Below, in pieces: positions 1-44,975 of a stretch of 44,975 bases of DNA. Source of the DNA: a virus (taxonomy: Duplodnaviria; Caudoviricetes); IMG/VR virus record IMGVR_UViG_3300005512_000073, positions 1 to 44,975 of that record, one strand, 5' to 3'. How positions within the stretch are numbered: the first letter of the stretch is position 1; every line of letters starts with the position of its first letter. Below the pieces are notes generated by a model. It was not told the origin of the DNA, made no database searches, and worked only from the letters and a program-made list of their open reading frames with translations. The position numbers and the translations under genes were made by a program.

Positions 1-1124
1 TAGAAGTGAGGGTTGATACCTTGTTCATATTGTTCGATATAAGCCTCATGCCACTCTTGCACTGTGATATGGTCATCTTCAATACCATTTGCTTCAATAA
101 TAACTTCGGTAACTTCCCTTCTCAGATTAGATAACTCAGTCTCGACCTCTTCTGTTCTGATGACAGGATCAAATATCTTTGAGTTGACTGATGTAAACTC
201 TTCTCTCCAAAGGTTTAAGTAGTTATCAGTTCTTCTTGTAGGAATGTCAACGTTGATTGGCTCTGGTTCTAAAGCCTTGGCTGCTCTATTATCAACTTTT
301 CTAATAGTTTGCTCTAATGTTGCAGTTGGACTATCAGAATATTTCGCCAATATCTTGGCTGCTTCACTTATTCTACCTTGGTTCTTAAGTTCTATGATTT
401 TTTTCAAATCAGCTTGATCTACTGTCTTTACAACATCACCTATCTTCGCAACGGAATCTAAAGTTACTTGCGCTGATTGAAAGCTTTGCTCAACAACATT
501 CTCTAATAATGAATCGAAACCAAACGAGATTTTTCCAAGAGCAACGTTTGCCTGAGAAGTGATTGAAGCAACACTGTTATTCAATACATTGGTTAAAGAG
601 TTTGCTGACTTTATAACATCTCCAACGACAGTATCTAAAATACCATCAGTAAAGTTTTCTGTATTAACATTTTTATTTACGATAGACTTTATTTGATCAG
701 GTTTTAGATTTGTTGTTGATTGAATGGCTTCCGCAATAGCCTCAGGGAAAGGTGCAGAAATATTCACATCAAGAAAACCGTTCTTTGAAAGAGCAGCGTT
801 TCCAGTGATAGATGCTAGGTCAGACTCATCACCCCCAACGACTTTCACCAACTCTGACTTAGCAGCAGACTTATCTAGTTGAACCACGCCTAATACATAA
901 GATGCTTGGGATGGTACGGAACCTTCAACTTGACTCACAACATCAGTCAAGCCACTTGTTACGGTCTTAAAACCATTTGCTACTGCACCCCCTGCAACAT
1001 ACTTAAAACTATTTGCAGCTAGATCAGCTTCACGTAGTTCGGCGGCTTTTCTTTCTGCGTCAGGTATATTTAAAAGATTTTTTACGCCAAACAATGCCCC
1101 TTGGATAATATCTTTATTACTCAT
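1..1124 (-). CDS. Partial baseplate-associated protein with a possible (degenerate) amidase-like domain; runs off the window
   Basis: Not in the ORF track. ATG at 1124 opens MSNKDIIQGALFG...RREVTEVIIEANG...GINPHF, open to the window edge. The last part resembles the start of an Amidase_2 fold but lacks the first Zn-ligand His. Confidence 0.6.
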   Translation of the reverse strand, partial: MSNKDIIQGALFGVKNLLNIPDAERKAAELREADLAANSFKYVAGGAVANGFKTVTSGLTDVVSQVEGSVPSQASYVLGVVQLDKSAAKSELVKVVGGDESDLASITGNAALSKNGFLDVNISAPFPEAIAEAIQSTTNLKPDQIKSIVNKNVNTENFTDGILDTVVGDVIKSANSLTNVLNNSVASITSQANVALGKISFGFDSLLENVVEQSFQSAQVTLDSVAKIGDVVKTVDQADLKKIIELKNQGRISEAAKILAKYSDSPTATLEQTIRKVDNRAAKALEPEPINVDIPTRRTDNYLNLWREEFTSVNSKIFDPVIRTEEVETELSNLRREVTEVIIEANGIEDDHITVQEWHEAYIEQYEQGINPHF

Positions 1125-1125
1125 G

Positions 1126-1310
1126 TCAACCCGCCCTTGCAGAAATATAGTTGTTTTCAGCAGACGCAATCAAAGATGCTTTGTAATCCTCAAATGCTTG
1201 TCGTGCTGCACCTGGTCTTGATCTTTTCTTATAAACATATTTTGCTGGATCAGTCTTTTCAAACACGTCAAAGAAATACCACGTAGAGTTCTTATCGTCC
1301 TTTGCATCAC
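1126..1310 (-). pseudogene. Orphan 3' gene fragment, possibly the C-terminus of a gp5-like/tail lysozyme protein
   Basis: Frame reads DAKDDKNSTWYFFDVFEK...ARQAFEDY...SARAG* with TGA at 1126-1128, 1 nt from the next ATG. It has no start codon of its own. Confidence 0.45.
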
Positions 1311-1910
1311 AGAAGAATAAAAGAAAAAAGGCATGCCTGATGGTGTAGACATCTTTCGTAGAACAGTTCGGATAGCAGAGAACGCAGATTGATAAGGAAC
1401 AATATAACGAAATGCTTCTTGAGTTGATGCGACTTCGCTTTCGATTACGAGTTCACGTGATAGTTTATCGCTAACAATATTCTTGATGATCTCTTCACCA
1501 GTTCCAGTATATGCTTTACTAAACCTATTGATATCATTATAATACTTGATATCTTCGATCAAAGATACCACTAGAACAGATGCATAGTCATTATACTTAA
1601 TGCTCTCAATAACTTCATTTATAATAAATCTAACTGTTATAAGATCACCAGATTGATCAGGAGACTCAAAGTTAATGATAACCCTTTCTGTACCTGATAT
1701 ATCTGCAAGTCTATAAATGTCCTGATCATCTTGAAGAATGATATCGCCTGTCAAGAATGCCTTGGACAAGTCTTCGTAGATGTTAGCCTCAATAACAATA
1801 CCAGACCCTGCACCTAAGTTAGAGACATATAGTGGTTCACTGAATCTTTCAGACTCAATGGATATACTAATAATTCTTAACTGTTCAGCTGATACTAAGG
1901 GTGTCGCCAT
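1170..1910 (-). CDS. Baseplate hub protein (gp27-like), apparently C-terminally truncated
   Basis: NIYEDL..FLTGDI..D, GTE, FSKAYTG, YIVP and GMPFFFY motifs of T4-like hub proteins. The sequence stops looking like this family after FFFYSSV. Confidence 0.6.
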   Translation of the reverse strand: MATPLVSAEQLRIISISIESERFSEPLYVSNLGAGSGIVIEANIYEDLSKAFLTGDIILQDDQDIYRLADISGTERVIINFESPDQSGDLITVRFIINEVIESIKYNDYASVLVVSLIEDIKYYNDINRFSKAYTGTGEEIIKNIVSDKLSRELVIESEVASTQEAFRYIVPYQSAFSAIRTVLRKMSTPSGMPFFFYSSVMQRTIRTLRGISLTCLKRLIQQNMFIRKDQDQVQHDKHLRITKHL

Positions 1911-1911
1911 A

Positions 1912-2973
1912 TTAGTTTCTCAAAAGTTTTTGGAACTCAGCGTTGACTTGACTTGCAACGTTAGGTCTGAAGATTTTAATATTACGTAAATCCTCATTCA
2001 CGTTTATTAGATTTTCTAGATTGGACACAGCAGTAAAGGGAACGACACCATCTCTATTCTCAACACCACCATTGCTTGAAATGATTAGATCAGTGAAGTT
2101 ACCATCTGCGTCATTATAGTGATGGGCAGCGTTATATTGTAGCACTGAGTTAGTTGTAATCAAAGAGCGTACAAGGTCATCGTCCCATAATAATGGATTT
2201 GGTTGATTTGCTTGAGTATATATCGTCGTGTTTCTTGGGAGCGAGAAACCAGATATTTGTGCAGTAGCTGTAGCCTGTGTTCCGTTTGGTCTATTTGGTT
2301 CTGATATCACGACCTCAGGTATACGTGTGTATCCTTCACCACCAGTTAGAATAGCAATACTCTGAATAGTCTCAGAGGTTTCAACTTCATTATCAGCGTT
2401 TAAGAAAGTCATAACCGCTTGTGCAGTCGCACCTGTGCCACCACCACCTTTGATCGTAACGGTAGGTGGGCTTGTGTAACCTGAGCCTGCTTCTGTAAGC
2501 GTGATTGATTTAACATCAATGATTGGTTCTACGACGATTTGTCCAAGATCATAACTCTTGTCTAAGATTTTTGCCTTGTATTGTGTTCCAAACTCATCAA
2601 GATTATTTCTATCAGCGATAATATCTCCAATATAAAACTCACCCCACATAGGGGCAGTTGTCTTAATCACTCTGTTAGGATAAATCTTTTTCGCCCAATC
2701 GTATACTTCACTTGAGTTGAGAGGCCAGCCCTGTAATCTCAACTTCGTGTTGAGTAGATAAAAGGTCCAATACAAATCTGTTGTACCATATAACTCATAC
2801 GACAATACATCAGGTCTTGTATTATCTTTAATATAATACTTTTCATAGAAAGATACGTCATCTGCAACCTGATCAATCAAGTCGATATAAGTCGTCAAGT
2901 TTTGAAAGATGGTGTTACTAGTTTCGTTACCAAACTTGTAATCAATAAGTGGGAAGTTTCTAAAAAATGACAT
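1912..2973 (-). CDS. 53: Baseplate wedge subunit gp53 with internal GSGY-type repeat insertion
   Basis: MSFFRNFPLIDY, RPDVLSYELYG..LYW..LLN..WP, HHY and NE.LR.IKI motifs. Start reassigned to ATG 2973. Confidence 0.85.
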   Translation of the reverse strand: MSFFRNFPLIDYKFGNETSNTIFQNLTTYIDLIDQVADDVSFYEKYYIKDNTRPDVLSYELYGTTDLYWTFYLLNTKLRLQGWPLNSSEVYDWAKKIYPNRVIKTTAPMWGEFYIGDIIADRNNLDEFGTQYKAKILDKSYDLGQIVVEPIIDVKSITLTEAGSGYTSPPTVTIKGGGGTGATAQAVMTFLNADNEVETSETIQSIAILTGGEGYTRIPEVVISEPNRPNGTQATATAQISGFSLPRNTTIYTQANQPNPLLWDDDLVRSLITTNSVLQYNAAHHYNDADGNFTDLIISSNGGVENRDGVVPFTAVSNLENLINVNEDLRNIKIFRPNVASQVNAEFQKLLRN

Positions 2974-2974
2974 A

Positions 2975-3949
2975 TTATCTTGCCCCTGTGCCAATCACTG
3001 ATGGTAATACGTAGTCTGATTCAACTTCATTTATAATATCTCTCTTAGTCAATGCTCTTTCTTCAATAAACGATAGAGACAAATCAGTTTCTTGAAAGCT
3101 ACCGTCTTTGTGAAATGACATGCCTGTTGAGTTGTATACCACATCCACGTTTGCCAAAAACGATGGTAAGATTTTCGTGGCAACTTTTTTACTATCATAA
3201 AACATTTTTATCTTGAACTTATTCGGAAAACGTAGGGCTGCGTTCAATGCATCGTTAGACGTGTCTGGATACATCTCTTCTCTGAAGAACTGTACAATGT
3301 CTTTGATTTCTCTTGCCTCTTCTGGTGAAGTTGGAATCATTTTAAATGTAAATCTAAACTGACGTACACCAATACCACGTAGTGTTGATCTTCTGTTAGG
3401 GTTCAATGCAATACCAGTACCTGTTTCGATAGCACCCTGAACCTCTGGACTTAGTTTACTTGTCAGACGCAATGCAGCGACTTGTGCTGCCTCTGATCTC
3501 AAACCAAAGTTAAATGCTTCTTGAATAGATGTAAAGTCTGGTAATAGATTTGATGTGGCTGCACCTAATACGGAGCGTCCACTCTGACCCGCTTGAATAG
3601 CGTTGAATGCACCTTGTCCAATAATACCCAAGTCCACATTAGTATATTCAACATTATCTTGAAACTGTAAAGCCCCAGGCAAATACAATGTTGCCTTTCG
3701 TCTTTTGTCAAATCTTGGTGGCAACGGTCCTCTTTGGGTCTTTTGTGTCCCATACAAAGATTTCTTTACAGTAGGATCATCAGTAGAACCAGTTCCCACA
3801 GGGTCAACACCGCCTGTTCTAGATTCAATAAGACCATTGAAAACGGTTTCAGGTAGAGTTTTATAGTTTTCTTGCACGGTTTCAAAGGTTATCCTACCTT
3901 TGTATCCATCATCCTCTAAAGGAAACTTAAAGTTTCTGTTGAGTGTCAT
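2975..3949 (-). CDS. 48: Baseplate tail-tube cap gp48
   Basis: LYLP, NPN...R.F.FTFKMIP.S.EEA..I..I..FF and F.E...LT motifs; synteny with 53. Confidence 0.85.
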   Translation of the reverse strand: MTLNRNFKFPLEDDGYKGRITFETVQENYKTLPETVFNGLIESRTGGVDPVGTGSTDDPTVKKSLYGTQKTQRGPLPPRFDKRRKATLYLPGALQFQDNVEYTNVDLGIIGQGAFNAIQAGQSGRSVLGAATSNLLPDFTSIQEAFNFGLRSEAAQVAALRLTSKLSPEVQGAIETGTGIALNPNRRSTLRGIGVRQFRFTFKMIPTSPEEAREIKDIVQFFREEMYPDTSNDALNAALRFPNKFKIKMFYDSKKVATKILPSFLANVDVVYNSTGMSFHKDGSFQETDLSLSFIEERALTKRDIINEVESDYVLPSVIGTGAR

Positions 3950-3961
3950 TACATCTTTTCC

Positions 3962-3993
3962 TAATAAATACAAAAAAGTTTCTATTATTTATA
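3962..3993. promoter_or_regulatory. Back-to-back overlapping T4 late promoters
   Basis: TATAAATA on - at 3986-3993 (toward gp48) and variant AATAAATA on + at 3963-3970 (toward gp4). Confidence 0.7.
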
Positions 3994-4001
3994 AGGTAAT
4001 C

Positions 4002-4493
4002 ATGGCATACTCAGGCAGGTATAAAGTTAAAAATAAGTCTAAGTACAAAGGTGATGCAGACAATGTTATTTTTCGATCACTTTGGGAACGTAATGCATTC
4101 AAATGGTGTGATGAACAAAAGATTGTAAAGGAATGGGTTTCTGAGGAAGTTGTCATTCCTTATCTGTATGAGGTTGATAAAAAGTACCATAGATACTTTA
4201 TGGATTTAAAAATCACATATACAAGTGGTAAGACTGTTCTTGTTGAAATAAAACCTGAGAAAGAAACAAAGCCTCCTGCATTCCATGGTAGAAAATCTAA
4301 ACGTTATATCAATGAAGGTATGACATATGTTAAGAATATGAACAAATGGAGTGCTGCTCAAGAATACGCTGCGGATCGTGGATGGGGATTTGAAATATGG
4401 ACAGAGAATAAACTATCAGCTATGGGTATACTTCCTAAGCCTAAGAAAAAGATTAAGCCTCTAAAACCATTACCTAAACCTAAGAAAAAGTAG
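4002..4493 (+). CDS. 4: Head completion nuclease gp4 (TnsA-like)
   Basis: MAYSG.Y...N..KYKGD, RSLWE, W.SEE..IPY, HRYF.D, EIKP and N..KW motifs. SD AAGG precedes ATG 4002. Confidence 0.92.
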   Translation: MAYSGRYKVKNKSKYKGDADNVIFRSLWERNAFKWCDEQKIVKEWVSEEVVIPYLYEVDKKYHRYFMDLKITYTSGKTVLVEIKPEKETKPPAFHGRKSKRYINEGMTYVKNMNKWSAAQEYAADRGWGFEIWTENKLSAMGILPKPKKKIKPLKPLPKPKKK

Positions 4494-4553
4494 TATACTC
4501 ACCCACCTCAAAAACCTCTATTTAATTATATACTATTTTATCGATTCGTCAAC
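4494..4553 (-). repeat. 60-bp promoter + G-rich element, copy 1
   Basis: TTGACG-16-TATAAT followed by TTTTGAGGTGGGTGAGTATA; near-identical to 37129-37189. Confidence 0.85.
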
Positions 4554-4565
4554 CCCAAAAATCAA

Positions 4566-4573
4566 TATAAATA
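4566..4573 (+). promoter_or_regulatory. T4 late promoter
   Basis: TATAAATA 5 nt before the gp2 ATG. Confidence 0.8.
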
Positions 4574-4578
4574 ATAGC

Positions 4579-5163
4579 ATGTCAAACTTATTTAAAAACT
4601 TAGAAATCGAAGCATTTAGAGCAGGTATTACTCCCAGAACACAAGAGTCTAGGGAGTGGTTTCGTAAACGCTTAACTCGTATTCGTAGAGTAAATCGCAA
4701 TGACATCATGAGGGATGACTCATTAAAGCTTACCAATAGGCAGCTCATTGGCTCTATGCAGATGTTTTTCTACGATCCAAAGCATAAAGAGACTTTACCA
4801 TACTACGATGCGTTTCCGTTAGTTATTGTTATTGGTCCAGCCGAAGGGGGCTTTCTAGGATTGAACTTGCATTATCTTCCCCCATTACTAAGAGCAAAGT
4901 TTCTAGATGCCTTGATGGACGTGACAACCAACACTAAGTACAATGAAAGTACAAAGTTTGATGTTACATATGACTTACTTAAGAGAACAGCCAAGTTCAA
5001 ACACTTCAAGCCTTGTGTTAAACATTACTTGAACAAACAAGTGAGAAGTAGATTTGCAAGAATACCTGCACCTGAGTGGGAGATCGCTACATTTCTACCG
5101 ACTGCATCATGGCAGAAAGCAAGTGGTTCTCAAGTATACAAAGATTCTAGAAGGATGATTTAA
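4579..5163 (+). CDS. 2: DNA end protector gp2
   Basis: YDPKHKETLPYYDAFPL, GLNLHYLP, PCVKHYL and W....FLP motifs. Confidence 0.93.
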   Translation: MSNLFKNLEIEAFRAGITPRTQESREWFRKRLTRIRRVNRNDIMRDDSLKLTNRQLIGSMQMFFYDPKHKETLPYYDAFPLVIVIGPAEGGFLGLNLHYLPPLLRAKFLDALMDVTTNTKYNESTKFDVTYDLLKRTAKFKHFKPCVKHYLNKQVRSRFARIPAPEWEIATFLPTASWQKASGSQVYKDSRRMI

Positions 5164-5882
5164 TGTCTAGTATTGATACAATGAAAAGTCTTATCTCTAG
5201 AAAAGATGGTATAGCACGTCCAAATGTTTTCAGAGTAAAGCTACCTTCGCTTCCAGGTGCTACAAGTGAAGAAGTCAATCTACTTTGCAAAGACGTTGTA
5301 ATGCCAGGGAGACAAGTTCTAACCAATGAACGTAGGATTGGTATGAGAACTCAAAAGGTTCCTTATGGCTATGGTGTAAGTGTCGTTTCGGTGACGTTTC
5401 ATGTTTTAAATGACTATGGTATCAGAAAATACTTTGAGGTGTGGCAAAACCTTGCAGTGAACCAATCAGACCATTCTGTGGGCTATCTCAGAGGCAAAGA
5501 AGGATATGGTAAGCAGGTTGTCATCGAACAACTTAAGAAGGGCATTGGTTTACCAGTGTATCAAACTCCACTTGGTATTCCTAAGTTACCTTCAGAAATA
5601 CAAAACAGATTACCCAAGTTTGGTCCAATCGACTTGGCTCAGGGTCAACTTGATCTTAACTATGTGACTAATGATGATGTGATTTATTCATGTACACTCA
5701 TAGACGCATTCCCAACAACAATGAATGATATTCAACTAAATAACGAACTTGATGGTGTTGTCGAACTGAATGTGCAACTCTCATATACAAACTGGTATGC
5801 TAATGAAGTAGAGTTAGCCAGTACGACTGAGAAGTTTATTCAAACTCAAATCGGAACAGCATTAGGGAGAATATTTAACTAA
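5163..5882 (+). CDS. 54: Baseplate tail-tube initiator gp54-like
   Basis: GIARPN.F.V, LC....PG, PYG, F..W, L.DAFP and V..SY..W motifs of the gp19/gp54 fold. Confidence 0.75.
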   Translation: MSSIDTMKSLISRKDGIARPNVFRVKLPSLPGATSEEVNLLCKDVVMPGRQVLTNERRIGMRTQKVPYGYGVSVVSVTFHVLNDYGIRKYFEVWQNLAVNQSDHSVGYLRGKEGYGKQVVIEQLKKGIGLPVYQTPLGIPKLPSEIQNRLPKFGPIDLAQGQLDLNYVTNDDVIYSCTLIDAFPTTMNDIQLNNELDGVVELNVQLSYTNWYANEVELASTTEKFIQTQIGTALGRIFN

Positions 5883-5895
5883 AGGATGAAATGAA

Positions 5896-6603
5896 ATGGC
5901 GTTACCAAAGCTAAATGATAAACCAAAGTATGATCTTGTAATACCATCTACACAACAGAATGTGCGGTTTAGACCATATCTAGTGAAAGAAGAAAAGGTT
6001 TTGATGCTTGCTCTTGAAAGTCAAGATCAAACGCAAATCTTCCAAGCTATCGCTGATACTATCGTTGCATGTGTGGATGAACCTATTGATAAAAAAACGC
6101 TGACAAGTTTTGATATTGAATATATGTTTGTTAACATTAGATCAAAATCTGTCGGTGAGAATATTAAACTGACACCTCAGTGTACACAATGCGAAACTGA
6201 AAATGAAATCTCTGTGGTTTTGGATGATATCAAAGCTGACATGCCTGATGTAGATTCTGTTATTGTATTGAACGATGATATTAGTATTAAGATGAAGTAT
6301 CCATCATACATGGACCTTGTTGGTGGGGATATCTTTATGAGCGAGTCTACAACAGAACAAACATTTAATATGATTTCAAAATGTATTGAATCGGTGTTGA
6401 CAGATGATGAGATTATTTCGTTTAAAGATGAAACTCCACAAGATCAAATGGATTTCATTGAATCTCTGTCTACATCACAGTTTGATGATATTCGAGTGTT
6501 CATCGAAGCTATGCCACAGGTAAGCTATGATGCGTCATTCGAATGCACAAGTTGTAATGCTAATAATGAGTTGAAGTTGAGAGGAATGAACGATTTTTTT
6601 TAG
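5896..6603 (+). CDS. 26: Baseplate hub assembly protein gp26
   Basis: MALPK, FRPYLVKEEK, FDIEY.F..IRSKSVGE, two CxxC pairs, ends G..DFF. Confidence 0.9.
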   Translation: MALPKLNDKPKYDLVIPSTQQNVRFRPYLVKEEKVLMLALESQDQTQIFQAIADTIVACVDEPIDKKTLTSFDIEYMFVNIRSKSVGENIKLTPQCTQCETENEISVVLDDIKADMPDVDSVIVLNDDISIKMKYPSYMDLVGGDIFMSESTTEQTFNMISKCIESVLTDDEIISFKDETPQDQMDFIESLSTSQFDDIRVFIEAMPQVSYDASFECTSCNANNELKLRGMNDFF

Positions 6604-6794
6604 TATCTCTTTCTCATGATAACTTGGTTAACTATTATAATGTGAACTTTCAACTGATACAGAACCATCATTATTCTCTTGATGAAATAGAAAGTATGAT
6701 ACCTTGGGAAAGAGAAATATACTTACAAATGCTTGTTGATCAAATCAAAGAACAGCAAGCGGAGGCTGAAAGGCAAAGGATGAAAAATGGCTGA
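6600..6794 (+). CDS. 51: gp51-like hub assembly protein, probably the -1 frameshift extension of gp26
   Basis: Missing from the ORF track. LVSLSHDNLVNYYNVNFQLIQNHHYSLDEIESMIPWEREIY... has no ATG before the conserved part and begins at a run of 8 T. Confidence 0.8.
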   Translation, partial: LVSLSHDNLVNYYNVNFQLIQNHHYSLDEIESMIPWEREIYLQMLVDQIKEQQAEAERQRMKNG

Positions 6795-8574
6795 TTTTAA
6801 AGACGTGGTAAAAGCGTTAGCTGAAAACAATAAGAAGCAAGATCAAACAACTGATTCAGTTGACAAACTTCGCTATGTTTTTGAAGAGCATTTTAAGTTC
6901 TTAAAGCGACAAATCAAAGACCAAGAAGAAGCTGCATCTGAGGCAAAAAAAGTACAGAGAGAAACTAGAAGTTCTCCTGGCGCAGCATCTAAACAAGGAC
7001 CGAATAATCTAGGTCTGAATCTTGGTATGCTACTATCAAAAGGTGGCGCATTTGCAGGTTTTACAGCACTTGTGGGTGCATTGGAAGGACTAAGAGGATG
7101 GGAACTAGGATACATTAAAAAGCTAAGAAGTCTGCCATCAAGTATAATAGGGGTAATATCTAAGGGTATGGATAATGTACGTTTAAGTGTTCTTAGACGT
7201 ATTTTTGGTATTGGGCCTGAAGGTAAAGTTATAGACTATCTAAACACAAAAGGTGAAAAAATAGGAACACAAACCATTACTGTAACACAGGCAGTAGAGG
7301 ATGCTCTACAGAGTCTTAGAACAAAGTTCTTAAATGTATTTGGTATTGGTGCTGATGGTAAACTAATAACTATACGGGATGCGGAAGGTAACTTTAAGAA
7401 AAACATTATTGGTAGAGTTACGTTTCAGATTGGTAGATTGTTAAGACCTTTGGTGCGTATCTCTGAAGGTGTTGCGAAGTTTGCCACAGGAACAGGCAAA
7501 GCTATTTTTGAGTTCATGCGACCATTTATGACAGGTGCAAGTAAGTTTGCTTCGTTATTCGGTAAGATACTTTGGCCTATCGGTGTAGTCATGTCTATAT
7601 TTGATGGTGTTAATGCGTATCAGACAAAAGAGGGGGACACATATGACAAGTTTGCGGCAGGTATCTCTGGTGCACTAGGCGACTTTCTTGGTGCTCCAGC
7701 TAACCTATTAAAAAGTCTTTTGAGTTGGGCATTTAAAGAGATAGGATGGGACTCTGCTGCGGAAACATTAGACAATGTTGATATTGAAAAAGGACTGAAA
7801 GATATGTTTGAGACTATTCTAGGCATTCCTAAAAAGCTATTTAACTGGGTAGGTACATTGTTTAGTGATCCTGCAGAGGCAGGTAAACAGGCATGGAACA
7901 CATTTTTAACTGGATTAGGGTTTGGTGTAGAGGGTCTTGACACACTTACTGATGTTATGATGATTATTCCAAACAAAATATTCAACTGGCTTGGAAGTTT
8001 TTTAGGATGGACAGACCCTGAGAACCCAATCGATATTAAACAAAAAGTTATTGATTGGACTATGGACTTCTTTACTTATTTGTCAAGTTGGCTTCCAAAC
8101 ATCTCTGAGATTGGACAACAAATCAAAGATAGTGTTGTTGGTGTATTACCTGATTGGCTAAAAGATTATTTGATTGGATCGGGTACAGTTGATGAAGCTG
8201 CAAGAAAACTTCAGATTGCAGAATATGAAAGAATACTTAAGACCATCGACAAAGACAATAATAACATAATAACAAGTGAAGAACTCAAAGGTGCTGAAGG
8301 ATATGGTCCAAGATTAGATTTAAGTAATGCTATCATGGGACTAAAAGAACTTAGAGGTGAAGAGATACCAACATATGGGGCAATGCAACAAGGCGGTCAA
8401 AGTATCACCATCAATAATGTTGATAACTCTGTAAAAACCCAAAGCGGTCCACCAGCTGGATCATCTGATAAGAAGTATCTACAAGGTTCTGGTATGTCAT
8501 CAGTTGATCTTAGATATGAAAAGAAATATATGTCTATGCGTGGCTTTGGCGTAGCTATAGGACAAGTGCATTAA
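6787..8574 (+). CDS. Tape measure / tail length determinant (gp29-like)
   Basis: 595 aa, N-terminal coiled coil, Gly/Ala/Trp/Phe amphipathic repeats, located after gp26/gp51. Confidence 0.7.
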   Translation: MADFKDVVKALAENNKKQDQTTDSVDKLRYVFEEHFKFLKRQIKDQEEAASEAKKVQRETRSSPGAASKQGPNNLGLNLGMLLSKGGAFAGFTALVGALEGLRGWELGYIKKLRSLPSSIIGVISKGMDNVRLSVLRRIFGIGPEGKVIDYLNTKGEKIGTQTITVTQAVEDALQSLRTKFLNVFGIGADGKLITIRDAEGNFKKNIIGRVTFQIGRLLRPLVRISEGVAKFATGTGKAIFEFMRPFMTGASKFASLFGKILWPIGVVMSIFDGVNAYQTKEGDTYDKFAAGISGALGDFLGAPANLLKSLLSWAFKEIGWDSAAETLDNVDIEKGLKDMFETILGIPKKLFNWVGTLFSDPAEAGKQAWNTFLTGLGFGVEGLDTLTDVMMIIPNKIFNWLGSFLGWTDPENPIDIKQKVIDWTMDFFTYLSSWLPNISEIGQQIKDSVVGVLPDWLKDYLIGSGTVDEAARKLQIAEYERILKTIDKDNNNIITSEELKGAEGYGPRLDLSNAIMGLKELRGEEIPTYGAMQQGGQSITINNVDNSVKTQSGPPAGSSDKKYLQGSGMSSVDLRYEKKYMSMRGFGVAIGQVH

Positions 8575-8603
8575 AAAAGGCTCCCGAAGGAGCCTCTTTC
8601 TTT
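8573..8603. terminator. Bidirectional intrinsic terminator with cUUCGg loop
   Basis: AGGCTCC-TTCG-GGAGCCT-TTTTT on -, T-rich tail on +, between convergent genes. Confidence 0.9.
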
Positions 8604-9522
8604 AGTCTTCTGCGGCTAACTTAGAAAAGTAAGCCATGGTGTCATCATCGTCCATGGAACTCTCAGCCGTTGTGATCTGAGGTTCAGGTGTCGATGGTGC
8701 ACTTGGTGCAGGGGCAGAACGATTTTCGAACGATGGGATTTCATCATCCAAATCTTCTACTTGTTGACGTGTACGAGGTGTTGACTCACCAAGCACAATA
8801 GCCAAACGAGACTTAAGTTCATCGTATGACTTATAGTTGGCAGGATCAGCCCACTCAGATAAGTCATGTTGTTGATTATACAAAGACTCTTTTGCCTCAT
8901 CATCACCTGCACGTAACTCGCTTGGTGCTTTAAAGCTTGAAGCGTCATAGTTTGCATAACCTTCGACATTACGAATCTTTAATGTGAAGTCTGCGCCTGA
9001 CCACATATCGAATGGATTGACAGGTGCCTCATCAGGGAACTGTGGTTGTAATGAGTCCATAATCTTATCAAAGATTTTCTTTCCAAAACGATATAGTTTC
9101 ACCTTACCTTCATTCTCTGGATTAGAAGGGTCAGAGATGATAAGAACGTTAGCGACATAACGTAGGTTGCGTTTACGTTCACGCACAATACGCTTTGCCT
9201 CTTCGGAACCATCTTCGTTCCAAAGCTTTGCGTTTGCTTCTGCGAGTGGATCGGGTTTGCCAATAGATGTAAGCGATTTCTCTACATACCATTGACCTGT
9301 TGGTCCCTTAAAGAAGTGATCCCAATAACGAACCCAAGGTGTAGGTGCGTCTGCGTTTCCAGGTAGGAAACGGATCACAGCGTAACCATTACCAGCCTTG
9401 TCACGTGTTGGTTGCCAAAAACGATCATCATTACGATTATCTGTTTTCTGTTCACCACCTGTAGCTGCTTCTACAAGTTTACCAAGGTCTGTGCGATTAC
9501 GTTTGAGTGCTGCGAATGACAT
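8602..9522 (-). CDS. 32: Single-stranded DNA-binding protein gp32
   Basis: DDRFW...DKAGNGYAVIRFLP, GKKIFDKI, NPFD.W.GADF.LKIR, NYD.S and an acidic C-terminal tail. Confidence 0.97.
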   Translation of the reverse strand: MSFAALKRNRTDLGKLVEAATGGEQKTDNRNDDRFWQPTRDKAGNGYAVIRFLPGNADAPTPWVRYWDHFFKGPTGQWYVEKSLTSIGKPDPLAEANAKLWNEDGSEEAKRIVRERKRNLRYVANVLIISDPSNPENEGKVKLYRFGKKIFDKIMDSLQPQFPDEAPVNPFDMWSGADFTLKIRNVEGYANYDASSFKAPSELRAGDDEAKESLYNQQHDLSEWADPANYKSYDELKSRLAIVLGESTPRTRQQVEDLDDEIPSFENRSAPAPSAPSTPEPQITTAESSMDDDDTMAYFSKLAAED

Positions 9523-9608
9523 ATGTATTTCTCCGTATTTTACTGTATGTTATTGTATATTGTATTGTCCAATGATTCCATTATAAAGAAGTATTTATAA
9601 AAAGTCAA
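9523..9608 (-). promoter_or_regulatory. gp32 promoters and leader
   Basis: TTGACT(9603-9608)-17-TATAAT(9580-9585) with TATAAATA (9592-9599) nested in the spacer; unstructured leader with repeated ATACA. Confidence 0.8.
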
Positions 9609-10238
9609 CTACATAGTTTGAATTTCTTCTTGTTGTTTCATTCTACGTTCTTGTTCTCTCATGCCCATGACTTCTCTTTCGAGTTGCTTTTCTTTTTCAG
9701 TCTTTTTCCAAATCCATGCAACAAGAACTTCACGAGTGCCAGAAATCACAGGGTCTATCTGATGATGAGTTTCTGATGAAAAGAATACTGTCTCTCCAAT
9801 ATCTAGGTCTATTGCTTGAAAAAAACCATCGTCTTGAAATATGACAAAATCACCACCCTTTAGGTCATCAGATTTAGTGATGATAGTTGAGGTAGAAAAT
9901 ATCCTTTCGCCATCAGGCAACATATCTTTGTGTCTTGTAAAGTGATCTCCCTTTTCATACTTGAGATAGTTAAACTCTGCTACCTTATAATCATTTGGAT
10001 CAAGTGTACCATTCCATATCGATACCATCTCTAAAAGATACTTGCAGATATCAGGATAATCTTTTGGTTTGATATCTTTCTTAACCTTTGTTGATCTGGT
10101 ATTTTTATCAACACCGTTAAAGTCTTTTCTATAAACACCAGCCTCAGAAAAGTCGCTTTGATCCTCTGCCATATCCAAAAGACTCTGGATAGGAATATCT
10201 TTTCGTTTTAAATATAACTTGGGTGGTAGTTTTATCAT
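9609..10238 (-). CDS. 2OG-Fe(II) oxygenase (prolyl-hydroxylase-like)
   Basis: Y..GDHF..HKD, GGDF, H...PV.SG.R..LV.W. Confidence 0.85.
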   Translation of the reverse strand: MIKLPPKLYLKRKDIPIQSLLDMAEDQSDFSEAGVYRKDFNGVDKNTRSTKVKKDIKPKDYPDICKYLLEMVSIWNGTLDPNDYKVAEFNYLKYEKGDHFTRHKDMLPDGERIFSTSTIITKSDDLKGGDFVIFQDDGFFQAIDLDIGETVFFSSETHHQIDPVISGTREVLVAWIWKKTEKEKQLEREVMGMREQERRMKQQEEIQTM

Positions 10239-10241
10239 GTG

Positions 10242-10472
10242 TCACTCTATAGGTAATGAATTTGATTGTGGTAAAAAGTTAAGTCTCATTGCTTCAGCTT
10301 CAAGTTTGTCTTTAATGGTGGGTGATATAAACTTTCGAACATCTTCTAAGTCTACGTCTACATCATCACATACAAAAATGATTGCGTCCATGTAAGATGA
10401 TTTATGCGACTTTACGGTTTCCTCTACGAGTTGCGTGAACTTTGTTTTTGTTAAGAAGTTTTCTTCCTGCAT
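10242..10472 (-). CDS. 33: Late transcription coactivator gp33
   Basis: F...VE......SYMDAI..C......IS..IKDKLEAEA..LNFL. Start reassigned to MQEEN. Confidence 0.88.
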   Translation of the reverse strand: MQEENFLTKTKFTQLVEETVKSHKSSYMDAIIFVCDDVDVDLEDVRKFISPTIKDKLEAEAMRLNFLPQSNSLPIE

Positions 10473-10926
10473 TATCCTCATCTGCCATTTCTTGAGTATA
10501 GGTTCCCACGTCAGGGTAAAATACCCCAACGGTTCTCTTGGGTGTTCCATCTGGATAATATGCCATGGCAACACACCGTTGCTTTACAGAGTGTTGACGT
10601 TCAGCTCCCCAACGACTATCTAAGTAAATACCTGTGCGTAGATACGCTTGCAGATTACCAAGATATATTTCTTCGTTGATATATGCCTGACGTTCTTTTA
10701 CATCTTTAGAGTTTTTCCATTTACGCATGGATTGCATACGCTCTTTGGTTGCCTTGATCCATCCACGCACACGAGGTGGGGCGAATGGGTCTGTATCTGG
10801 TAAGTGTCGAATAGACTCATGAATAGATAGTTGTTTAGCAGGAGCCTTAGAAGCTCTTGCTTTTTCTAAACGTTCACGTAGTTCTTGACGTTGCTCTTCA
10901 GATAGCTGTCTTTTTTTTCTAGCCAT
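10402..10926 (-). CDS. Conserved T4-like hypothetical protein
   Basis: Basic N-terminus (RERLEKAR), Y..NL..YLRTG; SD GGAG; own promoter. Confidence 0.7.
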   Translation of the reverse strand: MARKKRQLSEEQRQELRERLEKARASKAPAKQLSIHESIRHLPDTDPFAPPRVRGWIKATKERMQSMRKWKNSKDVKERQAYINEEIYLGNLQAYLRTGIYLDSRWGAERQHSVKQRCVAMAYYPDGTPKRTVGVFYPDVGTYTQEMADEDNAGRKLLNKNKVHATRRGNRKVA

Positions 10927-10946
10927 AACAAATCTCCATAACAATG

Positions 10947-10975
10947 ATTATATCAAAACGATTAAGGTTTGTCAA
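10947..10975 (-). promoter_or_regulatory. Sigma70-type promoter
   Basis: Perfect TTGACA-17-TATAAT. Confidence 0.85.
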
Positions 10976-11171
10976 CCTCATCAAGTGGTATAATCTCGAT
11001 TTCACCGTTCACTTTTTTGGCGTGAACGAAACCATTTTCTACAAGATAGACGATAGTGTTTTCTATAATCTCTTCTTTGCGATTGTCGGACCACACAAAT
11101 CCGACCATAAAGGCACAGGCAGACGCTGCGCCTAATAGTATCCATTGTATAATGATCGGGTCAATGAACAT
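10962..11171 (-). CDS. Small membrane protein
   Basis: N-terminal hydrophobic helix. Confidence 0.65.
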   Translation of the reverse strand: MFIDPIIIQWILLGAASACAFMVGFVWSDNRKEEIIENTIVYLVENGFVHAKKVNGEIEIIPLDEVDKP

Positions 11172-11874
11172 TCAAGTATCTCCTTACGGTTTTTAGATCA
11201 TTGGCAATCCTAGATTCAGGACCACCTGTATTTTTAGATACCTGTACAAGGTTGGACATAGTGATGATAGGCTTGCCGTAGTGGTATGCTATCTGCTGTC
11301 CCATTCCTTCGTAACCTAGACACAGTTTACTATTACGAATCGTCTCGAAGGTTTTTTCAATATTCATTCTATAATCTACCATTTTGATAGGAATGTCAAG
11401 TGTTTTTAAAAAACTTTCGAACTCATCTTTATTTATAGGCATTTTATCTTTAGATACAGGACTTAGATTCGTCCATGATGTCCACACACATACATAATCG
11501 CCATCACTAGAACTATGCTTTGGAGTCAACTTTGGATACCCTAACCATGCTGCAACTTGTTCTGCATATTCTTTCTTTAGAAGATTAGTGTACTTATGAG
11601 CATAAGTATCAAGAGAAGTTATCTCAACATCATATGTTGTTAGTAAGTTGAACTGACTTAAAGCATAGTTAATGTTATATTCATATTGATAAGACCAAGG
11701 GTAATGTGGTGGTAGCACATAAGTCACGTGAACCTTTCTAGATGAACTTAACATCAGGCTTTCGGCGTATGCCATAAGTCTTAAGATATCACCATACCCA
11801 AAACTATTTTGGGTGATGATCCTGAGACCATCACCTTCCATATGAATCTTAGCTGCTTTCAGATAATCAATCAT
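11161..11874 (-). CDS. GT-B-like (GT9-like) glycosyltransferase; paralog of 32375-33208
   Basis: G.GD at the N-terminus; VDYR......IR....LGYEGM.......KP at the C-terminus. Confidence 0.55.
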   Translation of the reverse strand: MIDYLKAAKIHMEGDGLRIITQNSFGYGDILRLMAYAESLMLSSSRKVHVTYVLPPHYPWSYQYEYNINYALSQFNLLTTYDVEITSLDTYAHKYTNLLKKEYAEQVAAWLGYPKLTPKHSSSDGDYVCVWTSWTNLSPVSKDKMPINKDEFESFLKTLDIPIKMVDYRMNIEKTFETIRNSKLCLGYEGMGQQIAYHYGKPIITMSNLVQVSKNTGGPESRIANDLKTVRRYLNVH

Positions 11875-12089
11875 TAGTCCCAATCGTTATCGTAGCGAGT
11901 TGTGGCACGATAGACATCTCCATAGTATTCTTCAGCATAACGTGGAGCATCAGTGTAATGGGGATTATATAACTCAAGTTCATCATCTTGTTTTTTGTTC
12001 TCTCTGCGTTTTACACCTGCTTGTTTCTTTTGCTTTCGCATAAACTCTTTGTGTTGTGCTTTGAGTTCTTTAACGAATGTATTCATACC
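11874..12089 (-). CDS. Hypothetical protein
   Basis: Coupled ORF; start uncertain. Confidence 0.55.
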   Translation of the reverse strand, partial: GMNTFVKELKAQHKEFMRKQKKQAGVKRRENKKQDDELELYNPHYTDAPRYAEEYYGDVYRATTRYDNDWD

Positions 12090-12258
12090 AGCCATTTCTC
12101 TCCAATAGTTTTTCAAAGTTATCTTTATCTTGGGGTGTCATATCAACATCAGTGCGTCTTGCACCATTGTTGTATTCACGTAGCACAAAGCCACCATTGA
12201 AACGAGGGACTATCTGGTAATACTTGTCGTCTCCCCACTTCTCATGTTTATAAATCAT
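12070..12258 (-). CDS. Hypothetical protein
   Basis: TAATG coupling to the upstream ORF. Confidence 0.65.
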   Translation of the reverse strand: MIYKHEKWGDDKYYQIVPRFNGGFVLREYNNGARRTDVDMTPQDKDNFEKLLERNGWYEYIR

Positions 12259-12488
12259 TAGTAATCCTTAAAGTTACCTGCTTCTTCATTCTCATCAAAC
12301 CCTGCATGATACGCTTTTATTTCTTCTTGCGTCATTTGATCACGAGTGACTTTATCAGTTGAATAAGTAGCCCCAACAAAATAATGAGGATTTGGAGCAC
12401 GACCATAATAGCTGTCTGCAGCACCTCGGTCAAAAGGACCACCATGACGTGCGTCATAGACTTTACCGTTATACTCTACTTTTCCCAT
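12258..12488 (-). CDS. Conserved phage hypothetical protein (RHGGPFDRG.ADSYY)
   Basis: Motif recurrent in aquatic phages; coupled ORF. Confidence 0.7.
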   Translation of the reverse strand: MGKVEYNGKVYDARHGGPFDRGAADSYYGRAPNPHYFVGATYSTDKVTRDQMTQEEIKAYHAGFDENEEAGNFKDY

Positions 12489-12682
12489 TATACTAACTCC
12501 ACATCATCACAAAACGTTTGTTCAAACACACTACACAAGTCATCATAGTCACCTGACTTCATCTCAGTCAAAACACATTCTTGTTCTTCAGCAGTGTAAC
12601 CCTTCTGATTCATCAGCTTTTGTGCAACACCAAGAATGTAAAACGCATTACCCTGTGGGCTTTCACGATCAATAACAATCAT
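12488..12682 (-). CDS. Conserved phage hypothetical protein (GNAF..LG...M.SGDY)
   Basis: Recurrent phage family; SD GAGGAG. Confidence 0.7.
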   Translation of the reverse strand: MIVIDRESPQGNAFYILGVAQKLMNQKGYTAEEQECVLTEMKSGDYDDLCSVFEQTFCDDVELV

Positions 12683-13011
12683 TACATCATCTCCTCTACG
12701 TAACCAAGTTCTTTGAAGCCACACATAGCAACTTCGTAAACGATACCACCGATTTCCATACGGTCAAACATTGAAGTAGAACGCAGACCTAAACCATCTT
12801 CACGCTCAACAAGAACGGTAACATCATCGTTAGCATCCTCACCGATCTTTTTAGACCAACTACCCATCACGTTGTTTGTCCAACGGAATGCATACTCTAG
12901 GATGTCATTTGTGTTGTGACCATCTGGAAAGTTAACCTCTGCAACAGGCGTAAACCCTTCAGTATTACCTGTGATCTCATTGCGTTCCATATGTAAAACT
13001 GTAACTTTCAT
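12682..13011 (-). CDS. YodL-like domain protein
   Basis: LE..F..N and RS.S..D......Y.V...GF motifs. Confidence 0.45.
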   Translation of the reverse strand: MKVTVLHMERNEITGNTEGFTPVAEVNFPDGHNTNDILEYAFRWTNNVMGSWSKKIGEDANDDVTVLVEREDGLGLRSTSMFDRMEIGGIVYEVAMCGFKELGYVEEMM

Positions 13012-13026
13012 AATTGATTCTCCTTC

Positions 13027-13065
13027 TTACATATTCTTTTTACTATAAATAGAGGTACGAGTCAA
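13027..13065. promoter_or_regulatory. Early promoter (-) interleaved with late promoter (+)
   Basis: TTGACT-17-TAAAAA on -; TATAAATA at 13044-13051 on +. Confidence 0.7.
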
Positions 13066-13087
13066 CCCCTAAAAGAGAAAATGTGAA

Positions 13088-13729
13088 ATGATTTTTAAAA
13101 CAAGAATGATTAGAGTGAAGGATAGTCCAATCTCAGAGACCTATGCTAACTATTGTAGGCAATCTTGGGAAGGTTTTGATTTAAGATTTTATGATGCAGT
13201 GACACCAGAGACTTTATCAGAACAATCTGGTTTGACATTTGGTACAAGATCAAATGGTAGAGAGTTGACAGATACGGAAAAAGCTTGCTTTTATAGTCAA
13301 TACAATCTGTGGAAAAAATGTGCAGTAGAGAACGTTCCAATCCTTGTACTTGAGCACGATGCATGGCTAGTAACACCGGGTGCGATTCAATATGATCCTC
13401 ATTTGATGGTACAGTTCTTTGGTCAACATGCAATGGAAGCTGTGATGTTCAATCCTAAGTTTGCACGTAGAATAGTCAAACATTGCGACACACATCCTGT
13501 CTCTGGTCCAATGCAACTAGTAGATCAACTTGTCGGGTATTTTCATAAAGGGTCTCAGAGTAGAAATGCTTTACCCCATTCAAGATATATGGGTCCATTA
13601 TCACCTGTAAAATCTGTCATTGATCCAAGACTCGGAACAACCGTTGCTCATGATGGAACAACGGCTGATCGTCTAAAAAAGGATGGTGACTTATTCAAGA
13701 TTGTTAATCTTACTGGTAGTACCCAATAA
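13088..13729 (+). CDS. GT25-like glycosyltransferase, late-expressed
   Basis: DAVTP, E.ACF.S...LW..C, ILVLEHDA. Confidence 0.75.
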   Translation: MIFKTRMIRVKDSPISETYANYCRQSWEGFDLRFYDAVTPETLSEQSGLTFGTRSNGRELTDTEKACFYSQYNLWKKCAVENVPILVLEHDAWLVTPGAIQYDPHLMVQFFGQHAMEAVMFNPKFARRIVKHCDTHPVSGPMQLVDQLVGYFHKGSQSRNALPHSRYMGPLSPVKSVIDPRLGTTVAHDGTTADRLKKDGDLFKIVNLTGSTQ

Positions 13730-14291
13730 CCATATATCTTTCATAATGATCCATATCTAATGAACCTGTGTACATAGTTTTGGTTATATTGTTTTGCTTG
13801 GCAAGTTGTTTGGCACTCTTGACACAATTCGTGTGTTCTCGAATAGACGTATAGTTATTTGATTGTAAAGCATATGTCGGTCCATATACCGCTGGGATGT
13901 CTGGCATATGTTCACAACTTGTGTTTATAATCAAATCAAAACCTTCATGATCACTAAAGTCTGTTGCTGACATTGTGAGACTATGATAGTTTTTTTCAAG
14001 ACCGTTGACTTTAAAATAAACATCTCTGTCTGCATGATGGATTGGATTTACATCTAGAAATGTAAACCAATTAACATCACAATATTCGTTCATAAGTTCC
14101 CATAGTAGACAACTATTCCATGATCCTAACACAAGAACGTTCTGATAACTCATCTTAAAGTTAGCAAGTTCTTCGACTAGCCACTTCTTACATTTGATTT
14201 GATTTGGTCTAAAGCTTTCTATTAAATCAGTAGAACTATGTTTCAAATGAAATGCTGTATTGGCTAATCTTCCTAGAACTTTTTCATCCAT
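13710..14291 (-). CDS. SAM-dependent methyltransferase-like protein
   Basis: VLVLGSW, D, INTSCEH, LQSN and RYMVIG motifs. Confidence 0.7.
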   Translation of the reverse strand: MDEKVLGRLANTAFHLKHSSTDLIESFRPNQIKCKKWLVEELANFKMSYQNVLVLGSWNSCLLWELMNEYCDVNWFTFLDVNPIHHADRDVYFKVNGLEKNYHSLTMSATDFSDHEGFDLIINTSCEHMPDIPAVYGPTYALQSNNYTSIREHTNCVKSAKQLAKQNNITKTMYTGSLDMDHYERYMVIGYYQ

Positions 14292-14802
14292 TGGGTAATA
14301 CTTTCACTTCCGTAACATATAACTCATTCATTGCTATTGTGTATATAAGATCAGCTAGATCATTAGGACAAATCTTAGCCCCTTTGTATTGTTGAACTCT
14401 TGGTGTGTCTATCCAACTTGGTTTGATATTTACAACCTTGCAACGATTATTTTGACTTGCTGTTTGTTTAAATGCTGCATCTAGTGCGATCTTATGAACT
14501 GCGTATGGGTGTAGATATGATTTAATACCCTCACTTGCCATACTACTTATATTGATTATTTTCTTGTCTTGATCTTTCCACATATCATAGACAGCATATA
14601 GTAAATCAACCTGTGAGTATCTGTCATATGCATTGTTGATAAAGATATCTGCATCCTTTACAGCATCGCAGATTTTGGATATGTGACGTATGTCGCACCC
14701 ATTTGATCTACTGAGACCTGATACCATATCATTAACAGAAAACCGCTCGAAGAGAGCGGCTCCCAATCCTCTAGTATGGCCTGTTATGGCTACCTTTAAC
14801 AT
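14284..14802 (-). CDS. Short-chain dehydrogenase/reductase
   Basis: TGHTRGLG, INNA, NISS, YxxxK. Confidence 0.85.
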   Translation of the reverse strand: MLKVAITGHTRGLGAALFERFSVNDMVSGLSRSNGCDIRHISKICDAVKDADIFINNAYDRYSQVDLLYAVYDMWKDQDKKIINISSMASEGIKSYLHPYAVHKIALDAAFKQTASQNNRCKVVNIKPSWIDTPRVQQYKGAKICPNDLADLIYTIAMNELYVTEVKVLPNG

Positions 14803-14948
14803 TACCAGTTAACCATTCTGCTTACTATGGAAACATCCATTCCTGATTCTTCATAAACCATCCACAACTCTGCGGCGTTACCATAATCCTCTTCAAAGGC
14901 AATCTCAACACCTGTTTCGTTATTCACGATAAAGTACATCTCACGCAT
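14802..14948 (-). CDS. Small hypothetical protein (48 aa)
   Basis: MREMYFIV...MVNW, TAATG-coupled on both sides. Confidence 0.6.
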   Translation of the reverse strand: MREMYFIVNNETGVEIAFEEDYGNAAELWMVYEESGMDVSIVSRMVNW

Positions 14949-15088
14949 TATAAAGTCTCCAACATTTTCTGAAAGTCTGCAATCATACCTTCGGCGGCTT
15001 TGACTGCTTTTTCATCACCCATAGCTTTGTATTTAACAATGTTTTCTTCGCAAGCTGCGATATAGTCTAAGATACCTTGTTTCATCAT
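14948..15088 (-). CDS. Small hypothetical protein (46 aa)
   Basis: MMKQGILDY...LETL, coupled to the next ORF. Confidence 0.6.
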   Translation of the reverse strand: MMKQGILDYIAACEENIVKYKAMGDEKAVKAAEGMIADFQKMLETL

Positions 15089-15124
15089 ATACTCACTTTC
15101 ATTACATAGATTGCAGATCTGCAT

Positions 15125-15264
15125 GATATTGTAAGAAGTGGGAAACGCAAGACCCTTTCCTAACCAGTGGAGGATAGAGGCACTTTAGAAAAGCGGGGCA
15201 TTGGTGCTCTCTGGGACTCCCCTTCAAGCCTCTATATCTTGCTCTCTTTTCTTCTTACATTATC
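15125..15264 (-). ncRNA. Candidate structured non-coding or leader RNA
   Basis: Three nested helices in a GC-enriched intergenic stretch directly after a promoter. Confidence 0.6.
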
Positions 15265-15293
15265 AATGTAACCGATTCGCTACTAAATGTCAA
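15265..15293 (-). promoter_or_regulatory. Sigma70 promoter
   Basis: TTGACA-17-TACATT with CGAATCG in the spacer. Confidence 0.75.
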
Positions 15294-15692
15294 CTAGTAT
15301 TTGATGATTTTATTTGGAGTCTTAAAGTTTTTCTTACGCATGATTGTTTTCATTACAACATCAAACTCATCATTGCGTTGATCATATGTAACTGCAACAG
15401 GAATGTTCAAGTCCTTCTGCATGTCTTTAATGACTGCTTCTGCGCCTGCAACGCCCTTGATAGACTTACCTTGTTGCTTATAAACTTTCTTGATGAACTC
15501 TGCTAGTTCTCTCATTGTAATACATGGATTATTACGCTCATCACCCATACGATCTGCAAAGTGTCTTGTAAAGTTGAAATCAAGTTTAAACTTCTTAAAG
15601 AGTTGATCAACGATCTTTTCGAACTCTTTGATCTGCTTCATTCCAACAAGGTCACACTGTGCTTCTTGTAGGTGTTGCTTAAAGCTACGCAT
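15294..15692 (-). CDS. RelE/BECR-fold RNase-like protein with capsid-targeting-like N-terminus
   Basis: MRSFKQHLQE start; FT.HF.DR...R and V.KTIMRK motifs. Confidence 0.5.
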   Translation of the reverse strand: MRSFKQHLQEAQCDLVGMKQIKEFEKIVDQLFKKFKLDFNFTRHFADRMGDERNNPCITMRELAEFIKKVYKQQGKSIKGVAGAEAVIKDMQKDLNIPVAVTYDQRNDEFDVVMKTIMRKKNFKTPNKIIKY

Positions 15693-16641
15693 CCCATTGA
15701 ACTCCCTTAGGAACATAAGAGTTAATCTTCATACGTAGAGATTTTTCTAACTTATCAACAGGGATTGGTGGTTTACCTTTACGTTTTACATAAAAGTAGT
15801 TTGCGTCTTTGATATACATTCCACCTTTAGTTTTCCCTTTCATACCAATCTTTTGACCAGCCTTGCCAGATTTCATAACCTCACTGTCCACATCAACCTT
15901 ATTGAAAGCAAAAGCAATGTCACCATCCATGTATTTACGCAATCCTTCACCCATGTTCACAATGTCGCCCATGGTCTGTGAGGCACCTCTGTGAGTGTTT
16001 ATAAGTATTTCTACAGGAACTCTACGATCACGCTCTAGGTTTTGTTGTTTAGCTACTTCGATATCATTTACAACCCAAACAATGTGGATGTTTTCTTTTG
16101 GATAACCAATAGCAGAAACTTGGCGTGTAATGTTCTGTAGCTTACGTAAATCCTTTAGGGTAACATCAAAGATAATATTTGGCTTGCGATCCGAAGGTGC
16201 AGTCAATACAGATGCAAAGAAAGCTTTCATACGACGATCAGGTAGTTTCATTTCGTCGCCAATGATTTCATGTAGCTTTGCAACATTCTTTTCATTTTTC
16301 AAGGCACCTTTTTTGAGAGCAATAGCTTCAAGATCAACACCAAACTCTGCTTTTGCACGTTTGCGAATGATAGGAGTCTTTGCTGCAAGCGTTTTAAGTT
16401 CATCAACATCAAAAACTTTACCCTCAATACCAACTAACTTATCTTTAACGAAACCTTTACCTGATCCTGCACCACCTGCCATAATGACAATATTACCAAA
16501 CTTAGGATATGCTTGACCACCAAAGGTGATTAGGGCTTCTATAAGCTCATCGTATTGGCTTTCGATGTATTCCTCACGAATAGAATCGAAAGCATTATCT
16601 TCTTGAAAGAGTTCATCAATAAAAGAACTAAACTTCTGCAC
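15685..16641 (-). CDS. P-loop kinase (zeta-toxin/PNK-like) with capsid-targeting-like N-terminus
   Basis: Walker A GGAGSGKG, DVD, IIFD.T, and N..R.R.VP lid. Likely GTG start at 16641 after GGAG. Confidence 0.75.
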   Translation of the reverse strand: MQKFSSFIDELFQEDNAFDSIREEYIESQYDELIEALITFGGQAYPKFGNIVIMAGGAGSGKGFVKDKLVGIEGKVFDVDELKTLAAKTPIIRKRAKAEFGVDLEAIALKKGALKNEKNVAKLHEIIGDEMKLPDRRMKAFFASVLTAPSDRKPNIIFDVTLKDLRKLQNITRQVSAIGYPKENIHIVWVVNDIEVAKQQNLERDRRVPVEILINTHRGASQTMGDIVNMGEGLRKYMDGDIAFAFNKVDVDSEVMKSGKAGQKIGMKGKTKGGMYIKDANYFYVKRKGKPPIPVDKLEKSLRMKINSYVPKGVQWDA

Positions 16642-16668
16642 TTTAATCTCCATAGAATGTTTTTCTTT

Positions 16669-16676
16669 TATTTATA
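16669..16676 (-). promoter_or_regulatory. T4 late promoter
   Basis: TATAAATA at the gene junction upstream of the kinase. Confidence 0.75.
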
Positions 16677-17253
16677 CGCTTTCCTCTTTGAAATCACCAC
16701 TTACATCTACATCAGGCGTATCTTCGATTTCTTCTATAGTCAATGGACAATGGATTTCGTAGTAGCAGTCAAGTTCTTCCCATCCTTGTTCTTCCATGTA
16801 GTCCCAAGACTCTTCACCCCAACCTTCTTCGACTTGTTCACGAAGTTCATCAACATCATACTTTGAGTTGTTTTCACCAAAGGCTTGAACGGTCCAATCT
16901 TCCCAACAACCATCCCATGTACTGTTCATCTCATAGACATAATCATCAAGTTCATGAAACTCTTCATCTGGATCAGGCAAAAAGTTGTGCTTCATATCCT
17001 CATAGTTTTCTGCACCATAATCTTCAAAGACTTCAGTGATAGAACCATAATATGTATCATCAACGCCCATTTTATCTTGCGCCCATTCAAGAACTTCAGC
17101 TTCAGTTTCAGGCACTAAGATTTCAAACTCGCCCCAACGCCAACCGAGTTCCATGGTGGCATGAAGTATCGTACCATCTTCTAACTCTTTTCGATATGAG
17201 TTATATTCAATAACAGACTTCTTATAAGTTGGTTCAATCTTGTAACGTTTCAT
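16672..17253 (-). CDS. Highly acidic hypothetical protein
   Basis: D/E/W-rich; WRWG motif. Confidence 0.7.
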   Translation of the reverse strand: MKRYKIEPTYKKSVIEYNSYRKELEDGTILHATMELGWRWGEFEILVPETEAEVLEWAQDKMGVDDTYYGSITEVFEDYGAENYEDMKHNFLPDPDEEFHELDDYVYEMNSTWDGCWEDWTVQAFGENNSKYDVDELREQVEEGWGEESWDYMEEQGWEELDCYYEIHCPLTIEEIEDTPDVDVSGDFKEESV

Positions 17254-17621
17254 GATATTTCCTCTACGATAATACTGTCAATATATACCTTTGTTTCAAC
17301 GTATTCCCAGCCATTATCTTCTAACGACTCACGCAAGTCAAAGTATTCGTCCTCATTATACTCTAATAAGGTGTCTGTGTCAACTTCACCTTTTAGAACT
17401 TCAATCTTTTCAAACTCTTCATCTCCTGTGTCCAAGATGGACCAATCATCAAAGTCTGGTGACTCAAAGTCCTCTCCAAACTTAAAGTCATCAGATACTT
17501 TGACCTCAACTGTACCCCACTTAACATTATATTCAAGTGAGATACGCACATCATCTTTTTCTAGGATAGCTGTTTCCCAAAATCGCCAACGGTTTCCAGC
17601 TGATACATTATATGTTTTCAT
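17250..17621 (-). CDS. Acidic hypothetical protein, likely distant paralog of the preceding ORF
   Basis: MK.Y, WG and E..GWE shared with 16672-17253. Confidence 0.65.
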   Translation of the reverse strand: MKTYNVSAGNRWRFWETAILEKDDVRISLEYNVKWGTVEVKVSDDFKFGEDFESPDFDDWSILDTGDEEFEKIEVLKGEVDTDTLLEYNEDEYFDLRESLEDNGWEYVETKVYIDSIIVEEIS

Positions 17622-17947
17622 GGGTGTAGCGTAGTGATTTTCTTATCAAGATATTCTGTTTTTGATTGTAGACTATTCAAACCTTCAGCAATATTTTCAA
17701 TCGTAGTATCATGATTTTCATCAATAGTATTTGACCGTGCTGCATGGGAAGCATGCATAGCTCCCAAACGAATATAGTCGTTAATTAACTTATCCACGCT
17801 ACCGTCAATATCAGTTACGTGGTTTTCTAAGTCTCGAATCCATTTATCTTGAAGTTCAACTTGTGTGGTCAGATCTTCGATATTGTCAATATTCTTATTG
17901 ATCTCTTGACCCATACCAAACAATACAAGTAGTGCAAATATTTCCAT
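17618..17947 (-). CDS. Membrane-anchored coiled-coil protein
   Basis: Hydrophobic N-terminus, heptad pattern. Confidence 0.6.
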   Translation of the reverse strand: MEIFALLVLFGMGQEINKNIDNIEDLTTQVELQDKWIRDLENHVTDIDGSVDKLINDYIRLGAMHASHAARSNTIDENHDTTIENIAEGLNSLQSKTEYLDKKITTLHP

Positions 17948-17963
17948 TTTGTTTCCTTAATTT

Positions 17964-18040
17964 TGGCGACCCCTGAAGGATTTGAACCCTCGACCTAGTG
18001 CTTAGAAGGCACTTGCTCTATCCAGCTGAGCTAAGGAGTC
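17964..18040 (-). tRNA. tRNA-Arg(TCT)
   Basis: Full cloverleaf: AGTGC-CTTCTAA-GCACT anticodon arm, GGTTCAAATCC T arm, encoded CCA. Confidence 0.97.
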
Positions 18041-18046
18041 ATTAAC

Positions 18047-18232
18047 TTATATAGATGGACTTCTAAACACACATATCGCCTGTGTGTCAGGTGGGAACCA
18101 TCCATTCTCACCACCACGCTCTATAGACAAGATTTCTCTTGCTTTAAAACACTTAAACATATCATCATATGAACTCATTTGCTTCGTCGTTAGTTCACCA
18201 TTGATAAACACTAGATACACTAGAGTCCACAT
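18047..18232 (-). CDS. Small hypothetical protein
   Basis: SD AGGAG; MW.LV...C...R...C pattern. Confidence 0.65.
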   Translation of the reverse strand: MWTLVYLVFINGELTTKQMSSYDDMFKCFKAREILSIERGGENGWFPPDTQAICVFRSPSI

Positions 18233-18241
18233 AACTTTCTC

Positions 18242-18712
18242 CTAACGAATAAACTCAACCACGTAACGCTTATCGTTTAGATAAAAGCGGATCGTTGAAT
18301 GGCTGTAACGTTCTTCACGTTGATCAACATAAACCACAACATCTTCGCAACGATCTTGATTTTGATAACCAACAACTCGACGTTCTGTTTTAGTTTGACC
18401 GCCTTTGTCTGCGCCGATCAGTCCACCAATCACTGCACCCGCAGCTGCGCCATCATCTTTACCTGTAACACCTTTACCAAGGATACCACCGATAATCATA
18501 CCTGCTAGTGCACCTTCTGCTGCGTTACCTTTTCGCTGCACATCTTCATAGATTGGCACTTGCACACGACTGCATCGTGTTTCTGTGGTTGGGATTTGAG
18601 TTACGACTGTGGTGGTGTGATCATAAACTTTAATACGATCAACGGTGTCAGCAACAACTGCCGTTGCAGTTGCCGTTGCAACCATCACCGATAATGCAAT
18701 AGTCTTTAACAT
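18242..18712 (-). CDS. Secreted glycine-zipper protein
   Basis: Signal peptide from MLKTIALS; GALAGMIIGG..G...GAAAGAVIGG. Confidence 0.75.
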   Translation of the reverse strand: MLKTIALSVMVATATATAVVADTVDRIKVYDHTTTVVTQIPTTETRCSRVQVPIYEDVQRKGNAAEGALAGMIIGGILGKGVTGKDDGAAAGAVIGGLIGADKGGQTKTERRVVGYQNQDRCEDVVVYVDQREERYSHSTIRFYLNDKRYVVEFIR

Positions 18713-18817
18713 CTGGTTGTTCCTCTTCGCACCCATTCCAATATTCATATGGGTCTTTGTTTTCATTATTAAAAGTTGCCCATTCAAGGGCAACATCATA
18801 CGCATAATCAACGTTCA

Positions 18818-18970
18818 TTAATACTCACCGTATTTAGTGATCTCAGATGTTTCGAGAAAGTTCATAAAACGTTTGTGTTGTTTATTTGATTCCCAAATCG
18901 CACCCATCATGAATACACAATAGCCTAAGCACACTGTTGAGAATAAGATAAAGATTTCACTTGCAATCAT
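18818..18970 (-). CDS. Small membrane protein (50 aa)
   Basis: MIASEIFILF...GEY, ATGA-coupled. Confidence 0.5.
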   Translation of the reverse strand: MIASEIFILFSTVCLGYCVFMMGAIWESNKQHKRFMNFLETSEITKYGEY

Positions 18971-19200
18971 AGTTTCACTCCAATAGAGGTTAGCATTTTG
19001 TTACCCAAGTTTGGATCAATGTCACTATTCTTTTCTGCCATTTCTTGGATAACCATTTCTTGTAATGTCATCACCATGTTAAACTTCTTAGCAGACAACG
19101 TATCCATAAACTCTAGAAACTTTTCTCTAGTGTCTAGTTCCCACATAATATCAAGCATAGTGCATTGCTCTTTAGTTAAACCTGTTAGATGAACTCTCAT
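18967..19200 (-). CDS. Hypothetical protein
   Basis: SD GGAAGG; LT..Q..MLD.MW motif. Confidence 0.65.
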   Translation of the reverse strand: MRVHLTGLTKEQCTMLDIMWELDTREKFLEFMDTLSAKKFNMVMTLQEMVIQEMAEKNSDIDPNLGNKMLTSIGVKL

Positions 19201-19225
19201 TAAATACCCTTCCTTTTGATAGTAT

Positions 19226-19480
19226 TTATGTCAATCGAATAGCAACGAAACCTATCTGATTAGTCTCAGGTAAAGTCGTGCGACTTGTGCGCCACTTTTG
19301 ACCTTGTTGCTTTAGACGTTCAGGAACCGCAGGACGATAGTCTTCACGATTAGTATCTGACCGAGGCACAAAGAACCCTTCACCAACCTCTGTTGTGTAC
19401 CACGGATATTTAGAACGATGTGGTTCACAACCAATGTTTAGTTCTTCAATTTGACGTGCATTTAGTTTCACGATAGCCAT
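19226..19480 (-). CDS. Hypothetical protein (KYPW...VGE.FFVP family)
   Basis: SD AGGAG before MAIVK. Confidence 0.65.
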   Translation of the reverse strand: MAIVKLNARQIEELNIGCEPHRSKYPWYTTEVGEGFFVPRSDTNREDYRPAVPERLKQQGQKWRTSRTTLPETNQIGFVAIRLT

Positions 19481-19491
19481 AATATATACTC

Positions 19492-20076
19492 CTAAGTCAA
19501 AGCTTCGTAGATTTCTTTCCAAGTGCTAACAACATCAGCACCACCTGCATAATCAGCATTGTGACCATGCTTGATTAGGTATCCATCCAAACCTAGTTGG
19601 ATACCAAGATCAACGTTTTCAGGTTTATCTTCAACCCAAACGCAACCACTATCTTTGTAGGGAGCCAACGCTTCATCTTTGTCAGCCCCAGTGTCAAGAT
19701 AAACATACCGTTCAAACACGGTATCACCGAACAACTCCCGAAGGTTCTTGGTCCGTAAGTGTTGAGCATATTGGTCATCGCTCAAGCTAGTGATAGCGTG
19801 GAAAACAAAACCGTGTTCTTCGTGAAGCTTCTTGACATACTTGATTGCATCCCGAAGAGGGGCAAGCTTCCGTATCCAAGCACTCTCGTTGAACATCCGA
19901 ACAAGCCGCTTGCTCTCTGCTTTTTCAAGACCGTACTTAATGTGCATCTTGTATTCATCTTGAACAACAACTTCATAACCGTGACGTGCCATCCAGGCAT
20001 CGAAAGCGTATTCCCAATCAAGGAGAACACCGTCACAGTCAGTCAGAATAGTTTTGTTTTGTTTTACGTGAATCAT
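19492..20076 (-). CDS. HAD-family 5'(3')-deoxyribonucleotidase-like phosphatase
   Basis: DCDGVL, ITS, K and WVED motifs. Confidence 0.8.
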   Translation of the reverse strand: MIHVKQNKTILTDCDGVLLDWEYAFDAWMARHGYEVVVQDEYKMHIKYGLEKAESKRLVRMFNESAWIRKLAPLRDAIKYVKKLHEEHGFVFHAITSLSDDQYAQHLRTKNLRELFGDTVFERYVYLDTGADKDEALAPYKDSGCVWVEDKPENVDLGIQLGLDGYLIKHGHNADYAGGADVVSTWKEIYEALT

Positions 20077-20126
20077 TTATCTTCTTTCTTATTACAGAAT
20101 CACTATAGCGTATTCTAGAGTGATTG

Positions 20127-20582
20127 TCAAGCCGCTTCTAACATTTCTTCTGCATAGCAAACATAAGGACGATCCCACTTGCCAACATTGATGTCAATAT
20201 AAAAGTCGTGATCAAAGTAGTCAATCATTGCGTCACTGTTGTTGTAATAACCAGTTGAATAGATCGCTTCGACTAGTTCTTTGTAGAAGTCTGCGATAAC
20301 TGTTTCACCGATTTCACGCATATGATCTTCTGCCCAAGTGTGGTGAACTTGAAGGTAAGTGCCAACAGTGCGAGAATCTTGTCCACGACGATCTGCAAGA
20401 TCATCATTGAACCGTTGTGCAGCACCTAAAAAGTCTAGTGGACCTTTGAAGATGTTTACAACAAGAGTTGAGTGATGATTAACACCAACAGTAATGTCAC
20501 GACCACCGAAGCCGTATTTCTTGGCAACTGCTTTGATAGCAACTGCGATTTGCTTTTTACGTTCTTGAGACATGTAAGCCAT
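20127..20582 (-). CDS. Early hypothetical protein
   Basis: SD.M.DYF...FY..I..G.W..PY motif; own promoter. Confidence 0.75.
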   Translation of the reverse strand: MAYMSQERKKQIAVAIKAVAKKYGFGGRDITVGVNHHSTLVVNIFKGPLDFLGAAQRFNDDLADRRGQDSRTVGTYLQVHHTWAEDHMREIGETVIADFYKELVEAIYSTGYYNNSDAMIDYFDHDFYIDINVGKWDRPYVCYAEEMLEAA

Positions 20583-20645
20583 TTGGCACCTCTTTTCTTA
20601 TTACAGAATCACTATAGCATTTATTTGATTTGAAGTCAAGACCCT

Positions 20646-20837
20646 TTAACAAAAAACTTGAACATCATCTTCGCCAGTGCCACGTTTGAACATACCGATC
20701 TTTACGTTCTCTTGACCAAACTCAGCTACGGCAGCGTCATATGTCATAGATGTTGACTTCCAACGCTTCTCAGCAACAACACCGTTACCAATGTAGATGC
20801 CTGTGTTCCAATCGGGTTTTACTTGGGGTATTTTCAT
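20646..20837 (-). CDS. Early hypothetical protein
   Basis: Promoter and SD AGGAG. Confidence 0.7.
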   Translation of the reverse strand: MKIPQVKPDWNTGIYIGNGVVAEKRWKSTSMTYDAAVAEFGQENVKIGMFKRGTGEDDVQVFC

Positions 20838-20871
20838 AACATTTCTCCTTCTTACAGAATCACTTTACAAT

Positions 20872-20896
20872 AAAAAAGAGGGTTTGTCAACCCTCT
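20872..20896 (-). terminator. Terminator whose hairpin contains the next -35 box
   Basis: AGAGGGTT-GACA-AACCCTCT-TTTTT. Confidence 0.8.
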
Positions 20897-21072
20897 CAGT
20901 GAACATAATCTGCAACTAACTCGTAAACCAGATCAAGATTTTCGTTGATCATATCTAACTGTTCTTCTGTGGCAGGTTCACCGTCCACCTCACAGTCTTC
21001 AACATAAGCATCGCAAAATTTTGGATAATCATTCCAATCCAAACCACCGATTTCAACATTAGTAATATTCAT
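20896..21072 (-). CDS. Hypothetical protein (D..DYP.FCDAY family)
   Basis: Recurrent phage motif; SD AGGAG. Confidence 0.7.
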   Translation of the reverse strand: MNITNVEIGGLDWNDYPKFCDAYVEDCEVDGEPATEEQLDMINENLDLVYELVADYVH

Positions 21073-21260
21073 ACGTCTACTCCTTCTACTATATCTGCTG
21101 CTTTGTCGAACCACTCATTATAGGTCTCACCATCCAAATAGATTGACCATTTCATATACATTTCAGAGTCAACAAAGTTCCAGTTAATCGTACCATCTTT
21201 GTTAGTATTGTCTTGGTCTGTTGCGAACCAAATAAGATCATTATAAAACTTGTGAAACAT
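21069..21260 (-). CDS. Hypothetical protein (INWNFVD.D family)
   Basis: SD AGGAG. Confidence 0.7.
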   Translation of the reverse strand: MFHKFYNDLIWFATDQDNTNKDGTINWNFVDSEMYMKWSIYLDGETYNEWFDKAADIVEGVDV

Positions 21261-21271
21261 AGCCAACTCCT

Positions 21272-21415
21272 TTATGCATTGGGAACCTGTAGTTCAGCGT
21301 AAGTTACTTTCGACTCTTTACGGATTACGTGGAAAAACTTTTTCGCTGACTCATAAGTTTTGAAGCTTTTCTCTAAACCGTACTTTCCGTATATTTTGTA
21401 GTAAACTGAATACAT
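21272..21415 (-). CDS. Small early protein (47 aa)
   Basis: MYSVYYKIYG...VPNA after promoter and GAGGAG. Confidence 0.6.
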   Translation of the reverse strand: MYSVYYKIYGKYGLEKSFKTYESAKKFFHVIRKESKVTYAELQVPNA

Positions 21416-21464
21416 AACTTATCTCCTCATTACAGAATCACTATAACATTTGTTTAACTTGAAG

Positions 21465-21683
21465 TCAAGAGCATTTTTCCATTTTTATCAAAGAAGATTC
21501 TTCAGCTTCAATCATTTCAAGTTCTTCTTCTGTGATAGCATATTGAAAATGATCTACTACCCATTGAACTCGCTCTTGAATAATCTCAGACACATATTCA
21601 TCTGCATCATATACATTGTCGAAATATTTAACTTCAGGATTAGGCTCCCAGTTAGTGCCGAGTGCGGAAGTAACTTTATACAT
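21465..21683 (-). CDS. Hypothetical protein
   Basis: SD AGGAG before MYKVT. Confidence 0.65.
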   Translation of the reverse strand: MYKVTSALGTNWEPNPEVKYFDNVYDADEYVSEIIQERVQWVVDHFQYAITEEELEMIEAEESSLIKMEKCS

Positions 21684-21694
21684 ACCAACTCCTT

Positions 21695-22021
21695 TTAAAG
21701 ATATCCTGGACCCATCCAAGAAATGTTGTATCCACCATCCAAAATGTTGCCACGTGCTTTGTTACGTGTAGGACTTGCCCATGACGCAGCCTTTAGGATA
21801 TCACCTTTACGAAACTTTTTATCGTTGTCTGTGTTGACGATAAAACCCCAAACACCACCACCTTGAATGATCTTGATATACTTCTTACCGATAACATATG
21901 TCAGACCATCATTGAAACGCTGAATCATAGACTTACGAGTGTTATCGTCAGCAGTCCAACGTTTTAGTTGGGCATAGTCTGTTTTGATGTCGTTTAGTAG
22001 ATTATCAACTTGTAGTAACAT
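21695..22021 (-). CDS. Conserved phage early protein (GDILK.ASW..P...RGNI)
   Basis: Widespread phage motif; own promoter. Confidence 0.75.
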   Translation of the reverse strand: MLLQVDNLLNDIKTDYAQLKRWTADDNTRKSMIQRFNDGLTYVIGKKYIKIIQGGGVWGFIVNTDNDKKFRKGDILKAASWASPTRNKARGNILDGGYNISWMGPGYL

Positions 22022-22072
22022 AACGAATCTCCTCTCATTACAGAATCAATGTAACACCTTTTTGTTTTAAAG

Positions 22073-22312
22073 TCAAACAAAAAGTGGACGCATTTCTGAA
22101 AAAACTTTGTTATATGCATTCACCTCAGCTTCATAGCAATCGTAAAAATCACTATCACTTTCAAAGCGAGGAGAACCACTTGCGTGTTCTTCCCATACCC
22201 GATCCATTGCTTGCATACCTTCTAACAAGTCACCACGTCCGTAGGTGGTCATAACTTGCACAGCATCTTGCATGGTAGTTTCAAACTGATTAAAAGCTGG
22301 AATGCGAAACAT
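22073..22312 (-). CDS. Early hypothetical protein
   Basis: Promoter and SD AGGAG. Confidence 0.7.
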   Translation of the reverse strand: MFRIPAFNQFETTMQDAVQVMTTYGRGDLLEGMQAMDRVWEEHASGSPRFESDSDFYDCYEAEVNAYNKVFSEMRPLFV

Positions 22313-22348
22313 AGTGATCTCCTTCTGATTACAGAATCACATTACAAT

Positions 22349-22375
22349 AAAAAAAGAGGGCTGTCAACCCTCTTT
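22349..22375 (-). terminator. Terminator with -35 box in the loop
   Basis: AAAGAGGG-TTGACAG-CCCTCTTT-TTTT. Confidence 0.8.
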
Positions 22376-22658
22376 CTCATCTTCAACCCAAAATCTTACA
22401 GTAACAATATTATCTTCACGCTTTGCTATATGGTATTCACATTCTTTTTTCTTGACCAACTTACGTAAAGCTTTTTGCAGTTGTTCCTCAGTCATTTTTT
22501 CACTGCCTCAACCATTATCAAAGCGTATCCAAGAGTCTTGATGTCGATCTCTTGAACTCCCTTCCAATCCTTTTCCATTATCCGTCTTGCGCATTCTACT
22601 ACTGTCATTACAATATATCCATCCATCTAGGTTTTCCAAATCAATAGCATCATATGGA

Positions 22659-23096
22659 TCATCCATAGGCTTGTCTTGCATCGAATAGTTCCTTCAGTGT
22701 TTTCTCTTTAGCGTGGGCTTCTATCTCCCAAGGACGCTCATCATAGGGCATATCCCAATCATAAACACCCTTGTCAAACTTAACTTCATGTACCCACTTG
22801 TACACCATACGCTTACTGACATACTGCCACACGTGAACCATCTCGTGCAATATAGTTTCAACCATTTGTTCTAGGGGAAGAGATACATCGATGCGGATCG
22901 TAAACTCACGATCACCTTCATCCATACAGTCGCCATACACTCCTTGTTTTTCTGCCAACTTACGTATCGGTCTAATATTTATGTAAACTGGCTTTTTGAT
23001 ACGAGGCATTAAAGCTTCAGCGGCACAAAACACAGCAGCGTCTATCGCTTGCTTACGTTTTTTAGAACATTTTGATTCGTACTCAATAACTATCAT
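22659..23096 (-). CDS. Zincin metallopeptidase-like protein, probably leaderless
   Basis: HEMVH..Q and PWEIEA motifs; TTGACA-17-TATCAT ends 7 nt before the ATG. Confidence 0.8.
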   Translation of the reverse strand: MIVIEYESKCSKKRKQAIDAAVFCAAEALMPRIKKPVYINIRPIRKLAEKQGVYGDCMDEGDREFTIRIDVSLPLEQMVETILHEMVHVWQYVSKRMVYKWVHEVKFDKGVYDWDMPYDERPWEIEAHAKEKTLKELFDARQAYG

Positions 23097-23127
23097 ACTT
23101 AGATGATAATCGGATCTGGGCCTTTTG

Positions 23128-23760
23128 TCAAGAGTTTTTTCCTACAAATACTTCTACGTTATTAGGTAGTTTGATCTTAGAGTCGTTATGCTTATGATGT
23201 AATATGAACTGCGTATCTTTGAACTCATTAAAGATGCCTGTCCAAATGGGTCTCCAGCGATCATTCAAGCGAACATTATTTGTGGCACCTCTATCAGAGT
23301 TCAACACAAAGTCGGTGTAGCTTCTTAAGTTCATGTCAAATATGGAGTCAAATCCATACATGTGAAGTTCTGTCGCTTTTAGTCTATTGGCTGTATAGTG
23401 TACTGCCATATGACCACAGTTAAAGTTTGTGTACATGTTACCTACTGTCTCGTTAGGAAACAGCTTTGTGTATGGCGGGATTTCGGTATAGAACTCTTTG
23501 ATCTTATGACCAAATCTCATCTTAAAGTTTCCACGGTTTTGATCATACCATAGCTTTGGTCTAAATCCCAAAACCCAATCACCATCAATCTGCACTGATC
23601 CCTCTGTCAATGCAGCAGACATTTTAAAGTCTACAATGCAAGACGCATATAGATTTTGAATAGGGAAAGGTGCCTGATTACACGCAATCTTAAATCCCTT
23701 TGCAGGTTTGTATAGATTTGCATTGTCACCGTTACCAATAACATGTGCTACTCTTGTCAT
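23128..23760 (-). CDS. Sialyltransferase/Maf-like GT-A fold protein
   Basis: VIGNG, ACN, NCG..A and GFD motifs. Confidence 0.55.
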   Translation of the reverse strand: MTRVAHVIGNGDNANLYKPAKGFKIACNQAPFPIQNLYASCIVDFKMSAALTEGSVQIDGDWVLGFRPKLWYDQNRGNFKMRFGHKIKEFYTEIPPYTKLFPNETVGNMYTNFNCGHMAVHYTANRLKATELHMYGFDSIFDMNLRSYTDFVLNSDRGATNNVRLNDRWRPIWTGIFNEFKDTQFILHHKHNDSKIKLPNNVEVFVGKNS

Positions 23761-24449
23761 GTTCGCCAATAATCCTTAATCCATTCCTGAGGCTCATAGG
23801 TTGCCATAGGAGTCTTAATAGTTTCTGTGAATGCTTGTTCAATACTTGGTCTCCCATGAAAGACAACGATGGACGTTTCCTCTTTCAACTTGTTGGGATA
23901 CACATCATACTTATAAGACTTCAATGTATTAGGATATTTATGCTGTAACAATGTTCGATGATATGGGTTTGTGATAGACGATAGATACTCACCGTCACCA
24001 CGATAGGTATCGACAACACGATCATAACTCATCACGAATGTATTCCAAATATGTGAGTTAGGTTCGAAGTCCCATGCCATCACGCCTGTCTGTAGTTTGT
24101 TTTTAAGATGAGGTTGATGTTTATTGACAGCCCCTACATCTTCGATACCCATGAACCATGATCGATCTTCTAGTAGCCAATCAATGTTGCCTGTGATGAT
24201 TGTATCGAGGTCTAGGTACACAACTCGATCAGATATCTTATTGGCACCATCAAATAGTTGTAGCTTGTTCCACCAACCCTCATAGCCTGGTTTCAAAATA
24301 CGAGTTTCTACATTAGGGATCTTACGATCTGAATAGCAGACAAACTTATGCGGAACTGTGGTGTTACGTTCTACTGCTGCTTTTAAGTTATACACATAAT
24401 CTAAAGAGAACTTATTGCCCCAAAAGACACAAGTTACTGTCACCGTCAT
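23757..24449 (-). CDS. GT8-like glycosyltransferase
   Basis: WG.K...YV, WWNKL.LF, YLDLD, FHGRP. Confidence 0.8.
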   Translation of the reverse strand: MTVTVTCVFWGNKFSLDYVYNLKAAVERNTTVPHKFVCYSDRKIPNVETRILKPGYEGWWNKLQLFDGANKISDRVVYLDLDTIITGNIDWLLEDRSWFMGIEDVGAVNKHQPHLKNKLQTGVMAWDFEPNSHIWNTFVMSYDRVVDTYRGDGEYLSSITNPYHRTLLQHKYPNTLKSYKYDVYPNKLKEETSIVVFHGRPSIEQAFTETIKTPMATYEPQEWIKDYWRT

Positions 24450-25105
24450 TTTAAGATTTCCTCTATTACATAGTTTTCATTATACATGTGTTTTGCTTGA
24501 CATCCAGTTGGATTTTGGATAGTGCTAAATGTTTCTCTTACCTCTACAGGCCATGGATAATATTCTTCAAGAAACGGAAACCTTTCGATGTTAAGAAATA
24601 CATCGGTAGGGCCTGCGCTAAATCTAGCAGTTTCAATGATTACCTTCGCTGCATTTGGTTTCATCCTATATGCATGAGCACCTGGGAAGTATCTCTTCGA
24701 CACCAAACGATTTCTGCCAAGGTTTGGTGGGACATTAAAGTTTCCGTATGAAGGTTTTCCAAGTGAGATACACCCATTATAATCTATATTTGGAATAGAG
24801 TCAAGTATTACTGCATCATGTTCAAAGACTGTAATCTCTTCACCTGTATCTGCACAAAACTCCCATAAAGAATGATGTGACAAGAATGCAGCGATCATAT
24901 TATCTTCACGTGAATACTTGTTGTTTCGAAAACCTTGAACAGGGATTTTCTTTTCTTTGAGTGCGTCATACACATTGGTGTTTCGTGGCGTAGTAGCTTC
25001 ATAGAACTCTATTTCCATACCAACACGTGCACCAGACATGACGCACTTCTCAGCAGATTTTTCAGACTTATTATTGTCACGAATAGTAATAACGAAGTTT
25101 CTCAT
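24446..25105 (-). CDS. GT25-like glycosyltransferase
   Basis: FLSH..LW, FEHDA, GAHAY. Confidence 0.8.
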   Translation of the reverse strand: MRNFVITIRDNNKSEKSAEKCVMSGARVGMEIEFYEATTPRNTNVYDALKEKKIPVQGFRNNKYSREDNMIAAFLSHHSLWEFCADTGEEITVFEHDAVILDSIPNIDYNGCISLGKPSYGNFNVPPNLGRNRLVSKRYFPGAHAYRMKPNAAKVIIETARFSAGPTDVFLNIERFPFLEEYYPWPVEVRETFSTIQNPTGCQAKHMYNENYVIEEILK

Positions 25106-25107
25106 AA

Positions 25108-25944
25108 CTAACCTTGTGTTGTTGATTTAACCCCTTGGAGTTTTGTATAGAATGGATATGCTTGTTTTAGATATGGGAATAGTTGCTTACACATAATAGC
25201 ATCGTTCGGCCACATTCCAACTTCATTCACCTTATTCAATAACTCTTTGGCTGCTTTGGGTGTGATCACATACGCAGAGTTACCCGCAATACCTTGTGGC
25301 ACAGATTGATCGTTATCCACCCACGGAGCTTCAACTAGTCTATGATTATCATTTTTTGATAATGGTTTTGCGTCCAATACTTTTTGGAAATATACCTGAG
25401 ATTTTCTTGTAGCACCTCTTGGATCATTTAGACCAACAATACCGACATCACCCCATTGACTTTCACCAGTAACAGGGTCTTTCGCTGAAAGCTTTCTTGT
25501 TAGAACTGCATCGTGCTCGAATATAACAATAGGCGTATTCATTCTCACACAGGCCATCCAAAGAAACATGTGAGACAACATGCAACAAATAACTTTATTG
25601 ATATCGTTAGCGTTATATCCACTTAACGTCAACCCAGTCTTTATATCAATTCTTTTTTCACCTGGGATTGTTGGATATGACCAATCATTTTTTGTTTTAG
25701 CAAAATGATTTAAGGTTCTTAGCATATTTCTTGGTGTAATCGCTGGAAATATTACAGTATCCAAATCAGATTGTGTTTGTTCAATCGAAGTGAGTAACTT
25801 ACGTGCTGCTACCGTAGAAGTGTGATCTTGAATATCACTAATGATATAAGCAGGCATGCGTAGACTTGATTTTCTAACATTTGAAGTAACTGGTGACGCA
25901 TTACCCAAAGCTTCAACTGCGTTTAACATATCTTTTAAACTCAT
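25108..25944 (-). CDS. GT25-like glycosyltransferase
   Basis: C.LSH..LW..C, FEHDA, GNSAY.I.P.AA. Confidence 0.8.
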   Translation of the reverse strand: MSLKDMLNAVEALGNASPVTSNVRKSSLRMPAYIISDIQDHTSTVAARKLLTSIEQTQSDLDTVIFPAITPRNMLRTLNHFAKTKNDWSYPTIPGEKRIDIKTGLTLSGYNANDINKVICCMLSHMFLWMACVRMNTPIVIFEHDAVLTRKLSAKDPVTGESQWGDVGIVGLNDPRGATRKSQVYFQKVLDAKPLSKNDNHRLVEAPWVDNDQSVPQGIAGNSAYVITPKAAKELLNKVNEVGMWPNDAIMCKQLFPYLKQAYPFYTKLQGVKSTTQG

Positions 25945-25949
25945 TTCAA

Positions 25950-26474
25950 CTACTTTCTTTTGAGTTTATTGTCGTGCGGAAACTCTGTCATCAAATCTTC
26001 TGGTTTACCCAAAAACTTTAGAAGTTCTTTTGGACTGTCACCACCAACAATATCTATCTTTATATAATCGTTAGGTCTGTTTTCAAAGTATTTATACACA
26101 TCGTAACCGTGCTTATCCCACGCCTTGGATGCTTGATCTCTATCAGGAAATGGTGTTCCATAAAGTTTGGTTTTATTATCAACAGCCCATGATCCCATAT
26201 TCCAAGATCGTTTGCGTTCAAGATACGGTACGATAGAGTCTAACCATTCTTCTTTATTACGAGTTGTATGGATAAACTTAGAGTTTGGAAATCTTAGATC
26301 AAGTTCTTTGTAGTTATTGGTGACAGTGATGTCTGTGCCACCGTCATTATTGAATGCCCATAGGTCTTGTTCATATGGGTAGTGAATAACGTTATATCCG
26401 AGTTCACGTAAAAAGTTGTTAAGTGATGTTGTACCTGTACGAGACAAGCCAATACCAAATATCTTAGATTTCAT
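25950..26474 (-). CDS. Sulfotransferase-family protein
   Basis: PAPS loop GLSRTGTTSL; P.SKFI.T.R...W..S. Confidence 0.85.
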   Translation of the reverse strand: MKSKIFGIGLSRTGTTSLNNFLRELGYNVIHYPYEQDLWAFNNDGGTDITVTNNYKELDLRFPNSKFIHTTRNKEEWLDSIVPYLERKRSWNMGSWAVDNKTKLYGTPFPDRDQASKAWDKHGYDVYKYFENRPNDYIKIDIVGGDSPKELLKFLGKPEDLMTEFPHDNKLKRK

Positions 26475-27282
26475 AGTTCCATTCTTCTCTAGGTAAGTTT
26501 ACCACTCTTAGGAGTTGTTCTTCGTTCATATTGTCTGCACCAGGAAACTGACAATGTACAAACTTAGTTTCAGATGTACGATGATCCACAATGTATCTTT
26601 TCTCATGATGAATGTCTCTCGTACCATGGACATAACTATTCCAGTTATTATCCATCTCTTGCACATCGAATCCTTTAGCGTACATCATAGCATGAAGATA
26701 GGGTTGATCGCAAGTATAAAATGAATCTAGTCCTGCATTTCTTACAAGTCTGATATAGTTGTCAAACTTGTCGAAATCTTTCTGTGCTTTCAGCCTTCCT
26801 TGTTTTGAATATAAAACCATACCCGTATTAAAGACACGCACAAGACCCTCATCTGTTCTTGGCACTTCTACACCATAGTGTTTCTTCACCATGTTCGCCC
26901 AACGATTATCTTGCTCAGACGTGATACGACCTTTGGTGATGGTTCTCTGCTTTGGTTGAAATGGTTCATCACAGATACCAATCTCGCCATGAAAATAATC
27001 AAATACATTTTCTTCAAGTCCATCAACTGCGAATACGTCTGTGTCAACAAAAAGGATTTTGTCGTAGTCATCCCATGCAGATTCAAAGAGTGGCTTGAAT
27101 GCACCATAGTGCGCAGAGTAACCACCGTTTTCTATTTTCCATCTTGTGCGTAACCAGTTTGGATTTTGTTCGAACTTATAGTCTGCACTGATACGGTCTG
27201 CGTACTCTCTCATATTACGAACACCTGCATAGCAAGATGGTCTTGGCGTTCCGTCCCAATATTGATAAATCGCTGTCTTCAT
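26464..27282 (-). CDS. GT8/GT34-like glycosyltransferase
   Basis: FVDTD, FNTG, DQ, WN, FVH. Confidence 0.75.
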   Translation of the reverse strand: MKTAIYQYWDGTPRPSCYAGVRNMREYADRISADYKFEQNPNWLRTRWKIENGGYSAHYGAFKPLFESAWDDYDKILFVDTDVFAVDGLEENVFDYFHGEIGICDEPFQPKQRTITKGRITSEQDNRWANMVKKHYGVEVPRTDEGLVRVFNTGMVLYSKQGRLKAQKDFDKFDNYIRLVRNAGLDSFYTCDQPYLHAMMYAKGFDVQEMDNNWNSYVHGTRDIHHEKRYIVDHRTSETKFVHCQFPGADNMNEEQLLRVVNLPREEWNYEI

Positions 27283-28226
27283 GTATTGCGACCATAATAG
27301 TTTCTATGCCATTGGATAAAATGCTTTACGCCTTCTGCGATTGGTGTCTTGGCTTCGTATCCGAGTGCTTGCAGTTTTGTGGTGTCTGACCATGTTTCTA
27401 GTGCATCTGCTGGATGACGTGGCTTATAGATTTTTTCAGCGGTCTTACCCAAGTTCTTTTCGATATGATCGATGAAGTCCATTAACTGTACTTGTTTACC
27501 ATTACCGATACAATATGTTTCACGCTCTGACATATTTCGTGATACGATTTCAATACCTTGAACGATATCCTCAACATATGTAAAGTCACGGATCATGTTA
27601 CCATCATTGTAAACATCGATAGGTTTATCATGTAGAATATTTTCAGTGAAAGTATACAATGCCATATCAGGTCTGCCCCATGGACCATAGACAGTAAAGA
27701 ACCTCAGACACACTGCATTCTTGATCTTAGAAATGTTGAACTGATTTTCATTTGTTTGTTTGGTGTAACCATATGGACTTAGTTGTGGTCCTAGTTTCTC
27801 ATCAGGTGACCATGGCAGAGGATTACCGTGCATGGTGCAAGATGTAGACGCATAGATCACATTGTCAATGCCATTATCTTCACAGACTTTGATTAAGTTC
27901 TGCGTCCCACCAATGTTATTTTGAATATAGTCATTTGGAATATCCATAGACACACGAACACCTGGATGCGCTGCCAAGTGAATAACAAGATCGGGGTTTT
28001 CCGATTTAACAAAAAAATCTAATGTAGCAATGTTGTTTAGGTCTGTAGGAGACACCGCAATCTTGTAATCATCCCAAAGTTTTTTTGCTCTATCATGCTT
28101 GATATCTTTCTCGTATACAACAGCATTGTAGTTGTCGAGTCCACATACTTCATGCCCTAGTTCCTTAAACTTAATAGCGGTATGGAAGCCAATAAACCCT
28201 GCCATACCTGTGATCATCACCTTCAT
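27279..28226 (-). CDS. NAD-dependent epimerase (UDP-glucuronate 4-epimerase-like)
   Basis: GMAGFIG, HLAA, YxxxK, LRFFTVYGPWGRPDMA, RDFTY. Confidence 0.92.
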   Translation of the reverse strand: MKVMITGMAGFIGFHTAIKFKELGHEVCGLDNYNAVVYEKDIKHDRAKKLWDDYKIAVSPTDLNNIATLDFFVKSENPDLVIHLAAHPGVRVSMDIPNDYIQNNIGGTQNLIKVCEDNGIDNVIYASTSCTMHGNPLPWSPDEKLGPQLSPYGYTKQTNENQFNISKIKNAVCLRFFTVYGPWGRPDMALYTFTENILHDKPIDVYNDGNMIRDFTYVEDIVQGIEIVSRNMSERETYCIGNGKQVQLMDFIDHIEKNLGKTAEKIYKPRHPADALETWSDTTKLQALGYEAKTPIAEGVKHFIQWHRNYYGRNT

Positions 28227-28891
28227 ATTAATCCTCTTTCTACTAAGGCTTTATAGTTTGCTAGTTTACTTTGCTTTGGTCCATTAGGTTTGATTTTAGT
28301 TCGAATATGAATAATATATGCATCCTCTACACCTTCATCAAAACTCGAATAGTTCCACTGTTGTCTATCTAGATATGTATTCTCATCTTCTTCTAGCTTT
28401 TCCATTGTGGCTAGATGGTGCATAATACCTTCGTCAACATTATGTTGATTAAAGTTTAGCATGTTAAGATGTACGATATGCTTACGCAATCTCTTTCGCA
28501 TATCTCTTTCTAGACGATAGATAGAACCACCCCAATATGGATATTGTGGATTACACAAATGAGGTAGACGACGACCAATACCTTCTCTTAGGATAGGTTG
28601 TACTTTATAGTGTCTGCCAATACCACGAGTGTCTGTAAAGATATTTTTTGTCATGCCCTTACGTGTGAACATGTCCATATCAATCATGACTACTGTGTCA
28701 TAGTCATCAAACTCTTCGTCTAGCATATAGACTTTCTGACACTCAGGTCTAAGATTAGGATTGAATAGATTACCTCTAATCAACCGATACTCTGCACCAC
28801 AAAACTCTGCATAGGCTTGGATATTTTCCATAGAGAGTTTTTCGAGTTCTCTTAGTTCGCCTGTCCAATGCTGTAGAATAATATTCTTCAT
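28223..28891 (-). CDS. GT34-like glycosyltransferase
   Basis: YA...GAEY, IDMD, DEG, WN, IH. Confidence 0.65.
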   Translation of the reverse strand: MKNIILQHWTGELRELEKLSMENIQAYAEFCGAEYRLIRGNLFNPNLRPECQKVYMLDEEFDDYDTVVMIDMDMFTRKGMTKNIFTDTRGIGRHYKVQPILREGIGRRLPHLCNPQYPYWGGSIYRLERDMRKRLRKHIVHLNMLNFNQHNVDEGIMHHLATMEKLEEDENTYLDRQQWNYSSFDEGVEDAYIIHIRTKIKPNGPKQSKLANYKALVERGLI

Positions 28892-29487
28892 AATGGTTTC
28901 ATAGCCTCTACTACCGCTGAATGAAATGCACGAACATCACCAGGCGTATCAATGTTATTGAAAGCTGGTTGAATGCTTTGTTGGTATTTCATTTCTTTGA
29001 CATTATAATAACCTATTTCTTTCATCGTGTCAATAAGTTCTTTTTTAGACCAAATGTGTTTGTGCTCACCATTCTGCCACATAATACCTTCTGCACACTG
29101 ATCTTGAATACGCATCCACTCAGTTCCCTTAGGAGCAAACTTATGTTTGACCACATAGAACTGATAGTAGTGTTGAACCCATGGATGATTATCAAGATCA
29201 TCTTCTTGACGTAACCATTCCACAAACTCCATAGGCGGCCATATTGTTCGAATGACACCACCAGGTTTCATCACACGTAACATCTCTTTAAGAAAGTTGA
29301 TGCCCTCATCCTTTGTCAGATGTTCAATAAAGTGTTCGTTATACACTCCATTATAGGTTTCGTCAAGAATACCCTTCATGGGTAGGTCACGCATGTCATA
29401 CACCATAACACCAGGCATTGGTACGTCACGCACTGCATCCCAGTTCAATCCACGTTGCTTTGACCCTGCAATCTCAAGAAATCTCAT
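28888..29487 (-). CDS. SAM-dependent methyltransferase
   Basis: EHFIEHL, RVMKPGG, VEA.K. Confidence 0.8.
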   Translation of the reverse strand: MRFLEIAGSKQRGLNWDAVRDVPMPGVMVYDMRDLPMKGILDETYNGVYNEHFIEHLTKDEGINFLKEMLRVMKPGGVIRTIWPPMEFVEWLRQEDDLDNHPWVQHYYQFYVVKHKFAPKGTEWMRIQDQCAEGIMWQNGEHKHIWSKKELIDTMKEIGYYNVKEMKYQQSIQPAFNNIDTPGDVRAFHSAVVEAMKPL

Positions 29488-30284
29488 CTCATATCCTTAA
29501 TGTTTACTAGCTTGGCTAGTTCTTCAATATTCTCACCTTCCATGGGTAGAACTGTCTTATGAAAGAAATGAATGAAGTGTGCTTCCTTTAGCTTCTCATT
29601 AGGAACTGCATTATATAGACCATTCCACTTCCAGTCCAAATGCTTCAATCGCATCTTTTCTTCACGCACCCACGTGTTGAGTAGTGTTTGATCTGTTGAC
29701 CATTTCCATGGACCAAGACCATCAATGAATGGTTTAAACCGTGGTCTGCGTAAGAACTGTGCAGGTGTCTCGCCATTTAAGTATTTACCCATAGACTTAT
29801 TCATGAGCATCATACCCATATTAAAGAACTCAGCGCCATACTTGTTCCACTTCCAATCAACGTTCTTGATTGTGCCATATTGCATACGAGAATAGTTTGT
29901 GATTTTTTGTAGATACTTTTGACCTAATGGCATTTCTCTTTCGATGACACCTGCGAAGTCATAGTTGTCATCGATCTGATCAAAGATATTTGGAGCATCT
30001 TCACGAATGTAGATATCCCCATCAATCAATGCAATCTTGTCATATGATCGAAAATATGCAAACGCATTTTCCTTTTCGTAGATAGGCAAGAACCCACCAT
30101 ACTTCATATAAGATTCATTGGACCGATTTGTATTGAATGGATCAGGTCTGATCATAAGAATAGGTTGTCGTTGACAGATGTAGTCTGCACCTATTCTATC
30201 TGCATATGCTTTTACTGATGCTGTGCAAAAGTCATATAGATTTTTACGCTTGCCTGTGTAGACTTGGTATATCAAAGTTTTCAT
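29484..30284 (-). CDS. GT8/GT34-like glycosyltransferase
   Basis: IDGD, FNMG, DQTLLN, WN, FIHF. Confidence 0.78.
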   Translation of the reverse strand: MKTLIYQVYTGKRKNLYDFCTASVKAYADRIGADYICQRQPILMIRPDPFNTNRSNESYMKYGGFLPIYEKENAFAYFRSYDKIALIDGDIYIREDAPNIFDQIDDNYDFAGVIEREMPLGQKYLQKITNYSRMQYGTIKNVDWKWNKYGAEFFNMGMMLMNKSMGKYLNGETPAQFLRRPRFKPFIDGLGPWKWSTDQTLLNTWVREEKMRLKHLDWKWNGLYNAVPNEKLKEAHFIHFFHKTVLPMEGENIEELAKLVNIKDMR

Positions 30285-30882
30285 AATCTGGACCTATAAA
30301 TTTTCTATTGATGTTTTTGTGATCTATTGTATTTAGACCGTCAAAATTAATCTGTTCAACATAATAGTAATCGTTCATTTTCACTTGGCGATTCCAGTTC
30401 ATCACAACAGACAAATGACCATCGCTATTTTGTGTTATTGGTTTGGATACTGCTTGTGCTACAAGCCTCTCTGCAATAGGTGGTGTAATGTAGTATGCAA
30501 CACCAGGAGTAATAAACTTACCTTTTCTACCATAGTCTCTATTCATGAATGCTAGAAACTTATATCCCTCATCTTTCATGTCAGGCAAAGGTTTCAATAA
30601 CTTAGCGTCATGTTCAACAACAATGAGTGGACCTTTGACGATACACTCACACCACAACTCAAAGTGACTATACCAAACGGCTTTTTCTGTAGAAGTAAAC
30701 TCTCTCTTTTTGCCTGTAGTTTTTGTTTTGAAATCAAGTTTATTTTTATAAACCAAGTCTTTTGGTGTAACAGCTTCAAACTGTGTTACATTATAACCTT
30801 TCCATGTGGGCATCACTTCTCTGACATACATCTTAGATATAGGATGTGATGTCATTGATATCATTCTAATGTTATATGTCAA
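30244..30882 (-). CDS. GT25-like glycosyltransferase
   Basis: EAVTP, YSH..LW, EHDA, AYYI.P. Confidence 0.78.
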   Translation of the reverse strand: MTYNIRMISMTSHPISKMYVREVMPTWKGYNVTQFEAVTPKDLVYKNKLDFKTKTTGKKREFTSTEKAVWYSHFELWCECIVKGPLIVVEHDAKLLKPLPDMKDEGYKFLAFMNRDYGRKGKFITPGVAYYITPPIAERLVAQAVSKPITQNSDGHLSVVMNWNRQVKMNDYYYVEQINFDGLNTIDHKNINRKFIGPDYENFDIPSLHRQA

Positions 30883-31418
30883 GAGTTTAATATATCTACC
30901 AGTTTAACAGATGATTTTTCTAAATAATCTTTTACAGAGTCTTGGATTTTACCACGTTCTTCAAAATCTGCGCTTCGACTATAAATCCTACGCAACATAG
31001 CATTTGCTCTTCTTGCGTTAAGTAAATATAAACCAGGAGAAATGATAACAACCGCCGCTGGAATACGATCATACTCTGGGATTTTAACGATGTCTCTGCT
31101 AAGAGCAGGACCAGGAAACGATACTAGCACTGGATCGAGTTCTGAAAAGGCTCTAATTCTCATTAGGATTCCGATAAAAGTATACCATTGACGTATTTCT
31201 AAAACTGATAATACACTAGAATCTACATTCACAAACGGAACTTCTTCTCTTCGTATTTCTTCTAAAGTTAAATACTTTCGTGGAAAAATATTAGTATAGC
31301 CAAAACTTTCAAAGTTGTTAATCGTAACATCACGTGCTTCCATATCATCAAAATTTTCCCAGTCATACATGACAAAGATGCTTGTGAGTTTGCTTAAGTG
31401 TTTTATGTCAGCGGTCAT
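30879..31418 (-). CDS. Hypothetical protein, possibly a degenerate GT25-like fold
   Basis: ATGA-coupled; weak PGLYLL...A..ML similarity; no EHD motif. Confidence 0.45.
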   Translation of the reverse strand: MTADIKHLSKLTSIFVMYDWENFDDMEARDVTINNFESFGYTNIFPRKYLTLEEIRREEVPFVNVDSSVLSVLEIRQWYTFIGILMRIRAFSELDPVLVSFPGPALSRDIVKIPEYDRIPAAVVIISPGLYLLNARRANAMLRRIYSRSADFEERGKIQDSVKDYLEKSSVKLVDILNS

Positions 31419-32374
31419 CTGTAATCGTCCAAGTTGAATTTTGTACCATACATTTTATAGTTTTCACGCCCATGGTTAGTATACACTAAAACCTCAGGGT
31501 CATCAACTAAAAAGTCACAGTCTTTACAGAAATCAGGGTAGTCTCCCATTTCATGCTGCTTTCTTAGTTTATTATATTTATCACCGTACCATATTTCGTT
31601 TAAAGTATTTATACTACCATGACCTAAAACTGCCTCATCATCTCTACCTAAAACTTGACAGCAAGGATGTACAGCACCTGTGTTACCATCCAAGCCCCCA
31701 CTGCGTATGACAATATCAGGAGAAAAAGGGCGTCCACAGGTTTTTTTCTTACCAGCTCTATCATATAACGGATCATATACACCACTCCAATTATGCATCT
31801 TCCATATTTCAGTTTTTACATTCGCACTCGCAACAATCTTACGATATTGTTTAACTTCATAATCAATATTATCGTTATCCAAGATCAAGTGATAGGTTGC
31901 AACCACACAATCCGATTTGCTGCGAACAACATAACGTTTCATCTCGTGTAGATTAGAGATAACTCTATAGAAGTTCTCACTATTCATCCATTCTTTATAA
32001 GTGTCATAATCATATCCAATGATAGAGAATCTAAAGAAATCAAGTCCTGCATCCACACATTCTTGCATGAAGTTACCGTTCATACGATAACCATTCGAGA
32101 ATATTACAGCTTGTGCACCATACTTTTTGACAACAGAAATGTACTCAGGCAAATCTAAAGAGATCGTTGCCTCGCCTGATCCATCAAGATTTACGACATT
32201 CAAACCTGCCTCTGCACATTCTGCAACATATCTCTCAAACTCTGCAAGAGGCATCTTACGCATCCAATCTTTACCACGTGCGCCTGTAGTTCCATCAGGG
32301 TGTGTTTGTGGACACATCTGACATGTGTAGTTACATCCACCTTGTATTTCGATTACTGCTCTATCAATATGCAT
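31415..32374 (-). CDS. Radical SAM enzyme with SPASM/twitch domain
   Basis: CNYTCQMC, GE, C..PF...G...PCC and C..C. Confidence 0.92.
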   Translation of the reverse strand: MHIDRAVIEIQGGCNYTCQMCPQTHPDGTTGARGKDWMRKMPLAEFERYVAECAEAGLNVVNLDGSGEATISLDLPEYISVVKKYGAQAVIFSNGYRMNGNFMQECVDAGLDFFRFSIIGYDYDTYKEWMNSENFYRVISNLHEMKRYVVRSKSDCVVATYHLILDNDNIDYEVKQYRKIVASANVKTEIWKMHNWSGVYDPLYDRAGKKKTCGRPFSPDIVIRSGGLDGNTGAVHPCCQVLGRDDEAVLGHGSINTLNEIWYGDKYNKLRKQHEMGDYPDFCKDCDFLVDDPEVLVYTNHGRENYKMYGTKFNLDDYR

Positions 32375-33196
32375 TTAAAATCCATTCACAAATCTAAAGA
32401 AAACTTTCTTGTAGTTCTCTACTTTTTCTGTTGCTGCCTCGATTGTATATTCTATTTTTTTGAGGTCTCTATCTATATAGAATCCATTCTCTGTTACTAT
32501 AGCGGCAGGGGTATGCCATGTTGATATAGACGATGTGCCTATGACTATGTGTGGCTTGAATAAGTTCTTACTTACATAATGCCACATACCCTCGTATGAT
32601 ATACAACACTCACAAGTTCTAATATGATATAGAGCTTCACTTATTTGAGTTCTGTAGTCTATCTCTACAACATAATATCCAAAGTCTCTGAGCCTGTCTA
32701 AAAGTCTGTCCCATTCCCAGTCAAGTAATAGCATTTTGTCATTTGATATTTGCTGTGCCATATTGAATGTTGGTCTCCAAATGACAAGCTTACCGTATTG
32801 AGGTGTTGTATCTATTGTAGGGTCCAGTGCCCAGTATCGATATAACTCTGAGTTCTTTCTTCGAGTGATACCTTGATAGAACTGTTTATATAACGCATAG
32901 TCATCACTATTAAAAACATATTCAACATCTACTATATCTTTCCACATGTAACGATTGCGAATATATTCAACTCTTTTAAAGACGCTTTCAGGATCTTCAT
33001 AGTGATGCACATAATCTTTGTCGTGAAAGAAGTGCAGTTGAAACTTTGTAGGTTTCTGATTTGCGAATGCTCTCATATATGCAATGTTGAGACCGTACAT
33101 ACTGTCACCGATCCCAACTGTTGTTTTCCATCTTATAGTATCTAAACCGTGATTGTCACGCCAGTTCTTTATCCAATGTTCCCATAGGTTGCTCAT
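32375..33196 (-). CDS. GT-B-like glycosyltransferase; paralog of 11161-11874
   Basis: GIGD; IDYR......IR....ISYEGM......KP. Confidence 0.55.
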   Translation of the reverse strand: MSNLWEHWIKNWRDNHGLDTIRWKTTVGIGDSMYGLNIAYMRAFANQKPTKFQLHFFHDKDYVHHYEDPESVFKRVEYIRNRYMWKDIVDVEYVFNSDDYALYKQFYQGITRRKNSELYRYWALDPTIDTTPQYGKLVIWRPTFNMAQQISNDKMLLLDWEWDRLLDRLRDFGYYVVEIDYRTQISEALYHIRTCECCISYEGMWHYVSKNLFKPHIVIGTSSISTWHTPAAIVTENGFYIDRDLKKIEYTIEAATEKVENYKKVFFRFVNGF

Positions 33197-33392
33197 GATA
33201 AGTGACAATCTCTTTTGCTAGTTCCATAGCTTTATCAAAGTTTTTACGGAACCTGTTATTCTTGTGACCGTTTTCAACAAAATGCTTTAGATTATCTATA
33301 GTTCCATCATAGCTGGGTAAGTCAAATGTTTTGCGGTAGCTTACCAAATATTCCCATTGATAACGTTTGTTTAGTGCCTCTTCAAGTGTCAT
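33156..33392 (-). CDS. Hypothetical protein
   Basis: Overlapping in-operon ORF. Confidence 0.65.
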   Translation of the reverse strand: MTLEEALNKRYQWEYLVSYRKTFDLPSYDGTIDNLKHFVENGHKNNRFRKNFDKAMELAKEIVTYHEQPMGTLDKELA

Positions 33393-33987
33393 AGTTACCT
33401 TCCATTTTAAATAACCCCATGATACCAGGGGAACTCATTTCACATTTCTTTACACTACTGTATTTGTTGTTAATATAAAACCAATATTTTGGTTCGTACT
33501 TTACGTCCCAAAGACTATGGTGTAGCTTAGTCGCTTTTCTGACATCAGGCTTTTCGATGTTATCTGCAAGAATGTATCTTGGCTTGATTTTCATACATGA
33601 TCTAAAATCACGATATGGCGCAGGTCCATCATGCGCACCGTCAACAAAGATAAGATCGATATCTGTGTGACGATCTTCGTTTTCCCAAATAGCTTCTCTA
33701 TAGAACGTATGTTGAGGATAGTATTTTACAATCTGTCTGTGATTGCTTTCAGATACCTCACTAGGGTCATAACTCACCAAAGACTCTAAGTTCTTGAACA
33801 CGTTCATCATCAACAAAGAAGCATGCCCTGCAAACATTCCAATCTCAATAACCTTTTTAGGGTTCACGATCTCTTGAATCTCTAACCAAGGATTTATCAT
33901 ATCAGGATTATTCAGATCAGTGCCACCCCAACTATCTTTAGGCCAGTGTAGGTAGTGGTCATCAATATTTAAAATATTCTTCGCCAT
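33382..33987 (-). CDS. SAM-dependent methyltransferase (Methyltransf_24-like)
   Basis: IEIG..G..S, DLIFVDG.H, DN. Confidence 0.8.
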   Translation of the reverse strand: MAKNILNIDDHYLHWPKDSWGGTDLNNPDMINPWLEIQEIVNPKKVIEIGMFAGHASLLMMNVFKNLESLVSYDPSEVSESNHRQIVKYYPQHTFYREAIWENEDRHTDIDLIFVDGAHDGPAPYRDFRSCMKIKPRYILADNIEKPDVRKATKLHHSLWDVKYEPKYWFYINNKYSSVKKCEMSSPGIMGLFKMEGNYDT

Positions 33988-34552
33988 ATCTCTCAATCAT
34001 TCTTCTGTCAACTCTAAAATCTACATTAGTAGCTATTATAGTTTTTCGCAGATTACTTTTTATGGTAGGTGATCTATGCACTAAAAAAGTAGGAAAGAAA
34101 ATAACGTCACCTTCCTCTATATCAAACTGACCATAGTTTAAGAACTCAGTTACCTCAGACATTTCTGGAAGTTCAAGATAGTACACACAAGCCCAATGAC
34201 CATTGTGTTGATGCCATCCAAAATCAGAACTTTGTAAATATTGCTGAAACCAATATGTTGAATGCTTATCATATCGTAATCCATACATTTCACTCAACTC
34301 CGAAACATATGGATACAGTACCTGTTCCACTAACTTATCATAAGTTCTTGGAGCCTTTGGTATATTGAAGTCGTAATAATATCCTTTCTCGTTAAGTTGG
34401 ATATTATTATCGTCTATCATCTTTTGAATAGATTCGAGTAGTCTTGGTTTCCAATAATCGTGATCTTCTACTTTGAATATATGTATGTGATCAGGTAGAC
34501 TAGCTTTGGAGTTGCTGATTGTCGAGTTCATCATAATCATACTCATTATCAT
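33962..34552 (-). CDS. 2OG-Fe(II) oxygenase
   Basis: W...Y...WH.H, VYY, EGD..FFP...HR, K.II..N. Start uncertain. Confidence 0.75.
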   Translation of the reverse strand: MIMSMIMMNSTISNSKASLPDHIHIFKVEDHDYWKPRLLESIQKMIDDNNIQLNEKGYYYDFNIPKAPRTYDKLVEQVLYPYVSELSEMYGLRYDKHSTYWFQQYLQSSDFGWHQHNGHWACVYYLELPEMSEVTEFLNYGQFDIEEGDVIFFPTFLVHRSPTIKSNLRKTIIATNVDFRVDRRMIERYGEEYFKY

Positions 34553-34685
34553 ACATCACTTCATTCAAGACTTGTTTGGTGTCACCACCAAGAACTTCAC
34601 GAATGCGAATATCCTTATCCAAAGATTGAGATTTGTGCTTACCACGTTTCTTATTTCGGGGATCGTGTCTAGAATATTTTGCCAT
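34500..34685 (-). CDS. Small basic/acidic protein
   Basis: MAKY.R.DPRNKK; SD AGGAAAGG. Confidence 0.65.
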   Translation of the reverse strand: MAKYSRHDPRNKKRGKHKSQSLDKDIRIREVLGGDTKQVLNEVMYDNEYDYDELDNQQLQS

Positions 34686-34694
34686 GTGCCTTTC

Positions 34695-35390
34695 CTAATA
34701 ACCTAACATTTCTTTTGTCATAATATAATCTCTTACAAAATCGGATCGTACAATGTCTTCCCATCCGAAGTTAATAATCGTGAAGTTTTTAAGTTGTTCT
34801 ACGATCTGTAAGAACCGTATGATACCATTCTTTTCATCATCATATTTAAAGTCACTTTGTTTATAGTCGCCACAGAAAATGATCTTACTGTGTCTACCAA
34901 CACGTGTGATAACAGAATCCAACTCATGAAAGTTTAGGTTTTGCATTTCATCAACAACAAGGATTGCGTTGTCAAATGTAGTACCTCTAATAAAAGATGT
35001 AGACTCGAACTGTATTTGCCCTGATGTTATCATCTTTTGATAAGAGTTTTTATCTCCAAACAACTCATTACAGATTGCTTTATAGGGTGCTGTGAACGCA
35101 GCTTCCTTTTCTTCTTTCACGCCAGGTAAGTATCCCATTTCACGTGTAGGAACCATTGATCTAACAATGATTAGTCTTTCGTACTCTGCACGTTCTAGGA
35201 CATCTTCTAAGGCAAGGTACAGTGCCATAAATGTCTTACCTGTACCTGCTGTCCCTGTTAAAACAAGGTTGTCTCCTGCATCCCAAGATTCATATGCAAC
35301 TTCTTGATTTTTAGTGAGTGGATCGTATTGCAGTAAATCGTCAATCTTTACATGCATACTATTATTGACCGTTTTAGTTCTTTTAGTCAT
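34695..35390 (-). CDS. phoH: PhoH-family ATPase
   Basis: GTAGTGKT, GYLPG, RGTT, DEMQN, TRVG, GD..Q.D, IVRS. Confidence 0.96.
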   Translation of the reverse strand: MTKRTKTVNNSMHVKIDDLLQYDPLTKNQEVAYESWDAGDNLVLTGTAGTGKTFMALYLALEDVLERAEYERLIIVRSMVPTREMGYLPGVKEEKEAAFTAPYKAICNELFGDKNSYQKMITSGQIQFESTSFIRGTTFDNAILVVDEMQNLNFHELDSVITRVGRHSKIIFCGDYKQSDFKYDDEKNGIIRFLQIVEQLKNFTIINFGWEDIVRSDFVRDYIMTKEMLGY

Positions 35391-35613
35391 TGACTGTGTT
35401 GCCCCTTGCGGAACCCGATTTAACTTTACTCAATACTTCTTTCCATCCATTATCAGTCTTACTGAGAGTAGACCCATGTTGTGATACAAACTTTGCTGTG
35501 GATAGTTTTTGCTTCCATTCGCCTTTGCTTAGAAGCTGTTCTCTTTCTGATAGCGAAAGAATCATGTCTTTCTCTTCACCTGTCTCATTATGAATCATTG
35601 TGTACGTAGGCAT
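35383..35613 (-). CDS. FmdB-like small protein
   Basis: MPTY......TGE...GWKEVL; usual position before phoH; lacks Cys. Confidence 0.65.
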   Translation of the reverse strand: MPTYTMIHNETGEEKDMILSLSEREQLLSKGEWKQKLSTAKFVSQHGSTLSKTDNGWKEVLSKVKSGSARGNTVND

Positions 35614-35632
35614 TATTATAACCTTTTTTGAT

Positions 35633-35654
35633 GGGATTAGCAAGAGCTAATCCC
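35633..35654. other. Intergenic hairpin
   Basis: GGGATTAG-CAAGAG-CTAATCCC; no U-tract on the coding (-) strand. Confidence 0.6.
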
Positions 35655-35663
35655 TATTTTCCT

Positions 35664-35813
35664 TTATGCTGTTGCCAACTTTGATTCCAGAAAGTCACGT
35701 TTACGTTTGAGTTTGGTTACAAGATCCATGTTGCCCCTCTTCGTTATTTTTGTTATATACTCGTTTAACTCTTCTAAGTCTTTTCTAAGTCTATCAAGTT
35801 GGATTTTACTCAT
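35664..35813 (-). CDS. Small coiled-coil protein (49 aa)
   Basis: SD GAGGAG; MSKIQLDRL...LATA. Confidence 0.65.
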   Translation of the reverse strand: MSKIQLDRLRKDLEELNEYITKITKRGNMDLVTKLKRKRDFLESKLATA

Positions 35814-35831
35814 AGCTCTCCTCGTTTAAGA

Positions 35832-36266
35832 TTACTTTAAGATTAAGTTTGGAAATGCCTCCTGTACTAGTTTCTTTGTAATACCTTTCACCACCATCTT
35901 TTTATTTATCATACCCTCAAGAATTTCAGCATCTTTGGGGTGAATAGATTCTAAAATGTCCAGAAAAATCTTTTCTCGTTTAACGGATGCCATTTTTGCC
36001 CCAGGTCCATTTGGAATGAAAAAGGCAAACTTTTTATTGTGCTGAGAAAGATTTGATGGATGTGAGTTTTCGGGTGCAGGTTCGTATGGTGCCTTACCAC
36101 CAGGTAAGTTCCATTTTACAGCTTCATCAAAGGTACCCCTAAGAATGTCCTTCAAAGCCCAGTTATTATTGTGCCTCTGTAGAACTGCTATTTTCTCTGC
36201 TCTTGTCTTGGCTTTTGAAGCCTCTTCTAAAATCTCAAAAACATAATAAGTTCGTTTGTTAACCAT
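35832..36266 (-). CDS. Conserved T4-like hypothetical protein (usual neighbour of rnh)
   Basis: W.LP.G..PY, KRE..F..LE..HP..A, V..AFP. Confidence 0.8.
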   Translation of the reverse strand: MVNKRTYYVFEILEEASKAKTRAEKIAVLQRHNNNWALKDILRGTFDEAVKWNLPGGKAPYEPAPENSHPSNLSQHNKKFAFFIPNGPGAKMASVKREKIFLDILESIHPKDAEILEGMINKKMVVKGITKKLVQEAFPNLILK

Positions 36267-36269
36267 AAC

Positions 36270-37112
36270 TCAAATAAAATCCTCTACTTCTTCAATCAAC
36301 ATTCTGCATCGTTTATCAACAAGGAATGGGAACACCTTACCTCGGTTGCCCCACTTGTCTTGTTCATCAAATCTATTTAGTATTTCTGATTTTACGAAAT
36401 CAGGTGCTTCAGACAAATCAATAAGTTTTTTGTTGCGACAATAGTTCCTATACACAGCCTCACCCATAGAGTTTAAATCCTCTGTGAGTTTTTCAATAGC
36501 CGTCTGTCGTAGTGGTGTTTGGCGAATACCTTCAACAAAACTATTATCAGGACTTAGAACGTTAGGTATACCATCAGACTGATCTCCTTTTAAGATCAAC
36601 TCTAATAGTTGTTTTCGTGGGTTTTTTTCAACAACCAATCCTTTTTTCATAGGCGAGTATTGATACACATTCTCATATTTCTGTAGCTGTGCAAAGTCTT
36701 TATCAGATGATACAATCATTACTTTTTCATACTCACCAAACTCCTGTGTCTTTTCTACAAGAGTAGCGATTATATCATCAGCTTCACACTTCTCAACTAA
36801 CAACGTCTTGTATGGGAAGTTTTCTGACAGTTCATCAAAGACTAGGTTAGTGATACGAAAGACTTCATTCCAATCTACATTAGATTTGTCTCTGTTCTCT
36901 GCACGTTTGAACTTATAGTTAGGAAACACATCCTTACGCCAGTTCTTACGTCCATCACCACAGATAACAATCTCACCATAAGTTTCTTTGAACTTATTTC
37001 TGTATAGTCTGATATTGTTTAGGATCAAATGTCTAAAGAGATCTTCGTTTAAATCATCTTTATTCTGAATAATACTACCAATAGCAACTGCATTATAATC
37101 TATTAATATAAT
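36270..37112 (-). CDS. rnh: T4-type RNase H / 5'-3' exonuclease with non-AUG start
   Basis: ILIDYN, WR...P.YK..R, EADD, SSDKDF.QL, GD.SDGIPN, N..LIDL. Confidence 0.93.
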   Translation of the reverse strand: MILIDYNAVAIGSIIQNKDDLNEDLFRHLILNNIRLYRNKFKETYGEIVICGDGRKNWRKDVFPNYKFKRAENRDKSNVDWNEVFRITNLVFDELSENFPYKTLLVEKCEADDIIATLVEKTQEFGEYEKVMIVSSDKDFAQLQKYENVYQYSPMKKGLVVEKNPRKQLLELILKGDQSDGIPNVLSPDNSFVEGIRQTPLRQTAIEKLTEDLNSMGEAVYRNYCRNKKLIDLSEAPDFVKSEILNRFDEQDKWGNRGKVFPFLVDKRCRMLIEEVEDFI

Positions 37113-37128
37113 CGTTTTTCTCCACCAA

Positions 37129-37189
37129 TATACTCACCCACCTCAAAAGGCATTATATTAATTATATACTATTTTTATGATTCGTCAAC
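37129..37189 (-). repeat. 60-bp promoter + G-rich element, copy 2
   Basis: Near-identical to 4494-4553. Confidence 0.85.
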
Positions 37190-37676
37190 TACTTTTTTTC
37201 TCCATCAATGCCATTGCTGCATCGTAGTCTTCCTGAGACACCACACCTTCACGTAGTAGCTTTTGTCTGTTTGCCATATGCTTCATTTCGATTTCTTCTT
37301 TTGAACCGCCAAAGTATGCAACTGCGTGACCTTCTTCGATCATCACATCTGTTACTTTCTCTTTCTTACCTTCGTAACGTTCTACATAAAAGTCACCAAG
37401 AATACGACCAAACTTACCTTTCATATCTTCGCCGTTCTTATCTTCTGTTGTGATGAGTTTAGCGTCTTTTTCGAGTAGCGAGTACAGTCTTTCCTTTGCA
37501 GCTGTACCAAATATCTTTTCAACTTTGTCGCTTGTTCTAGACTCAGGAGTATCGATACCCATGATGCGAACTCTTTCATCTTTAAGACAAACTCCAAATC
37601 CAAGATCGATGTCAACATCTACTGTATCGCCATCAACTACTTTTACTACTGTTACGTCATATTCATTTGTGTTCAT
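37185..37676 (-). CDS. Thermonuclease (SNase-like)
   Basis: VVDGDT, R..GIDTPE, GKFGRILG. Confidence 0.9.
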   Translation of the reverse strand: MNTNEYDVTVVKVVDGDTVDVDIDLGFGVCLKDERVRIMGIDTPESRTSDKVEKIFGTAAKERLYSLLEKDAKLITTEDKNGEDMKGKFGRILGDFYVERYEGKKEKVTDVMIEEGHAVAYFGGSKEEIEMKHMANRQKLLREGVVSQEDYDAAMALMEKKSS

Positions 37677-37678
37677 TT

Positions 37679-38086
37679 TTATTTTCCTATTATATGTTTT
37701 CGATGTATCTTACCACCGATAAAAGCATTATAATATTCATCAGGCTTCAAGAGCACATCTCTCTCCAACTGATATTTCATTTCATAGTAAGAACATTCTC
37801 CTTTTGTTTTGCATAGTTTTAATATTTCACGTTTAAAGTTGTCAGTACCCTTCTTTTCTACTAATAGCTTTACTTCGGTACTACTACCATAGTATTTACG
37901 CCAATCGCTCTCAGACCTGGTCCTAACAGCTCTCTTGCGTGTTTTAGTGACAGGAAGCCTCTTAGGTTTCCAAAAAAACTTCTTGCCAATATACTTCATT
38001 CCTGTGTCAAGTTCTGTGATTTCGTAGACAAAACCCTGATACTCTTCAGGTGTTTCATCAAACTCTTTATCATCATATATCCACAT
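37679..38086 (-). CDS. GIY-YIG-like endonuclease
   Basis: GFVY.IT.....KYIGKK, Y.GSS, F.REIL, E, YN. Confidence 0.8.
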   Translation of the reverse strand: MWIYDDKEFDETPEEYQGFVYEITELDTGMKYIGKKFFWKPKRLPVTKTRKRAVRTRSESDWRKYYGSSTEVKLLVEKKGTDNFKREILKLCKTKGECSYYEMKYQLERDVLLKPDEYYNAFIGGKIHRKHIIGK

Positions 38087-38117
38087 AAAAAAATAGCCCC
38101 TTTCAGGGCTATTTATA
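38087..38117 (-). terminator. nrdJ operon terminator overlapped by a late promoter and covering an SD
   Basis: AAATAGCCC-TGAAAG-GGGCTATTT-TTTT-ATG; TATAAATA at 38110-38117. Confidence 0.82.
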
Positions 38118-38252
38118 TCAGTCGTCTAAGACTTCGTATTCTAAGGGTGAACCACACATTGAACAGTATTGTGGTATCTCTTCGCTGCCAACTACAAGTA
38201 CCTGAGTTTCCGCTTCACAAGCTTCACACTCTGCCCAATATTCTTCTTCCAT
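38118..38252 (-). CDS. Small zinc-ribbon protein (44 aa)
   Basis: CEAC...CSMCG; SD AGGAG. Confidence 0.75.
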   Translation of the reverse strand: MEEEYWAECEACEAETQVLVVGSEEIPQYCSMCGSPLEYEVLDD

Positions 38253-38261
38253 GTATGCTCC

Positions 38262-40490
38262 TTAAAATGTTATTTCGCAAGCCCCACCTTGACATGCGAT
38301 TGCGCCCATTGTATCTATGTCGGTAAATCGCTTTTCGTCTAGTTCTGATGTGAAGTCTACTGATTGAATATTTTGTTGTATCTTCTCCCACTTATGTAGC
38401 AAAAACACATCTTTGAGACAATATTCAGTTTCCTTCATGTCACCCATAAAGTAGTTATCTGCGAACTTATTGAAACGGCGAATCCACTCAGCACGGATAT
38501 CAGAAACTTCCCCTTGGAACTCAGGAGACATTTGGGCGACTTGAGTAGCTTCCCATAAATCACGGAATCCTTGCTTACGAGTATCAACGATTAGACCAGA
38601 TGCGAACAATGCGCCTTTACCATATTGTGCGACGATTTGTTCTTCGGTCTTAACTTCGGTCATCGGTGCTTGAGCAAAGTCTTTATCACCAGACCCAGCC
38701 AAGAAACTAATACCAGCGAAACTATGGCGGTTGTCATAAACATAATCTTCTACCTCTGACCACTGATGTGGCATTACTGTCACTGTATTTGACACATTGT
38801 GGCGTGTCTTTGGGTTTACACATAGTTCTACATTTGTACCTGCTTCTACCCAGTTGTTTTGAACAAGCTTTACTTTTTCTAATAGGTTCTTACCATATAG
38901 TTCATCACGATATAGTGAACCCTCAGGTGAAATGATTGGGAACGCAACACAATAATCTGTGCCATTAGCAGACCACACTGACTCTTCAACCATGTATGGG
39001 TTTGTCTTTGCTATTAGCTGACCAACCTCTGTCTCTTTGTTTAGTTGAATATGACGGAGATAACGAGGAGAATGCTCAGCATGTATACCGCTCGCCGTTT
39101 GGAGTAGAACGGAAGCATTTCCAGATGGCTTAACACACGTTGTTCTAGCTGCCGCATTGATTCCGATAAGTTTTGCAACTGTTTTGTTAACTTGTTTGAC
39201 AATTTGTGCTCCTTCCTTTTGCACTTCCTCATCTAGTAAAACTTCTGGATTATTCATCCAACCAGTAATAGAAACACCTAAGAGTGCTTCCCTAGCAAAG
39301 ATTTCTTTAGAAGTTCCGCTGAGGTATTTGAAGTCTGTGTATCCTGCTTGGAGAGTTCCCATGATTGCTCCTGCTCTACAGGCTTTGAAGAACTCTTCTT
39401 TTGAGGTACATTTTCCACCATTGATTTCTGTGAGGTTGCATCCTTGCCATCCAGATTCTCCATTGATCTGAGGATACATTCCAATCTCAACACAAGGGTT
39501 CGTAGTGATATCTCTGTCGTCAACAAAGAAGAAACCTGGTTCTCCAAACTCTTTGATTGATCCCATGATTCTCTTAAAGTCTTCTTTAGATATTTCATCT
39601 CTAACAATAACAGCACTATTGTTACTGCGGCCCCGCTGAGGATTATCGATAAACCAATTACCAGTTTTAGCATTAATCATCTCCACATCGTTTGGTGAAA
39701 AGAGACAGATGGTAGCTGATCTACGGACCCCACCTGCAAGAACTGCATCAGCAGCATGCATAGCAATGTCGTATACGTCAATAGGACGCAAACGTGTTTC
39801 ACCCTTAAGAACACGAGATTGAATCAAGTGTTCGATTTTATCTAATGATCTACGTAGTGGCTCTGGTCCTGGTGCTTTAAATCCACCATTGATCATAGCA
39901 CCCTTTGGACGTACATGCTGTAGATCAAAATATACTTTACGCCCTTCCATTTCTGGGAACTGACCACCACCTACAAAGTATGATGACATAAGAGCACCCA
40001 AGGCATCTGCCCATCCTTCGATTGAATCTTCAACGACCCAACCCTTTGCTTGTTTCTTACGTTCTGCGATGTTAGGTAACTTAGCTACGTGATGTTCTTG
40101 CACTGAGAAGCCAGCTCCTGCGCCACAAAGTAGCACGTAGAACAATTCTGAAAAGAAGCGAGGTCTATCAGCATAAGTCGAAGTACAGTTGTACATACGC
40201 ATTTGATGCTTCTTTAGTTGATCTCCACCAAACTGTAAGGCTCGTTGCGCACCAAGTGCATATTGTAGTTTGTATAAGGATTCAGCTTCATCGATTAAAT
40301 GAGCGAGATCAGGTGTCATTTTGTCTTTGTAATATTCACGATGCATATTCATGACACGTGTTACGGCTTCTTCCCAAGTCTCGTAACGTTCTTTTTCCTC
40401 ATCCCATCTACTATAACCTTCGTAAAACTTTGTTTGTGACATTAACTCACGTGTATCTCTATCTCTATTGTTCGGGACAAGTTTGAGCAT
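38262..40490 (-). CDS. nrdJ: Class II adenosylcobalamin-dependent ribonucleotide reductase (monomeric RTPR-like)
   Basis: NC, GGVRRSA, TNPC.EI, CNL, VKPSG and C-terminal C.GG.C; no small-subunit gene adjacent. Confidence 0.9.
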   Translation of the reverse strand: MLKLVPNNRDRDTRELMSQTKFYEGYSRWDEEKERYETWEEAVTRVMNMHREYYKDKMTPDLAHLIDEAESLYKLQYALGAQRALQFGGDQLKKHQMRMYNCTSTYADRPRFFSELFYVLLCGAGAGFSVQEHHVAKLPNIAERKKQAKGWVVEDSIEGWADALGALMSSYFVGGGQFPEMEGRKVYFDLQHVRPKGAMINGGFKAPGPEPLRRSLDKIEHLIQSRVLKGETRLRPIDVYDIAMHAADAVLAGGVRRSATICLFSPNDVEMINAKTGNWFIDNPQRGRSNNSAVIVRDEISKEDFKRIMGSIKEFGEPGFFFVDDRDITTNPCVEIGMYPQINGESGWQGCNLTEINGGKCTSKEEFFKACRAGAIMGTLQAGYTDFKYLSGTSKEIFAREALLGVSITGWMNNPEVLLDEEVQKEGAQIVKQVNKTVAKLIGINAAARTTCVKPSGNASVLLQTASGIHAEHSPRYLRHIQLNKETEVGQLIAKTNPYMVEESVWSANGTDYCVAFPIISPEGSLYRDELYGKNLLEKVKLVQNNWVEAGTNVELCVNPKTRHNVSNTVTVMPHQWSEVEDYVYDNRHSFAGISFLAGSGDKDFAQAPMTEVKTEEQIVAQYGKGALFASGLIVDTRKQGFRDLWEATQVAQMSPEFQGEVSDIRAEWIRRFNKFADNYFMGDMKETEYCLKDVFLLHKWEKIQQNIQSVDFTSELDEKRFTDIDTMGAIACQGGACEITF

Positions 40491-40522
40491 TTATGCATCT
40501 CCTAAATGTAAAAAAAGTTTAT

Positions 40523-40616
40523 GCCACAAATCCGTATGATTCATGGCTTATTAATGATATATTCTTTGATTGGTGTATTATATAGTATTAGAAATATTCT
40601 TGCAACAATATATTGT
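40523..40616 (-). promoter_or_regulatory. nrdJ promoter, candidate NrdR boxes and leader hairpin
   Basis: TTGCAA-17-TATAAT; palindrome ACAATATATTGT at 40605-40616; 10-bp hairpin at 40523-40547. Confidence 0.65.
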
Positions 40617-40635
40617 AACAAGTAGTAATATTTTT

Positions 40636-41007
40636 TTAACTATCTTCTTTGGGTTCTTTTGGCGTATCTGTCAAGGCTTCTTCGTAGTATCCAATGATCG
40701 CTTGTTGATCTTTTACATACCTACGTAGTTCTGCGATACCCAAAGCAAGATTTTCATAACCCTTTGGGGTAATAGCAAACAATACTACATTCCCAGTCTT
40801 GCTATTAATTTCTTCTAGTTTTTGTTCTAGGTTTTCTTCAGTAACGACAAACCAATCCACTGGCGGAAACTCCACAGCCTTAGGACGTTCTTGGATTGGA
40901 ATATTTTGTTTCTGATATTCAGTCTGAAGAACTACTTCCGTCTCTGGCGCTCTCGCTCCGCATGCTGCTATCGTCAACAGGCTCATCGCTAGGAGGGGTA
41001 GTTTCAG
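40636..41007 (-). CDS. o-spanin (Rz1-like lipoprotein)
   Basis: Lipobox LTIAAC, Pro-rich linker, C-terminal helix; overlaps the 3' end of the i-spanin. Start uncertain. Confidence 0.75.
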   Translation of the reverse strand: MKLPLLAMSLLTIAACGARAPETEVVLQTEYQKQNIPIQERPKAVEFPPVDWFVVTEENLEQKLEEINSKTGNVVLFAITPKGYENLALGIAELRRYVKDQQAIIGYYEEALTDTPKEPKEDS

Positions 41008-41368
41008 ATTCGATACGATTGATGAGTTTTCCGACTGCTGCGTTAACTCTGTCTTCAAGTCCTTGTGCATTGGTTAATGCCTCCATAGTCAAGTCTATCT
41101 TTGCAAACACACCTCTGAGTTTGTCTAGGTGCTCTTGCGATTGTTGTAGTCTTTTAGTAAGATTACGATTGAGTTCTTCGTTCTTTTTTGCATCCGCTTG
41201 CATTTGCTCTACGGTATTCTGTAGAGTTTCTGCAGCTGTCTTTAACTTCACGTTATTTTCTCTGAGTGTTCCAATAGTCTCTTGTGACCACATGTAATAG
41301 GAATACCCTGCGTATCCTACACCACTCATCAAACTGATTAAAAATAATATAAGATATAATCTAGCCAT
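40919..41368 (-). CDS. i-spanin (Rz-like)
   Basis: N-terminal TM helix followed by a long coiled coil. Confidence 0.75.
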   Translation of the reverse strand: MARLYLILFLISLMSGVGYAGYSYYMWSQETIGTLRENNVKLKTAAETLQNTVEQMQADAKKNEELNRNLTKRLQQSQEHLDKLRGVFAKIDLTMEALTNAQGLEDRVNAAVGKLINRIESETTPPSDEPVDDSSMRSESARDGSSSSD

Positions 41369-41571
41369 TACTTTTCTAAATGATTCCTAAACTTTTTGAG
41401 TAGTTTTGGAGTCTTGTCCTTTTTGCGCCTACGATCAGTGACGTTGATAGGCAAACCTATTTTACGTCTTAGTATATGCATGGGAAACCTTTTAGGTGGC
41501 CCCATGTTCTTTGTGTCTTGTGGGATGCCTGCATCTGCTGCGGTCATCATTTCTTCTTTTAGTTCGCTCAT
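41368..41571 (-). CDS. Small head-associated hypothetical protein
   Basis: LKEE-like protease site, basic C-terminus. Confidence 0.55.
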   Translation of the reverse strand: MSELKEEMMTAADAGIPQDTKNMGPPKRFPMHILRRKIGLPINVTDRRRKKDKTPKLLKKFRNHLEK

Positions 41572-42170
41572 CTTGCGAGTTCTCCTACGGACACATAAAC
41601 GGTCTTGTTGGTTCTTACATGAGTTGCTTCGTAGATATTTATACCAAACATAGTTCCGACAGGATAACAGCCATCTTCAATACGAATCTTATCTCTTGCA
41701 TTGACCATTTCATCTAGCGTGTCATTCAATAGCTTTTCACTAAGAACTTTGTACACTCCAGGTGTTAATCTATCATCTTCTAGCACAAACCATTGACTGC
41801 TTTCATTTAAAAAGTCGTTTTCAGCGCATCCAAAGTGTTTATGAGTTGCCTCATTAAGTTTGTTTGGCGGAATACTAAACTTTTCTTTGAGTAGATAAAG
41901 TGCAGCTGCATAGGATGCTAGTCTACTCCCACCACCAGGAGCCTTTGCCATAATCTTTTTTATATTAAAAACAAGTCTATGAAATGGCGTATAGAAGTTT
42001 CGATAGTTGTCTCGGTCTTCCATATTATCTAGTGTGAAAGACCTTTGACGTTTACCATCCTTGTCGATAATACCAAGCTTGAATGCTTCAGTTTCTTCGA
42101 ATGGCGTAGTAAGTAATCTCAAAAATCTAAAGGTGTATACTAGATCACCTGCTCTTTTGACGATGCCCAT
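41568..42170 (-). CDS. Conserved T4-like virion-associated protein
   Basis: F...L..PF....A..LGIID..G, YT.FHRLVFN.K, YAAAL.L.KE. Confidence 0.75.
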   Translation of the reverse strand: MGIVKRAGDLVYTFRFLRLLTTPFEETEAFKLGIIDKDGKRQRSFTLDNMEDRDNYRNFYTPFHRLVFNIKKIMAKAPGGGSRLASYAAALYLLKEKFSIPPNKLNEATHKHFGCAENDFLNESSQWFVLEDDRLTPGVYKVLSEKLLNDTLDEMVNARDKIRIEDGCYPVGTMFGINIYEATHVRTNKTVYVSVGELAR

Positions 42171-42538
42171 TATATTTTCCTCAGTCTTTCTATTACCTTT
42201 TTATCCATTTCGATTTCTGTGTACTGATCATTATGTATGTGTCTTAAGAATATTAGAAACGGCTTCAAGGCTGGCCAATACTTTTCATCCATGTGATATT
42301 CTAACATTTTTAAAGAGGGTTGTATATCAAAAACATTGAATATCACGATTAAGTGATTTAATATCAACCTTTCAGACAACTCGCCTGTATTTTTATAACG
42401 ATTGAATAGACGCTTCAAGTACATGAATCTTCTCAGATCATCATAAAACTCATCAGCGTCTATCACATTTGGTTTGTAGTAATGCTTTGCAGCATATAAC
42501 AAAATATTATCATCAGTTAGGTTATCAAAGAGTTGCAT
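42170..42538 (-). CDS. Conserved T4-like hypothetical protein
   Basis: YA.K.Y..P....EF..DL.RF.Y.KRL and RLILNH...NVF. Confidence 0.8.
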   Translation of the reverse strand: MQLFDNLTDDNILLYAAKHYYKPNVIDADEFYDDLRRFMYLKRLFNRYKNTGELSERLILNHLIVIFNVFDIQPSLKMLEYHMDEKYWPALKPFLIFLRHIHNDQYTEIEMDKKVIERLRKI

Positions 42539-42567
42539 TTTTCATCCAAATAATAATCGGTTCGATT

Positions 42568-42930
42568 TTATTTAGACAATAGATTTCTCATAGTTTCAAC
42601 TAAAGCTGCCTTTGATTGACGACGATCTAACTCTACTCCATGTTCACGACCAAGTGCCTCTAGTTCTAGTTTAGTCATAGACTCTAGATCATCCATAGGC
42701 TTATCAGTTTCTACTTCCTGAGCAGCTTCCCACGCAGCCATTGAAGCTTCGATCTTACCTTCTTGGTTTATATCTTGAATATCTTCAAAGCTAGGAACAC
42801 CGTAGAACTCATCAACCTGTGCTTGTGTGAACCTAGATGATACTAATAGTTCACCTGAGTTAGGATCAACCCATCCACGTCTTGCTTCAGGGACTGCTGT
42901 ATTACACCATGCAGGGGCTTTGATAGGCAT
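42568..42930 (-). CDS. Protein with C-terminal HeH/Rho-N-like domain
   Basis: L..MTK.EL...GR..G.EL.....K..L. Confidence 0.6.
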   Translation of the reverse strand: MPIKAPAWCNTAVPEARRGWVDPNSGELLVSSRFTQAQVDEFYGVPSFEDIQDINQEGKIEASMAAWEAAQEVETDKPMDDLESMTKLELEALGREHGVELDRRQSKAALVETMRNLLSK

Positions 42931-43896
42931 TTACTTTCCTTTCATTGGGGTTGCAGAAGGGATTACTTTCTTGTCACCTTTCATGTTATCACCTGGACGT
43001 GCCTTGGCAGATGGTCCTACACGACCTGCCTTTGAAACATCGTCATGACCTTTTTCATCATCGTTGTTAATCTTTTTTGGTTGATTAACCATATCCATAG
43101 CGCCCTTAGATGACTTAGAGTTGTCCATCATTCCTTCAGGCGGTGTTGCACCTTTGTAATGCTTTGCACGTTCTTCAAGAATACGTGCATACACAGGTGG
43201 TAGAACAGATTCTTTAAATAATTTTGTAATATCAGCACCTGAGACGTAATCGGGTAGCATCTTTTCTAAATCATCACGTGTTACTTTCGGCATTTTTGCT
43301 ACTTTAGAAGCAAAGGCTTTCATTGTTTTTGATTTCATCATTTTAGATGAAATCTCTTTTCCAGTTGCTTCATCAAGATCAAAAGATTCATTAGCCATTG
43401 TCTCTGCCTCAGCTTTCTTATCTTTTTCTTTCTTAGGATTCATGATGACTTCTTCTTCGTCCATCTTTTTCTTTTCTTTATCCCAAGGTGCTTTCTTCAA
43501 TGACACTTTATCTTTTGGCTGTGCTTTAACATTTGCCAATGCTCTACGTGCCATTTTAGCAGAAATAGTTGCTTCGTCTAAATCTACATCCTCTTTGTAG
43601 CTTTCCATCTTAATCCAGTTCTTACCTTCAGCGTTATATGCATCATACATGCAACTTTCACTCTTAGGTTCGCCAAACTTGTCACCACAGTTCTTGCAGC
43701 ACATTTCTGACATATCTTTTTCTTCGTTCTTCATGGCTTTGCCAATCGCTTTACGGCGTTTTGCTAGATACTCATCTGATGAATCTTTGTCGCCATCGTT
43801 ATCAATGTCGCCATCTTCTTGACCTACAGGGTCTAGTTTTTTCTTTTCGTTGACTTCAGAATATTTCTCAGCCAACCTTCTGATCCATTCGCTCAT
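42931..43896 (-). CDS. Charged prohead-core/internal head protein-like
   Basis: K/E/D/M-rich; repeated DLDEAT and other (I/L/V)xE sites; D.D.DGD.D..D.YL motif. Confidence 0.6.
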   Translation of the reverse strand: MSEWIRRLAEKYSEVNEKKKLDPVGQEDGDIDNDGDKDSSDEYLAKRRKAIGKAMKNEEKDMSEMCCKNCGDKFGEPKSESCMYDAYNAEGKNWIKMESYKEDVDLDEATISAKMARRALANVKAQPKDKVSLKKAPWDKEKKKMDEEEVIMNPKKEKDKKAEAETMANESFDLDEATGKEISSKMMKSKTMKAFASKVAKMPKVTRDDLEKMLPDYVSGADITKLFKESVLPPVYARILEERAKHYKGATPPEGMMDNSKSSKGAMDMVNQPKKINNDDEKGHDDVSKAGRVGPSAKARPGDNMKGDKKVIPSATPMKGK

Positions 43897-43906
43897 TGTG
43901 TTCTCC

Positions 43907-44185
43907 TTACATCCAAAGTTGAGCTGCGATTGATCCTGATGCAGCAACGATTGCAACCCAGAATAGTTTATTGATTGTAGAAACTACACGATGGTTGTCT
44001 TCTACTTTTTTCTCTATCTCATCAAGCTTCTGTGAGAATCTATTCATTCTCTCATAAGAACGATCATGGTCTTCTTTAAGACCTGCAAGTTTTTCTTCTG
44101 CACGTGCCATAGCAACCATTGCCTCAGCAAGCTGATCTAGTTTATTCTCTATTCGATCTAGTCTTGTACCAGTAGTTTCTGCCAT
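43907..44185 (-). CDS. Coiled-coil + C-terminal TM protein (XhlA/holin-like)
   Basis: RLDRIE.KLD.L heptads and a terminal TM helix. Confidence 0.55.
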   Translation of the reverse strand: MAETTGTRLDRIENKLDQLAEAMVAMARAEEKLAGLKEDHDRSYERMNRFSQKLDEIEKKVEDNHRVVSTINKLFWVAIVAASGSIAAQLWM

Positions 44186-44211
44186 CTCAGTTTCCCATTA
44201 GATTTATACTA

Positions 44212-44219
44212 TATTTATA
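44212..44219 (-). promoter_or_regulatory. T4 late promoter
   Basis: TATAAATA at the gene junction; variant TATAAATC at 44201-44208. Confidence 0.75.
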
Positions 44220-44961
44220 AGTTTATTTTGTTGTCTAATAATACGATATCAAATGCGGCTGTGATCCTTGCATTGTTTGATCTAACAGCAGCCCTTACAT
44301 CAATGTCAGATTTTTCGGGGATTTTTATTGGTATCGAAAACGGATAAAAATATTGACCACCACTCCCTGTAACCTCAAAAGAATGACCAACTCTAAAAGC
44401 ATCTTGACCAAAGTATCTGACAAACATATCACCTGTTGCATCAGCGTTCCCTGCAACGGTCATAGTACCTTGCATAATATAAGCGGTCTTACCTTTAGGT
44501 ACAGTGTATACAGCCATAAGTGTCTGACCTTTACCTGCCGTGATACGTGCAATAGTGGTTCCACCAGCTGCACCATACTCAATATCAATATTGCCTACAT
44601 TAGTACCACTAGTAGTAAACGCTCGATTGACTCTTATGAACTCAACTGTACCTAATGTATCTGCACCGCTAATAGTAATAGTATCTTCAGCAGGTTCATA
44701 GTTTGCGTCAAGTCCTTGAACAACTACTACTTTACCCTCATCCGCAACATTATTACGTTCAATATTTACAACTGCCGCTGCACTATATGCACTCCAAGGA
44801 TACAGGGTGTCATTTACATCCCACACAGATCCTGATTGGTTCTGAGACATGGAAGGTGTCGCACCAAACTTATGATTGAAAGAAGCACCTGCAATAACAC
44901 CTGCAGCTAACTGAATACGTTCTGCCAATACTGTGTTGTCTAGATACCTCGTAACAGCCAT
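44215..44961 (-). CDS. Beta-rich putative virion structural protein
   Basis: KFG, GLD.NY, F.RVNRA, GQT.MA.YTVP.G, EKSDI; in the late region. Confidence 0.6.
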   Translation of the reverse strand: MAVTRYLDNTVLAERIQLAAGVIAGASFNHKFGATPSMSQNQSGSVWDVNDTLYPWSAYSAAAVVNIERNNVADEGKVVVVQGLDANYEPAEDTITISGADTLGTVEFIRVNRAFTTSGTNVGNIDIEYGAAGGTTIARITAGKGQTLMAVYTVPKGKTAYIMQGTMTVAGNADATGDMFVRYFGQDAFRVGHSFEVTGSGGQYFYPFSIPIKIPEKSDIDVRAAVRSNNARITAAFDIVLLDNKINL

Positions 44962-44975
44962 TTAGATTACCACTT

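What the first reader, a model, noticed from the sequence alone, without database searches (positions are those of the whole stretch)
15095..15293. Unrecognised ~140-nt structured RNA with its own promoter and an alternative fold over the next SD
Seen: after TTGACA-17-TACATT, where sibling promoters have SD+ATG, there is no ORF. Instead there are nested helices TGTAAGAAG/CTTCTTACA, GCAAGA/TCTTGC and ATAGAGGC/GCCTCTAT around a GGGG/CCCC core, with a side arm. The 3' strand CTTCTTACA can alternatively pair with downstream TGTAATGAAAG, beside the SD of the 15088 ORF, around the TGCAGATCTGCA palindrome. It is also complementary to the conserved early leaders (TGTAAGAAG). I recognise no family. Possible roles: riboswitch-like leader, antitoxin/decoy RNA, or antisense regulator. 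Some G-U pairs favour the + strand, so the functional strand is not certain.
Basis: partly seen in the sequence, partly recalled or inferred. Interest (0 to 1): 0.8.

Follow-up and report, generated by a model that had tools for sequence, protein, structure and literature searches.

The report
Orphan structured insert, phage early leader
An uncultured marine T4-like phage carries about 156 extra non-coding bases between an early promoter and its first gene, where its relatives have none; the insert is predicted to fold back onto the start of its own transcript and likely acts as a stabilising leader or small RNA, but no diverged copy was found to test that.

Summary
In a marine T4-like phage fragment, a sigma70-type early promoter (15293-15265, minus strand) is followed by nested helices instead of SD+ATG. 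No Rfam family matches. New here: 15086-15241 is an insert. Contigs from 8 of 8 runs laid (6 studies) join the flanks across it, and 0 of 33 loci encoding the downstream protein carry it. The 5' strand TGTAAGAAG is the ordinary early leader. The downstream TGTAATGAAAG is a second copy of that leader family, so the alternative fold and the complementarity to early leaders follow from leader similarity. The alternative helix is 0.4% of the ensemble unless the first 11 nt are blocked. Folding is moderately non-random (z -2.3 to -2.5 for the predicted transcript) and comes from the outer stems; the GGGG/CCCC core is chance-level (z -0.3). The only other copy is identical, so covariation is untestable, and no RNA run was listed. 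Best reading: a structured non-coding cassette that seals its own 5' end (0.45). Main rival: a decayed inverted leader duplication (0.3). The scan noted similar orphan leader inserts in other phages, none similar in sequence.

The parts
15294..15692 (-). Upstream conserved phage gene of unknown function (PHROG 23027); its stop codon abuts the -35 box
15288..15293 (-). -35 box TTGACA of a phage early (sigma70-type) promoter
15265..15270 (-). -10 box TACATT; transcription start inferred near 15260-15258
   Evidence: start position inferred from usual sigma70 spacing (own knowledge)
15242..15264 (-). Leader A: ordinary early-promoter leader, shared with empty-site relatives; supplies the 5' strands of P1 and part of P2
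15086..15241 (-). Insert of about 156 nt (45% GC, core 52%, window 38%), absent from relatives; the 3' boundary is blurred because it ends in leader B
15124..15138 (-). 3' strand of P1: inverted copy of leader A (14 of 15 complementary to 15251-15265); the part pairing with 15261-15265 faces bases upstream of the inferred start
15142..15153 (-). 3' strand of P2, pairing with 15236-15246 (two G-U pairs, one bulge)
15154..15173 (-). Side arm P4 at the three-way junction (weak)
15174..15235 (-). P3 (8 bp, 15235-15228 with 15181-15174) closing a 46-nt GC-rich core whose fold is not better than chance
15112..15123 (.). 12-bp perfect palindrome in the linker; 1 of 3 in the window
15086..15106 (-). 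Leader B: second early-leader copy without its own promoter; holds the SD of the next gene and is the partner of the alternative helix
   Evidence: (X14 record 9)
14948..15085 (-). 45-aa early ORF (PHROG 4004-like, unknown function), first gene of a likely operon with a 48-aa ORF, an SDR-like ORF and a 193-aa ORF

Best explanation
A 156-nt non-coding insert sits between two copies of the phage's early leader and is likely transcribed from the early promoter at 15293 as the front end of the 45-aa gene's message, where it is predicted to fold back and seal its own 5' end, which would make a long-lived structured RNA. Shown: the promoter consensus, the missing ORF, the insert against empty sites, and the complementary segments. 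Inferred: the cassette entered by recombination between similar promoter-leader sequences, as T4-type early cassettes do. A helix at the 5' terminus would slow 5'-end-dependent decay (own knowledge of RppH and RNase E). The folded domain of about 133 nt would either stabilise the downstream operon message or be cut loose in the linker at 15128-15107 as a stable small RNA. The next SD lies outside the domain, so no switch is needed.
For: Empty sites: a 1,456-nt contig of run X4 bridges 14900-15085 to 15248-15446 with 11 other letters between, and all 8 of 8 runs laid (6 studies) show a joint across the element. 0 of 33 loci encoding the 45-aa protein carry the insert; 24 have the promoter directly upstream, 7 have another gene there and 2 are cut. 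Among 37 distinct early-transcript starts, this one has the lowest energy (-42.2 against -31.1 next) and the longest complement to its own first 25 nt (9 against at most 7). P1, most of P2 and P3 have pair probabilities of 0.92-1.0, and the two non-Watson-Crick pairs inside P2 are G-U on the promoter's strand. An identical copy lies in a second assembly that differs at 13 of 2,465 positions elsewhere. No coding homolog was found for any frame.
Against: No diverged homolog was found, so there is no covariation (and the pattern scans). The transcript's z of -2.35 is matched by 2 of 36 ordinary coding early transcripts, and the inner 96 nt are chance-level. Five bp of the outer repeat lie upstream of the inferred start, and the DNA fold is equally non-random on both strands (z -3.6); this fits a DNA-level inverted duplication. 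The plus strand folds slightly better as RNA. No terminator-like site was found. Zero differences in 156 nt is expected 4 times in 10 at the flanking rate, so it shows no constraint. The SD region is partly paired with the start of the ORF even in the main fold (unpaired probability 0.15 at 15093-15092).
Confidence: 0.45

Rival explanations
1. Neutral debris. An inverted, decayed duplicate of the promoter-leader region, made by recombination or template switching, flanks a remnant of foreign or formerly coding DNA. The fold is a by-product and the stretch only lengthens the leader.
For: The repeat extends 5 bp past the inferred start toward the -10 box. DNA folding z is about -3.6 on both strands. 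The core is unstructured beyond chance. One other site in the window has a higher repeat score. The insert is confined to one lineage. ATATAGAGGC also occurs as a leader/SD in a relative's promoter (L104).
Against: Three nested helices with internal loops and two G-U pairs on the transcribed strand. The arms differ at about 7 of 37 positions plus a 20-nt arm, while leader A is nearly unchanged in relatives, which suggests the cassette aged elsewhere and was kept (inference). No source gene was found.
Confidence: 0.3
2. A cis switch. A ligand, protein or RNA that occupies the first 11 nt frees the 3' strand 15141-15130, which then pairs with leader B and closes the SD of the 45-aa gene.
For: With the first 11 nt blocked, the predicted fold pairs 15141-15130 with 15106-15094 at a cost of only 3.3 kcal/mol (-49.2 against -52.5).
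Against: Occupancy is 0.3-0.4% in the free ensemble. The match follows from leaders A and B being one family. The duplex is -8.4 against -15.2 for the own leader. No riboswitch family matches. Relatives express the same gene with no such leader.
Confidence: 0.1
3. A trans-acting antisense RNA against the phage's own early leaders, damping early translation.
For: The isolated 3' arm pairs with the leader at 20856 at -18.7 and with 13031 and 22042 at about -13 kcal/mol.
Against: The arm is held by its own 5' end in cis. Perfect 9-nt matches occur at only 2 other leaders, and 4 of the 7 other upstream leaders tested give -10.2 or weaker.
Confidence: 0.07
4. The element works on the plus strand or as DNA, for example a plus-strand RNA with retron-like nested ends, a hairpin or cruciform site, or a processing stem for read-through transcripts from upstream genes.
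For: Plus-strand RNA z is -3.45 against -3.16. The full 15-bp repeat would form only in DNA or in read-through RNA. No terminator-like site separates the upstream gene from the promoter.
Against: No plus-strand promoter was found upstream of 15124. I saw no reverse transcriptase among the 25 window proteins scanned, though the record is only 22% complete.
Confidence: 0.08

Closest known systems
PeSL (promoter-early stem-loop) cassettes of T4-type phages (Arbiol et al. 2010, PMC2839356; abstract and section 13 read)
   Same: A sigma70-type early promoter in the variable small-ORF region, with neighbouring modules exchanged at conserved promoter-leader sequences.
   Different: PeSL stem-loops are short terminator-like hairpins at or before the promoter, repeated about 50 times per genome and ending in SD+ATG. 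This is a single fold of about 133 nt downstream of the start, with no terminator. PeSL-like hairpins do occur elsewhere in the window (20890, 22367).
T4 RNAC and RNAD small RNAs (PMC3014915; passages read)
   Same: Small non-coding RNAs of a T4-like phage with unknown role.
   Different: Those are transcribed from the tRNA region. This element is 2.7 kb from the single tRNA and has no tRNA-like part. I did not compare sequences directly.
RBS-sequestering helices of T4 genes e, soc, 49 and I-TevI (PMC3014915; passages read)
   Same: Alternative pairing over an SD that depends on which 5' sequence is present.
   Different: There the long early transcript closes the SD. Here the long transcript favours the fold that leaves the SD outside, and a 5'-truncated RNA would close it.
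Cobalamin riboswitch (RF00174)
   Same: A few short motifs looked similar by eye (recalled lead, from no call).
   Different: No match at E up to 10, while 11 of 14 control genomes matched.

Membership tests
Any Rfam 15 family | Covariance-model score at the family's gathering threshold | tested here: not met
   only a tRNA elsewhere in the window; best hit inside the element 10.9 bits, E 4.5.
Cobalamin riboswitch RF00174 | Match to the family model | tested here: not met
   0 matches at E up to 10; controls positive.
PeSL cassette | Sigma70-like early promoter in a variable ORFan region | tested here: met
PeSL cassette | Short terminator-like stem-loop upstream of, within or just after the promoter boxes, before the start | tested here: not met
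   no terminator-like site between 14993 and 18500. The fold lies downstream of the inferred start.
PeSL cassette | SD and start codon at the 3' end of the short cassette | tested here: not met
   the start codon is about 175 nt downstream.
PeSL cassette | Recombination between cassettes, mini-circles | not testable with these tools
   Joints fall at the leader, which fits exchange there but does not show it.
Conserved structured ncRNA in general | Covariation across homologs | tested here: inconclusive
   The only other copy is identical.
Conserved structured ncRNA in general | Discrete transcript | not testable with these tools
   No RNA holder listed.
T4-type RBS-sequestering helix | SD paired with upstream leader sequence in the full-length transcript | tested here: not met
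   0.3-0.4% occupancy of the alternative helix.
Retron msr-msd | Adjacent reverse transcriptase gene | tested here: not met
   The flanking ORFs match no reverse transcriptase in PHROGs or Pfam; the family definition is recalled.

The most novel reading that the evidence does not exclude
A phage RNA device built from the phage's own early leader. Its 3' arm toggles between its own 5' end, the next gene's leader (only 3.3 kcal/mol away once the 5' end is occupied) and sibling early leaders in trans, so it would sense early-transcript load or 5'-end processing and time the shut-off of early genes.
Probability: 0.1. Interest if true: 0.75.

Novelty: new variant of a known kind. Interest (0 to 1): 0.3.

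Why it matters
Early promoter cassettes of T4-like phages normally carry small proteins. A cassette whose cargo is a folded RNA would show that these arrays also trade non-coding RNAs. A 2010 review passage (PMC3014915) states that no riboswitch or trans-acting small RNA had been functionally characterised from T4. Natural filled and empty alleles exist, which makes a clean comparison possible. The limits are real: one lineage, no cultured host, no covariation and no expression data.

Tried and rejected
Rfam: nothing in the element; cobalamin lead rejected. blastn: 50,697 phage records, best E 0.3; 72,556 plasmids, none; 50 relative records, one 16-nt chance hit inside a gene. Pattern scans of viral contigs gave 0, 3, 17, 10, 4 and 6 loci. 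I judged them chance by eye or by the model (13 of the 17 loci went to the model; best E 1.7 with filters off). The genome scan gave 0. The metagenome scan gave only the identical copy L083, which may come from the same population. Model R1 was built from two identical rows, so its reach is limited; it hit 0 of 50 and 0 of 49 records, nearly all fragments, and 0 of 33 loci. Coding remnant: the 50-codon open frame has no usable SD or start and no homolog. No RNA holder was listed, which is no evidence either way. The 8 runs laid have no cover inside the insert. Fremin et al. 2023 (PMC10690425): I saw the search listing and the supplement list; a search for three motifs found nothing, but the zip and PDF files that probably hold the sequences could not be read, so this catalogue is untested. 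A host search with a relative's tmRNA motif found nothing. Literature searches (listings only) showed no paper on this element.

Full report
Setting. The window is a 44,975-nt linear virus record, about 22% complete. It is a T4-like phage: gp32, baseplate, tail tube and ribonucleotide reductase genes are present. The nearest deposited gp32 proteins cover it at only about 49% identity (phage C48C1, marine cyanophages, Melnitz, HTVC008M). Runs holding the region are labelled marine or seawater where labelled. A close relative carries a permuted alphaproteobacterial tmRNA, a hint about the host and no more.

The observation. The promoter TTGACA-17-TACATT (15293-15265, minus strand) abuts the stop codon of the upstream gene. 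It belongs to a family of early promoters followed by a TGTAA-type leader and a start codon within about 45 nt: 7 of 8 in the window, and 44 of 44 rows in seven relatives, 42 by pattern and 2 by eye. Only this one lacks the start codon. Rfam finds nothing.

How unusual the fold is. The signal comes from the outer stems: 15147-15242 gives -0.30 and the apical 62 nt give -0.83. Among 37 distinct early-transcript starts it has the lowest energy and the longest self-complement to the leader, but 2 ordinary coding ones have a lower z. As a DNA inverted repeat it beats all but 2 of 2000 shuffles and ranks second in the window. It is probably not chance, but it is not extreme.

It is an insert. In L003, L004 and L005 the same upstream gene and a homologous promoter lead straight into the ortholog of the downstream ORF. 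Of 33 loci encoding that protein (4 are the same records as L001 and L003-L005), 24 have the promoter directly upstream, 7 have another gene, 2 are cut, and none has the insert. All 8 runs laid, from 6 studies, show contigs joining across the element. The strongest is a 1,456-nt contig of X4 linking 15085 to 15248 with 11 letters between. The 15085-to-15242 joints in X2, X3 and X5 have a short side of only 26 letters. These joints keep leader A and place the start codon at 15085. An X14 contig matches the ORF up to 15100 and continues into an ordinary early promoter, so 15106-15086 is a second leader of the same family. The filled form was found once more, in metagenome contig L083, which differs at 13 of 2,465 positions and at none in the insert. 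It may not be an independent population. I cannot exclude that the empty forms arose by deletion between the two similar leaders.

The 5' strand of the closing stem is the ordinary leader, so its partner strand is necessarily complementary to other early leaders and to leader B. The alternative helix has 0.3-0.4% occupancy in the full transcript and wins only when the first 11 nt are blocked, at a cost of 3.3 kcal/mol. In isolation the arm pairs with the leader at 20856 at -18.7, its own at -15.2 and leader B at -8.4 kcal/mol, but in the molecule it is held in cis. No terminator-like site follows, so the default product is a leader of about 175 nt on the operon message. The SD region is itself partly paired with the ORF start in the model. 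The palindrome is 1 of 3 in the window.

RNA or DNA. Two G-U pairs inside P2 fall on the promoter's strand, which is weak support for RNA-level selection. Against it, 5 bp of the outer repeat lie upstream of the inferred start, DNA folding is equally non-random on both strands, and the plus strand folds slightly better as RNA. That keeps a decayed inverted duplication of the leader as a serious rival.

Homologs. None diverged was found by blastn, by pattern scans of three collections, or by a covariance model on two identical rows. No frame has a coding homolog. One low-depth X12 contig joins 15114 to 15242 with unknown filler and may hold a diverged version; I could not retrieve it. No RNA run was listed.

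Comparison with what is known. The promoter context resembles the PeSL cassettes of Arbiol et al. 2010 (PMC2839356; abstract and section 13 read), but the defining terminator-like hairpin and the adjacent SD+ATG are missing, so it is not a PeSL. The T4 review PMC3014915 (passages read) describes RNAC and RNAD of unknown role, and RBS-closing helices whose logic is opposite to the one predicted here. The structured-RNA catalogue PMC10690425 could not be checked, because its sequence files were unreadable. Four literature searches (listings only) showed nothing on this element. Earlier notes of this scan describe similar orphan leader inserts in other phages; a look-up by sequence found no look-alike. 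I did not test those notes.

Verdict. This is a real, lineage-restricted, non-coding insert with a probable self-sealing fold. The most likely role is a stable structured leader or small RNA (0.45); neutral debris is next (0.3); switch, antisense and other-strand readings are minor. Interest 0.3. A leader-sensing RNA device is not excluded (probability 0.1, interest 0.75 if true).

Noticed in passing
L104:12109-12513 (relative G002): Permuted two-piece tmRNA gene of the alphaproteobacterial type (RF04321, RF01849; tag ANDNFAPSGYALAA), a hint that the clade infects Alphaproteobacteria.
   Followed up: partly
window 20890 and 22367 (minus strand): Early promoters whose -35 box lies inside a G-run/C-run hairpin followed by a T-run, like true PeSL cassettes.
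   Followed up: no
window 19492-23131: Array of at least seven near-identical early promoters with a GATTC-TGTAA leader, each driving a small ORF; the cargo is shuffled among relatives.
   Followed up: partly
run X12, joint 15114 to 15242: A depth-3 contig carries leader A and the insert's 3' flank with unknown filler; possibly a diverged or different insert.
   Followed up: no
L092:596-743: An unrelated phage contig has a 24-bp perfect terminal inverted repeat enclosing about 100 nt of hairpins (-56 kcal/mol), followed by an SD and ATG.
   Followed up: no
window 15685-16653: 322-aa P-loop protein with a Zeta_toxin Pfam match (PHROG 5268), two genes upstream of the element.
   Followed up: no
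window 19531-19671 (minus strand): Most stable 141-nt window in the scan (-47.6 kcal/mol), at the end of the 194-aa ORF.
   Followed up: no
window 17964-18040: Single tRNA-Arg(TCT), also present in 6 of the 7 relatives fetched.
   Followed up: no
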